A model generated the notes under the pieces. That model searched no databases, was not told the origin of the DNA, and worked only from the letters and a program-made list of their open reading frames with translations. A DNA stretch of 64,000 bases from Malacoraja senta (lineage: Eukaryota): contig CM075990.1 of NCBI GenBank assembly GCA_038087875.1, positions 14,696,001 through 14,760,000 of the forward strand, read 5' to 3'. Shown one piece after another: positions 1 to 64,000 of the stretch. A program made the position numbers and the translations under genes. Each line of letters starts with the position of its first letter. Positions within the stretch are counted from its first letter, which is position 1.

Positions 1-95
1 TGTATAAAATACAGAGCTGCAGCTGGCAGCTTGCAAAGCCGTAAAAATAAAACAAACAACGGCATTCTCAGTCTTTTTCTGTAATATAAATTAGC

Positions 96-146
96 ATGTC
101 AGTGATGGCGAGCAACGATATAGGGGTCGTTGTTGATGGAACTCAA
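96..146 (+). CDS. LRMDA: LRMDA (C10orf11) coding exon 1; start at ATG 96 or in-frame ATG 105
   Basis: Reads MSVMASNDIGVVVDGTQ, followed by a canonical donor CAA|GTAAGT at 147 (phase 0). It resembles the human LRMDA N-terminus MAGLVVRGTQ and splices in frame to the exon at 13275. Confidence 0.85.
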
Positions 147-1480
147 GTAAGTGCAAAGTATTTAAACACTTGCCTTTATTTACACAGAACAAAAGAAGAA
201 GTCTGCATTTGAACTAGTTCACTTGTTAGGGACAGGGTTTAGTTCATTGTTTTATGTTCGTTAGTTATATTTTGCAGGTTACAACATTTTTTTTCCGGGG
301 CTTTTACCCACTTTGATGTCAACTGACTCGCCACTTAACCTTACACATCTTGGTCATTTGAAAAAAAAAACGTTTTTATAAAATAAATTAACGTAAATAA
401 TACCAAAAATTGTGGATTAGCGCTTTCACCTAATTATTTTGAGAGGATTGATACGTAAATTTACTGTTCATCAAATTTGCTTTTACATATATATATATTT
501 TCCTCTTGCAAATCCTTTTGCTTGTAATTAGAGGGAAGCCGTTAATTGAATACAGTATTTGCAGAAGACGGGAGTGTTACTGATCTAGGGAGTATTTTCA
601 AATATAGCAAAATAGCGGAAGATTGAAGGGCGAGATTAAAAATTGCAATTGACGGTTTCATTCCACAAGAATTGCACAAGAAGGGCTAGAATGGGTTTTC
701 TTGAATGGTGGACGAGGGAAGTTGCACGCACCTCATCTAAGGAAAAGATGGATGTTGGAAAGAAAATAAGGAAGGTCAGTGGCCCATCTTCCACTTAAAA
801 CACTCGTGTTAATAACTTTAGCAGGAGAGTTGACTTGGTGGAGATAACACTCTAAGAATGTTACAAAGTTAGATTAGTTTAGGAAAGCTGTGACTTATCT
901 TAATGTGCTTCACCTGTGCCCATTATTGTCTGCACAGTCGCTTATCATAAATTCAGGAACTTCTAATAGCTTTCCTCTGACTTTTCAACGCTTATATTTG
1001 CAAAACCATCAATAGCTTGCTACAAATGGAAATCTCATCTGGTTCTCTTTCATACAGAACAGTAAATGTAATATTGCCAATAATGAACAGAGAACAAACA
1101 TATGAGATAGGTACTGGGTATAACTAGTGGAAATAGTGGTGACTTTGGTATGCCACCATAATTGTCTAAGCATTATTGACAGAATTGGCTATGCTTTCCA
1201 ATTGCTATCTGCTTGTATAGTCAATTAAACACTTTTATATTTGCTGGCCAAAATTGATTCCTCTAATCATTCAGCAGGAAAGGAGATACATTTATTGCCA
1301 TTGACAGATTGTAAATATCTCTTTCAGGGTTTGGATCTGAAAATATTTTGGCCTTTGATAAAATCTCACCTAGTTTTGCCAGTGATAGTGATTTAAAACA
1401 GGTAGGCAAGGAGCTACAGCAGATTGAGTCTTTGTTTGAAGTTTCATGGTGAGGCTCAAGTCTGCCCAAGGCATGAACTT

Positions 1481-1760
1481 GTGTAGGAAGGACCTGCAGA
1501 TGCTGGTATAAACCGAAGATAGATACAACATGCTGGAGTAACTCAGCGGGACAAGCAGCATCTCTGGAGAGAAGGAATGGGTGACGTTTCGGGTTGAGAC
1601 CCTTCTTCAGACCTTTTTTCAGAGGGACAGTCAGACTGGCTGGGGAACTGGGAAGGCGGAGGGATGGAGAGAGAGGGAAAGCAAGGGTTACTTGAAGTTA
1701 GAGAAGTCAATATCCATACCGCTGGGGTGTAAGCTGCCCAAGCAAAATATTAGGTGTTTT
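1481..1760 (-). mobile_element. Penelope-like element 3' fragment (GIY-YIG C-terminus, 3' UTR, hammerhead-like core)
   Basis: Minus strand encodes ...LIFCLGSLHPSGMDIDFSNFK*, then GTCTGAAGAAGGGTCTCAACCCGAAACGTCAC. Same family as 22430-23167. Confidence 0.8.
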
Positions 1761-2473
1761 TAAAGTCCAAGGCATTCACTTTATATTAGACTGGAGGAGT
1801 AGCACTGATAGACCTGTTTCTTGTCCTTCTAATCATAGCCTAATATGATCTGTGAGGTTTCCACAAATATGGTGGCTTGGTCAAGTCTTGGGAAGTGGTC
1901 TTAATCCCTAAAGAATGACATTTTTTTTCAACTATTTATATTGGCGAAGGACATGAACAGACAATTTTTCCAAATGAGAAAATGAGAGATTGTCCTCTTG
2001 GCGTCCCTCAGCGCTATACCCCTGGGCTCCACTGTTGCCCAGGTTTCTACTCTGTGGAGACTGGTAGCACTTTGGATGCACCTCTGACCTTGGTCAATTT
2101 ATTTAAATTAATTCATTTGATGTTTTGAATAATCCTAAAAACATTGGCAAAATCACCCATTGAAAAGCATCATAAGACATAATAGGTAGTGCAGCCCATG
2201 CATTAGACCATTTAGTTTGTTGGAATAGTGCTCTCATATAATTTGAGCCCTCTAGCTAGTACAATCTTTCAAGGCATTACATGAACAGGTATGTTACCAA
2301 AGAGAATTTTTGATATGTATGCACATGAGATATTGGTATTAAGGTAAGGGAATACCAAATACAACCTAACCAAAGTCCTATAAAGCTGCAACATGACTCC
2401 CTGACTTTTGTACTCGATGCCCAACCAATGAAGGCAAGCATACCATACACCACTTTTACCATCTATCTACGTG

Positions 2474-2715
2474 TTTAGTTTAGGGATACAGTATAGAAAT
2501 GGGCTCTTCGGCCCACCAACTCCATGCCAACCAGTTCACACGCGTTTGATATCATCCCATATTTTCTCATCCACTTTCTACACATTAGGAACAAACCCAC
2601 GTGTTTTGGGGATGTGGGAGGAAACCCATGAGACGCACAGAGAGAATGCACAAACTCCACACAGGTCTCTGGTGCTATGAGGCAGCAGCTCTACCAGCTG
2701 CAACACTGTGCTGCG
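2474..2715 (-). mobile_element. HE1-like V-SINE, degenerate
   Basis: Reverse complement of the 7052-7357 family, with a (TAAAC)n tail. Confidence 0.7.
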
Positions 2716-3314
2716 CTATGAGAGAGACGAGCATAGCAGGAACTGGCAGAATGCCTGAGGCAGACTGTAAATATGCAACTAATACACATTTGCCATGGAG
2801 AGGGATGGAGTCGATGGCTTATAGTGAAATCTAGACACATTGTTTACATTCTTGCTGATAATTAATTGCATATACAGTTCTAGAAGTCAGTGATATTGAT
2901 AAATTTATAGCAAACAGATGTCAAGAGATGTGGTCATGAGTAAGAGCTGGAAACACTTTTTGGTGAGATGAGGACATTCTGGGTCGGGCTGGCATTCATT
3001 GCCAACCTTGAAATGCCCTTGAGGTCTGCAGTCCTTCACATGCCCCTACACCAACAATGCCATTGGGAAGGAATTTTGGATCATCGACCCATATTTTCAA
3101 TGCTGTAAGAGGGAAACCTGCAGCCATGGTGTTTCCATGCACCTGCAGGCCTTGTTCATGACGGTAGAGGTCACGGGTTTGGGACCTACTGTCTGAGTAG
3201 CCCAGGCAACTAATTGCATTGCATTTTGTAGGTGGCACACACTGTAACACCATTCACTGATGGTGGGGAAATGGGTGTTTTTGGTGTTGAATAAGATGTC
3301 AATAAATTTGTCCA

Positions 3315-3515
3315 AACACAAAGTGTTGGAGTTCCTCAGTGGGTCAGGCAGCACCAGTGGAGGGAACAGACAGGCAATGTTTTGGGTCGGGACTCTTTGT
3401 CAGAGTCTGAAGAAGAGTCCCAACCCAAAATGCCACCTATCCAATCCCTCCAATCTGAGTTATTTCAACACGGTGCTTTGCTCAAGTTTCCAGCATCTGC
3501 AGTTCCTTGTGTCTC
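3315..3515. mobile_element. Penelope-derived hairpin element, diverged
   Basis: acacaaagtgttggagttcctcagtgggtcaggcagca...gtctgaagaagagtcc...cagcatctgcagttcc. Confidence 0.6.
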
Positions 3516-3791
3516 TGTTTTGAATTGGTGTTGAGCTTCCAGGTAAGAGGAGAGTGACCTGTCATATTCCCAGTTTGTGTCTTGTGGAGGATGGGAAGGC
3601 TTTGGGTTATCAGTCAGTGAGCCACTCACCATAGGATACCCAGTTTAGCTCCTGTGGTAGTTCCATTGGAGTTTCTGATCACTGGTGACAACCTAACCTT
3701 CCCACTCTGGTAGGAAGTGTGGGAGAGATCAACATGCACGTGGAAAATCATATATTATCGTGGGATATCCCTTAGATCAAGCCTATCAGGA

Positions 3792-4187
3792 CTGAGACAA
3801 AAGCACACTGGATAGCCACCAAGTGGTCACAGGAGTGGAAGGCAACCTCATCTCCATTACACAGCTACATCTCTTCACCAGATAAAAACTGTCCAGAGTC
3901 TGACCTCCCCAGAGGAGCATGGGTGAAGCTCAACAGACTTGGTACTGGAGTTGGGCGTTACAATGCCAGCATGTGGTGATGGGGGCTCTGCCAGAGCCCA
4001 GCCTGTGAATGCGGAGCAAAACAACAGACAGCCAACCATGTTACTTCTGGGTGCCCGCTCTACCACCCACCAAATGGAGCTCAGGGCCTGGGAGATATTG
4101 ACGCAGAGACAACAACCTGGCTGCTCAACACCCAGCTTGAGATCTAACTATTCCTTTGGTTTATGTTTCATTCGCAAGAAGAAGTAG
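3792..4187 (+). mobile_element. Vingi/Ingi-clade LINE, 5'-truncated 3' end, with 13-bp TSD
   Basis: Frame 3794-4147 reads ...DLPRGAWVKLNRLGTGVGRYNASMW*WGLCQSPACECGAKQQTANHVTSGCPLYHPP...WLLNTQLEI* (CCHC knuckle typical of Ingi/Vingi ORF ends). Tail CGCAAGAAGAAG. TSD AAGCCTATCAGGA at 3779-3791 and 4188-4200. Confidence 0.8.
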
Positions 4188-4337
4188 AAGCCTATCAGGA
4201 AATATGATTAAATTCTACTTTAAAAAAATTAGTTGTTCCATGACGCCATCGTGACCAGTTTTTGAAGTGTTCATTGATGTGTCAGAAGGACAAGTTGATT
4301 TCCTAATAAAGGGAACTTCAAGGTACAGATATGTGTT

Positions 4338-4554
4338 ACGGGTGTGGGAAAAAATGGCAGATGTTGATTTAAATTGAAGATAGACACAAAATGCTGGAGT
4401 AACTCAGCAGGACAGGCAGGCAGCATCTCTGGAGAGAAGGAATGGGTGATGTTTCGGGCGGTCTGAAGAAGGGTCTCCACCAGAAACGTCACCCATTCCT
4501 TCTCTCCAGAGATGCTGCCTGTCCTGCTGAGTTACTCCAGTATTTTGTGCCTAT
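4338..4554. mobile_element. Penelope-derived hairpin element with 14-bp TSD
   Basis: Inverted arms around GTCTGAAGAAGGGTCTC. TSD TACAGATATGTGTT at 4324-4337 and 4555-4568. Confidence 0.85.
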
Positions 4555-4689
4555 TACAGATATGTGTTCATGTCACTTCCAAGTCTGACCATGATGAGTT
4601 GGAGTGCCCAGTGAGTATCAAAGATAACTCTTAATCATGTCAATCAGCATACTCGGCACCATCACTCTTTGGAACAGTGAAAGTTTGTT

Positions 4690-5058
4690 TGAAAAGATGA
4701 TTGAAAAGGGCCAGGAAGCGAGCGGGCAAGATCATCTCTGATTCCTCTCATCCTGACCACAAACTCTTTGAAGCACTTCCCTCTGGAAGGCGACTCCGGA
4801 CTATCAAAGCCGCCACAGCCAGACATAGAAACAACTTTTTTTCCACGAGTAGTAGCTCTACTCAACAAGCAAAAGTCTGTAGCCTCCATGTGCTCTGGTA
4901 TTTTATTTCATTCTTCACATGTTTAAATTATAATGTTTTATTTTGAATTGTCTACTGTATATTGTGTTGTTACTTGCGAGCAAAGCACCAAGTCAAATTC
5001 CTTGTATGTCTACATACTTGGCTAATAAAATGTATTCAATTCAATTCAATTCAATTAT
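4690..5058 (+). mobile_element. Rex1/Babar-type LINE 3' end
   Basis: KRAGKIISDSSHPDHKLFEALPSGRRLRTIKAATARHRNNFF, then a 3' UTR with AATAAA and an (ATTCA)n tail. Confidence 0.8.
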
Positions 5059-5798
5059 ATAGCTGCTGCTGGCGCCGACGATGGCAGCCACGGTGTACTG
5101 CTCCTTGCTGTTACTTACTAAACTTACTTACTTACTTATATTAAAAAAAGGTATTTTGATGAGGGCTTCAGTCCCATAATGTTGACTGCTTCTCTTTCCA
5201 CGGATGCTGCTTCCCCTGCATTTTTCCAGCACTTTCTATTTTTATTTTCAGTCTCCAGTATTAGTTTCTTTTTTTTCGTACATTTAACCGGAACAAATGA
5301 AACACTTTGACAACATTTTTAATGTAAAATACCATTATGTATATTGGTCTGATGTAAAAAAAAATCGAATTGGGAAATTGGAGCCATTTTACTGTTCTAT
5401 AACGTTGGTCAAATCAAATGAGAAACATTACTGCGTGTTTGATGATTCATTTATCCAATTTTATGACAAAGACCTTTTAATGGAAGCGCGTCTTTCAATT
5501 TCATGGTGGAGATAAATAGGTTTGAAAGCTGGATATTTAATCTCAAACTTGTTTTATATTACTTTTAAAATACCAAACAAAATGTTAAATTGATGTGGAA
5601 TTTTCAAGCTTATTGTTTCAAGAAAGTTATTTGCTGTTTGTTTAAAAAAGTTTACGATTCCAAACCACAACTGGGCACCCAAATTCACTTGATCAGAGTT
5701 TTAAACAGTAAATTTGAAGTTTTACTCTTTCAGTAATAATGTTTTTTCGTGTCATGAGGAGTTGGAAATTAATGTGCGGTACTTGCAGCACCAGAAGT

Positions 5799-6075
5799 CT
5801 TCTTCTTGCGTTTGAGGCAGCAGACGTTACGTAACGCCCTCCAGGCGCTGTAGACAGTTTGGCCATCCGCATTCAGCTGCAGCAGGGTGATGCCGCCCGG
5901 TTTGACCCTAAAAATGGTGCATGCTCCAGGTTGGCGCCAAGCCATGGCAACAGAGGTTGCATTAGGGCTGCAAGCTGCGGCGACTGAGGTTGCATTACTT
6001 CTGCTGCCATCTCTGTTTGTTGTCGCTCGTCAGTTGACAGGGCTCACCACGGGGAAGTCGACAACATGAGCCCCC
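5799..6075 (-). mobile_element. Short non-autonomous retroposon with 5' HDV-like ribozyme and Vingi-type (GAA)n tail
   Basis: Minus strand starts GGGGGCTC... and ends CGCAAGAAGAAG. TSD AGCACCAGAAGT (5787-5798) / AGTACCAGAATT (6077-6088), 10/12 identical. Confidence 0.75.
6018..6074 (-). ncRNA. Candidate minimal HDV-like self-cleaving ribozyme (57 nt)
   Basis: GGGGCTC-A-TGTTGTCG-ACT-TCCCCGT-GGT-GAGCCCT-G-TCAACTGA-CGAG-CGACAACA. P1 is 7 bp with a G1.U wobble, P2 is 8 bp perfect, P3 is 3 bp, L3 is UCCCCGU and J4/2 is CGAG. Confidence 0.75.
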
Positions 6076-6394
6076 AAGTACCAGAATTGGAATGGTAAAA
6101 TAGAAACAATTTTCAAAGTTAGAATTAGTTTAAAAAAAAACTAGGTAGCCAGTCATTGTTTTTTTCGTGACAGTATGTGCCAATTCGGCACCTCGAAAAA
6201 GTGTAAAAACTAGATTAATGTGCAGCAGCTAATAGCGACACATGAACTATTATATGTGTGCTGGCATCTTTTGCCGATCAAATAAAAGCAATATTTGTGG
6301 ACATATATAGCATTGAAATGTGTCCATGAAAACATCAAGGTCCCAAGTATACTAATTCCGTTTACCAGCAATTGGTCACAGTCTTTTATGGGAA

Positions 6395-6692
6395 TTCATG
6401 TGATAGGAACTGAATTAGGCCATTTGGCCCATCAAGTCTACTCTGTCATTCAATCATGGCTGATCTATCTCTCCCTCCTAACCCCATTGTCCTGCCTTCT
6501 CCCCATAACCCCAGACACCCGTACTAATCAAGGATCTATCTATCTCTGCCTTAAAAATATCAATTGACTTGGACACACAGCCTTCTGTGGCAATGAATGC
6601 CACAGATTAATAAAATAAATTCCTCCTCATCTCCTTCCTAAAGGAATGTCCTTTAATTCTGAGGCTATGACCTCTGGTTCTAGACTCTCCCA
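6395..6692 (-). mobile_element. CR1 (HER1-like) LINE 3' fragment
   Basis: Same 3' end family as 34060-34702 and 60840-61175. Confidence 0.75.
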
Positions 6693-7051
6693 CAAGTGTT
6701 CTTCTAGTTCTAAAATGTTGTGGGAGTCCCAACCTTCACTACTCTCCCTAGTCCATCAGAGACTATGGTCATTGGCCAACTCTTTGATTGTGAGGTTAAC
6801 AGCAGATTACTGTTTTGATTTAGTTTAATATATTTATACTGTCTTCTTTATGTTGGCTGCTTTTCCATTGCTCTTTCAGTCTAGATGAAGGGTTTCGACC
6901 TGAAATGTCAACAGTCCATTTCTCACCAAAAATGCCGCCTGACTCACTAATTTCCTCCAGCCTCTTTGGTTTTTATCACTGCAGATTCCAGCATCTGCAA
7001 TCTCTTGTGCCTTTGAGTTGTTTTCGAACCGATTTGATACCAATAATTTGA

Positions 7052-7357
7052 GGGCGGCACGGTGGCACAGCGGTAGAGTTGCTGCCTTATAGTGCTTTCA
7101 GCACCGGGGACCCGGGTTCGATCCTGACTACGGGTGCTGTCTGTACGGAACTTGTACGTTTTCTCCCCGTGACCTGCGGGGGTTTTCTCCGAGATCTTCG
7201 GTTTCCTCCCACACTCCAAAGACGTACAGGTTTATAGGCTAATTAGCTTGGTGTATGTGTAAAATTGTCCCCAGTGCGTGTTAATGTGCGCGGATCGCTG
7301 GTTGGCGTGGACTCGGTGGGCCGATGGGCCTGTATCTGCGCTGTATCTCTAAACTAA
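7052..7357 (+). mobile_element. HE1-like tRNA-derived V-SINE, near full length
   Basis: A box TGGCACAGCGG, B box GGTTCGATCC, V-domain-like core GGTTTCCTCCCACACTCCAAAGAC, CR1-like tail GGGCCGATGGGCCTGT...CTCTAAACTAA. Confidence 0.85.
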
Positions 7358-7547
7358 GGTAGTAAGCTTAAAGAAAAGCGTAATTGATCATAATATTCCA
7401 AAATGTTTTATATTGAGTTAACCACATTTGAAATGCAGTAGATATGTGTACCGAATAGCGAATGGATATCACTGAAAATCAAATAATTGTCATTGTGAAT
7501 GTGTAAAAGTATTTTTATAGTTGGGGCACTTTTCTACTTTGTTACAA

Positions 7548-8110
7548 GGTGTATAAGAGGTGTACAAGATCATGACAGGAATAGATTGGGTATATGCACA
7601 GAGTCTCTTGCCCAGAGTAGGTGAATCGAGGACTCGAAGACATAGCTTCAAGGTGGAGGGGAAAAAATTTAATAGGTATCTGAGGAGTAACTTTTTCACA
7701 CAAAGGGTTGTGGGTCTTTTTCTCGTTGAGTCCACACACAAGATTAGAAGTTTTTCAGCCAGAGCTGAACACATGTCTCGGCATCTGCATACAATGGTGT
7801 CTGTCTTGTGCTTCTTGTGCTTCTTGTGCGTGGTGGTGGAAAGATTGGTGGAAACAGGGCCACGACGTGAATGCTATTTCCTTGACCCCAGGGTGGTGGG
7901 TGTATGGAACAAGCTGCCAGAGGAAGTAGTTGAGGCAGGGACTATCCCAACTTTTAAGAAACAGTTAGACAGCTACATGGATAGGACAGGTTTGGTGGGA
8001 TATGGACCAATTGCGTGGAGGTGGGACGAGTGTAGCTGGGACATATTGGCCGGTGTGGGTAAGTTGGGCCGAAGGACCTGTTTCCACACTGTATCACTCT
8101 ATGACTCTAA
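7548..8110 (+). mobile_element. CR1 LINE 3' fragment interrupted by a 174-bp insertion
   Basis: YKIMTGIDWV...RTRRHSFKVEGKKFNRYLRSNFFTQRVV | insertion | RVVGVWNKLPEEVVEAGT, the typical CR1 ORF2 C-terminus. Confidence 0.85.
7716..7889 (-). mobile_element. Second short retroposon with a degenerate HDV-like 5' head, inserted in CR1
   Basis: TSD AGGGTTGTGGGT (7704-7715) / AGGGTGGTGGGT (7890-7901). Minus strand starts GGGGTCAAGGAAATAGCATTCACGTCGTGGCCCT and ends CTCAACGAGAAAAAG. Confidence 0.65.
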
Positions 8111-9049
8111 GATTATTATTGGGCATATGGGGTTCACTGACAAGATCAGTATTTATTTTTCATCTCTTTAATGTTCACAAAGTGGTCACAATTCAACTGA
8201 CGAAGGTACTCCATCATTGCTGTTGGAATGGCAATTCCCAGATTAGACCCAGTGCTAATGTAGGATCGTTGTGATGTGTCTTGGAGGGGAGCCTGCAGTT
8301 AGTGATGTGCAGAATATAATTCTGCTGCTGACTTCCCTTTGCATCACATGGATGTCCATTCTAAGGTGCCAAATCGATTCAGAATCTTTTCCCATTGAGC
8401 AGGGTGATAGCACCATAGTGCAGGCTGCAGGAGGTCCTTTATGAGACTTGTCTTTGCAAAGACTGGGGAACAACCATTGTCCAGTGGAATGCATATTGTT
8501 CTTGCTGATGCTTATTATTAAGTTCTCAGATGCAAAAATTAATATGAATGCTGCAATTTGCCAGTGTAGTTAATTAAATCCAATTTTTAGAAAATCTGCA
8601 AAATGTTTTTGCATTGCATGTTTAATCCACATAGGCACCACAAATGAATTTGATTCAGAGATAACCTTACTATGTAGTCAAATCATTGTTAGTTTAGAGA
8701 TTGAATGCTGACTAATTATATAGAATCTGGGCCAGATTCATAGGTTATACCTTTTGAAAAGAAACATGATTCACTTTTCCTTCATTCATCTGGAGCAAAC
8801 AAAATGACTGCCAGATTTGTCAGTCTTGTTTGCAGTGAGTCTTGGCTCATTGGCAGTTTTTTCATCTTCTTGACTTAGAAAATTATGGATCCAATCCACA
8901 CACTGTGCAGTTTGGAGGAATGGAGTCTTCCAGGAGATACGGGTCAAATAACGCACCATCTCTCCCATTTCATGCAAAAGATCCTATGACATAATTTGGA
9001 GAATGGTCTCCTGCCAATTGCGATCTCACATCAACCCCAATTTTTGAAA

Positions 9050-9430
9050 AAGGCACAAAGTGCTGGAGTAACTCAGTGGGACAGGCAGCATCTCTGGAGA
9101 ACATGGATAGGCAAACTTTGGTTTGGGACACTTCTTCAGGTTAATTGTAGTAGGGGGGGGAGAAAGCTGAAAGAGAGGTGGGGGTGCGACAAAGCCAGGC
9201 AAGTGGTAGGTGGATATAGATGAGTAGGGTTTGATCGGTAGATGGATGGATAAAGGACAGAGATGGGAAGAAGACAAAAGGTTGTGAGATTAGGAGATGC
9301 GGAAAGAAGAGGAGTGAAATGTGAAGTCAGAGGAAATGTGGTCAGAGGGTTGTGAGCTACCCAAGCGGAATATGCGGTACTCCAGTACTTTGTCTTTTTT
9401 TGTAAATCAGCATCTGCGGTTCTTTGTGTC
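9050..9430 (-). mobile_element. Penelope-like element 3' UTR fragment
   Basis: cacaaagtgctggagtaactcagtgggacaggcagcatctctggag, then a purine-rich stretch and gctacccaagcggaatatg (GIY-YIG end). Confidence 0.6.
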
Positions 9431-9879
9431 AACAACAATTAATCACCTTTAATTGCTTACAACACCTTGCTGCACTGGAGTTGGCTCCAGTGTTTACCAC
9501 AGTTACAACAGTGACTGTTCTGTCAGATTTGACACACTTTAGCAGAGCAAAGTCCTGAACTGTGCTAGACAAATGCAAGCTGCTGACCGCATTTGAGGAT
9601 GTGGTGGGCAGCAAAGGAGGGAGCCACAAGGACATGGTTGCATGCCGATATCAATGAGTTCTGCAGCTTCATGAATCTCAGAAAAACCTACAGTGAAAGC
9701 ACAAACTTTGGAGGTACTTTAATACATAATGTTCATCCAAGGTTTTTTTCTCTCACTATTAATAATAACAAACTGACAAATATTGAATTGACAAATAATC
9801 AAACTTGTCTGCCACTTGTACAGTCAACAGTTGACTTTTATTTTACTGTGTAGTACAATTCTAGTCTCTGCTTCTGCCA

Positions 9880-10148
9880 CAAATGAGATGAGGAAGAATT
9901 TCTTTAGCCAGAGGGTGGTCAATTTGTGGAATTCATTGCCACAGATGGCTATGGAGGCCAAGTCACTGGATATTTTTAAGATGGATGGAGATTGACAGAT
10001 TCTTGATTAGTAAGGGTGTCATGGGTTATGGGGAAATTAAGGGTGGAGGATGGGGTTGAGAGGGAAATATAGATCAGCCATGATTGAATGGTAGAGTAGA
10101 CTTGAAGGGCCGAATGGCCTAATTCTGCTCTTGGGACTTGTGAACATG
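9880..10148 (+). mobile_element. CR1 LINE 3' fragment
   Basis: gagatgaggaagaatttctttagccagagggtggt...gggccgaatggcctaattctgctc. Confidence 0.8.
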
Positions 10149-11312
10149 AACAGTCACATTCTCTGTACATTGCTTACTCAAGCCAGGTTCACGATTATGT
10201 CAATGTATGTACTTTCTCTGGGCCTGCCACCTGTACCTTTCCAATGAAATTCGTGCATTAACTTTCAGCGTTCATATATTCTGCAGAGAACAGAGAGTAA
10301 ACATTGTCAATGATGCAGAGTTCTTATTTGGATAACCAACTGGTTACGTTACTCTCGTTTAGTGTTTAGAATCTACATGTTTACTGTGTGTATTTACCAG
10401 ATGAGAGTCATTTGCAGATGAGATAACAAAGCTGCAGTTCTATTTTAAATTTGTGAAGGACCCAATGACTTTCTGCTAATTTCTGATGTTCTCATCTTCA
10501 TTGCTTTATCGAGGCATACTCCGTCCTGACTGTATTCATGGTCAAACCAGTCTGTTAATTATACCGGATTGAACAGAGGACAGATTGTTGAATGAGTCGA
10601 CCCTGCTAATTAATTGACCTATAAGCCATCTCGCTTCTCAAGAAAAGAGCATTCCTCTTTATCATGTGATTATAATGCTGAATGCTTCTCAAGTGCCTGT
10701 TTGTTTTTGTGCCCAGTACTTTGTTTCTACAGCACACAAAAGCACTGTGCATGTGTATGTTCACATCTTTTGATATAAATAGTTTTGATGATTTACCCTG
10801 CAGCTGATAACTTTCATTTGAGTTTCTGAAGTTGACGTTAACGTGGAATTGGAAATGCATGAAACCAGCGATAAAGTGCTAATTCACAGTATTATACATA
10901 GAATGAACTCATTCTGTTAAGCATCGGCGCTAACTTATCACAAAATCTTTGAGCAAATATTAAATTCATTTTTATTTCTAAATTTAAGACAAAGCAAAAA
11001 CTCTCCCCCCTAATTAAGCTGTTTTCAACTTTCTCTACTTGTCACATGGTGTTCTTTCTTTAAAGGAGCAGTCCTCTAAAGATTTTTATATGGAGGTGGA
11101 ATTCTTTCCTCACTCTTCAAAGAATATTCCCGCTGCTTATTTGTTTCAACTGGGAGCAGGGCCAAGTGATCTGTTAACATATTTTAGTGTCTCTGGGTAT
11201 ATATCTTCTTCCTGTCCCTGAGAGGAAATCTGAGGTGGAAACTCCCCATTTTGGAAATCAAAATAAAATAAGTCCTTCTTCAGGGACTGGAACCTTGCGT
11301 GTATTTTACATT

Positions 11313-11444
11313 GTGTAGGAAGGAACTGCAGATGCTGGTTTAAATCGGAGATAGACACAAAATGCTGGAGTAACTCTGTGGGTGAGGCAGCATCTCTGGA
11401 GAGAAGGAATGGGTGACGTTTCGGGTCAAGACCCTTCTTCAGAC
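11313..11444 (-). mobile_element. Penelope-derived short element with intact hammerhead-like core
   Basis: Minus strand GTCTGAAGAAGGGTCTTGACCCGAAACGTCACCC (11444-11411), then the family 3' tail ...GCAGTTCCTTCCTACAC. Confidence 0.8.
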
Positions 11445-11730
11445 TTTGACAATGTATTCAGACAATGTATTTTGTATTGACGTTTCTTGTCCTGTGAATG
11501 GTGATGTTGGTAACTATTAAGGAGCAAAGATTATTTTGTTTATTTTGTTGAGGATGATAGAAAAGGAGCATTTCACTTCTTAAATTCAGTAACTTCAACT
11601 TGGTTTTTTTGTGGCTGTGTTAATTTTGCTTAAGAAAATTGGGTTAAAGTAGTTGTTGTAACATTGGCTGGACAATTTGTGTTGGGTCTGAGAGAGGTGC
11701 TGTGGAGATGCTTATGATGACGTCCTGCGT

Positions 11731-12032
11731 AGTTTAGTTTAGAGATACAGCGCGGAATCAGGTCCTTCGGTTCACCGAATCCATGCCGACCAGCGATTCC
11801 CGTGCATTAACATTATTCTACACACACTAGGGACAATTTACACTAATATCAAGTATACAAACCCAAGCCAATTGACCTACAAACCTGTACATCTTTGGAG
11901 TGTGGGAGGAAACCGAAGATCTCGGAGAAAACCACGGGGAGAACGTACAAATTCCGTACAGGCAGTGAATAATCTCTGGCGCTGCAAGCGCTGTAAGGCA
12001 GCAACTCTACCGCAGCGGCACCATGCCGCCCC
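11731..12032 (-). mobile_element. HE1-like V-SINE
   Basis: Reverse complement of the 7052-7357 family. Confidence 0.8.
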
Positions 12033-13274
12033 GATGGGGTTCTTTGTCCAGAATACTTTTTGTGGCCTTGATTGTCTCAGTGCTTCTTCCAAGTGTTGTT
12101 CAACATGGAGCAGTGTCGTGTTGGAAGCTGAGCAAAGGAGTGGAGAGAAATTTCCTCGCTTTTTGCCGTGAGGATTATCATTCACATTGGGGGTACCAGG
12201 ACTGCTGGGTACCACTTTATGACCACCTCTGACAGCTCTGCCTGAAATTGGGTAAGGACATAACTGGATATTGTGTTTTAAGATGAAATTGTGACTTCAA
12301 GGTATAGTTCTATGAGTGCAGTGGACAATCCCTAAATGTTCATGAGGTGGATTGACTGGGTTGTAAATGACTTTGCTGCATCTGAGCTTGATGCAGCAAT
12401 CAATGCCAGTTTCAATCATCATATGTTTTAATGTTGGTTGTTATATGCAGCTGATGGCTTGCTGGGTCACCCCGGAAAGCATGTAAAAGACATCGGTGTT
12501 GCTGTACGTCTGAAGTTGTAGTGGATTATTTTCTGAAGAACGTTAGTGATGATTGGTACCACCAAGGGGGGGAGCGACTGAGTTTCTCATTATGATGATG
12601 GGCGATGTCAGAACCTGTGACTATGTGGTGTTTTCAGTAACAATCCAAGACACCTCTGAGCAGAAGGGAGAATGTGGCCACAAGTCACAGATCAGATGTT
12701 TGAGGTGACAAAAGGCGTATTAAAAGGATTCTGAAGGAGGTGAATATAAAGAGACAGAATGGTTTTGAGCTGAGTTTTCAATGCATTCCCTGTTGTGCTT
12801 CAATTCGTAGCGATTTACTGTATCACCAATTCTCTACTGTGGTTTAAAAAGATGAATGAAGAATTATTCATTGTAAATGCAGACCTCTTTAATTTTACTG
12901 TACAATATTGCCATCCTATCCACAACAAAGTTTGCTGCTCTTATTTCCTTCATTTCACTAACCTGTCCGTTTGAAAATTCACAGTCCAGAGAGATAGAGG
13001 GTGGAAACAGGGTCCTCAGGCCACCGAACCCACACCGACAAGCAAATGGGTTCATTACTAATCTTTAATCACACTCATCTTACTTGTTAATAGTAGAAGA
13101 CTTTATAATCTAGTTTCAATTATATTAAAGATAACAAATGTACACATGTGCTTGTACACCATTTCTCAAACAGTGCTGAAAATGCAGTTAGATATACAGA
13201 AATGTTAAATGCTAATTTAATCTGCTTATTTCAAATTTATTTAATATTTAAAATAAATAATTTGTGTTGTGCAG

Positions 13275-13375
13275 GTTTCTTACATCAGTCAAGAATGTGA
13301 AGCAATCCCTGAACAACTTGGCCGGACACATGGACTTTTCACAAAGCGCTTGGATGTTAGTTTCAATCTACTAAG
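13275..13375 (+). CDS. LRMDA: LRMDA coding exon 2 (101 nt), start of the leucine-rich repeat region
   Basis: Acceptor ttgtgttgtgcAG| and donor AG|GTAAGG. Translates [33 protein letters not shown](R), versus human [34 protein letters not shown] as recalled. Confidence 0.95.
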
Positions 13376-15326
13376 GTAAGGTTCTATCCACAAAGAGCAT
13401 ATCATCGCACTTTATCTCCAAGGAAGTAAGTAATAGCACTTAAATTCTGCAGTGAGCATCTCATTTCTTGAGTGGCATTGGTACACATGATCTACAGTAA
13501 AGCTTCTATTGAATTATAATGCATCATCTAGACTTGAAAGATTTCCTTTTAGTCTGATAACTATAATGTGCATCTTTCCATTGTTTCTATATATCATAAT
13601 TTGAATGTGTTTGTTTACAAACTGTAATATCTTGATTAATTTAAACCTACAACTGGAATACACAGTGGAGAGTTCTCAGACTTGTCACTCCTCCTGTCAG
13701 AAAATAGTACAATAATGGGCAAATCAGAAGAAATATATTGCAGACTTCTTGTTGGCTTCAAGCTTGTTACAAGTTAGAGGTGTCCTTGAAATTGAGAAGC
13801 AGGTATGTTACTTTTTTTAAAGTCAGGCTCTACGATCTAATACAGAATGTCAATGCCAATGTTGATGTCAAATTAATGGTAAGCCATGTACTTTGGCCAT
13901 TTGTGTGGAACAGAGAGCAGCGGAACCAATGTTTTCAAAGAGATCGCTGGAAATCACCTGGAGAAGGCTGAGAGTCCAGGTTTGTGTATTTCTGTAGGTG
14001 AGGAGAGGTTTGCAATCTGCTCCAGACAAGCAATTGAACTTCCTACTCTCTTGAAGTTTACTTGTCTGAAAAGCTCATAAATTCAATTCTAAAAACCTGG
14101 ATCCTTGTCAATAAGGGAGCTATGAGTCGTTTCTGCTCATTCAATCTCATTCGATGAAGTTGGCCGGTGGGGTGGGGGTGGGAGGGGGTATCAAAATTAC
14201 CTCCAGCTATTCAGCAGAGGTAATTGAAAATCTTTTTATCCAGAAACACTATCCGTATATCCCAAAGATTGACTTTTGATATAACAATGCACAGAAAAAT
14301 ACTATCTATGACCTAATAATTACAACGAGCTGTTCAGCTGTTTTAGTCACGGTTTTTACTTGATGACTGAGGCGTGACACAAATCTGTGTTAATTGCTAA
14401 TTTAAGCAAAATTAATTTCTCGGGTCATATGCTTTGTTTTGTAATGATCTGAACGCTGATTTCAATGGCTGGCTGTTCCCATAAAAGAGATCAAAGTAGC
14501 ATCCATGTGACGGTGTTTCAGATACCCTTTCAATCATATGGATGATAAAGTCCTCTATGTTGGTATTATATGCATCTCACAGAAGGAATGTGTACAGGTA
14601 ATTAGTTGCCATTAATGAGACACAACTTATTTCATAGTTGAAAGACATGGATTGTTTTTATTCTAAAGGTAGCTTAAAGTAGATAATAAATCAAGAAAAA
14701 CATACTGGCATGTTAGTGGTTCCTATCAACATTGCATGATACATATAGACTTGATAAGAATCCTTGCAAAATAAAAATGAGCTCTTTTACCGCAGATAAA
14801 TGTATATGTGTTATTGTATGGTGCTTATACCATATCCATTGCAGTTGAATAGGTCTTATTATGATATTGTAAAGAGAATTGCTTATTTTTCAAAATTATT
14901 GCATTTTGAAAAAACCCACTGAGCCATTATAGCGTGAAAAAGAATACAATGATAAAAGTGTCACATGATGCTGTCTTATTTGTTTACAATTTTAGTTAAT
15001 AGTTTTTGACGGTTTGGCTCCACTTCACCATGAAAATAATCGGTTCAGAATTCATCAAGCATTGTACCATGGAAACATATGTATTGTGTAAAATTCAACG
15101 ATACACAAATTTCACACTCGCAACACTGCAATGCATTGTAACCATACAGATTCACAGAACTGAATTTGGCATGAAGCTCCGAAGATATCTTGGAAACTGT
15201 ACATGTGAAGATTCTTGGGTCATTAATGTAACAAGACATACCTCATAACAGTTATTGTTTTGGTTACCTTCTGAGAGATTCACCATGCTTTGGGCTCTGC
15301 AAACTTGACTGAAAGATCTAATTAAG

Positions 15327-15489
15327 TGGGACAGGCAGCATCTCTGGACAGAAGGGATGGGTGACATTTCAGGTCACCCGGAACGTCACCCATTCCTTCG
15401 ATCCAGAGAAGCTGCCTGTCCTGCTGAGTTACTCCAGCATTTTGTGTCTATCTTCGGTGTAAACCAGCATCTGCAGTTCCTTCCTGCAC
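15327..15489. mobile_element. Penelope-derived hairpin element with 13-bp TSD
   Basis: TSD AGATCTAATTAAG (15314-15326) / AGATCTAAATAAG (15490-15502); inverted arms. Confidence 0.8.
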
Positions 15490-17653
15490 AGATCTAAATA
15501 AGCTATGTGTCTATTTCCACAATGTGGAATACAGATTTATCTACAAAAACCAACATGCACATTTACTTGTTTGAAATTCGTCAATAATCCAATTTTGATG
15601 AGTTTGTGAAAACGATGTTCGGATTGATTATGTAAAAAACATTCTTCGCCAACTAGTGGAAAAACAAAGTCCTGGAGAAACTTGGTGGGTCACACACTCC
15701 TGTGTGTGGAAATGGACTGACAATGTTTCAGATTCAACTGGTAATCCTGCTGCTTTTCCAACTAGCATGACCCTACCTCTTAAGATATGAATTTAGATTG
15801 TACTAAAAAAATCTTAATGCCAAACGTTTTGGATGGTACATAAATTATATGCATCTCAGTATGGGAAAATATTGCTTTAAAAGGGATATAAGACTATCTA
15901 CTTCCTAAAAAAAAGTGTAATTGAGGTAGAAACACACAGGAGTGCAGAGAGCAAAAAACAAGTATATTAATGCAGTCTAACCAATTTGCTAAATGAGCAA
16001 ACAAAGCACTGAATTAAACTTTGGGATGTACACATTTCTAAAAGCTCGAACCCATCAAAAAAATATGTAGCAAATGGATTAGAACAAAATAAGTCTCCAA
16101 CATTATGGAGCACTACATAGCACTATGTGTTCTTTGCATTTCCTAAATTAAAAGAAAATAACTGCAGGGAATGTTCTTAGTCTCTGGATGAATGGTTGTC
16201 GGTAAATGTTTTCAAATATAACTTGACTGTCTAATCAAGGCTTCGTTACAGCATTTTTTTTATTTGAACCTTGGGGGGCTGGTTCTGCATCAAATGCCTC
16301 CTTAATTTAGTGAAATTATTTTTGAAAAATATCCTTTGTAGAAGAAATTTGTGCATTAGGTTCCTAAATTCGAGATGATTTGCAAACAAGGACTGAAAAG
16401 ACTAACTGTAGCAAAATGAGTTACATGCTGTGAATATTAAGATTGTTAAATGAGTGATATTAAAAAAAAGTGATGTGTAGATTTAGAGAGTATTACTTTA
16501 ATAAAAAAAACACTTTAAATAGTAATAGAAACGGACTGCATTTGGATACTAATTACTGTTCCATGTTTTAATGTTTAGTTGACCTTTGGGGTTATAAAAT
16601 GAAATAGTGAATATTTAATTTGCCTAGGATTCTTGAATTTTGCTATATTTTCATTGTTACACAGCGCAGGAACAGACCTTTTGGCCCAACCTGTCTGTGC
16701 TGACCAAGACAGTGCATGTAATTTCTTTGGTCTGTAATGCACAGAAGCAAGATGTACTGTATAACTGCATCTGCTGTTAGCTGCACTTGATATGATTAGG
16801 TTTTAATATTTGGTTCAGCAGTTTTCTGATTGCGCTCTGTAGTGTAGGGAAGATGATGTGTCAAACAACTAAATGTGCATGTTGGTTTTTGTAGGTTAAT
16901 CTGTATTCTGCATGAGTGTGGTAAGCGTTTGTATATTTGCAATAACTGTATGATTAATAGGATAGAGACTAAAGGAAGTACAGACTGGGTCATGTCGATC
17001 TTAAATCAAGGAGGGAGAGGAAATGGTGGGAAAGAATGTGTGGAACACTAAAGTGGTAGAGTAAGGCAGTGGGTCAGGCAGCATCTCTGGAGGACGTTTC
17101 AGGTCTGGATCCTCATTCAGAATGTTTGGATTAAGAGACAAAAGACAGGGAAGATCAATTTTAATTTTATGTTAAAAAAAATCTTCAATTATTAAAACCT
17201 GATGGACTGCCTCTTACCAAGAGTTCATCAAGCCAAACGTGGCAGTCGTTCTTTAAGCATGTTGATATGAATGTTCACAGCTTCTCACTCCACGGATGCT
17301 GCCTGATCTATTGACGATTGCCAGGACTTTCTGACTTATCCACAGTGTTTCCTTTTGAATGTTACTTTAACTAGCAGTAATTAACTATTGTTTATCGGTT
17401 AAAAAGTAGACAAGACATGAAGATTCCAATACTTAGTGAGTCAGGATTACCAAGAGGAAGGGGATTCACCAGTCACTCCGAGTACCTGGTTCAGTTCAGG
17501 GATTGTGGAGCAGAGGTGGAAACTCGAGAGTCCAGAGTGTTTTGTTGTCATTTGTCCCAGATAGAACAATTAAATTCTTACTTGCAGCAACACAACAGAA
17601 TGTGTAAACATAGAACACTGTAAATAATGTGATACATGAGAAAAAATAAGACA

Positions 17654-19188
17654 ATAATAATAATAATACATTTTATTTATAATAGCGCTTTTCAAGGACT
17701 CAAATTTGCTTTACATGTAGAGTCAAAAACAAAACAAAATAGAGCAGTAAGACAGAGATGCAAAGGGGAGGGGGACATGGGACGAAGGGTATGCAGAGGT
17801 GAAGAGATGGGTCTTGAGGCGGGACTGGAGGATGGTGAGGGACTCAGAATTTCAGATCAGTTGTGGGAGGGAGTTCCAGAGCCTGGGAACTGCCCTGGAG
17901 AAGGCTCTGTTTCCAAAAGTGCAGAGGTTGGATTTCGGAATGGAGAGGAGACCGGCTGATGTGGATCTGAGGGACCGTGAGGGTTGGTAGGGGGAGAGGA
18001 GGTCAGTGAGATAAGGGGGGGGCCAAGTGGTTGAGGGCTTTGTAGGTGAGGACCAGGATTTTGTAGATGATCCGGTGGGAAATGGGAAGCCAGTGAAGTT
18101 CTTTGAGAACTGGGGTGATGTGGTGCCAGGATTTGGTGTGGGTGATGAGTCGGGCGGCTGCATTCTGGACCAGTTGGAGTCGGTTGATGTTGCTGGCCAA
18201 AGAGAAGAGAAGAGAGTTACAGTAGTCCAGTCGGGAGGAGATGAAGGCATGGATGAGTCTTTCAGCAGCGGGGGGTGTGAGAGAGGGTTTTGATTTTTGC
18301 AATGTTGCGGAGGTGAAAAAATGATGTTTTGACAACATGGCGGATGTGAGGCTCAAGGAAGAGGGTTGAGTCAAAGATCACGCCAAGGTTGCGGGCCTGA
18401 GGAGATGGGGAGACAATGGTGCCGTCAATAGTGAGAGTGGGGTTGTTAATTTTGGTAAGTGTTGATTTGGAGCCAATGAGGAGAAATTCTGTTTTGTTAC
18501 TGTTTAATTTAAGGAAGTTGAGTTGCATCCAAGATTTGATGGCTGACTTGCAGGAGTTGATATGGGAGAGAGGGGGGTGGTGGGGGGACTTGGTGCTGAG
18601 ATAGATCTGGGTGTCATCAGCATAGCAGTGGAAGTCCAGGTTGAAGTGACGGAGTATATGACCAAGGGGGAGGATGTAGATGATGAAGAGGAGGGGACCA
18701 AGAACGGAGCCTTGGGGAACGCCTTGAGTGACAGTGGCTGTGGCAGAGGTGTGGTTATGGAGAGAGATGAAGTGGGATCGGTTGGAAAGGTAGGAACGGA
18801 GCCAGCTGAGTGCAGAACCTTCAATGCCAAGGTCTTTTAGTCTGGTAAGCAGGATGTTATGGTTCACGGTATCGAAGGCTGCACTCAGGTCGAGGAGGAT
18901 GAGGATGTTGAGGGAACCAGTATCAGCAGAGGTGAGGAGGTCGTTGAGGACTTTGAGGAGAGCAGTTTCTGTGCTATGGAGGGGGCGAAAGCCAGATTGG
19001 AGGGGTTCGAATAGGTTATACGCGAGGAGGTGGGAATGAAGTTGTGACGCGACGATACGCTCCAGGGTTTTTGAAAGAAAGGGGAGGTTTGAGATGGGGC
19101 GGTAGTTAATGAGAGAGGAGGGATCAAGACCAGGTTTCTTTAAGATTGGTGTGACAGCAGCAGTTTTGAAAGCAGTTTTAAGATCAGT
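17654..19188 (-). mobile_element. L2-clade LINE, 5'-truncated, with a frameshifted reverse transcriptase
   Basis: NYRPISNLPFLSK, QSGFR..HSTETAL, LLDLSAAFDTV, GVPQGSVLGPLLF, YADDTQIY, then SRLDYCNSLL and HITPVLKELHWLP in other frames; (TTA)n tail. Confidence 0.95.
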
Positions 19189-19189
19189 G

Positions 19190-19190
19190 T

Positions 19191-19231
<41 letters not shown>

Positions 19232-19312
19232 ACACACGCACGCGCACGCGCACGCGCACGCACACGCACACGCACACGCACACGCACACGCACACACATG
19301 CACACGCACATG
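19190..19312. repeat. (CA)n / (CACG)n / (CACACG)n compound microsatellite
   Basis: Seen directly. Confidence 0.95.
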
Positions 19313-21706
19313 CATATTTAAAAAAAACAATTATAGTGCAATATTAACAATAACCATCTATGTAGTTCAGAGCTATTTGGAGGTTGTAGTGTTTAATAGT
19401 CTAATGTGGGAAGAAGCTGTTCCTGAACCTGGACCGTACAGTTTTCAAGCTCCTGTACCTTCTACATGATGGCAGGGGTGAATTGAGTATGTGGCCAGGG
19501 TGGTGTGGGTCTCTGATGTTGCTGGCTGCCTTTTTGAGGCAGCGATTCTGGTAAATCCTGTCGATGGTGGGCAGGTCAGAACCCGTGATGGACTGGGCAG
19601 TGTTCACAAGTTTTTGCAGTCTTCCCTCCTGAGCATTCAAGTTGCCGAGCCAGGCCACGATGCAGCCAGTCAATATGCTCTCTACTGTACACCTGTAGAA
19701 GTTCAACTCTACAAGAGATCGGAGTCCAATATGTGTTGTATTACCTATTCTTCTGGGTAGATATTCTGAGGAGGGTTTGGTGCAATGTGGTGCAAAAGCC
19801 TGAATGTGATTGGGGTATAGGAGAGTGGTGTGATGTGGCATGGCATTGGAGATTTCAACTGTGGACTGACTCAATGATGGCAGGGGAAGACAGAAGCCTT
19901 TATTCTTGCTCATACACAATCTTGGAAAGCGACCTAGTTTCCTTCTTCATAAGACAGTTCTTGCTGCACTTGGCTGCTGGATTTTTCAAGGCCTAATGTT
20001 AAAGTTTAAATGGGAATACAATAAGAGGTAGGTGCTTTATCAAACCACTTAAATGAGGCACACACCTCCTGACTTCCCTCAATACTTCCAATAAAAGTTT
20101 GTTGAAAGTTGACCTGAAACATTTACTCTGCTTTTCTCCACCAATGTTGGCTGACCTGCCATGCATTTCTAGAAACCTCTGTTTCTCCTTCAAATTCCCA
20201 ACAACTTGTAATTTTAGACAAAGTGAATGCTGGAGTAACTCATCGGGTCAGGCAGCATCTCCGGAGAAAATGGCTTGGTGACGTTTTGTATCAGGACCAT
20301 TCTATAGTGGCAGAAGGCCACTACACCTTCAGATGGATTGTAAGATGGGGGGGGGGGGGGGGGGACTGGAAGCAAGATAAGCTTATTATTTTACTCTTGC
20401 AAGTCTAGTACTTTCATGGGGTACTTTTCAAAGCCATCATAAAAGCAGCATTTTGTATAGTTGCCCAATTTATCAATTAATTAATTATTTTACTGTAAGC
20501 CATTAGCTTCAGGTTTTAATTTTATGTGTATAAGAATGTGCAGGCATGTAACTTCAGTTGTATTTTCCATTTGCTTTTTAACTTGTGTAATTTTATTGCT
20601 TGTTCTGTATTAAGCAGAATGCATTTTCAAGTAATATTTCAATGAAGCAGATCCGTTTGTCATCAGTTTTCTCTAGAGGACTTGATCGGACTTAGAATAA
20701 CTTCAGCCAATGTTTGTGGGTTTCCTGTGTGCTACAAAATATCTAGGCTTAATAAAAAGATCTCTTGTGAAATGAAGCAGAATCCATGAACGGTAATGCA
20801 GTTTGCTGAACTTCAGAAGTTCCCCATGATCACTTTGCCAAATGTTGCAATGGTTTGAGAAATTGGGCATTTTCACACTTGGAGATAGTTCGAAAATTTA
20901 TTAGCTATTCATGTGTGGCAGGAGTCAAGGAGATCTGATACTTAAATGCATAGAAAAGGTTACTTGAGATTTAAAATTTGCAATTATACCTCTTTGCAAC
21001 ACTTTCACAGCAAAACCAATTTCTGCGATTTGGCCATGAATCTATTTGATGCATTGCATACACTGACATTACAGATTTTGACCTTTGTTATCATGAGGAC
21101 ATGAAAGCCACCCCATCATAAGCCCATCTATGTCTGTAGAAATGGCCTGATCACCAAATGTGACATGTTAATACGGAACGAATAGAATATATTTTTTGAC
21201 AAGACATGAAAAATCACCCTGTGGCAGTTGGCACGGCGAATACATTTCAGTAGAGACACTAGTAAAGTAAATCTGACAAGTAAAGAGGAGAGATGATGGT
21301 TAGAAGGTGCTTTTTGTTTCGCATTTTTTTGACCTGTCAAGTTTCAAAAAAGCTGAATGGCCGTCTTTGTCGTGTGGAAATTGTAGTGTGAAGCAGTTAT
21401 CTCTGTTAAAATTGTGAAAGCTGGTTTAATTGATTCACTTAAGGTCTGATTCTGTCAAATATTAATAATTGCCAAACTCTGTTCAGAGATATAACTCCAA
21501 TGTGTCATGTTAAAATGTGTACTTATCAAAGAATTAATATCGTTAATGAACCAGTGGTTTGAAACTAACATTGCATGAAATTGTGTCTGCCCTTTCATAT
21601 TGCTGAAGGTAGATCAACAAGCTTTCAGGGGAGAAGTAATAACTTGCAACATTGGAGTTCCATTTGTATGGTAAACCAAGTCATGTCAGAGATTGAAGTG
21701 CTACTT

Positions 21707-21931
21707 GTGTAGGAAAGAACTGCAGATGCTGGTTTAAATCAAAGATAGACACAAAATGCTGGAGTAACTCAGCAGGACAGGCAGCATCTCTGGAGAGAAG
21801 GAATGGTTGATGTCTTGGGTCGAGACCCTTCTGAAGTCTGAAGAAGGGTCTCGACCTGAAACGTCACCTATTCCTTCTCGCCAGAGATGCTGCCTGTCCC
21901 GCTGAGTTACTCCAGCATTTTGTGTCTATCT
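21707..21931. mobile_element. Penelope-derived hairpin element with 14-bp TSD
   Basis: About 90-bp inverted arms. TSD TTGAAGTGCTACTT at 21693-21706 and 21932-21945. Confidence 0.9.
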
Positions 21932-22429
21932 TTGAAGTGCTACTTTACAGTTTAAGAAAGATCCAAGGATTTCAAGAGTCGAGCTACATGCGTGGGATTG
22001 GGAAAGGAATGGTCAAACTTTGGACTAAGCAGACAGTCTGTAGGACTATGAAGGATCCCTTTTGGATTTGCAGGTGATGGACTTTGATGTATTATTTTTG
22101 TCAAGCATATTACCTTTCTTGGTTTAATTACAAATCAAAAATACATACTGTAGTTCTGTTGAGTTCCCATCAGTTTAATCAAGCATAGAAATGCAGATAG
22201 TTATCTTAATTCTTAACAAATTTTATGGGTCATCTAAGAAGTTAATATTACCATTTATTATTATTTATTTTGCAAGGGATCAACATGGATTAGTCTACAG
22301 ATCAGTGCCAGTCATGTTAAATTCACTATTTAAACACAAAGGAACTATCCATTAGCCTGCCAGTGATCTTAATAACTAATGTTAAAAGGGCTCTCTTAAC
22401 TGAACGTCCATGAGGATATACTCAACTTT

Positions 22430-23167
22430 TCCGACATTTTCGCCACCTCCAACGGAATCCCACTACTAGTCACATCTTCACATCTCCACCACTTTCTGCT
22501 TTCCGCAGAGACTGCTCCCTCCGCAACCCCCTGGTCAACTCTTCGCTTCCCACCTAAACCCCAGGTACTTTCCCCTGCAATCGCAGGACATGCAACACCT
22601 GTCTCTGTACTTCCCTCCTCGACTCCGTCCAAGGACCCCGGCAGTCTTTTCAGGTGAGGCAGATGTTTACTTGCACTTCCTCCAAGCTCATCTACTGAAT
22701 CCGCTGTTCCAGGTGTGGACTCCTGCAGGCTCTGCGATTGTTTTGCTGAACACCTCCGCTCAGTCCGCCTACACCTACCTGATCACCCAGTTGCTCAACA
22801 CTTTAACTCCCCCTCCCATTCCCACACTGACCTTTCTATCCTGGGCCTCCTCCATTATCAGAGTGAGGCCCAGAACAAGTTGGAGGAATTGCACCTCATA
22901 TTTTGCTTGGGTAGCTTACACCCCAGCGGTATGAATATTGACTTCTCTAACTTCAAGTAGCCCTTGCTTTCCCTCTCTCTCTCCATCCTCTCCCCCTTCC
23001 CAGTTTTCCGACCAATCTTTCTGTCTCTGATTAACTTTTATTTCTGTACCGCCCACTCCCATGACATCAGTCTGAAGAAGGGTCTCGACCCAAACCATCA
23101 CCCATTCCTTCTCGCCAGAGATGCTGCCTGTCCCGCTGAGTTACTCCAGCATTTTGTGTCCATCTTC
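22430..23167 (+). mobile_element. Penelope-like retroelement 3' part: disrupted GIY-YIG endonuclease plus 3' UTR
   Basis: AFRRDCSLRNPLV, PGTFPCNRRTCNTC, FTCTSSKLIY*IRCSRC, FAEHLRSVR...PVAQHFNSPSH...LIFCLGSLHPSGMNIDFSNFK* (stop 22960). The YIG segment appears deleted. A mutated hammerhead-like core lies at about 23090. Confidence 0.85.
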
Positions 23168-23914
23168 TACTCAAATTCTTGGTCGGCATGTGGCTCGTGT
23201 GTTTATAACCAATACTTTTGAAGTGCAGTCACCATTGTTACATTAGCAAGGTTATGTAGGTAGTTCTGTACCATCAACCTCACACAAAAAAAAATATGAG
23301 GTGACTTCCCAGTTGGGCTACTTTCAGTGGCATCAGTGGGGGAGCAGTTGCCCAGATGTTTGGACAAACCCTTTACATCTTTAAAGTAGGTGTACTCAAA
23401 GAGATATTTAACCTCCCAACAATAGGAGCTGGTGTTGACAATATACTACATTCTCTGCATTGTATCTTCAGTCTTTCTGAGTTTCAAACTACATCCTTTG
23501 CCTCAGACAAGAGGGTGTTAAAGATTATTACTGCTGAAAGATATTTAAATATGTTTACATTAAGTTCAAGACTCTCAATAAAGGAATGAATTTGGGGTTA
23601 GTGTTCATTTTTTTTGCATCCATCTTTCTCCGGGTCTTCATTTATTTTAAAACAAGACCCCTTGTTTTAAAATAAATGAAGTCATGTTGCCAGCAAAATT
23701 CTGAAAATGTATGTTTAAATCAAATGTACTGATGAAATATGCTTGCCTAGATTGTTGAGATGATCACTATCAATTAATAGCCTAAAACCACCTTTTCTTT
23801 TTGATACCGCACAAGCGGTTTATTTACCGGTAATTTTATAGAGATTTTTTGGATCAAAAATATGGTTTGCTGAAAATGTCCGAGCAATGTTGAAATTAAT
23901 AACCCATGCTATCT

Positions 23915-24075
23915 GTGTAGGAAGGAATTGCAGATGCTTGTTTACACAGAAGATGTTCACAAAATGCTGGAGTAACTCAGCAGGTTTGGCAGCATCTCTG
24001 GACAGGAGGAATATCCTTCTATACAGAGATGCTGACTGCCCCACTGAGTTACTCCAGCGTTTTGTGTCTATCTTT
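23915..24075. mobile_element. Penelope-derived hairpin element, centre deleted
   Basis: Inverted arms; degenerate TSD cccatgctatctgt / cccataccatctgt. Confidence 0.7.
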
Positions 24076-24539
24076 AGCCCATACCATCTGTTGCACCCAA
24101 TACTACACTGTGCAATGTACATTACTCAACATTGTCTTCGTTGACCTAACCGACTTGAATTGACACAGCACATAAAACGGAGCATCATCACAACAGAAAA
24201 GAAGGTGCAGTGAGAGGTCAGGATGATATAGCTACACACACATATTCCATTGCAACAACATGATTACAGGTATTATAGAAGTTTTACAATTATAAAAGAA
24301 TGGTGTAAGGTTGACGGTAATAGATTTTTTTTGTGCAGTTGAGAACTGAGGCTCATCTATGCAAGATAAAATGCAAACCATGGAAGAAATTCAGAAAGTG
24401 GAGCCAAAGTTTTTCTTGTGAGACTTGTTAAGTTCAAGTGAGTTTATTGTCATGTGTCCCTGATAGGACAATGAAATTCTTGATTAAACTTGTTGATTAA
24501 CTGAAACGCATTGGGCTTTGCGGACATTCTATTAACTGA

Positions 24540-25720
24540 ATGTGCATACCATACTTGCTGAGGTTGCATTTGGAGTATTGTGTTCAGTTTTGGTCACCCT
24601 ATAACAGGAAAATGTTGTTGAGCTGGAAAGAGTGCAGAGAAGATCTACAAGAATGTTGCCAGGATTTGAGGTCCTGAGCCATATGGAACGGATGGGTAGG
24701 CGACGACTTTATTCCTTGAAGGAGGATGAAGGGTGACCATATAGAGGTGTATATATAGATAGTAAGTAGTTTTTACACTGTTATTGTGGAGTATCGGTAT
24801 TGAGAGGGCTCTGGGGATTGTTGTAGAGCAGATAGATCTAGGGGTGCAGATACTGTACCTAGTTCACTGAAAATGGTGTCACAGGTAGATAGGCTGGTCA
24901 AGAAGGCTTTTGGTACATTGCCCTTCATCAGTCAGGGCACTGAGCATAGAAGTTGGGATGTTCTCATACAGTTGTGCAAGACGTCGATGAGGCCACATTT
25001 GGAGTAATGTCTTCCGTTTTGGTCACCCCTGCTAAAGGAAGGATTTTGTCGAGCTGGAAAGAGTGCAAAGATAGACAATAGACAATAGGTGCAGGAGTAG
25101 GCCATTCGGCCCTTTGAGCCAGCACCGCCATTCAATGTGATCATGGCTGATCATCCCCAATCAGTACCCCCATTCCTGCCTCCTCCCCATATCCCCTGAC
25201 TCCGCTGTCTTTAAGAGCCCTATCTAGCTCTCTCTTGAAAGTATCCAGAGAACCGGCCTCCACCGCCCTCTGAGGCAGAGAAATTCCACTGATTTACAAT
25301 CATGTTGCCTGGGACTTGAGAGTCTGAGCTTGAGGGAGAGGTTGGGCAGGCTAGGACTTACATTCTTGGAGTGCAGGAGGTTGAGGGGTAATCTTATTGA
25401 GATGTATAAAATAATGAGGGGAATAGAATAGGTTGAATGCACCAGGTCTTTTTACCCAGAATAGGGGAATCAAGATCCATAGGCCAATTGTTTAATGTGA
25501 GAGGGGAAAAGATTTAATGGGAACCTGTGGGGCAATATTTTTTCCCCACAGACACTGGTGGGTACATGGAATAAGCTGCCAGAGGAGGTAGTTGAGGTAG
25601 GTACAATAACAGTATTTAAAAGACATTTTGGGCAGGTACATGGATAGTAAAGGTTCAGAGGGATATAGGTGTAGATATAGGTTTGGCATGGACATGTTGG
25701 TCCGACTGGCCTGTTTCTGT
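24540..25720. mobile_element. Cluster of nested CR1 LINE fragments on both strands
   Basis: Plus-strand fragments (cacatttggagta...tcagttttggtcaccc...ctggaaagagtgcag) are split by a minus-strand CR1 3' end at about 25070-25290 with an (ATTGTCT)n tail. Confidence 0.75.
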
Positions 25721-27005
25721 TTTAGTGTGTGAGTCTGACTCGGATGTGGTAACGGTTACCCCATAAACTTGTCAGGCAAAATACCATTTGGCTTGCTGAG
25801 AAGCCAGCTTGCTGAGAAGCCAGCTCCGTTGCACAAACTCTTTAGAAGCAGGTTGACGATTAACTGTTGCTGTTATTTCAACACTCACCCAGGGTTTTGA
25901 TTGCGAAAGTGAAGTCATCGCACAATCATAATGGAGGATTGAATATGGGGAAACGTGGCAATAAAAGCTTGGTGTATAGTTTAGTTTACAGTGAAAAGCT
26001 TTTGTTGCATGCTATCCAGTTAGCGGAAAAACAATACATGATTACAATAGAGCCGTTTATAGTGTATCGATACATGATGAGAGAATAATGTTTAGTGCAA
26101 GGTAAAGCCAGCAAAGTCCGATCAAGGATAGTTTGTCGAGGGTCACCAATGAGGTAGATAGTAGTTCAGGACTGCTCTTCAACTGTGATTGGGAACAGGT
26201 TTCTTTCACAACATTTTGCTAACTTACTCCATCTTGCTGGGATTAGTATTGTCTGTGTAACTTTAGATTGGAGAACAAATCCTATCAGCAGCTGGCCACG
26301 GCTTTGTAACTGGAGCGGAGGCCACCCGTGAGCTACAGTTCTGGGAGACGGTCAGTAACTGGGTTCCTTGTCAGCTGTGATCACCGGTGCCTCGGATGTT
26401 GCAGGAAGACATGACACACAACTGCATCTGACAGTCTGAAGAAGAGTTCCGGCCTAAATCATCATCGCCTGTTCATTCCCTCCACAGATGCTGCCTGACC
26501 CGTTGAGTTCCTCCAGCACTCAGTGTCTGGATCTGACAATGGTTTGCCACCAGCTGGGACAACTGGCCACTTGTTATTTGTGGCTGCCATAAGCTTCCCG
26601 CCCCCCTCCGCCCCAATCTCAAAGCCTTCATGTATTAGATCCTTCCAGGGCTTTGCTTCCAGCATCAACATCTTGTGCACAAGTGCATCAAAGAGGCCAC
26701 TTAGGGCGTGTGTGCCAGAACAGATAATTGTCATCTTTGTCTGCACTGATGCTGGTCAAAATATTGAGCTAGTGGCTGGCTAGGCAGTTCTGGCTGGAGG
26801 TTTACAGTGAAAGGTGTAACCAGCTGCATCTACATTGGCATCCAAACGTTCCCAGATCAAACGGGCATGATCGCTGGGAGAGGGGAAAGTGAGCAATGAA
26901 CCTTTTCACAGGCCTTCTCCCCTTACCTGTTCATGACTGAGTTACTCCTCAGTGCCACCACAGCGCAGGACCTCCTTGTGTAGCCAAGATCCATGAGCAT
27001 AGTTA

Positions 27006-27580
27006 AGGGCCTGTCCCACTTGGACTAATCCACGAGTTTAGAAGACCCTAGACGAGTTGAAAAAATGTCAATGTCGTGTTGACTTGCCGAAGTAAAAGAC
27101 CTCCTACGACCTCCTACGACTATGTCTACGACCTCCTACGACTATGTCGATGACCTCCTACGACCCCCCTTGACCTCAGTCTTCCACACCTAAGACCAAC
27201 TACGACTAGCTACGAGTGGAAAATGATCAGATGATAAAATGATGTCATGTCTGCATTTTTTTTCTTGGGCCAGTTACCGACCTACGACTACCTACGACTA
27301 TCTACGACTACCTACGACTACCATCAAGACCTACTACGACATACCTACGACTTACCTCCATGCCGACTTTTTTTTACTCGTGGACATTTTTATCAGGCTG
27401 GAAAAAACGCCGCGACCTACTTGAGGCCACGAGTACGCGGAGACCACTCACGAGCATGAGGAAGAGTTACAAAGACCTCCTACGACCTCCTACAACCCCG
27501 TGGTGAACATGCTGCGAGTATGAGTCAAGGGCAAACTCGGCAGAGGTCGCCAATTAGGTCGTGAAAGTGGGACAGGGGCT
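27006..27580. mobile_element. PIF/Harbinger-type MITE (TIR AGGGCCTGTCCCACTT, TSD TTA) with internal GACCTCCTAC/CTACGA repeats
   Basis: TTA|AGGGCCTGTCCCACTT...AAGTGGGACAGGGGCT|TTA (TSD 27003-27005 and 27581-27583). Confidence 0.8.
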
Positions 27581-28162
27581 TTAAGGAATTGGATGTAACT
27601 CCATGCTGGGGCTGAGGGTGTCAGTTGAGTTGGACAATCAATCGTGTTGGCTACTTTTTGCACAGTAGAAGTCAATTCCAAATCCTGCAACATCCTTTGC
27701 CTTAGTTGAAGTTTACTCCTTCAACCTTTCTGCCATCTGTCGAGTGTTCTGCGAAGGCATTTACAGTAAGTGATGCTGCTCAATGGTCCTCTTTGTTGAT
27801 GAGGGAACTGTAAATTCAATGAAGCAAAACATGGAGAGGAGTGAGCCCATCCGCACACACATTCAGCAGCTTTCTTTGATTGTGAGTTGTGAGACATGGG
27901 TGAAAGAAAGGGGATCTGTATTTAGATGGTGCCTTTCAAACTTTTTCAAAATATCCTCAAGGGCTTCACAGCAAACCGAGTGGTTTTTAAATGTAGTTAA
28001 TATTGAAACTAAGGAAACAGAACAGCCAAATTGTGTGCAGCAAGATCCCACAAATGGGAATATGTTATCTGTGTGATAATTAATTTTTGTAATGTTGGAA
28101 TCTGTAAGAAAATCTGAATGAATAAATGAATAATGTCACATGTACAGTGAAAAGTGTTTATA

Positions 28163-28561
28163 CATCGCTGGCGGTCACTCGAACGAGTATGTCCTCTCCT
28201 CTCTATAGGGTCGAGGACGCCTGTGCGTGACTTTGTTTAACGTGCACAGACAGCCACCACACGGTCCTTGGCCGATCTGGGTCAGGATCCAGTGGCATGG
28301 AGTCCAAGATGACCAGGGACCCTTTTCTGCTGCAGCCTTCATCCGCCTTCCCAGCCGTTGTGACGCTCCACTAAAGTCAGCCATCGTCCTGCACCTGTTC
28401 CACCGTTGAGGTTTTGGTTGGATTGCTCTTTGTCAGAGACCTCCCCCTCGACTGTACCGCCATGGATGGCCCTACCAGGAGCATAGCTCCAGACGACATC
28501 GTTCTCAGGATCACAGGACCACACAAGCTTCTCCACCACGACAAGGTGACAATCCATGGAG
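28163..28561 (-). mobile_element. RTE-derived short (bipartite) non-autonomous retroposon
   Basis: Minus-strand 5' end GGATTGTCACCTTGTCGTGGTGGAGAAGCTTG...GAGGTCTCTGACAAAGAGCAATCC resembles RTE/Bov-B-type 5' UTRs. No ORF. Confidence 0.6.
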
Positions 28562-28724
28562 ATGTTTTTGTATACAACCCTGGCAGTACACAAGTATTAC
28601 CATGCAGCAGGCTTCCCCAGTTCCCCCTTTGGTCTCAACGGACGGCCCAACACCAGATCCCCTTAGATCCTCCATGCCGGGTCCCCTCTTTGGTCTAGAT
28701 CTAAATCTTCATCTAAATCTAGAT

Positions 28725-28951
28725 CAAGGGTTCCCATCCTTGGATAAATTTACCCCCAGGGGTAAATTTCCCAGGGGGTAAATTTGTTGATTCTGGATTT
28801 GTACATATTTTTTCTCATTGACTGACTGTGTTTGGTTCTGGTATACCCGCATCTGTTCATCATTAGTTGTTCATAAATAAGTGAAATAACATTGTTATGT
28901 GCCATTAAAGTTGCCTGGGGTAAACGGGACAAAAAAGGCTGGGAACCCCTG
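28725..28951. mobile_element. hAT (Charlie-type) MITE
   Basis: TIRs CAAGGGTTCCCATCCTT / AAGGCTGGGAACCCCTG. 8-bp TSD ATCTAGAT (28717-28724) / ATCTAGAG (28952-28959) fits the NTCTAGAN target preference. Confidence 0.85.
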
Positions 28952-30099
28952 ATCTAGAGGAAGGGTCTCGACCTAAAATGTCAACTGTCCCTTCCCCTCC
29001 ACAGATGCTGCCTGATCTGCTGAGTTCCTCCAGTTGCTCTTCATTCTTTTGTCCCGTGGTATTTATTCCACAGAAGAAGGGATTTTTGTGACCTACCAGA
29101 TCGTTCTCCAATGTGCAGTGTTCTTTAATCTACCTTCAGCTTTGGTGCATCTATGTTGAATGTTTCATTTCGCCAGATATTTTCACTGTATCTCGGTACA
29201 CGTGACAATAAACTAAACTAAATTATTAGGTTATCTCACGATTCTCTTCTGCACTGATCGGTGAAGCCAATATGTTCTGGTACCTGCAATAACGCTTTAG
29301 AATTATGGGGATTAAGCCCACATTCAGCAATAATCATTTATTAATAAATGCCCTTTTTTTCCTCCCCTTATTATATTTAAGATACCAACAGGTAGATAAC
29401 ACTTGAAATATCAGATCAGATTCCTCCAGAGCTGAGGTGCAGGTTAAGCATGATTTAACTTGATCTTACTGCCTGCGTAGAACTGCTGGAAGCTCTCCTG
29501 CTCTTGGTGACAAACCTCTATTTTGGAGCCAGCTTGATCCAGTGGTTTTAGACAGGCCATTGATTTGGTGATGTGCAGCTGGCTTGAAGCATGCAGTCAG
29601 AAACTCTGGGCATCAAAGTACGGGAAGCTCTGCCCCTTTTTACCAGCCTGAGGCATGGTTTCAGCTGGCAGCTATCATTCAAAGCCATTACATATAGCTG
29701 TCAGCAGTCTTAAATAATTGGATGGTATAGCTTCATTCGAGGATCTGAGCCAAGTTGTTTGAATAACTTGCGATGGTTGGTGATTAACATGTTGTCCAGC
29801 TGGTTATTAAGGATACCATTCAACACCTTGATGCTATTGATTCTGCTTTCATTTGACACAAATATGCTCAGGAAATATCCCTGGTGGATATTGATTACTG
29901 AAAGCCTGACATTATATTCCTCTATTTTTTCAGAAACATCCTACAGAAACCAGTATTAACTCGGCATAATATAGTAGACGACGTGGAAGGGATAATATTA
30001 GTCCAGTTCAACTAGGATGAAGGACTTCATAGAGACAAGAAACTGTAGTTGCTGGAATTGGGAGAAAAAAAACTGCTGTAGGAATTCTGCTTTGGATTT

Positions 30100-30630
30100 A
30101 TTATTATCATGTTTACTGAGATACAGTAAATGTAAATGAAATACTGAAAATGGGGTACTGATTGTGGATGATCAGCCATGATCACATTGAATGGCGGTGC
30201 TGGCTCGAAGGGGCGAATGGCCTACTCCAGCACCTATTGTCTATTGTCTATTGAAAAGCTTTGTATTGCATGTGATCCAATCAGATAATACTCTGCCAAA
30301 CTCGGGTACATCAGATAGAGTGGAGAGAAAGGTACAGAATAGAGTTCTCAGCATTATAGTACACCAGTTCCAGAGGCAGAGTCCACAATGGGGCAGAGGT
30401 GAATGGAACAGTACCCGAGCTTATGGAAGGACCATTCAGAAGCTTGATAGCAGAGGGGAAGATGCTGTTCCAGAGTCTGGTGGTGCATGCCTTTAAACTT
30501 CTCTATTTCCTGTCCGAAGGGAGCAGAGAGAACGAGGAATGATGAGGTGGGACGTCTTTGATTGTGTTGGCTGCTTTTCAGTAGCAGTGTTAAGTGTAGA
30601 TAGTGGAGGTGGAGTCAGTGGTGGGGAGTC
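30100..30630. mobile_element. Rex1/Babar 3' fragment (minus) with a nested CR1 tail (plus, about 30150-30252)
   Basis: tgagatacagt...gaaaagctttgtattgcatg...gaagatgctgttcc, interrupted by ggggtactgattg...(ctattgt)n. Confidence 0.6.
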
Positions 30631-31139
30631 TGTCCGCTCAGTGGATCTATGGGGAGAGAGGATCCCTCCCTCCCCCACCACTGATGCTGCTCGACCAGCT
30701 GAGTTTCTCCAGTAGTTTGTATTTTGTCTTTGTAAATTAGTAGTTTGTTAGCTGGAGCTATCCGATAAATCCCTGCCAAAACTAATGCAAATAACAGAAA
30801 ACCAAATATTTGGAAAATACAAGAAATGATGTGGGGATGTCCAATTCAATTTCTCTGTAGAAGCTAAGCATGAAAGGAAGAAATATCTAAAATGGGAAGT
30901 GTGCTAGTATCTTGGTCTGCTGTTTATTGAAAAACTAGGAAGTAAACATGCAAGGACATCAAGCAATGAAGAAGAAAATTATAGATTGGACTTTATTACC
31001 AAGGCAAATTCCTTGTATGTGAATACTTGGACAATAAACTTACTTACTTACTTACTTATAATGGTTTGGAATATATAATGAAGTCTTGTTGCATTTGTTG
31101 CACGGCTTTTGTAAGTTTGACATAAAAGCACAAGGTGTA

Positions 31140-31935
31140 GTTTTATTTTGGACATGATACAGCATGGGAATAGTCCACATACCAAGTCCACATCGACCAT
31201 CGACCGATCACCTGTTCACGCTATTTCTTTGTTATCCCACTTTCTCATTCATTGCTCTCACATTAGGGGCAACTTTACAGAAGCCAATTAACTGAAAAGG
31301 TGCAGAAAAGATTTACAAGGATGTTGCCAGGACTCGAGAGCCTGAGCTACTGAGCTATAAAGAGAGGTTGAGCAGGTTAGGATTTTATTCCCTGGAGCAT
31401 AGGAGGTTGAGGGGTGATCTTACAGAGGTGTATACGATCATGAGAGGAATAGATAGGGTAAATTGGACAGTCTTTTACCCAGAGTTGGGGAATCAAAAAC
31501 CAGAGGACATAGGTTTAACGTGCGAGGGAAAGATTTAATAGGAACATGAGGGACATTTTTTTACATGAAGGGTAAATAGAATGAGTTACCAGAAGAGGTA
31601 GTTGAGATTGGTACTATCACAATGTTTAAAAAAACCCATGACTGGTACATGGATAGGGTGACTATGGAGGGATATGGGCTAAATGCAGGCAGATGGGACT
31701 AGTGTGGAAATGTTGTTGGCATTGGCAAGTTGGGGTGCAGGGGCTGTTTCCACAATTTATGACTCTAGAACTAATTAACCAACAATTCCACACGTCTTGG
31801 GGAAGGGAAAAGAGAGCACATCGAAGAAACCAACATGGTCACAGGGAGAATGAGCAAACTCCACACAGACAGCACTTGAGGTCAGGATTGAACTCTGGTC
31901 TCTGGCGCTGTGAGACAGCAGCTCCACAGCCACCC
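31140..31935. mobile_element. HE1-like SINE (minus) split by a CR1 3' fragment (plus, about 31293-31770)
   Basis: The SINE breaks at aagccaattaac and resumes at ctaattaacc; CR1 sequence lies between. Confidence 0.7.
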
Positions 31936-32544
31936 AAATGTTGAAAACACTCTTCAGGTAGCACCTCGAGGAAAGAGAAGCCTTGGTATTTGTCCTAGTA
32001 TGAAAAATAGAAAATCCTGGAAATACTCAGCAGGTGAGAACTAAAAAGGAAACGCAATATCTTGTCGAGTTGCAGAGAGGAAGGGGCTTGGGGCAAGTCT
32101 CTGGTAGCTTGAAACCAGTGTGATTATGGGGCGGGGGGGTGGGGGGGGGGGGAAGCTGTAAACAATGTTGTTTGGTTAATGAGTGAATAGGAGCAGTAGG
32201 GTCAGGGCCAGACAAAAGAACCTCGAGAAAAGAATGTGGAAGTTTCAAAACTCAGAGCAGGAGAAAAAGCTCAGCAGATCGGTCTGAGTACGCCCTCCGC
32301 TCCCAGCGAGAAGTATAAGTGACAAAACAATAAGTACAAGCTGAGCTAATATTACAGGCATCATCCATCTCAGTCAACGGTTGACTTGAAGGACAGGATC
32401 AGACACGATCACTCGGAATGGTGAACCTGACGTGAGGAGCTTTTTTTTTTTGTACTCCTGTGGAATTCGAAGAAAAACACTGCAGCTAATTCAATTGTGC
32501 AGGGGCATACTCAAGGATGCACTCCCTTCTCCCCCCCCCCCCCC

Positions 32545-32882
32545 TCCCTCCCATCAGGCAAGAGGTACAGAAGTGTGAAAACGCACACCTCCAGATTCTG
32601 GGACCGTTTCTTCACAGCTGCTATCAGGCGAGGTAACTGAACCATCCTGTCCACAAGTGAGCAGTCCTAACCTACCATCTACCTGATTGGAGACCTTTGG
32701 ACTTTATTCGGACTTTACTGCACCTTATCTCGCACAAAACGTTTCCCCCTTTATCGTGTATCTGTACACTGTGGAGGGCTTGATTGTAATCATGTATATG
32801 GTTCAATAGTCTTTCCGCTGACTGGATAGCGTGCAACAAAAAAGCTTTCCACTGTTCTTTCGTGCACGTGACAATAAACTAT
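32545..32882 (+). mobile_element. Rex1/Babar LINE 3' end
   Basis: ccatcaggcaagaggtacagaagtgtgaaaacgcacacctccagattc...gtgacaataaact. Confidence 0.75.
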
Positions 32883-32984
32883 TCTAATGTAAGCAAAGCA
32901 GCAGTCCCTTTGTGAACATCATGATGGGTAAACAACAAGAGATAAGCAAAGTAAAAACCATTTTAATCAATGTTCTTTTTAAAA

Positions 32985-33458
32985 TATTAGCCAAGACATC
33001 TCAGAGCTCTTCCTTTGAACAGTCACGTAATATATATTGTATCCACCTCAAGAGGTAAATATAGTCGCAGTTTACTTTTTTTGTTTACGAGATGGTGCGT
33101 CTTTGTCATTGAAACATTCCCTCGTTGTTATATTGAAGAGTTGATAGGTTATGGGTTCAGGTCTCAAGCAGAACTGGCAATCATCTGATTTGGTTGAGTA
33201 CTAAAGGGCCTGTCCCACTTGGCGATTTTTTTCGGCGAATGCCGGCGTCATATCAGTGTCGCCAAAAGATTTTAAACATTTCAAAATCCAGCGGTGACGA
33301 AAAAAAATGTTGCGACACCTTGAAAGAACACCGCGCATCATACGTCGTCACCGGCGCGTCACGCCGCAAATTTTTCGGTGACCTGATACGTCAGTCTATG
33401 ATGCCGGCAGTCGCCGAGAAAATCGGCAAGTGGGACAGGCCGTTAACACTGAGTCAAA
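32985..33458 (-). mobile_element. Ancient, highly diverged Deu-domain-like SINE, interrupted by a MITE
   Basis: atccacctcaagagg...gagatggtgcgtctttgtcattgaaacattccctc...gagtac[TAA]cactgagtca resembles the reverse complement of shark DeuSINE heads as I recall them. Confidence 0.4.
33205..33443. mobile_element. PIF/Harbinger-type MITE (same TIR as 27006-27580, TSD TAA), CpG-rich and largely palindromic
   Basis: TAA|AGGGCCTGTCCCACTT...AAGTGGGACAGGCCGT|TAA (TSD 33202-33204 and 33444-33446); subterminal inverted repeats. Confidence 0.85.
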
Positions 33459-34059
33459 CATGCACCTCATTCATAGCCTCCACAATTTTGGAGCTAGGTG
33501 TGTGTAACGATCTCACTGGAACTGATGGGGACCTTGTTAATGTGTGCAATGTAGTGCATGGGGATGCCCAGAGGACATGGCAGGTTTTCACAGGAAACGC
33601 GTGATGCCTTTGTTTGTCTTCATGGTGATACTCAACCTAGTCAGAAGGTTGACAATTCCACTTGAGGCCTGAACCCAGAACAAATTAATACTTCAATATA
33701 AAAGTGAATGTACACTGTCAGACAGGTCATCTCTCAAACAGGAATTTAAACTGTGGCAGCCCTGTTGACTCAGCCTTGCCGAAAGTGGAGAATACTAACA
33801 GTCCTTGGAAGAAGACGAATACAAAATCCCTACAGGGCAGTGTTCCAGAGAGAATTTTTCTCCGTCAAAAGGCACTCATTCCACATCTTTTTCTTTTTCT
33901 TTTTCTTTCTTTTTTTTTCTCGATATTTGTAATGCTTTTTTCTTTCTACCTCTCTTTTTCTATCTATATTTAAAAAAAACACTAGAAGCAGAATTAGTTG
34001 ACAATTGACAATTTTAATAATGTATGATTGATGTATATGAAAAGTTTTTTTTTCTATTA

Positions 34060-34702
34060 CATAGAAACATAGAAAATAGGTGCAGGAGTAGGCCATTCGG
34101 CCCTTCGAGCCTGCACCGCCATTCAATATGATCATGGCTGATCATCCAACTCAGTATCCCGTACCTGCCTTCTCTCCATACCCCCTGATCCCTTTAGCCA
34201 CAAGGTCCATATCTAACTCCCTCTTAAATATAGACAATGAACTGGCCTCAACTACCCTCTGTGGCAGAGAGTTCCAGAGATTCACCACTCTCTGTGTGAA
34301 AAAGTTTTTCCTCATCTCGGTCTTAAAGGATTTCCCCCTTATCCTTAAGCTGTGACCCCTTGTCCTGGACTTCCCCAACATCGGGAACAATCTTCCTGCA
34401 TCTAGCCTGTCCAACCCCATAAGAATTTTGTACGTTTCTATAAGATCCCCTCTCAATCTCCTAAATTCTAGCGAGTATAAGCCAAGTCTATCCAGTCTTT
34501 CTTCATATGAAAGTCCTGACATCCCAGGAATCAGTCTGGTGAACCTTCTCTGCACTCCCTCTATGGCTATAATGTCCTTCCTCAGATTTGGAGACCAAAA
34601 CTGTACGCAATACTCCAGGTGTGGTCTCACCAAGACCCTGTACAACTGCAGTAGAACCTCCCTGCTCCTATACTCAAATCCTCTTGCTATGAAGGCCAAC
34701 AT
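34060..34702 (-). mobile_element. Young CR1 (HER1-like) LINE 3' end with an open ORF2 C-terminus
   Basis: 183 aa uninterrupted: LYRVLVRPHLEYCVQFWSP...GVQRRFTRLIPG...RRLRGDLIETYKI...FFTQRVVNLWNSLP; (TTTCTATG)n tail. Confidence 0.95.
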
Positions 34703-35084
34703 TATAATATGTTACTATACTTTATTTGCTTCTAATAAAAATATTAATCAAAAAAAAAAAGGCAATATTTTTATGCGGGGTCAGTTTTCTTTACACCGAG
34801 TCGTGGGGGTCTGGAGGTCTTTGCTCGGGGTGGTAATGCTCTTAGTAATGAAAATATCTGCAGATTTACATTCTTTTCTGCTCTTTTAGCTTTGCCTTTG
34901 AAGGCTGAGTAACACTTTGCATGTAGACTCCTCCTTTCTAAGGTTAACAACTCACTTTATTTCCCTTGTCCATCATTACAAACCTCTTGGGTTAATCATG
35001 ATTTCTCAATGCCGTTAAATTTAATGATTTGTACTTTTCAACTGATGATGTAAGCTGCCATTATGTTAAATATCTTGCCCCAAT

Positions 35085-35217
35085 ATGTAGGAAGAAACTA
35101 CAGATGGTAGTTTATATTGAAGATAGACACAAAATGGTGGAGTAACTCAACGGGTCAGGCAGCATCTCTGGAGAAAAGGAATAGGTGACGTTTCATGTTG
35201 GAAGCCTTCTTCAGACA
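35085..35217 (-). mobile_element. Penelope-derived short element
   Basis: tgtaggaagaaactacagatgg...ccttcttcagac. Confidence 0.7.
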
Positions 35218-35274
35218 TATCCTTGTGTTCCAATCGAATTTGGAACATAACCAGACCATGAAGACAATCAGGGT

Positions 35275-35426
35275 CTTTAGGGTGCGGGAGGAAACCGAAG
35301 ATCTCTGAGAAAACCCACACAGGTCACAGGGAGAATGTACAAACTCCGTACGGCCAAGCACCCATTGTCAGGATCGAGCCCGCGTGGCAGGCGCTGTAAG
35401 GCAGCAACTCTACCGCTGTGCTGCCC
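35275..35426 (-). mobile_element. HE1-like V-SINE 5' half
   Basis: gggaggaaaccgaagatctctgagaaaacccac...gcagcaactctaccgctgtgctgccc. Confidence 0.75.
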
Positions 35427-38400
35427 AGGCAAGGTGCTCTGCTATGCTGACTCCTCTGAGATTGGACTGAGCTACCGTGACAAGCCCGAGATCGTCATGT
35501 TCTCCTCGTATGCGTTCTGACAACGAGGGACAGTACGACTACTTGGACCTGGATATCGAATATGTCGTCTGTTTTTCTGTAACAATATTTCTACCCCACA
35601 TTTTTTTTCCCCCTCCATCTTGGTTGCAAACCTTTTTGGGTAATAAAATATTAAGATATTTTGTCAGTAGCAGAAATAATAATGCTTTTAAAGCATCATT
35701 TTTATGTACACTGCCTTCTTAACATGGTAATTCTAGTCAATTATTAAGGTAATTGAAAATTTGAGACCTTGTTCACATACAAAATATATAGTTACTTACA
35801 AAGAGGCATATGTTAAAATGTCTGCAGTTATTATTATGCGTCTTGTCTTTTTATCTAATATATTTTTTACATGGATATTCCATTAAAAATACCAAGTGCA
35901 GGTAGTGAAATATATTTCACTCATCTGATATGAGCTGCATGAAGTGGAAGCTCAAAAAACATGTCTAAAGTGAAAGAAAAATTGAAACTCTTGTCATGTG
36001 TTGGTGTGGAAATAGCTGTCATCTAATGTACATGGAAGTGTTGGCCTCTTCAACGTGATTGGTTTAAAAGCAAACAAAGGAGGAGAGAAATATTCCTGAT
36101 GTGGGCGAGGTGGTTGAGTGATTTGGGCTTTGACAAAATACTTCTAAGAAAGCCTACCGTAACAGATTCTAGCTGGAACAATAGATTGTTTCGAAGGTGC
36201 TAATAACTTAGAAATTGTTCGGGTGAAACGAAATGCACAGCACAATATGTAGAATGTTTTTTGAGATACCGAGATCATTGTACTCATCTTTGTTGAATTA
36301 GCTTGCATAAAAAAACTTCAGTTTGTCCTTTTCCACCATAACATTTCAATAGCACGTCACGGAAGTTTGTAAATCTTAATTATTGTAAAATGTTTGGTCC
36401 AATTCCTAACTCAGCTTGACAACTAAACACATTTTATGAAATGCCTGGTCTCTGTGTACATGTTTGATCCCATGTTACTTGGGGGGGAAAAAAAATCAAG
36501 TAATTTTCAAGTAAACTGTCTTCTATGGAAAAAGCATTAAAATTGGAAATTTAAATCATACCAGTAATTATCTGTTGAAAGCACCATTATTTAACTTTTT
36601 TTCTGCTGAGCAAAAACCCTGCTGAGATCACTTTGGCAGTCAGAGTAGTTCTGATGGTGTACATTGCATATTAATGTAATCCTTGGAAAGACATTATCAC
36701 TCTTAAGTAGACATTAACTTTGTAAATGCTAGATGTCTTTACCTGAAAAGCCTGTCTTAGCTTTTGGCTTTTTGTCAAAGACAGTTTATAAAATGATACA
36801 ATAAAAGGGCAAATTGCTAAGAGCTCTTGTTCAAATATCATTAATATGCATGCTTGCTGTTTATTTTTGAGCATGTATGTATATTTACAAGCATGAATAT
36901 TTACGGATGCATACTGATGTATGTACATTTTATTTGCATGTAGAGCTGTGTATGATCATTATTTGCATTTGCTGATGAAAGTTGGATGCATTTTGCAGAT
37001 GATGTGGATTTCCGCAAAACTCTGAAGGCCTCTCTCCCATTTAACCACAGTAGGAACCATTTTGCATTTTGATGACAGATCAAGTTTAGCAACTTGCATT
37101 TGGAACAAAATAGCTCGAGTGTCTTCCCCTGTCACAATGAGACATTAGGGCCTTGATGAAAAGAGAACAAAGAAGACAAAGTATGAAGCATACAAACTGT
37201 GCAAAGTAAAACAAAACCTTGTATGACCTGTCAGACATGTCAGTTGATATTCGTATCTAAGGCACATTATAGTATTACTTTGCAGCTTATAGCTTACTCA
37301 TCTGTCTTTTTTAATTCATCACACACTAGCCTGCATCTCTTAAGCCCCAAGTGTCAACATTGGATGGGTTCTGTTAATTGACAAATGAGTGTCACAAATG
37401 TGAATTGCTGTCTTTCCATCAGAGGCAGATAGACTCTGCTGTTTTTTGATGCAGCTATTATTGGTGTGCGCCAGTATAAGACATTCCTCTTATCCAAAAT
37501 AAGAAGTGACAGCTGAAGAAGACTTGTCATTGTCTTAGTGCATGTGTAATCTAGTGAGATGTCGGAATGAAGATAAAATGTCAGTTAAAAGAATATGAAA
37601 AACTATCTAAAGGAAGTCCTTAAATTACTTGAAATGCAGGTCTGGGAATTGCTGCACCGATGAAATCAGAATATTTCAATTCTGATCTATCAGCTCCATT
37701 TAAAACTAATATTTTCTGAGTAACTAGATCTGTTTATCATGCATTTAGGAAAATATGTTGTTCTTCAAGCTTAATTAGGTTCATAAGATGGAGAAAAATA
37801 TACCTTCAAAATATATAAACCCATTTATTAGGAGTTCTCCTTTAGGCCAGCAAAAAAAATTGCTGCAATAAAAATATGAAGTGGAATCTCTAGAGTTGAT
37901 TTGCATCATGCCGATATATTGAAATTGTCTCTCTTTGAGTTGATTTCATTTCACAACAAGCTGATGAATCATATCAGGAAATGATAAAAACAAAAGTTAT
38001 GAACTCATCTGTGGTAATAGAGTAAGTTTTTGTTGTATATAAATTGTGAACAATGCCACTACATTTTTTTTCATGTATGATGGAATATTTTGTGGAAGTG
38101 AAGCTTTTAAGAAACGAGGCAAAATTGAAGAATGAAATGGTATTTCTTTGAAATCCAGCCTCTGGAAAATATTTAAGAAATTTAAGTGCTTAAAATTTCT
38201 TTCAAGCTATCATAATTTTTTTTTGTCCATTTGCTGTCATCTTTTTTCAGAGAAACACAAATTTGGTGCGTGTGATTGCGTTATTGAATATATTCATTAA
38301 AAAATTACATGTTAATTTTACATTTAACTGTATGTTGATTGGTTGTTAACTATGTTTGCTACACACATTGTCTATACTCTATACTTTCCTTGTCAGGATC

Positions 38401-39099
38401 TGAGTTTTAGTGATTTTGGTTCCTGGGGAGGGAAGGGAATTAAAGTTAAAATATATCGAAAGCTATTCTTTGGCCATGACCAATCTCTCAAAGACTGTTC
38501 CACAGTGGATTAACATTTGGACCATATTAATATTGGGCTAGAACAGAACTGTGATTTACAGAATAAAATGGAAACCATTTTTATTAATGGATATATTTTG
38601 GGGTTCCTTGGGCAGTTGCATATAGCCATTGCATCGGTGACTTAAAATCATAAACCATATGAATAGCATTTTGTTAATGTGTAGTTTATTCAAATGAAAG
38701 GGATTTGTTTTTCAGAAGGCATTTGACAAAATCTCATGTAAAAGCCGAGCTAACAAATTTGGAATAAATGGTTTGGTGGCTACACGGATAAAAATTGGAT
38801 GAGGAAATGAGAAGCAAAATTGTGGCAAAGCAGAAAATGCTGGAAGCACTCAGCAGGTCAAGCTGCACTTGTCCAATATTTTCTGTTTTTATTTCAGATT
38901 TCCAGCATCTGCACCTTTTGTGTGCTTTTGGGTACTGTGTTGTGGTAAATAGCTGGGGTGGCAATTCCCAGGGATTAGAGCCAGGACTGCTATTTTTATG
39001 ATGTAGTGTACGTCAGTAACCTGGATCTAAGAATACTGCAGAGCCAAGTATCAAAAATAGATCAATGTAGAAACCTGTGGAGAACAGTATTAGATTACA

Positions 39100-39280
39100 T
39101 GTTGAATGGCGGTGCTGGCTCGAAGGGCCGAATGGCCTACTCCTGCACCTATTGTCTATTGTCTATTGGCAGAAGTGTCCCGACCCGAAATGTCACCCAC
39201 CCTTTTTCTCCAGAGATGCTGCCGGCCCCACTGAGATCTTCCAGCACTTTGTGTCTATCTTCGGAATAAACCAGTATCTT
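39100..39280 (+). mobile_element. CR1 tail fused to a Penelope-derived tail
   Basis: gaatggcggtgctggctcgaagggccg...(ctattgt)n, then cccgacccgaaatgtcaccc...gtgtctatcttc. Confidence 0.65.
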
Positions 39281-40199
39281 TAGGTTTTTTTTTTGTTTCT
39301 ACATAAGTGGGGTGGATGTGATTTATCACTGGAAATGTGTGAAAGGACTATTTAGACAGGAGAGACAATACAATGTAAATTGTACAATTTGGAGGAATGG
39401 GTGTGTACATCTCTAGAGGTGGTTGTCATGTGGAGAGAGCTGCTTGTAAAACATACGCGTTCCCAGGCTTTATAAATGGAAACATAAGAGTACAAGAGGT
39501 GGGAGGTCATGGATCACCAGTTGGACCAGGTTAAAGGTCAGCCAGTGTCAGAGAGCAGGAGCTGTGACAGACCACCTGCAAAGGATTCTGGGGATGGGTT
39601 GTCCCTGGCGATGGGTATTGGGGCTCTTCCTCACCAAGCCTGGTGTGAGATGGAGCAAGTGAGTTCCCCCTCATCATCTGGGCCAATGCTGTTGCTCTCT
39701 CGGCTCCGAGCCCCAGTTGAAGGACAATGGGTGATGGTTGAGGAAGAACAGCAGCTAGTTCTCCACAGCGAGCACAAGAAATCATCCTTCTATGAGGTAT
39801 CATTTTTTTATTTTCTGCGGTTCGTTTTTTCCCCCGTCCAGAAACACACATCCTCTAACTTTGGAAAATACGGCTAATAATGAAGAAAATATATCAATAT
39901 TACTTTTCTTCAGTTTTGTTTGTTCTGCCTGGGACTTGGCCACCAATCATCATAGAATGTGGGTAAGGCCTTGCACAAAATATCGGGGTATTTGGGGGTT
40001 GGGAGTGGTCTAGCTTTCGTGACGATGAGAGAAAGGAAAATAAGGATAATTTGGTGCTAGGGGTTAGATGTAGAAGGGTGTAAAGAGGCGAGTGTGGCAC
40101 ACAAACACAGGCACCAACTTGTCTGTCCATGTTTATGTACCTCGCTAATTCTATTTCTTTCACTGCGGCATGCCTGTTTTTAAAATCAATTTACGTTTA

Positions 40200-40632
40200 T
40201 ATAACCATATAACCATATAACCATAACAGCACGGAAACAGGCCATCTCGGCCCTTCAAGTCCATGCCGAACATTAAAAAATTTTTTTTTTAATTATTATT
40301 ATTTTTTTTAAATTAAAAATAAAATACTTCCCCCTAGTCCCATCTACCTGCACTCAGACCATAACCCTCCATTCCTTTCCCGTCCATATACCCATCCAAT
40401 CTATTTTTAAAGGATAACATCGAACCTGCCTCCATCACTTCCACTGGAAGCTCATTCCACACAGCTACCACTCTCTGAGTAAAGAAGTTCCCCCTAATGT
40501 TACCCCTAAACTTCTGTCCCTTAATTCTCAAGTCATGTCCCCTTGTTTGAATCTTCCCTACTCTCAATGGGAAAAGCTTATCCACGTCCACTCTGTCTAA
40601 CCCGCTCATAATTTTAAAGACCTCTATCAAGT
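40200..40632 (-). mobile_element. CR1 LINE 3' fragment
   Basis: IEVFKIMSGLDRVD...TRGHDLRIKG...FFTQRVVAVWNELP; (TATATGGT)n tail. Confidence 0.9.
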
Positions 40633-41499
40633 ATGACTATTGACATTAGTTTGCAGAGTGCTGAGCAGTTGCTATGTATTATTATTTTCTAATGATGACG
40701 TCATATTTGAGGGCAATGCCAATTGACGGCAGCAGGGCATAAGCTGGCTAACAGATTGGACAGCCCAAGTGCAGAAGGCATGAAGTACCAAGGGGAATGA
40801 GCTGGTGCATTTTTTTGCTGAATGAATGAAGAGAGGCAATATCGATTTAATAACCTAGTTCTATACAGTGGACAGGAACAGTGGGATACAATTGTTGTGG
40901 GTAGATCTTTAACAATGGTCACACATCTAGAGTTGGCATAGCATGCAAGATCTTGTGCATTATAAGTAGAGGCACCTAGTACAAAAACAGGGGAAACAGT
41001 TAATGTACAAATGGTGTTTTGGGCTTCTTTACAGTAAAGTTTGGTACAAGAGCAAGGATGTCCCACTACTTTTATCCAGGGCCTTGGTGAGACCACACAA
41101 GAAGTTTTGGGTTCTGAAGGAAATTCAAAAGCACTTGAGGGAAATAAACCTTAAAGAGTCCCAGGGGAGAGGGTTGAAAGAGACTGACAATACTTTATGG
41201 GGTGCTGGGTTGGAATCCATGTGCAATAATAACTTTAACCCAATGAAAGCCAGGTTACATTCGCAGGAATTCCTCCCCACCTTATATCCTTACATTCTTG
41301 TCCTGTAGCTCTTGCGGATTGGCCTAAACCAAAGAAACTGCATACATCTACATTTAATACATAGGCAAAATAAAATATAAAGTGTGTATATTCTAGCGTG
41401 TATGTATGCATGCCTCATATGTACTTTGATGCAATTATGAGATGCACGTGGAAGAAATTATGTTATCCACTTTGAGCCTTCTCTAATAGTAACATCCTC

Positions 41500-41590
41500 A
41501 AAGGGTCTCGACACAGAACGTCACCCATTCCTTCTCTCCAGAGATGCTGCCTATCTTTGGTGTAAACCAGCATCTGCAGGCCCTTCCTAC
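41500..41590 (+). mobile_element. Penelope-derived short element with 8-bp TSD
   Basis: TSD ACATCCTC at 41492-41499 and 41591-41598. Confidence 0.65.
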
Positions 41591-42429
41591 ACATCCTCCT
41601 ATCCACACTCCATCTTAAAAGGAATCTTAAAAGTACATCTATGATGGTTTCTGATGTTGTTTGAGAGTAGATGTTCTGGTCTTAATGATAAAAATATGTT
41701 CACTGCAAGGGTGTTATGGCTGAGAATGCTCATGGTCTTGGCGTATGTCCATATTTTTGCATTTTACTCCAAAATGATAGACGGGATTCTTCCAATGTTC
41801 TTATCCATACCCCAAGATAGATAGTGCCTATTCTATGATACTATATAAATTCAACAGCCTTGGTGCAGAGCTAAATTATTCCTGACACTCTTAGGAATCT
41901 CTGCTTACCGGATAAATTCTGGGAAAGTGAGGCAGCCACATTAATGCACATTTTAAAAGAAAGCAACCAAGACTGTAATAATCTCTCCCAGGTATCCATT
42001 ATTTATTATAATATTTCCACATGTGACGGTTAAATGTCATAACTCCGACGTACTGAATTATGCCCATGGACTCCAGGTTATTTATTCTGTAAAATGTATA
42101 TTTGCATGTTAAATTGATAGAATCTGCAATTTATGTCAGAGATGAGATGGACTAATGCAAACAAATTAATGTTGTCCCTTGCACGTTCCCTTCTTGTCAA
42201 TGCTTTGCTGCCTAACACTATTTATTGTGCAAACTCTTTCATCTGATGGAAAAGTTGCTTTTGGCTGAAATTAGAATCACACTGGGACTCATTTTAAGTT
42301 CTTTTCCAAACTAATATTTGGTTTTATTGCAGTGATGAATTTTTAATTTTCAATTACAAATGTCAGGTTCATAGAGCGACGAATGCTGATGGTTCATGTG
42401 GTCTATCTGGTTTTTAGCAAGCACTTGTA

Positions 42430-43480
42430 GGGGCGGTACTGTGGCACTATTGGCGGAGCTGCTGCCTTGCAACTCCAGCAACTTGGGTTTGATGTGTCCC
42501 ATCAGGCAGAAGGTATAGAAGTGTGACAACGCACACCTCCAGATTCAGGGACATTTTCTTCCCTGCTGTTATTGGGAACTCAATCAACCTACCACAACCA
42601 GATAGCAGTGCTGAACTACCATATACCCCTTTGGTGACCCTCGGACAATCCTTGATCTGACTTTGCTGGCTTTACCTTGCACTAAACATTATTCCCTTAC
42701 CCTTATCACTATAAATGTCTCGATTGTAATCATGTATTGTCTTTCTGCTGACTAGATAGCACGCAACAAAAGATTTTCACTGTACCTCGATACATATGAC
42801 AATAAACTAAACTGAAACAGTTGCTGTGTGTGTGGATTTACACATTCTCTCCAAGACGGCGTAGATCTCTTCTGGGTGTCCCATTTTCCCCTCGTGTTCT
42901 GAAAATGGACAGATTGGAGGTTACTTAGAACATAGAAAATAGAACAGTACAGAGCAGGTACAGGCTCTTCAGCCCTCAATGTGCAGTCGACAAGGTAGAG
43001 ACAGTCAAAACCATTCTCCCCGGGATAGAAATGTCTCGTACTACTGTTCATAGCTTTAAGGCGAGAGAGACAAAATGTAAGGAAGATGTGTAAGGTTTTC
43101 TTGTGTTCCCAACACAGAGGGTGGTGAGTGTCTGGAACACATTGCCAGGTGTGGTGTGGAGGCAGGTACAATAGTGGCATGTAAGAGACTTTTGGATAGG
43201 CACATAGATATACAGGGAATATAAGGATATGAAAGTCAAGTACTTGCACGCTTTTTGTAAGGTATGTTAATGATCAGACCCAAATGTGGGAGGCACACAT
43301 AGGAAGTTTGTAGATTCAGTTTAGTTTAGTTTAGAGATACAGCATGGAAACAGATCATTTGGCCCACCGAGTCCGCACCAACCAGCAATCCCCGCACACT
43401 AGCACTATCCTACATACACTTGGGACAATTTACAATTTTACCAAGCCAATTAACCTAAAAACCTGTATGTCTTTGGATAA
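42430..43480. mobile_element. Nested cluster: V-SINE split by a Rex1/Babar 3' end (about 42498-42817), CR1 fragments, HE1-like SINE (43317-43478, minus)
   Basis: Family motifs as in the other copies in this window. Confidence 0.6.
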
Positions 43481-44203
43481 TGCAGAAAAATGGCTATGTG
43501 GGTGAGGAAACCTTTGCTGCAGGAAAATATGGTCAGTTTTCCAGGGGTCAATAAACCTGAAGACGTAATGGTTGGTCAGGGATTCGAGAGGAGATAGAAA
43601 AGCTGTTTTCTCTACCACAGTGAGTGGTAGAGTGCTGCAAGTCACATCCTGAAAACTGGAGATGCAAACCATAACCACATAGAAACAGTACAAAAAGACA
43701 CAAAATACTGGAGCAACTCAGCAGATCAGGCAGCATGTTAGTCAAGAGAGTTTTATTATCATGTGTCCCAGATAGGACAATGAAATTCTTGCTTGCTGCA
43801 GCACAACAGAATATGTAAACATAATACAGAACAGGAGATAAAAGTTCAGTGTGTCCATACATGAATGGGTGACATTTTAGGTTGAGACCCTTCTTCAGAC
43901 ATATTGTGCATTAATTAGCATCTGCAATTCTTTGTTTCTACATATTAACAGTACCACTTGGACCACACAGTACTCTAAGCAATACCCTCCCTCGTGCTGA
44001 CACATCCAGTATGGTAACCAGAAGTGAACGCAGTAATCTACTTGTCGTCTAAGTGGTTTTGCATATGGTTCCATACAGTCTTTGCTCTTATGTTATGTTC
44101 CTTAGTCAATAAAGCAAAGTATCCTTCAGGGTACAGAGTGTTGGACATGTACCAGTAGCCGTGACCTGCAGGGCCATGACTTAGTTCTGGGAGGTGGAAT
44201 TAG

Positions 44204-44490
44204 GTTTAGTTTAGTTTAGAGATATAGTGCGAAAACAGGCCCTTTGGCCCACCGAGTCCACACCGACCAGCGATCCCGCACATTAACACAAACCTACACA
44301 CACTAGGGATAATTTACACTTATACCAAGTATACAAACCCAACTCAATTAACCTACAAACCTGTACGTCTTTGGAGTGTGGGAGGAAACCGAAGATCTCA
44401 AAAACCCACGTGGTCACGGATCGAACACGGGTCTCTGGCGCTGCAAGCGCTGTAAGGCAGCAACTCTACTGCAGCGCCACCGTGCTGCCC
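44204..44490 (-). mobile_element. HE1-like V-SINE
   Basis: Reverse complement of the 7052-7357 family, with an internal deletion. Confidence 0.8.
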
Positions 44491-46017
44491 ATATTTGGTC
44501 ATAGCTTTTGTGTTTGGCATGGATGTAGTGGGCCATATGGCCTCCTTCAATTGTTATTTCTCTATTATTATTTTTTTATAGCAGTAACAAAATTTGGAGT
44601 TATATTTCAATATAAATATTATATCTAAAATGTGGCAGGTCTTGATGTGATTTGTTATTCCAGACATTTTCTTTCCGTTGAAAATTACAGCACCATATCA
44701 TGTTTTAAGACTGCAGCAGAATTTTTATTCTGATTTTATTTATACCATATTTGACGGTAGAATTAAATATATTTTATTGCTAACATTGGAGGAAAAATGA
44801 CAATCTTTTCTACCATCTTCAATTTTTAATAATTGTTTTCAAACTAACAAGACAGGCTGGTGACTTGCTGATGATCTAACTATTGATTTGAGAAAGGTGC
44901 AAGAAAGAAAAAATATAATTTGTACCTTGTCTTCCATGACTTAAACAAAGTGTGAAAACACTTCAAAACCAATGTTGTGTGGTCATTAATGCTGTGGCTG
45001 TTATGGGAAATTGACTTTACCTTTGTCATCCTGATCCCTCCTCCGCAATGTCAAGCTTTATTTGTCACATACGCAACTGCACAATGAAATTATTTTTGCA
45101 TATATTACACATGCTGGCGCCGCCATTTTGGGCGCCATTTCCAGGTGTCCAAAGTCTGGTCTGCCCGTGCCCATGGTGTACTGGAGCAGTTCATGTGAAT
45201 CGACGTTCCTCTCCTCTCCTCCTCCTCCTCCCCGCCCCTCTCCTCCCCTCCTCCCCCCTCCCCCTCTCCCCCCTCCCCCCACTATCTTTACCGATGAAGA
45301 ATCCATCAGGAGGAACAAGAACTGTTTCTTTCTCCATGTCAGCTGCCTACCTAACTGAATGTTTCCAGCATTTTCCTTTATATTTCAGATTTCTAGCATC
45401 GGCAGCATTTTTTTATTTTCTTTAGGTTTTTAAAAACAATAGTATGAAATTAGCACTAGTATTGTTGTTCTATGCACTTTGGTTTTGCACTTTTGCTTCT
45501 TCCTCCATAGATGTTGCATGACCTGCTGTCTGTTTCCAGATCTCTCTGATTTTATTTCAGACATCCATCATCTGCAGCTTCTTTTCAATTGTGAAGAAAA
45601 TCAGTCGGGCAGACGATTGGGATTGGGGAAAGGGGGAATTGAGAGATGGCAGAAAGAGATGATCACCGGAAAAATATTCAGATTGTGATAGGCCACTGTG
45701 CTATGGGGGAAAGGATAGATCACGATATAGAGTTGCAGTGGGGTCATGTAGGTATGTGAGGTATTTGCTGTTTGCAAATCTCATTGTCACAGATGGAAAC
45801 AAAGTGCCAGAGTAACTCAGCAGCTCTGGCAACATCTCTGGAAAACATGGACAGTTGACATTTGGGGTCGAGATCCTACTTCAGGCCTCTTCTTTCATTG
45901 TCACACGATGATTTTGCATAAAAATGTATTTCACATAAAAAAAAATCTAGAAGTTAATGCTTGTTTTATTATGAAAAAAGAAATACAAAGTTGTGAACAG
46001 AAGGAGCAAATCATAGA

Positions 46018-46176
46018 TGCGAAGGAAGGATCTGCAGATGCCGGTTTACAACAAAGAGACACAAAATGCTGGAGTAGCACAGCTGGACAGGCAGCATCTC
46101 TGGAGAGAAGGAATGGGTGACGTTTCAGGGTCGGAACCCTTCTTCAGAGCTAGTCCAGCATTTTGCGTCTATCTTT
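46018..46176. mobile_element. Penelope-derived element with 15-bp TSD
   Basis: TSD GGAGCAAATCATAGA at 46003-46017 and 46177-46191. Confidence 0.8.
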
Positions 46177-46582
46177 GGAGCAAATCATAGAGTCTTACAG
46201 GATGGAAGCATGTCCTTCAGCCCAATTTGTCCATGCCAACCAAGATGCCCCATCTAAAGCTAGTTCCATTTGACTGCATTTGGCACATGTCCCTCTAAAC
46301 ATTTCCTACCCATGCACCTGTCCAAGTGGCCTCGGCTTCCTCCTCTGGCAGGTCATTCCAAATACTCACCACCCTCTCAGTGAAAAAGGGATTGTTTTCC
46401 AGCACAGCTCCAGCTCGCAGACCATGGCATGGTCGTTAGCAGTGAGGATTAGCAGGATGATCGGGGCTGGGGATGAAGCAAGTTGTATCTCGGGGAGGAA
46501 GCAACTTGGAGACGAAGGATGAACTGACTTTAATGACAGGAGGATGGAACACTGTTAGCCGACAGCAGAGTCTTTTTGATTG

Positions 46583-46853
46583 CGTGGAAACGGGTTCTTT
46601 GGCCCACCGAGTCCACACCTACCATCGATCGCCCGTTCACACTAGTTCTACGTTATCCCACTTTCGCCTCCAGAACCTACAACCTAGGGACAATTTGCAG
46701 AGCCCAATTAACCTACAAATCCATATGTCTATGGGATGTTGGAGGAAACCGCGCGTTCACAGGGAGAGTGTGCAAACTCCACACAGAGAGGTCCGGATTG
46801 AACTCTGGTCTCTGGCACTGTGAGGCATCAGCTGTGCCAGTGTGGCACCATGC
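46583..46853 (-). mobile_element. HE1-like V-SINE, diverged
   Basis: Same family, reverse complement. Confidence 0.7.
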
Positions 46854-47281
46854 ACAGAGTTGAGTAAAAAGGGATCAGGGTTGTAGTGGGTGTAGTATGA
46901 AGAGTTCCTGGCAGCAGTCATTATTATTCTATCATTTTATTGCTGAGATTTTGCATGCAGGAAAAAACAGAATGGTTGTAAAGGGAGTTTTAATATTCAT
47001 CTTGATTGGGATAACCAGACCAACTCCAGATAGAAAGATGGTGCACATTTGATATCTTTTGCAAGTTCTCTGCAACAATATGCCCTGAAATCAACAAGGG
47101 TGCAAGCCACATCGGATTTCGTACTGAGTGATGATCCAGATTTAGTTAACATTTATATTTATATAATAACGATGACATGATCGGGCTTAATGGTGTTTGA
47201 AAGGGAGAAATGCACAACTGCTACGACATTAAATGTAGACAAGGCTGACTTCAAGATGATGTGGCAGAGCCCATCCATATT

Positions 47282-47680
47282 ATCAATCAATCAATCAATC
47301 AATCAATTTTATTTCTATAGCACATTTAAAACCAACTCACGTTGACCAAAGTGCTGTACATCAGAGCAGGTACTAATGTGCTCCATACGATGGTACACGG
47401 ACCTAACAATACACACATAAACTGTTTACAGCGCCCCCTCAGAGGGCCTCAAAAAACGCTGGGGAGTAGAAATAGGTTTTGAGCCTCGATTTAAAGGAGT
47501 CGATGGAGGGGGCAGTTCTGATGAGGAGAGGGATGCTGTTCCACAGTCCAGGTGCTGCAACCGCAAAAGCGCGGCCTCCCCTGAGCTTAAACCTAGACCG
47601 CGGGATAGTCAGTAGTCCCAAGTCGGCCGACCTGAGGGACCTGGAGGTAGAGTGGTGGGTTACAAGAATTTTGATATGGG
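47282..47680 (-). mobile_element. L2 LINE 3' end
   Basis: GLLTIPRSRFKLRGGRAFAVAAPGLWNSIPLLIRTAPSIDSFKSRLKTYF; (TGAT)n tail. Confidence 0.85.
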
Positions 47681-48448
47681 GTGGGGGGGGGGGGGGGGGG
47701 GGGCAAGCCCGTTAAGGGCTTTCTATACGAATAAATATTAAACTGAGCAAATCTATTATTGGATACAGTGACACAGTGGGAGATGTTCAAAAAAGAATTG
47801 ACTGTGATAAATAAAGTATATTCCTCCGAGGAGCAAGAGATGTAGTTGTCTAAAATAACCAATCATTGACAACTCAAGAGACAAGATAACAACTTAAAAC
47901 TAGAAGAAAAAAACATACAAAAATGGAAAATCCAGCACTGATTCTGGCAACTGGGAGAGATTGAGTGAAAAATGTTGAGTTATGAAGAAATCTGGAAAGG
48001 AATTTGGATGGGATTTAAAAATCAACACATCGCCACAAGTTTGGGAAAATAGCATGATTTAAAAGCTAACAGTAACATTATAAATAAAGAAATGACAAAT
48101 GTTGAAGGATTACTGACAGAACAAATCCCGAGTAAACAAAATGTAGTGCAAGGCAATAAATCCTAGACCTTGATGACCTTCATCATGCAATTTGAAAGAT
48201 GTGGCATTGATATGACGGATAAACTAGTTCTAGAACAGTTAACACTGACTGATAGCAGCAAGAGAGAGGAAATCAGATTTGTATTAGTTTATTGTTATAT
48301 CCTCCAGGGTACAGTGAAATTCATTGTTCATATAAAGCTCACAAAGTGAACAATATACATGGTAATGATAAATAACACAATAAATATAACAATGAGTACA
48401 AAACAGCACATTGGAACAAGATTGGAGTGTATAATCCAAGGGTGCAGA

Positions 48449-48750
48449 GGGGCATGCGGCTGTAGAGTTGCTGCCTTACAGCGCCAGACTTGGGTTTGAT
48501 CCTGACTATGGGTGCTACCTATACCGAGTTTGTACATTCTCACTTTGACTGCATGGTTTTTCTCTGGGTGCTCCGGTTTCCTCCCACACTTCAAAATGAT
48601 GTACAGGTTTGTAGGCTAATTGGCTTTGGTTGGTTGTTAAATTTTACCTAGTGTGTATAGAATGTATAGGGTAGTGTATGGGGTGATCGCTGGTCGGCAT
48701 GGACTCGGTGGGCCAAAGGGCCTGCTTCTGCGCTATATCTTTAAAGATTA
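48449..48750 (+). mobile_element. HE1-like V-SINE
   Basis: gtagagttgctgccttacagcgccagac...ggtttcctcccacac...gggccaaagggcctg. Confidence 0.8.
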
Positions 48751-49888
48751 AATTCTAAAATAATATTGAAGTACAATAATGGAATAACTGGACATGGTAG
48801 AGTTGAGAGTAAGAGTACATGACTGCAACTCCATAAACACTGAAGATAGACACAAAATGCTGGAGTAACTCGGGTGAGAGGTTGAACATGATGGTGAATA
48901 GTGGCCAGATGATTTCAGAACCCATCCAGAGACGTTATCTGGGTGCCAGCTTTCTGAGAGTTCACCCTTGTGAAAGCAGATCTGACTTTAGCCACCAAGA
49001 TATATGGGACAGATCCAGTGAGAAATGGGGAAGTGAGGGGGGGGGGGGGGGGGGAAGGAGGTGGGTGCACCTTGGTTTCAGCTTTGTTTGCCTGTTTAAA
49101 ATAGGCATAAAAGGCAATGAGCTCATCTGGGAGAGATGCAGTGTTGCCAGAGATCGCCTGACTTTAGCCTGTCGTCCGTTATTGTATTCAGCCCCTGTGT
49201 CCGTCTCCTGGGGAACGACCAAGCCTTCAACCCTATATCAGTTGTAGGAGAAATGTTTGAAACTATTTTGAAGGAAATTGTAACAGGACACTTAAAAGAT
49301 GATAATTAAACTGGATTGAATGAATTGATTTGTGATAGGGAAATCGTGTTTGACAGATTTGTTAGCTGTTAGAGTTAGATAGAGCTCTAGGGGCTAGTGG
49401 AGTCAAGGGATATGGGGAGGAGGCAGGCAGGGTTATTGATTGGGGACGATCAGCCATGATCAAAATGAATGGCGGTGCTGGCTCGATGGGCCGAATGGCC
49501 TCCTCCTTCACCTATTTTCTATGTTTCTTAATGTTATAACTAACAGAATGCATAAAGGTGAACCAATGGATTTGAATTATTTGGGCGTTCAGAAGACTTT
49601 TGAGAAGGAGCTGAAGAAAACTGGAGCAAGTGATTTTGGGGGTAGGATTAACAGATGAATATACAGAAAGAAAACAGTAGGAATAAGTAAATGTAGTCTA
49701 TGACTAATGGAGTTCTACATAGTATCAGGGCTGGAATCTCCGCTGTTCTAAATCTTGATCATTGATGGGGATGAGCAGACCTGCTGTAATATATCCTTGT
49801 CTGCTACAAAGCTGGTCAGTAGTGTGGTCCATGAGCAAGTTGCAAAGGGGCTGAAAGGGGAGGGGGCGGGGGATATGGATGAGATGTG

Positions 49889-50049
49889 CGTAGGAAAGAA
49901 CTGCAGATGCTGGTTTAAATCATTTAAATCGAAGGTAGACACAAAACTGTTCAGTCTGAAGAAGGGTCTTGACCCGAAACATCACCCATTCCTTCTCTCC
50001 AGAGATGCTGCCTATCCTGATGAGTTACTCCAGCATTTTGTGTCTACCT
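49889..50049. mobile_element. Penelope-derived element with 13-bp TSD
   Basis: TSD TGGATGAGATGTG at 49876-49888 and 50050-50062. Confidence 0.8.
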
Positions 50050-52265
50050 TGGATGAGATGTGGTTGGGACAAGTGATTGGGCAAGAGAATTAGCAGCTTC
50101 GAGGCAATCATGATCTTTACGAAGGAATTTTATGTCATTTTGGAGGGAATCTAGGAAGACCAAGGAAAAGCATTGGATCAAATGGTGTCACTGGTGACAT
50201 GCATTCTCACCTGTCGATATTTCTGCATTAATAATCCACTCGCCATATGTGTTCGCTGTGCACAGTGTTAGCAGCAAACTTGTCTTGGTACCATTTCTAC
50301 TTCAAATGAAGGCAAAGTAAAGGGATTGTTAAATAGTTTCAGATGTTTGTATTTGACTATCACTTTAAAATGTCCCTTCACGTTTCCATTAATTTGCAAA
50401 ATTCAAATCTTTCAGTTTGGTATTTGTTTTGGATTTACTAGTTAGCTTCAGTTATCTTGGAATACGAGAGTGGCAGTTAAGATTTTATTTTATGCTACTT
50501 GAAAGTGACTTTAAAAAGGGATATCCAGAGATTTTGATTTATGGTTGAGGAAATGACATAAAAATTGCTTTGTACATGCACCGATTCTGAGTCAGTCTTC
50601 ATTTTAAGATCAAGTGTTTGGAATAAAAACTAATACTACACTCACAGAAATCATCTTTGACTGAAATAGTTGTGCAAATTAAATTTATGACATGGAAAAT
50701 CAGTGGCAATTCATTTTCTTTTTCTAAGTATGTATCTTACATTCCAAGACTAATCGCATATTACTGACAAGGAGATTTACTGCCTTCGGATTCTCTGTAT
50801 TACATTAACAAAAAGCCACCAGTCTGAAAAACAGCTTATGATGTTTGACTAATTTTAAACAGGACCTGGTCAGATTTGCGAGGGGAACCATTTCTTTCTT
50901 TTGTGGGTTTTTTTTGGTGCCAGCTGTCAGAAATGGTCAGAATTAGACAAAAATAAATGGAGCCATTTCAAGAAACATGTCAGCGGTAGTAATTTCAGCC
51001 CTGACTTCAATTATCACTCACTAAAGTCAAACTAATTCAATACATTTGTGCCGTTGTTGAATTATCCTGATATCATCTTTCAAAAAATTTGTAACTCTGC
51101 AATTTAATATCTTATAATTGCCATATAATATATATTCTACACATTTAACTCTTGGAAATACAAGATTTATTTATTTATATTCTTCAGTGATTATAAGTGA
51201 CCAGGTTTGCTGATTATATTCCATCAACAAGGTGTTCACAGAGTTTATTTAATATATCTTGAATTTAAGGGGCATTTTCAACAGAGGAGTTTTTTTTCTG
51301 ACAGATTTAGCAATGAAACTTCAGGACTTGATAAATGGTCCATTGGAGCATTTTTGAAATTCCGTCAGTTTCAACCTGTTGTCATTTATCTTGTCAACTG
51401 TAATGGTACTAGACCATTAAATGTATGGGTTTCCATATGTATCATTAGGTTCAAAGATGAATAAGATTAATGTCTTTTGCTAATGTACAACTAAAGTATA
51501 ATACCAACTTGCAAAGTCCAAAGCTTTTAGTCTTGGTAACAATGAAGGCTAAATCCGGTCTCTATGAGCTCATGGCTAGCTTCCAGTTCTTGTCCCTTAT
51601 CATGCAAAACCGTCCTTTTGATTAATGGTAAGAGCATTTTTGAGGCATGGAACGTATTAGAAGTCCTTAGAAATGCCTCACCATTTTTTTAAAAACTTTC
51701 CTGGAAGTAAACCAAAAAGGTTAGGATTTGGACATGGAAGAAAGGAATTTCTTTACATCTCTGCTCTGTGGCTTGCTTCCCCTGGAAGTCTCCTGCACAG
51801 TTTCCCCTGGAGAACTAAGCCCAAGTGAAGACAGATATGTTGGGAAATGGGATGCAGTTATTGTGCCAAGACCGGGGAGATGGTCTTGGATCTTTTTAAT
51901 ATGGGGGCCTGAGAAAAATCTGCTAAAGTTGAGCTTTTTTTTTTTTCCTTCAGCAGCATTTCTCAAAGCTAAACTTTCACTGCCAAATAACTGTTTGCTG
52001 TATCTAATCATTGGTTAGTTTATTGGAGTTTGTATGATTCATTGGTATACTGTAGTTAGTGTATCTTTAAAAGTATTGCTCAAATACCCCCTACAATAAG
52101 AGCATCTCACCTGAAACACGTCATGTATCACTGGTTCAAACAATCGCTCTCTGATAACATGGTTACACTTAATCTACGTGTTATTTAAATCAAACAATAT
52201 CTGAAAATATTAAATTAATATTAAAACATTGAATTAGTATTTAACAACTCCCATAAAACTATCCA

Positions 52266-52408
52266 CGAAGAAGGGCTATCTCTGAAGAACGGATTCGGCC
52301 CGAAACGTTGCCTATTTCCTTCGCTCCATAGATGCTGCTGCACCCGCTGAGTTTCTCCAGCATTTTTGTCTACCTTCGATTTTCCAGCATCTGCAGTTCC
52401 TTCTTAAA
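52266..52408 (+). mobile_element. Penelope-derived short element (second subfamily) with 14-bp TSD
   Basis: CTGAAGAACGGATTCGGCCCGAAACGTTG core. TSD CATAAAACTATCCA at 52252-52265 and 52409-52422. Confidence 0.8.
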
Positions 52409-53619
52409 CATAAAACTATCCAATCAAGCTTTCCTCCTAAAACCAAGGTATTTCCCGTTCACAGCTTTTTACAAAGTGATTTTCTTAATTATTTCTGATT
52501 TTACTGCCTTCATATAGATTATTGTAAATAGATTTGAAGATAACATTTACAATATAATATAACAGAACTAAACTATTTTGACAAAAAACCCTTAATGTGG
52601 CAAATTTATTGTTCGAACAGGGAGTTTTGTTTTCAATGCTGTAAATTTAGTGTGGGATTTTTGTTTTAGTTTTGTTAATTGTCACGTGTACCGAGCTACA
52701 GTGAAAAGTGCAATTTTGGATAGGCCTGGATCATGTATGATGAATTCTGTCATGTGGGAGATGTGTACTGCATATGTTGTGGTTTTCATTCTGTTCTTCT
52801 GGGACGGCAACTCCCAAGTGTGTATTTAGCTTGCTGACAGAAAATGTTTAAATGGATTAACTGAAAATGCATCAATGAAAATTCCAGTAACACACACTTG
52901 GTGCAAATGAAGTTCCAGTGAAAGGAAAAATATAAAGAGGAAAAGCTGGAAACACTCAGCACATCAGATGCTGCCTGACCTGTTGAGTCTTTCTACCATT
53001 TTCTGCTTCCAGTTTAGATTTTCTGCATGTGAAGTTTTTTTTTTGATTTCCAGTGAAAAAATAATTTAACTTTATTGTGATGAAACACAGATTTTAACAA
53101 TGACTAAATTAAATTAACCATAAAGATCATGCTTGGATTGTAGACTAGTTTGTATTTACTCAAAATTATTTTCATTGGTTCGCTGTTTAAAGAAAATATG
53201 TCTGGGAGATTTATTTGATACAATGCAGTGTAAAAATACAGTGCAAAACTTGCATTTCATCTTTTGATTGTATCTTGCATAAACTTAAATGATGTCTGAA
53301 GGTATTTATCTGAACTGTTTTCCAAATAGACTGGGACTACAATTTTCCCAGAGTATTCTATGTTTGTCATTAATCCACTGTGTACCAATTTCCATGCTGA
53401 ATTAAAGCTGCTTAATGCAGTACAGCAGGATAATAATTTACTTTCAGTAAACTGTATTGGATCTTTCTCAACTATCAGGATAAATGGAATCCAAATGTAC
53501 ATGATCTGTTTGTGACAGTTTAAACCTTTGTTTAAACAGGAATGTTAGTTGATGCATCAATATTTGATAAGTTTGAACAGCAAAGATTATGTGTGTAGTA
53601 TATATATATATATATATAT

Positions 53620-53805
53620 ATTTGTGTACATATGTTTGTGTGTATATATATAATACATGAATATTACATATTATATTTAAATATTTAAATATTTATTATA
53701 AAGAGGGATATATATATGCCTCTTTATAATAAATATTTAAATATTTAAATATAATATGTAATATTCATGTATTATATATATACACACAAACATATGTACA
53801 CAAAT
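53620..53805. repeat. AT-rich palindrome, perfect 87-bp arms
   Basis: 53620-53706 is the exact reverse complement of 53719-53805; spacer GATATATATATG. Confidence 0.95.
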
Positions 53806-53843
53806 TCCTGCTCTTACCATATATTCTCTATATATAAAAATTT

Positions 53844-53913
53844 CAATATAAAATTTCAGTGACTACATATCTTATATATATATAAGATATGTAGTCACTG
53901 AAATTTTATATTG
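53844..53913. repeat. Perfect 70-bp palindrome centred on (TA)n
   Basis: CAATATAAAATTTCAGTGACTACATATCTTATATA|TATATAAGATATGTAGTCACTGAAATTTTATATTG. Confidence 0.95.
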
Positions 53914-54689
53914 GCCCTGAAGTTACAAAGTAATATTGTTCAAGAACACTGTGAAGTGCTATCAGAGAATTCAACTAAAAATCACCATGCAGCTGACACG
54001 TTTAAGGAACACCAACGTGAAACTGCAATTTCTGATTGATCCATATCTGGTAACTTTGGAATGGGTCTTTTGAAATTTCAAATTGTATCAAATAGATAAT
54101 TGTAAATCATCAAGCCATAAGGGATTAAACCGTGTCAGATTCCCACGCAGGAGTGTAGAGCATGGTCGCTGACATGTTCGAGGTAGAATGGGGAGAAAAA
54201 CCTAAAGAGACGTTTTGTGTATATAACATGTAGTTTGTCAGTGAGATATCAAGTTAGCTGACACATGGAATATATTTGGAAAATGTAAATTCACCTCGTG
54301 GGATAATACATGAAAAATATTGCTGTTTGATTTTTTAAATAATGGTTTAAAAATGTAAGTGGATGGAACTATTACGTGGCTATATGTAATGCAAAGTGCT
54401 TAAGAAAAACTGTTGCATTGATGACGATATTAAAAGTTTTCTAGTTTTTTTAAGGTACTGTGAACAACTTGTTTATCAATCTGTAAAATAAGATGAGGCA
54501 CCAGCAAGAGGGATATTTTGCTCTGGCCTTCAATGGATTTTGGAAAATCACAATATTATCGCATATTAATTATGTTAATTTTTATGACTTTTTTTCATGT
54601 GCTGCTTACAAACAGGAAGGTTCGATGAAATATATGCTACATGGGGCGATCCACAAGGTCTAATGCTAGTTTATACACATTATAGAGAC

Positions 54690-55045
54690 ATGTAGCATAG
54701 AAATGGGCCCTTCGGCTCAACTTGGACATGCTGGCCAAATGCCCCCTCTACACTTGCCCCATCTACACTTGCGTGTGTTGGTCCATATCCCTCTAAACCT
54801 TTCCTATCCATATACCTGTCCAAATGACTTTTAAATGTTGTTATTGGACCTGCTTCTCACTTGAAACCTACGTCCTCTGGTTCTTGATTCCACTACTCTG
54901 GATAAAAGATTCTGTGTATTCACCCTACTTTCCCCCTTCATTGTTTTATACACATCTGCAAGATAACCCCTCAGCTTCCTGCTCTCCTAGGAATAAAGTC
55001 ATCGCCAACCTCTCGTAGTAGCTCAGGGCCTCAAGTCCTGGCAGC
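54690..55045 (-). mobile_element. CR1 LINE 3' fragment, diverged
   Basis: ccatatccctctaaacctttcctatccat...cctctggttcttgattccc. Confidence 0.65.
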
Positions 55046-56447
55046 ATCTCTGGAGGTTAAGGAGAGGCGACATTTCTGGTTGGGACCCTTCTTCGGACTG
55101 AAAGCAGGGGGTGAGGGATGGGGAGGGGAGGGGAGGGGGCAATGAGCTGGAGGTGCAATAAGACCAGGAGAAATCAGGGCTGCAACAAGTAACCTCAGAC
55201 AGGGTGGTCCCCAGGTAGGCCAATTGTTGACCAGGGAAGATGTGATCTCAAGAGGGAGACAATGTCAAGAGATTTAATATATTCCATTTTTAGTTAATTT
55301 AATCCGTTAATTAAATTGTTTCATTTAATATTACTCTTATTCTGGTATGCATATTAAAACAAGTATAGCTGTATTTTAATCAGGATTTAAGGAAGGTTTT
55401 GTGCATTTGGGCAAGTTTGTAAGCTGGAATTCAGTGAGGGTGCAAGATCTACATTAAATGGTTTGCATTAGGTGGCTTAGAGGTTCATTTGCTGTTCGTA
55501 GGATGGAAATATCAAATATCGGGGCATAGTTTTAAGGTGTGAGGGGCAAGTTATTTAGCACAGAGGGTGGTGAGAGTTTGGAACACACTGCTGGAGGTGG
55601 TGAGGCATTTAAGGCACTTTTGGATAGGCATATGGATATGCAGGGAATGGAAGGATATGTGCAGGCAGATAACATTTGGTCTTGGCTTCATCTTGGGCCA
55701 AAGTCTGCTCCACAAACAACAGCCAGTTTGGGCTAAATGGTGGTGTTTCTGTGCTGTACTGTTCTATATATTACTCCGAGTCATACAGTCACACAGCATG
55801 GAAAGAGGCCCTTTGTCCCAACTAAGTCTACATTGAACGGCAGTACCAATTTACGCGAGTTTGATTTCATTATGCTGTTTATGTAATTTCATTTCTATAT
55901 TGTATAGGATATTCTGAGCTTGCAGTGGCTGGTAACTTTTCTCATGCTGCTGATGGGCAATATCGCAGAATATTACATATAATCTGAAGATTAATTTATT
56001 AGCTAACTACCCCAGTATACAATTTTAAGTGCAGTTCTCACTTGACAGTTTACACTAAAGGAAATGCAGCAGGACAGGAGTTTCAACAAAATGTAACGTG
56101 ACATTTGCAGGAAGTAATTTCGATATGCAATACCATTTACGTAACATCAGATAAACCCATTTAATTTCAGCAGTCATCTGTTTGTATGCCAAATCTGTTG
56201 TGGAATTTCAGCATTTTATACAATATTTTTTGGTTGATAAATTGGTAATTCAGTTCTGGCTTAAATATGTTTAAAGAGAAGAAAAACTGGAAGAGTATAT
56301 TGTGATCTTTGGACATAAATGTTGCCACATTTTGACCAGATGCCTGAAGTGGCAAAGTGAACTTGGAGTGGTTGAAGCTTCCATCAGAGGCTATGAGAGA
56401 GATTAGAGGGTTACACATGCCTTTCTTTAGCAGAGGCCCCTATGTAC

Positions 56448-56654
56448 TGTTTAAGAAGGAATGGCAGATGCTGGAAAATCGAAGGTAGACAAAAATGCTG
56501 GAGAAACTCAGCGGGTGCAGCAGCATCTATGGAGCGATGGCAATAGGCAACGTTTCGGGCCGTCTGAAGAAGGGTTTCGGCCCAAAAAGTTGCCTATTTC
56601 CTTCGCTCCATAGATGCTGCCTCACCCGCTGAGTTTCTCCAGCATTTTTGTCTC
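56448..56654. mobile_element. Penelope-derived hairpin element (second subfamily)
   Basis: Inverted arms around GTCTGAAGAAGGGTTTCGGCCC; degenerate TSD cccctatgtactgt / cccctgtatactgt. Confidence 0.8.
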
Positions 56655-56772
56655 CCCCTGTATACTGTGTACGCCAGAAGGCAGCTCTAAATCCCACATC
56701 TTGGTCCTGAGCAATTGCATCTCTGCCTGACGCGACCGCTCAGAGGCGTCTCTTGTACATCACCTTGGTGAT

Positions 56773-57541
56773 ACTGTGATAAATGGGGATACTGTGGATA
56801 GGGTGAGCTGTTTTAAATACCTGGGAGTCCACATCTCTGAGGATATGACATGGACATCACACGCTGCAGCACTGGTGAGTAAGGCAAGGCAGCGCCTTTA
56901 CCACCTCAGGCAATTGAGGAAATTCAGAGTGTCTCCGATGATCCTCCAGTGCTTTTACTCAGCGGCTGCGGAAAGCATCTTGTCCGGAAATATTACAATC
57001 TGGTTTGGGAATTGCTCTGCCCAGGACAAGAAGGCTCTGCAGAGAGTAGTGCGTTCGGCCGAACGCACAATGGAAACTACACTCGCCCCTCTGCAGGAAC
57101 TATACATCAGGAGATGCAACTCCAGAGCTAATAAGATCATGGGAGACCCCTTCCGCCCCTGCAACGGACTGTTCCTGCTGCTACGGTCAGGCAAACGCCT
57201 CCGTTGACATGCTGTGAGAACAGAGAGGTTGAGAAGGAGTTTCTTCCCAGAGGCCATTAGGACTGTAAACTCCTATCTCACCAGGGACTAACTTTACTGT
57301 ACCACTCTACTGTTTTTTAAAAATTGCTGTTTTTTCCCCCTATTTTTTTCCCCCCTTTTTCCTTCCGCCCACAATATTTAATATGTAAAAGAATATGTGA
57401 TTCTATTCTTCCATTCTGTTTGTAGTTTGTTTGTTTGTTTGTTTTTTTTGCTCAAAGTCCACGAGCATTGCCACTTTTCATTTCACTGCACATCTCGTAT
57501 GTGTATGTGACAAATAAACTTGACTTGACTTGACTTGACTT
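56773..57541 (+). mobile_element. Rex1/Babar LINE, 5'-truncated
   Basis: INGDTVDRVSCFKYLGVHISEDMTW...KARQRLYHLRQLRKF...ESILSGNITIWFGNC; AATAAA plus a (GACTT)n tail. Confidence 0.9.
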
Positions 57542-58248
57542 GGTGGTTCACTCCACAATAAGCTGCATTGTGCTCAGATTTTGCATGAAAGTCTTGCACC
57601 ATTCTGCTGTTTTGGATCTGCCTTTGTATTTATTGTGGCATTTATCATTACTCTATGCATACTGGTACTTTTATGAGTTTCAGATGAACAAGAGTTATAC
57701 ATTGCACCTTGTTGTATGTGAGGACAAACTAACTCAAGCTCCATTCCTCTCTGCTCTTACAAAGTTAAACTGACAATGTTTAGCACCACTTTTCACAAAT
57801 GTTGGTGGTAGGTTTGATATTACTCTCCTGAGCACCTTCTCACTCCATCACCAATGATGCACCTCTGCATTGCCAACTTATTCCAGTCCCTCCTCAGCTT
57901 GTTTGCTGCCAGTGCCCCCATTCTTATTTTTATGGCCAATGTTCTTGTTTAGCACCTTAAAACATTTTGGCTCTGCAAAAGTACTATTTAAACACAAGTT
58001 GTATTCATCCCAGGTTCAAAGCCTTTGAGTTGCATTCGTTAAGGTAGTTTACATAATCTTTTGCATCACGCAAGTCACATTTTCAAAAGGTTGCCAAGCT
58101 TTAGTAAAAATTAGTTATTTTTCCTTTGAGGAAAAAAGCTTGAATTCTATGAAAATGACACACTTCCAAATGAGATTTTCTGCAGTAATGTAGAAATCTG
58201 AATGAATCTGATGGCAATGCAATGTCACAGCTGTTTATTTTTAAGCTA

Positions 58249-58567
58249 GCAGCACGGTGGCGCAGCGATAGAGTTGCTGACTTACAGCGAATGCAGTGCC
58301 AGAGACCCCGGTTCGATCCCGACTACGGGTGCTGCCTGTACGGAGTTTGTACCTTCTCCCCGTGACCTGCGTGGGTTTTCTCTGAGATCTTTGGTTTCCT
58401 CCCACGCTCCAAAGACGTATAGGTATGTAGGTTAATTCACTTGGTGAATGTAAAAATTGTCCCTAGTGTGTGCAGGATAGTGTTAATATGCGGGGATCGC
58501 TGGTCGGCGCGGACCCGGTGGGCCGAAGGGCCTGTTTCCGCGCTGTATCTCTAAACTAAACAAAACT
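58249..58567 (+). mobile_element. HE1-like V-SINE, near full length
   Basis: A box, B box GGTTCGATCCC, V-domain core and (TAAAC)n tail. Confidence 0.9.
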
Positions 58568-59508
58568 CTGCACGGCAATAGTAAAAATTGTGCCATTTAC
58601 ATTTTAAATAGTAAGGATGAGTAAGGAACCTTCAAGGCCAAGTGGTCTTGCAAGTTTCCTGAATACTTTCTATAATGTACATAAATGATTAATGGAGTAT
58701 AATCATGTCCTGTTATTGTGACGTTACAAACCTATTACATAGGTAACATTAAGAAATAATTTTAATTGTGTTGATTAAATTATTAATGCCTTGGAAACAA
58801 GCTTTCATGTTTATTTTGAGCTGTTGAACAAACTGGCATTTGTATTGCAAACTTTGTCTTGGATTGGATTGATCAAATTGGAAATCTGGCCATTGCGTTT
58901 GGGAATAAAGTAATGTTGCACTGGATTCCAAACCTTTGGTGGACATAGCACATGCCAACTTTTATATTAATGGGAAAAATCCAATTGTTGCTTTTTATTT
59001 TTAAGGGACAAATAAGAAGTAGCTGCATATAGTAAACTATTGTGTTTATTCTGTAGACCTAAATGATTGACCAGTTGACTAAAGATGATGTGATATGACC
59101 TTAACTGATGTGGACAGCAAATCAAATGGGATGTAAATTATATAATCAGATATGCCAGTATTCTGCAGCAAAGACATATGATTTAGTTGGTGCAATTGTT
59201 CTGTACAGTACATGAGAGAAAGTAAACAGAATAATGAAGAAGGTCAAAGAAAACTGAGATGGTTGCATGGACTTGGAAAGTCGTAGTCATGGTGCTACAC
59301 ACCCCATATACAGGTCCTTTAGCCTAACTCATCCATGCTAATCTAATTTCTTAACCAAGTTAGTTATACTGGCCTAACCCATATCCCTCAAAGCCTTAGC
59401 TATTCATTTTCCTGTCAAAGTGTCTTTTAAATGTCATAATTGTACTTGCCTCTACTACTTCCCTCGGGTACCTCTGTTAAATCTTTCCCCTTAAACATAT
59501 GCCCTCTT

Positions 59509-59812
59509 GTTTAGTTTAGAGATACAATGTGGAACTGGGCCCTTCAGTCCACATCGACCTTTGATCACCAAAACGCTTGTTGTATGTTTTCCCACTTTCG
59601 CATCCAACACACTAGGGGCAATTTACAGTGGTCCAATCAACCTACAAACCAACACATCTTTGGGAGGTGGAAAGAAATTGGAGCACCTGGAGAAAACCCA
59701 TGCTGTCACAGGCAGAATGTAAAAACTCTACATAGACAGCACCCGTAGATGGGATTGAACCCGGGTCTCTGGTGCTATGAGGCAGCAGCTCTACCGCTGC
59801 GCCACTGTTCTA
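59509..59812 (-). mobile_element. HE1-like V-SINE
   Basis: Same family, reverse complement. Confidence 0.75.
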
Positions 59813-60839
59813 CCCTCGTTACAATTTTTGGTGTGGAGACATTGGAAAGGGCGCAGAGAAGATTTTCAAGAATGATAATAAAAATGTAAGCAAAGACTGG
59901 GTTTCTTCAGAGAAAAGGCAGCCTGGGGAGTGATCTAATGGAAGTCTTCAACGTTTACGAATGGTTTTGGAAGAGAAAATGATTGGAGAATAATTGTGGA
60001 AAAGAACAGAACTAAATCCCAATGCACTGGCTCAGATATTTAGATTTTAGTCACTGAATATCAATGTAATATCAATATAATTAAGAAATTTAACAGAGAA
60101 ATCATACAATTTTTTTTTTACCCAATGAATGGTAAGAAACTGGAACTTGCTATCACAGGGAAGAGGTTAAGCAAATAGTATAGCTCAGTGCTTATTTTTA
60201 GAGATGTAAATATGCCAGAATACATGTCATTCCTTGTTATTGGTGTCTATGACGGATTGTCATTCTATCTCTTTGAGGACCTGACCACCTTCATTAATTA
60301 ATACATTTTATTTTTAAACTTTAGTAATCGTTCTGTAATTTTAAAAAAATAATAAAAATTTGAAATGTAGTTGATTTTTTTTGCTGTCACAAAACCCCCC
60401 CCACACTGGTGTAGAAGCATTCTATGTATTTAAATACAGGGTGTGACATTATCGGCAAAGCCAGTATTTATTGTTCATCCTCGTTGGCCCTTGAACGGGG
60501 GAGTCATTTGACAATCGAGTGTGTTGAAGAGTTTGCAGTGACTTCAACCAGAGGGCAGGGCATGTGTAATCGAGCCCATTAGGACTCAATCAGTCAATTC
60601 TCAATCATCAAAGCAGCGAGTTGTACAAACCACAAGCCAAGAGGAGTGTGTGGTCAGAAACACTGTCAATGGGGATTTACTCATCCTTCCACAGATTACA
60701 TAAGGGGACCAGATGTATTATTACGAGTACGTGGTAGTTTCATGGTAACCATTACCAATAACTCATTAAAAGGGAAAGCATACATACTTAGCTTCTAAAA
60801 TGTAAATATACCAGTCAGTGCATGAGGTTTCAATGGTCC

Positions 60840-61175
60840 ATCATAAGGTCATGTGATGGGTGCAGAATTAGGCTATTTGGCCCATCAAGTCTACTCCACC
60901 ATTCAATCATGGCTGATCTATCTCTTCCTTCTAACCCCATTCTCCTGCCTTCTCCCCATAACCCCATAATCCAGAATCTATCTATCTCTGCCTTAAAAAT
61001 ATCTATCTCAGCCTTCTGTGGCAAAGAATTCCACAGATTCACCACCCTCTGACTAAATAAATTCCTCCTCCTCTCCTTCCTAAAGGAACGTCCTTTAATT
61101 CTATGACCTCTAGTTCTAGACTCTCCAACTAGTGGAAACATCCTCTCCACATCCACTCTATCCAAACCTTTCACC
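60840..61175 (-). mobile_element. CR1 LINE 3' fragment
   Basis: KGLDRVDVERMFPLVGESRTRGH...FSQRVVNLWNSLPQ. Confidence 0.85.
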
Positions 61176-61414
61176 GTCACGGTCTGCTAGTCTGGTAACC
61201 TTGCCATTGGCTCACCACATCCTTTAAGATCAATTTGACCCGATGAAGCTTCCCTTCACTCTATCTTTCTATCTGATCTATTTCAGAAACAATATTATCT
61301 TGCAAAGTTATCTTGGGAGTCTTCACATTAAGTTTTGCTCAGTCTTGTTCCTACAAAAAATCCTTTATCTTTTATGAGTTGGAGATATTAAATACATTTG
61401 GTGAATATATCTCT

Positions 61415-61642
61415 ATTTTTCACACAAAGGGTGGCTATATGGAATGAGCAGCCAGAGGAGGTCGTTGAGGCAGTCACGATCACAAAGTTTAAAAGACATT
61501 TTCATAGGTACATGGATAGGAAAGGTTTAGAAGGATATGGGCCAAACGCAGGCAGGTGGGACTAGTGTAGTGGGGCATCTTGGTGGGTGTGGGCAGGTTG
61601 GTCCAAGGGGCCTGTTTCCATGCTGTATAACTCTGTAACTAT
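61415..61642 (+). mobile_element. CR1 LINE 3' fragment
   Basis: tttttcacacaaagggtgg...ccagaggaggtcgttgaggc...gggcctgtttccatgctgta. Confidence 0.75.
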
Positions 61643-61752
61643 ATATCCTCTGAGTGTTACGTACCAAGCATATCAAAATCCTGCATTAAAATGCATCTTA
61701 ATCAGCAAAAACGCTGTATGAAGCAGAAGGCTTGCCTTCCTATAAGCCGGTT

Positions 61753-62048
61753 TTTAGTTTACTTTAGAGATACAGCATGGAAACAGGCCCTTCGGCCCAC
61801 CGAGTCACCACCAACCAACGTTCCCTGCACATTAACACTATCCTTCACACACGAGGGACGATTTACAATTTTACCAAAGCCAATTAACCCACAAACCTGT
61901 ACACTTTTGGAGTGTGGGAGGAAACCGGAAAAAAACCCACGCGGTTACGGGGAGAAAGTACAAACTCCATACAGACAGCACTGGTAGTCAGAATCAAACC
62001 TGAGTCTCTGGTGCTTCAAGCGCTGTAAGGCAGCAATTCTTAACGCTA
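61753..62048 (-). mobile_element. HE1-like V-SINE
   Basis: Same family, reverse complement. Confidence 0.8.
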
Positions 62049-62970
62049 TTGGAGTTTGGAATGCTCTAAATCTCCTCTATGGGCAATGAAATACCACTTT
62101 GGTGTATGCAAGATGGTCAACTAACATATGGTTGTAGTTTTTATACATTAAACCAATTTAAAAAACATTCTTTACAAGGGAACATACAAATAATTAGAAT
62201 TTAAGCAGCATCTTTCATAACTTCACTGCACCAAAGAACATAATGGCCAATGGCACTCATATGATTTATTTACCAAGTCTAGAAATGACAGCAGATAGTT
62301 TTTACAGGCCATTTTCCCAGAATAGCATTGTGAAAATGAGCCAGTGATCTGGATTTTTCTGATGTTTGTGGGCCTTTAGATATTGACTCAAGCATTGGAA
62401 TAAGTTCCCCTGCTGTCCTTCAAATTTTTGCTGGTATCCTTTGCATCCCATCAGAAGGTAGACACTGTTGCTATTTACAAACTTGTACAAAGGATAGTAT
62501 GTCTGACATACAGGTAGCACTGCGCTACCTGTGATGTGAAGTGTCCATCCTGTGCTAAAAATCAGCTGAAGTGAAAGTTAAACCTGCAGCCTACCTTGGA
62601 AAAAGCGCGCGTTGAATAATTGTTTCAGTTCTGTCATCAACCTCTTTTCCCAAGGAGCAATTATCATTTGCATGCTTCCCCTTGCTGATGCCATCAAGAA
62701 ACTTTAAGCTTTCATCATCCCTATTTCCTTCGCCTTTTTTGATGTCTCCAGTAAATTCTGCTGCAAAATTGCATTTAATATTAATCATCATGTCATTCTC
62801 TTGAAGTAATCTTTGAAAAGTGAACATGTTCCCTGGATCTTGCTTCTCTTAGTCACTCTTTTACCAAGCCTTTTGTGGCTTCCTCTTATCTACTTGTGTG
62901 TCAAGTTGAAAGATTCTATCGGTGACATTCCAATAGGCTCCTTGGGATGTTGCACTATGTTAAATGTGCC

Positions 62971-63024
62971 ATGTTAAATATGTTAAATATATGTTAAATA
63001 TATGTTAAATATGTTAAATATATG
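62971..63024. repeat. Short tandem repeat of ATGTTAAAT(AT)
   Basis: About five units seen directly. Confidence 0.8.
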
Positions 63025-63170
63025 CCAACTGTCCAGTTGTCCATGGTCATGTGACCATTTCTAACCATCAGTGGGTTGGCCTAGTGGAATGCGCATACCA
63101 AATCAAGTTCGATAGCAATATTGGTGATGAAGGAACCTTTAGTCTATGAAATATTGAGTTCCTCCTATCG

Positions 63171-63380
63171 AATTGAATTGAAAGACACAGAATGGAAACA
63201 GGTCCTTCAGCCCACCGAGTTCACCGACCATCGATCACTCGTTCACACAAATTCAAATTGATCCCACTTTCCATCCTCTCCCTACACACTAGAGGCAAAT
63301 TTGCAAAGGTTAATTAACCTACAAACCCACACATCTTGGGATGTGGGAGGAAACACAGTGAGAACCCATGCAGTCACACA
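63171..63380 (-). mobile_element. HE1-like V-SINE 3' half
   Basis: Same family, with a (CAATT)n-type tail. Confidence 0.7.
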
Positions 63381-64000
63381 TGAGCACCTCTTACCGAACG
63401 ATGTTCCATTCAGATTTCAACTAATTACTTCTTGGAAATGGTCCCAATATATTCAGAAAAGTATTTTGCAATTTAACAAAATCTTAATCATTTTCTGCTA
63501 CATGTGAAATGAATGCATATAGTTCGACATGGTATTAAAACCAAATGTATTCTTTGTTTTACAAATGAGAGACAAATGCAATTGTTTTTTAAACAGAACT
63601 TCTGCAAACTGAGACAAGTATTGTCAGTCCGGCATTTTCAAGCCATAACATATTATCTGCCAACTTTTTATGATTTGTTTAGTTTGTTGGTATTAAGATA
63701 TTTCCTTGTCTGTTGTTGCATTGGCCATTGTTACAGTCATTAAGGAAGAGAAAGTTATCACTTGGCATGTTTGGGAACATTTTTATTCAACATGAAATAA
63801 TTCTGCAATCACAGGCACATCAGTGTCGTGCCTGCACAATCATTTTTGTGGCACACTGCAGCTTCAGACAGACTTGTATTACTGAGCAAGCTTATTCTGG
63901 GAACTGCAGCTCTGTCAGCACATATTCTGCACCCAGGCAAACATTGAAGGATGGCTTCTCATCAAGATGAGACAAAAAAGAAAAATGTGCATGAAGGTGT

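Follow-up and report, generated by a model that had tools for sequence, protein, structure and literature searches.

The window, by which is meant the whole 64-kb stretch of DNA analyzed here, carries on its minus strand, at 5799-6075, a short element that opens with an HDV-like ribozyme fold and closes like a LINE. The question raised by this locus is where such an element comes from, how it is copied, and what its head contributes. An earlier note on this DNA proposed a SINE-like family that is headed by a ribozyme fold, independent of Pol III and copied by a Vingi-type RT in the manner of NARTc and RIME. The analysis below supports such a family and its mode of copying, whereas the SINE-like independence does not hold.

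On the minus strand, 6074-6018 folds as a decayed copy of an HDV-like ribozyme with CPEB3 architecture, an assignment drawn from pairing, alignment and family-level covariation. P1 joins 6074-6068 to 6045-6039 (with G1.U as its first pair), P2 joins 6066-6059 to 6025-6018 at eight of eight positions, and P3 joins 6058-6056 to 6048-6046 around a 7-nt L3; these helices, the GT of J1/4 and the C at 6029 are all present as had been described. From the fold, cleavage is predicted 5' of G6074, and C6029 is the predicted catalytic base. A pairing descriptor, designed with the window sequence already known, finds 6074-6018 as its one site in the window and no site in 60 dinucleotide shuffles. The remainder of the element, also on the minus strand, consists of the rest of a LINE-derived 5' part at 5860-6017 (5' UTR and the first APE endonuclease codons, GITLLQLN), with a putative start ATG at 5995-5993 inside a 33-nt tandem duplication, and of a LINE-derived 3' part at 5799-5859 (last ORF codons, a stop codon at 5829-5827, a short 3' UTR and an (AAG)n tail), which is 92% identical to the 3' end of two longer elements, L095 and L097. 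The TSD, at 6077-6088 (5' copy) and 5787-5798 (3' copy), is identical at 10 of 12 positions and lies, as previously claimed, close to the predicted cleavage site, 2 nt from G1.

This particular copy is damaged. It has an 11-nt deletion in P4 between 6030 and 6029 (family positions 46-56), the changes C19T in P3 and A60G in J4/2, and a 16-nt private deletion within 5860-6017. It alone lacks positions 46-56, which the other 23 of the 24 aligned subfamily copies retain, and the family has a 5-bp P4 hairpin, so that it falls outside the P4-less (theta-type) class. P4, which had been called vestigial, is therefore half lost in the window copy but intact in the family, and what had been taken for a minimal ribozyme is the decay of one copy. 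The final A of J4/2 is required in HDV-like ribozymes, a requirement backed here by its invariance among the families compared. In a pseudoknot-free ensemble, the catalytic C is paired 44% of the time in the window copy versus 5% in L056, an intact sister copy; MFE folding of both, by a method without pseudoknots, lengthens P1 at the expense of P2. With half of P4 gone, A60 changed and the catalytic C paired 44% of the time, activity of the window copy must be considered doubtful, and the copy is probably impaired.

As the earlier note anticipated, the element is multi-copy and has TSD-flanked relatives throughout the 1.94-Gb genome, and in an alignment of the 30 best loci homology begins at G1 and runs to the (AAG)n tail. 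Six of these 30 were left out as partial or as having duplicate flanks, giving a subfamily set of 24 full-length, non-duplicate copies. The deletion junction of the ~300-nt type was matched at least 60 times with up to two mismatches (a few of the 60 are segmental duplicates or stop at the junction) and that of a ~200-nt sister type at least 347 times with up to one mismatch, the reversed-pattern control giving 0 in both cases; a third type, of ~320 nt, has one example (L162). These copy numbers are lower bounds, and the DNA searches scored 40 candidates with a bias toward query-like copies. The 5' ends do pile up at G1, a check that the earlier note had suggested: of 37 independent short copies, 26 have a TSD that stops at the base immediately preceding G1, and under a strict TSD rule offset 0 has 19 copies, with no other offset between -8 and +3 exceeding 7. 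Most of the TSD junctions carry no extra G. The shared junction, together with individual TSDs and the tail, indicates that the family multiplied as a unit. Non-CpG divergence in the 24 subfamily copies is 3.3% in the head and 4.0% in the body, and every pair and core base is kept in only two of the 24; copies thus decay neutrally after insertion. Because they do so from one master, covariation within the family is unsuitable as a test of the helices. No relatives were found in viral contigs. In three short copies (L027, L029 and L026), the 33-nt repeat bearing the start codon has expanded into arrays.

The origin of the short element became clear from copies that extend from the head into the endonuclease frame. 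L095 and L097 are 3.1-kb LINEs, referred to here as family A, to whose 5' ends positions 2-246 of the short copy L003 are 88% identical and to whose 3' ends its positions 244-308 are 92% identical. Their broken frames contain the Pfam APE and RT domains, and RNase H is absent. Further full-length copies of family A are L159 (dispersed) and L160, and dispersed, 5'-truncated copies carry the same tail. The short element joins the 5'-terminal ~245 nt to the 3'-terminal ~65 nt of this 3.1-kb, single-ORF, Vingi-type LINE; it is, in other words, a SIDE, or bipartite non-autonomous LINE, and not a SINE, and several independent deletion types of LINE A exist. No tRNA was found in the element by ARAGORN and no match to A/B-box patterns in the family consensus, as had been stated, and the head is not a tRNA-, 7SL- or 5S-derived one with internal Pol III boxes, as in a SINE, but the LINE's own 5' end. 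The statement that the element contains no coding ORF is only partly right, given that the LINE's putative start codon, GITLLQLN, last codons and stop are retained. By its domain architecture, on which the clade placement of family A rests, the parent is a Vingi-type LINE: its ~3 kb hold one ORF that encodes APE and RT but lacks RNase H, as the clade is defined (PMC13708176). A full-length family-A LINE with A rather than G at position 1 lies inside a larger unit that has been multiplied over numerous unplaced contigs (L034-L046, L095-L128; 238 first-look candidates), each with another, deleted head close by. Just before its APE motif (window 5995-5860, minus strand), family A has the residues DVEPDG, faintly 2A-like and lacking the NPGP of the 2A consensus; this is probably not a 2A.

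Other elements in the window were considered as well. On the plus strand at 3792-4187 lies the 5'-truncated 3' end of a Vingi-type LINE of a second family, B, flanked by a 13-nt TSD (3779-3791 and 4188-4200). Its 12-mer at 4173-4184 does recur at the end of the short element, on which basis this neighbor had been proposed as the mobilizing partner. It belongs, however, to a different family: B and A share ~70% DNA identity in two short stretches of the RT region and ~50% APE identity, and their 3' UTRs and heads differ, leaving only the last 12 nt in common. The neighbor was likewise rejected as the parent, both ends of the element deriving from LINE A instead. Full-length family B copies bear their own HDV-like head, and in one of them (L178/L179, 713-745) the first 16 nt of the head are duplicated. 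An RT fragment of another LINE clade, with a 351-codon open frame and ~30% identity to the Vingi RT, occupies 18006-19317 (minus strand), and a long inverted repeat at 4378-4558, a palindromic element with weak Rfam miRNA-family matches, has arms resembling others that recur often in the window. No host gene exon was evident by eye among 103 stop-to-stop frames of at least 85 aa in the window.

The fold is not confined to one element. The first 68 nt of family A can form P1 (7 bp, the first pair G.U), P2, P3, P1.1 and P4 in the order of a nested double pseudoknot. J1/2 is a single nucleotide, the same spacing as in the Rfam CPEB3 consensus, and P1.1 is one C-G pair in most families, as in CPEB3, and two pairs in family C. 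The Rfam check gave a divided answer: the scan of the window returned no ribozyme match at 6074-6018, whereas L056 matches the whole HDV-F-prausnitzii model (RF02682) from G1 (E 0.0044), its 32.8 bits, like the 32.8-36.7 bits of family A generally, falling below the 44-bit cut-off. Searching the genome with RF02682 found only three family-A copies, all below that cut-off. A partial Rfam CPEB3 match elsewhere in the window, at 7856-7889 (E 0.47), was read as chance. The heads of family B differ in sequence and agree in topology, with four of the seven P1 pairs changed on both sides. Applied unchanged to 80 metagenome loci (the best 80 of 500 by APE alignment, 67 of which have at least 300 nt upstream), the descriptor matched in 12, corresponding to ~8 distinct insertions since several of the 80 are the same insertion in sister assemblies. 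These matches constitute families C and D, and all 12 lie on the coding strand, 163-208 nt upstream of the APE start; elsewhere in the 368 kb of these loci, on both strands, there were no matches. When the catalytic C was substituted in the descriptor, A matched two loci, G three and T none, versus 12 for C.

Comparison between families provides the covariation that comparison within one cannot. With one copy each of eight families (A, B, C, D and E1-E4), 90.8% of cells are paired, 13 of the 19 pairs have changed on both sides, bearing out the helix covariation that had been looked for, and the covariation score is 0.763, compared with 0.236 when partners are shuffled and no more than 0.19 when they are slid; the set consists of related lineages, three of the eight being single decayed copies with broken 5' ends, and the shuffle counts are not probabilities. 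An earlier set of nine sequences from four families had two-sided changes in 11 of 19 pairs. Invariant in all eight families are A8, C18, U20, C22, G25, U26, G37, C57 and A60, and the window copy departs from this core at A60. In an indirect check by back-translation of 208 proteins, four of 154,981 13-residue windows fit the core in one frame, all of them in N-terminal read-throughs; the N-terminal extensions of the database proteins P0016, P0030, P0187 and P0194 appear to read through the ribozyme core. In a quick APE tree, A, B, C, D and E1 group with a single set of homologues that lack RNase H, and E1 lies at a distance from A, although the tree is poorly rooted, with its outgroup on a very long branch and with neither an RNase-H-bearing Ingi nor a named Vingi reference. 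An HDV-like fold that begins exactly where a TPRT-inserted family begins is supported as a structural model. The earlier note had missed that this fold belongs to autonomous LINEs across the clade, and, judging from sequence, the same head appears to be the clade's ancestral 5' end.

The CPEB3 ribozyme, to which these heads are compared, has been linked to memory. It has been described as a single, conserved intronic copy and reported only from mammals (PMC8233481; bioRxiv 10.1101/2022.09.22.508989). Of 59 matches scored when the present genome was searched with the CPEB3 model (RF00622), 39 nevertheless reached the 35-bit cut-off, the best at 64.2 bits, while none did so in 14 control genomes. 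Ten of the 20 best matches head the LINE E1, two are inverted E1 heads, and eight lie in the older families E2-E4. E1 (L294-L301) is young, with ~3.14-kb copies that are 96-98% identical to one another and that encode APE and RT and no RNase H; one copy, L299, has a 1014-codon open frame. Several tandem partial heads stand upstream in L299/L284. Counted by eye against the Rfam CPEB3 consensus, E1 (L276) shares 42 of 51 core positions, most of its changes being compensatory, and family A, which is below the RF00622 cut-off, shares 26 of 51; E3 heads resemble CPEB3 in the free P4 stem as well. Closest of all is the crocodilian Vingi-2_Gav, of whose gharial sequence positions 2-74 are printed, with no ribozyme comment, in the supplement to Kojima 2018 (PMC5786205), the main text of which does not mention CPEB3. 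Again by eye, its 5' end agrees with the consensus at 48 of 50 core positions (36 of 38 at positions 2-39 and 12 of 12 in J4/2-P2'). E1 is tied to Vingi-2_Gav only through this 5' sequence. One LINE lineage, overlooked earlier, thus carries what appear from sequence to be near-copies of the mammalian CPEB3 ribozyme. The same supplement also prints SINE2-1_AMi; by eye, its middle resembles a head of the CPEB3 type, P4 included, and its 'unknown' 3' end is similar to that of the E1-E3 LINEs.

Taken as a whole, these observations favor, with a probability of roughly 0.85, an internally deleted derivative of LINE A whose ribozyme head cuts 5' of G1 and whose RNA is copied in trans by the LINE protein. 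In this model, the first 68 nt would fold into an HDV-like double pseudoknot with the helix lengths of CPEB3, the head would cut RNA 5' of G1 and so free a unit-length RNA from any longer transcript, and the LINE A protein would recognize the retained 3' end and copy the short RNA. The TSDs and the (AAG)n tail are those of spread by target-primed insertion. In L1Tc/NARTc and R2, the head is reported to cleave 5' of +1 and to release the element from longer transcripts; it may also serve as a promoter or help translation (PMC3383444, PMC4035085, PMC3414825). Additional evidence comes from 5'-inverted insertions, in which a ~90-110-nt head, reaching to within 0-5 nt of G1, stands back-to-back with a 3' fragment of a LINE. 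The internal junction is at position 1 in L281, 2 in L155/L161 and 6 in L292, and TSDs are visible in L281, L292, L278, L285 and L286. A template RNA that itself stopped at G1 would be expected to leave such ends, and the insertions resemble products of twin priming that favors a site immediately beyond the ribozyme. Inverted heads recur in both CPEB3-like (L281, L292, L278, L282, L285, L286, L289 and L291) and family A (L155/L161) form.

A different account, on which the head keeps its HDV-like fold but serves chiefly as a promoter within the element or as a structure bound by protein, G1 is the transcription start and cleavage is absent or incidental, also predicts a precise 5' end. It can draw on L1Tc Pr77, which is both promoter and ribozyme (PMC3383444), on SIDER heads that fold correctly and failed to cleave (PMC4035085), and on the 1-nt J1/2, since Agam-2 constructs with a 1-nt spacer cleaved little (PMC4908430). 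The one-pair P1.1 of most families, the MFE folds, the small number of intact heads and the matches of the A and G controls also weigh against cleavage. Yet the bases invariant in eight families are unpaired catalytic-core positions, the paired positions covary, E-type heads have 82-96% core identity to an assayed ribozyme, and the general lack of an extra G at TSD junctions also speaks against it, making this account quite unlikely. Scarcely credible is a SINE-like element that was assembled on its own, bears a minimal ribozyme lacking P4 and is mobilized by the LINE ending at 4173-4184: the shared terminal 12-mer and the fit of the window copy to a P4-less descriptor speak for it, but the 11-nt deletion is missing from 23 of 24 subfamily copies, the head and 3' UTR of family B are different, and as to origin it is already refuted by the derivation of both ends from LINE A. 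Cleavage by a LINE-derived head, followed by copying in trans, remains the preferred reading.

Since Vingi-2-like heads are so close to the CPEB3 ribozyme, the latter is most simply explained as a domesticated Vingi 5' end, possibly left by a 5'-inverted insertion that detached a ~100-nt head from its LINE body. That mobile elements can be a source of domesticated ribozymes has been suggested in general terms (PMC7761336), and human DNA contains a Vingi trace, X12_LINE (PMC5753468). It is accordingly proposed, with moderate confidence, that Vingi-type LINEs, in invertebrates and vertebrates alike, as a rule begin with an HDV-like ribozyme, and that a Vingi-2 head was domesticated as the CPEB3 ribozyme. 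Convergence on an optimal HDV-like sequence, or transfer from mammals to the LINE, would account for the likeness without descent, and the shortness of the comparison (~50 core positions, and for Vingi-2_Gav only 73 printed bases) gives such explanations some room. They are unlikely, however, in that the same fold brings family A to only 26 of 51 positions, compared with 42 of 51 in E1 and 48 of 50 in Vingi-2_Gav, so that having the fold in common does not fix the sequence; moreover, the CPEB3-likeness of E3 extends into a free stem, P4, and such heads are spread through the entire LINE clade, in this fish-like genome and in invertebrate-like contigs. Domestication of a Vingi-2 head would give the CPEB3 ribozyme a concrete, testable origin.

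Vingi would thereby join the LINE clades whose 5' end cleaves itself, as predicted here, with the short family as a dispersed vertebrate counterpart of NARTc/RIME and the eight natural variants of one fold as a ready covariation and activity series. There is a practical side as well: Vingi-1 UTRs are in use in RNA gene-writer templates (PMC13708176), and if the Vingi-1 5' UTR self-cleaves, this would bear on the capping, stability and 5' junctions of gene-writer RNAs. A list of ribozyme-bearing clades omits Vingi (PMC5786205), and in a 2026 review that mentions Vingi 37 times, R2 is the only element for which ribozymes are named. A literature search found no report of a Vingi ribozyme or of a CPEB3-Vingi link, although Repbase, Dfam or patents may name one otherwise. 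Ribozyme-headed deletion derivatives (NARTc, RIME and R2 SIDEs) and bipartite Vingi derivatives are both already known; judged by sequence, it is the placement in Vingi that appears new.

Among known systems, the family is most like NARTc/L1Tc and RIME/ingi, in which a short, non-autonomous element likewise has an HDV-like 5' head and a 3' end in common with an APE-type LINE; these belong to a sister clade and are reported to share a ribozyme in the 5' ~77 nt, with cleavage at +1 and TSDs of 11-12 nt (PMC3383444, PMC4035085). Unlike them, the present family has an animal host, a parent without RNase H and with no 2A detected, an (AAG)n tail in place of poly(A), ORF remnants flanking its junction, and a ribozyme that is predicted. 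The R2 SIDEs of Drosophila (PMC3414825) resemble it in joining a 5' ribozyme to the parent's 3' end by internal deletion and in spreading by TPRT, but R2 is RLE-type and specific to rDNA, whereas this family is APE-type, dispersed and present in hundreds of copies. The parent itself is like Vingi LINEs, such as Vingi-1_EE, in its single ORF with APE and RT, its lack of RNase H and its length of ~3.1 kb, and internal-deletion derivatives of such LINEs are known (PMC5786205). Finally, the heads share with the CPEB3 ribozyme (RF00622) identical helix lengths and numbering, the 7-nt L3, G37/U38 and, in family A, a catalytic C57 that is the first base of J4/2; they differ from it in being the 5' ends of multi-copy LINEs and, in family A, in having only ~51% core identity.

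What the first reader, a model, noticed from the sequence alone, without database searches (positions are those of the whole stretch)
7716..7889. A second, sequence-distinct short insertion also starts with an HDV-like fold and ends in a similar tail
Seen: a 174-bp insert in a CR1 fragment with an 11/12 TSD. The minus strand from its first base (7889-7838) reads GGGGTC AA GGAAATA GCA TTCACGT CGT GGCCCT GTTTCCA CCAA TCTTTCC. P1 is GGGGTC/GGCCCT (G1.U), P2 is GGAAATA/TCTTTCC (one mismatch), P3 is GCA/CGT, L3 is UUCACGU, P4 is absent and J4/2 is CCAA. The P3 defects are what CpG decay of GCG/CGC would produce. The tail CTCAACGAGAAAAAG resembles CTCAAACGCAAGAAGAAG of the 5799-6075 element. Inference: the same architecture with different helix sequences argues against a chance fold and for several families of ribozyme-headed retroposons. 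This copy is probably inactivated.
Basis: partly seen in the sequence, partly recalled or inferred. Interest (0 to 1): 0.72.

Follow-up and report, generated by a model that had tools for sequence, protein, structure and literature searches.

The report
Ribozyme-headed short Vingi retroposon family
This 174-base insert is a worn copy of an abundant short jumping element whose front end folds like a hepatitis-delta-type self-cutting RNA and closely resembles both the front end of Vingi retrotransposons and the mammalian CPEB3 ribozyme, which suggests where that ribozyme came from.

Summary
The insert and its 11/12 TSD are real. It is one copy of a high-copy family in four organisms, and the family's 5' edge is the predicted cleavage G. 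The majority letters restore P3 to GCG/CGC as predicted (73-94%). P2 is not restored: its U.C mismatch is family-wide. The fold is not chance: an HDV descriptor hits only this insert and the 5799-6075 element in the window (1 hit in 150 shuffles), and P2 shows three compensatory pairs against relatives. The head matches Rfam CPEB3 (E 0.008, below cut-off). The same core heads a full-length Vingi-type LINE found in metagenomes. The published 5' end of Vingi-2_Gav matches the CPEB3 consensus at 52 of 54 compared positions. Best reading: a non-autonomous, internally deleted Vingi derivative whose RNA trims its own 5' end; this copy is impaired. A competing helix in place of P4 may silence the whole family, and cleavage is untested. 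Ribozyme-headed short LINE derivatives are known (NARTc, SIDER, R2 SIDE). I found no paper in the library that gives Vingi a ribozyme or derives the CPEB3 ribozyme from Vingi.

The parts
7716..7889 (-). Whole element: non-autonomous retroposon copy, 174 bp
   Evidence: family in 4 runs
7704..7715 (+). Target-site duplication, copy at the element's 3' end
   Evidence: 11 of 12 identical to 7890-7901
7890..7901 (+). Target-site duplication, copy at the element's 5' end; its last base on the element strand is the T at -1
   Evidence: 10 of 14 listed pieces that reach the 5' edge also match 7890
7884..7889 (-). P1 5' strand; 7889 is G1, the predicted cleavage site and the family's 5' edge
   Evidence: 14 of 32 listed pieces end at 7889-7891
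7875..7881 (-). P2 5' strand; U at 7876 is family-wide and mismatched
7862..7874 (-). P3-L3-P3' core; this copy carries two non-majority letters (7872, 7862)
7856..7861 (-). P1 3' strand (6 nt, G1.U wobble at 7856)
7849..7855 (-). P1.1 G and U plus a 5-nt loop in place of P4; also the 3' strand of the competing helix
   Evidence: minority variants at 7850 and 7851
7845..7848 (-). J4/2 CCAA; 7848 is the predicted catalytic C (C75 equivalent)
   Evidence: no other letter at 8% or more; same CCAA in L019
7838..7844 (-). P2 3' strand
7804..7829 (.). 9-bp tandem, 2.9 units; gaps of about 9 in many family pieces suggest one extra unit in this copy (inferred)
   Evidence: table 8
7744..7797 (-). Probable remnant of a LINE ORF end (PLYADAETCVQLWLKNF then stop)
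   Evidence: PSSM P about 0.01 with one gap, post hoc; not among HMM hits
7716..7730 (-). 3' tail, a worn form of CA(A/T)(A/T)CGC plus (AAG)n
   Evidence: family depth drops and 7 of 32 pieces stop at 7728
7545..8110 (+). Host LINE 3' fragment (CR1/HER1 type, name recalled); limits approximate
5799..6075 (-). Sister element B: complete HDV-like head (7-bp P1, perfect P2), related 3' end, decayed TSD 10 of 13
3792..4187 (+). 5'-truncated 3' fragment of a Vingi-type LINE with a perfect 13-bp TSD (3779-3791 / 4188-4200) and an (AAG)n tail; shows the likely mobilising clade is in this genome

Best explanation
A copy of a high-copy, non-autonomous retroposon made by internal deletion of a Vingi-type LINE: the 5' head is joined to the last 85 or so bases. 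The head is a minimal HDV-like ribozyme of the CPEB3 sequence type (6-bp P1, no P4). How it works: a host transcript runs into a master copy (inferred); the ribozyme cuts before G1 and gives the RNA the element's exact 5' end (inferred from the fold and the 5' edge, not assayed); the ORF-end remnant and tail recruit a Vingi endonuclease/reverse transcriptase in trans (inferred); target-primed reverse transcription leaves a 12-bp TSD (TSD shown). This copy then lost two P3 CpG bases and is probably weak or dead.
For: Multi-copy in 4 of 4 runs, 5' edge at G1 with unrelated flanks beyond. P3 restored by majority letters. Descriptor hits 2 in the window, both at element starts, versus 1 in 150 shuffles. 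P2 has 3 both-side changes against each of L012, L013 and L019 and 5 against element B. Rfam RF00622 hit, 18.9 bits, E 0.0083. The same core heads L012, a 3.1-kb single-ORF APE-RT element with no RNase H hit. The head agrees with labelled Vingi-2_Gav at 20 of the first 28 positions (22 with majority letters; counted by eye). A Vingi-type 3' fragment with a like tail lies at 3792-4187. R2 ribozymes tolerate 6-bp P1, P2 mismatches and no P4 (PMC3774820).
Against: Native P2 is weak (-3.7 kcal/mol as a duplex) and a near-duplicate strand in the P4 position pairs as well or better (-4.3; 8-bp form -7.9). That helix has pair probability 0.97 with or without the majority letters in a pseudoknot-free model. 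The Rfam score is below the gathering cut-off of 35. The 3' part does not align significantly with the Vingi-type fragment, L012, L009 or L019 at DNA level (p 0.16-0.79). No autonomous partner of this family was found. L012 was placed in Vingi by architecture and head, not by a labelled tree.
Confidence: 0.56

Rival explanations
1. Same origin, but the ribozyme was already silent in the family's master copies. P4 was replaced by a short duplication of the P2' region that traps the P2 5' strand. The 5' end is then set by an internal promoter in the head, as Pr77 does in L1Tc, or the head is kept only as a protein-binding or protective fold.
For: Competing helix favoured; the two strands are 12 nt apart and share TTTCCACCA; the P2 mismatch is family-wide; some trypanosome SIDER heads are inactive in vitro (PMC4035085 passage).
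Against: Catalytic C, both J4/2 As, L3 and G1.U show no common variant, while minority variants at 7850 (21% in X6) and 7851 (6-14%) break the competing helix and not P2. P1+P3 (-9.5) is complete before the competitor (-7.2) during transcription (kinetic reading inferred). The model cannot score the pseudoknot.
Confidence: 0.3
2. A ribozyme-headed bipartite element of another clade (Ingi proper, RTE or an I-group lineage), or a Vingi head that has swapped onto another LINE's tail.
For: A and B share a D-x7-W spacing at the ORF end where the Vingi-type set mostly has D-x5-W. RTE and Ingi are known to carry such ribozymes and to give bipartite derivatives, and tails can be exchanged (PMC5786205). 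The partner search failed.
Against: The head matches a labelled Vingi 5' end and L012. The tail motif recurs in the Vingi-type fragment at 3792-4187, in L012 and in L019.
Confidence: 0.12
3. A chance fold in an unrelated short repeat.
For: Folding z-score of the head is -0.5; Rfam match below cut-off.
Against: Descriptor rate 1 in 150 shuffled windows; position at the first base; majority letters repair P3; compensatory P2 pairs; 0 of 17 prokaryotic and viral matches to the same core pattern have both P1 and P2.
Confidence: 0.02

Closest known systems
Vingi clade LINEs and their internally deleted derivatives (Vingi-2_Gav, Vingi-1_EE derivatives, SINE2-1_AMi; Kojima 2018, PMC5786205, passages and supplement passages read)
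   Same: Head sequence (20 of 28, 22 with majority letters, against Vingi-2_Gav nt 2-29), bipartite build, no coding capacity, a 6-nt P1' as in SINE2-1_AMi.
   Different: [quoted passage not shown]
Mammalian CPEB3 ribozyme (Rfam RF00622)
   Same: Ungapped match over model positions 13-46, 25 of 34 identical (27 with majority letters); identical P3-L3-P3 core; single C-G plus U.U type P1.1 position.
   Different: P1 one pair shorter, P4 absent, P2 mismatch, score 18.9 against a cut-off of 35; a multi-copy retroposon head, not a single conserved intronic RNA.
NARTc, RIME and SIDER (L1Tc/ingi clade) and R2 SIDEs
   Same: Short non-autonomous LINE derivatives with an HDV-like ribozyme at the exact 5' end.
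   Different: Vertebrate host, Vingi-type head, no target specificity evident, about 170 nt long.
Minimal HDV-like ribozymes (drz-Mtgn-1, theta; PMC10879173 passages)
   Same: No P4, catalytic C first in J4/2.
   Different: Not phage, not tRNA-linked; heads a retroposon.

Membership tests
HDV-like ribozyme | P1 of 6-7 bp starting at G1 paired with U or C | tested here: met
   6 bp with G1.U; 7 bp in the HDV descriptor, 6 or 7 bp in R2
HDV-like ribozyme | 3-bp P3 closing a 7-nt L3 with conserved U, C, G | tested here: met
   Met by majority letters in 4 runs; this copy has one A.C mismatch and one G.U
HDV-like ribozyme | P2 pseudoknot of at least 5 bp | tested here: inconclusive
   6 of 7 with 3 compensatory pairs against relatives, but out-competed in energy estimates
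HDV-like ribozyme | P1.1 between L3 and the base after P1' | tested here: met
   G then U follow P1' as in RF00622; positional only
HDV-like ribozyme | Catalytic C at the start of J4/2 | tested here: met
   C at 7848, no variant at 8% or more; second base is C where the descriptor has a purine
HDV-like ribozyme | Self-cleavage before G1 | not testable with these tools
   Needs an assay
Rfam RF00622 CPEB3 ribozyme | Score at or above the gathering cut-off of 35 bits | tested here: not met
   18.9 bits; no hit at gathering in the window
Non-autonomous bipartite Vingi derivative | 5' end homologous to a Vingi 5' end | tested here: met
   20 of 28 against Vingi-2_Gav by eye; shared core with L012
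Non-autonomous bipartite Vingi derivative | 3' end homologous to a Vingi ORF end and tail | tested here: inconclusive
   PSSM P about 0.01; tail motif shared by eye; DNA alignments to Vingi-type ends not significant
Non-autonomous bipartite Vingi derivative | Dispersed copies with shared ends and a TSD | tested here: met
Non-autonomous bipartite Vingi derivative | Autonomous partner identified and placed in Vingi by a reverse-transcriptase tree | not testable with these tools
   No genome held, no labelled Vingi proteins; searches found no partner
tRNA-, 5S- or 7SL-headed SINE | Small-RNA-derived head with Pol III boxes | tested here: not met
   The ribozyme fold starts at base 1; Rfam shows no such match in 7700-7910 at E up to 10

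The most novel reading that the evidence does not exclude
Vingi retrotransposons as a clade carry a CPEB3-type HDV ribozyme at their 5' end, spread in tens of thousands of short derivatives such as this one, and the mammalian CPEB3 ribozyme is one such Vingi head that landed in the CPEB3 intron and was kept. Basis: Vingi-2_Gav nt 2-74 matches the RF00622 consensus at 38 of 40 and 14 of 14 positions (by eye); L013 scores 66.5 bits, above the cut-off, in a contig whose flanks do not match the model's 5' flank; a Vingi-type LINE carries the core (L012); the human genome has a Vingi relic, X12_LINE; the CPEB3 ribozyme was reported as not found outside mammals. It may be noted in papers or patents that I could not see.
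Probability: 0.65. Interest if true: 0.8.

Novelty: new variant of a known kind. Interest (0 to 1): 0.62.

Why it matters
It would extend 5' HDV-like ribozymes to the Vingi clade and to an abundant vertebrate short-repeat family of the order of 10^4 copies per genome (rough). It supplies outgroups for the mammalian CPEB3 ribozyme, whose deeper ancestry could not be traced for lack of them (PMC8233481), and makes a retrotransposon origin directly testable. Vingi-1_Acar UTRs are used in gene-writing templates; the review I searched mentions ribozymes only for R2 (PMC13708176), so a self-cleaving head could bear on template design. The single copy itself is an ordinary decayed insertion.

Tried and rejected
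No second copy of either element in the window. No genome is held. Rfam at gathering scores finds nothing in the window. No RNA holder listed. No listed contig spans the whole locus, so presence or absence of this insertion in other individuals or species is unknown. The loose-end table was swamped by host-LINE reads, so the family's tail was not read. HMMs of Vingi-type N- and C-termini did not rank the insert or element B among the top hits. The window's Vingi-type C-terminal peptide found no relative. Element B's 46-aa frame gave only 10 repeat-protein hits, none a LINE. No Vingi-type locus in viral contigs. The core pattern gave 2 viral and 15 prokaryotic matches, all without the full fold, used as controls; 8 of the 15 were also run against Rfam with no ribozyme hit. 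The 12-bp body hairpin is not above shuffles (z -1.2). The MAFFT alignment of seven heads put 6-bp and 7-bp P1s out of register, so pairs were counted by script instead. The alternative 7-bp P1 that starts at T 7890 was rejected because it uses up the P1.1 G. Kojima 2011 and Ruminski 2011 are not held. The ESM Atlas gave no clade name. PDB holds only L1, R2 and group II relatives of the L012 protein.

Full report
OBSERVATION. The sequence is as described. The 174-bp insert at 7716-7889 lies between two 12-mers that agree at 11 positions. It interrupts a LINE reading frame between FFTQRVVG and RVVGVWNKLPEEVV; the CR1/HER1 name, and the reading that the host is a shark or ray, are recalled and come from no call. 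In four public runs from four organisms and four studies, contigs of other host-LINE copies jump from 7702-7715 to 7890-7910 (table 5), which is the uninterrupted state. I wrote a general HDV descriptor (6-7 bp P1 from G1, 7-position P2 with at most one mismatch, P3 with at most one mismatch, L3 T-Y-C-N-C-G-Y, G after P1', C-N-A-R before P2'). It finds two sites in the window, 7889 and 6074, each at or one base from the start of a TSD-flanked element, and one site in 150 dinucleotide shuffles. The descriptor was written after I had seen both heads.

THE FAMILY. There is no second copy in the window, but all four runs cover the insert deeply. Summed depth divided by the depth of single pieces gives medians of 20,000-28,000 (range 4,000-50,000). 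The tool warns that depth is not a copy number, so this is an order of magnitude only. Of the 32 pieces listed (out of more than 133,000, chosen as the longest or at joints), 14 end at 7889-7891 and most continue into unrelated flank, so the family's 5' edge is G1 and the insert is not an internal piece of a longer element. Ten of those 14 also match the T at -1 (p 0.0015), which may be a target preference. The P2 prediction is not met: no other letter reaches 8% at 7876 or 7843. Depth falls toward both ends, so a hidden allele cannot be wholly excluded, but 7872 lies in the same zone and shows its variant. No variant is listed at the catalytic C or the J4/2 As. Other majority differences are 7753, 7774, 7775 and 7809.

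WHAT THE HEAD RESEMBLES. Rfam's CPEB3 model matches 7889-7856 without gaps (18.9 bits, E 0.0083, cut-off 35); its two flagged non-pairs are the A.C pair of P3 and a U/G position in P1. I scanned collections with a degenerate core pattern. Of 20 metagenome loci, 5 have P1 (at most a first-position mismatch) and P2 with at most one mismatch (L005, L012, L013, L015, L019), and L009/L010 have a perfect 6-bp P1 with a decayed P2; 0 of 15 prokaryotic and 0 of 2 viral matches have both. The core itself is shared by construction; the rest is not. L012 is a 3.1-kb element with one 1028-codon frame, endonuclease and reverse-transcriptase domains, no RNase H hit, a C-terminal Cys/His motif seen by eye, and a CATACGC plus microsatellite tail. 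That fits the description of Vingi as single-ORF and RNase-H-less (PMC13708176, passages) and the 3128-bp length of Vingi-2_Gav; I had no labelled tree. L009 joins a ribozyme and the ORF start to the ORF end. L019 is a 104-nt element with the same CCAA junction, a tail and a 9-bp TSD. Across heads the P2 letters change together: against L012, L013 and L019 the insert has 3 both-side changes each, against element B 5. The supplement of Kojima 2018 prints the 5' end of the labelled family Vingi-2_Gav. By eye the insert matches its first 28 printed positions at 20 (22 with majority letters), and Vingi-2_Gav matches the CPEB3 consensus at 38 of 40 and 14 of 14 positions on either side of the variable P4 tip.

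THE 3' PART. The last 90 bases resemble those of element B beyond chance (3 of 5000 with tails, 64 of 5000 without), and both keep a short frame with D-x7-W. The insert's frame scores against a Vingi-type C-terminal profile at P about 0.01, post hoc and with a gap, while B scores best on the N-terminal profile, so which ORF part this is remains open. The window holds a 5'-truncated Vingi-type fragment at 3792-4187 (tblastn E 1.7e-18; 13-bp TSD) whose tail CATTCGC-AAGAAG is of the same form. DNA alignments of the insert to that fragment, L012, L009 and L019 are not significant, and no partner was found. The Vingi assignment therefore rests mainly on the head and the tail form.

AGAINST ACTIVITY. 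The P2 5' strand can also pair with the bases right after P1', where relatives have P4. As duplexes: native P2 -3.7, the 6-bp alternative -4.3, the 8-bp alternative -7.9, B's P2 -9.7 kcal/mol. In a pseudoknot-free model the alternative has probability 0.97 for both this copy and the majority letters. On the other side, P1+P3 is -9.5 with majority letters and -5.2 in this copy, minority variants at 7850 and 7851 break the alternative and not P2, and R2 ribozymes include 6-bp P1 stems, P2 mismatches and no P4 (PMC3774820, passages). I put the chance that the family's master RNA cleaved at a little under two in three.

MECHANISM. Shown: dispersed family, shared 5' edge at G1, TSD, conserved core, covarying P2. 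Inferred: read-through transcription, cleavage before G1, mobilisation in trans by a Vingi protein through target-primed reverse transcription, later CpG decay of this copy. This follows the role described for R2, L1Tc, RTE and Baggins ribozymes (PMC6765202, PMC8256844, passages).

KNOWN AND NEW. Short ribozyme-headed LINE derivatives are known in the L1Tc/ingi and R2 clades, and bipartite Vingi derivatives are known (PMC5786205, passages). That paper names six ribozyme-bearing clades, not Vingi, and does not mention CPEB3 in its main text. Searches for Vingi with ribozyme (6 papers), Vingi with shark (2), CPEB3 ribozyme with origin and retrotransposon (19 held, 18 listed) and an exaptation query (2) showed no title or abstract that links Vingi to a ribozyme or to CPEB3. 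[quoted passage not shown] Kojima 2011 and Ruminski 2011 were not held; Webb 2009, Webb and Luptak 2011, Repbase reports, patents and bioRxiv supplements were not seen and may already hold these links. HDV-like folds in lamprey, lancelet and sea urchin are in print.

VERDICT. A real, decayed copy of a ribozyme-headed, probably Vingi-derived short retroposon family: a new variant of a known kind. The higher-value lead is the near identity of Vingi heads with the CPEB3 ribozyme. Interest 0.62.

Noticed in passing
window 3792-4187 (+): 5'-truncated Vingi-type LINE fragment with Cys/His motif, one stop codon, (AAG)n tail and a perfect 13-bp TSD.
   Followed up: partly
L013 3490-3579 and L015 3501 (+): A ribozyme scoring 66.5 bits against the mammalian CPEB3 model (cut-off 35; L013) with a longer P4. 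No long frame, tail or TSD was seen downstream, and L015 carries a decayed reverse-transcriptase fragment upstream. The contig does not look mammalian (inferred).
   Followed up: partly
L012 200-3310 (+): Full-length Vingi-type LINE with an intact frame that is open through its own ribozyme head; the first P1 position is T, as if G1 was replaced at insertion.
   Followed up: partly
L019 125-228 (-): A 104-nt retroposon that is little more than a ribozyme plus tail, with a 9-bp TSD and an extra T before G1.
   Followed up: partly
L009 1530-1270 (-), L010: Bipartite element with 6-bp P1 whose ORF start is fused to the ORF end at a shared GLS-like stretch.
   Followed up: partly
L004, L005, L016: Minimal heads without P4 and with a 5-bp P1, followed by A-rich sequence; possibly a ribozyme-only retroposon.
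   Followed up: no
window 7833-7822 with 7743-7732 (-): 12-bp inverted repeat that closes the element body into a long hairpin; not above shuffles.
   Followed up: partly
window 7557-8171 (+): Insert plus TSD is 186 bp and stop-free, so the host LINE frame stays open through it; probably chance.
   Followed up: no
window 19317-18265 (-): 351-codon reverse-transcriptase fragment of another LINE (L2/CR1 group by recall).
   Followed up: no
PMC5786205 supplement: The alligator SINE2-1_AMi carries a Vingi head behind its tRNA part with changes at G2 and in L3, as expected if cleavage had to be lost there.
   Followed up: no
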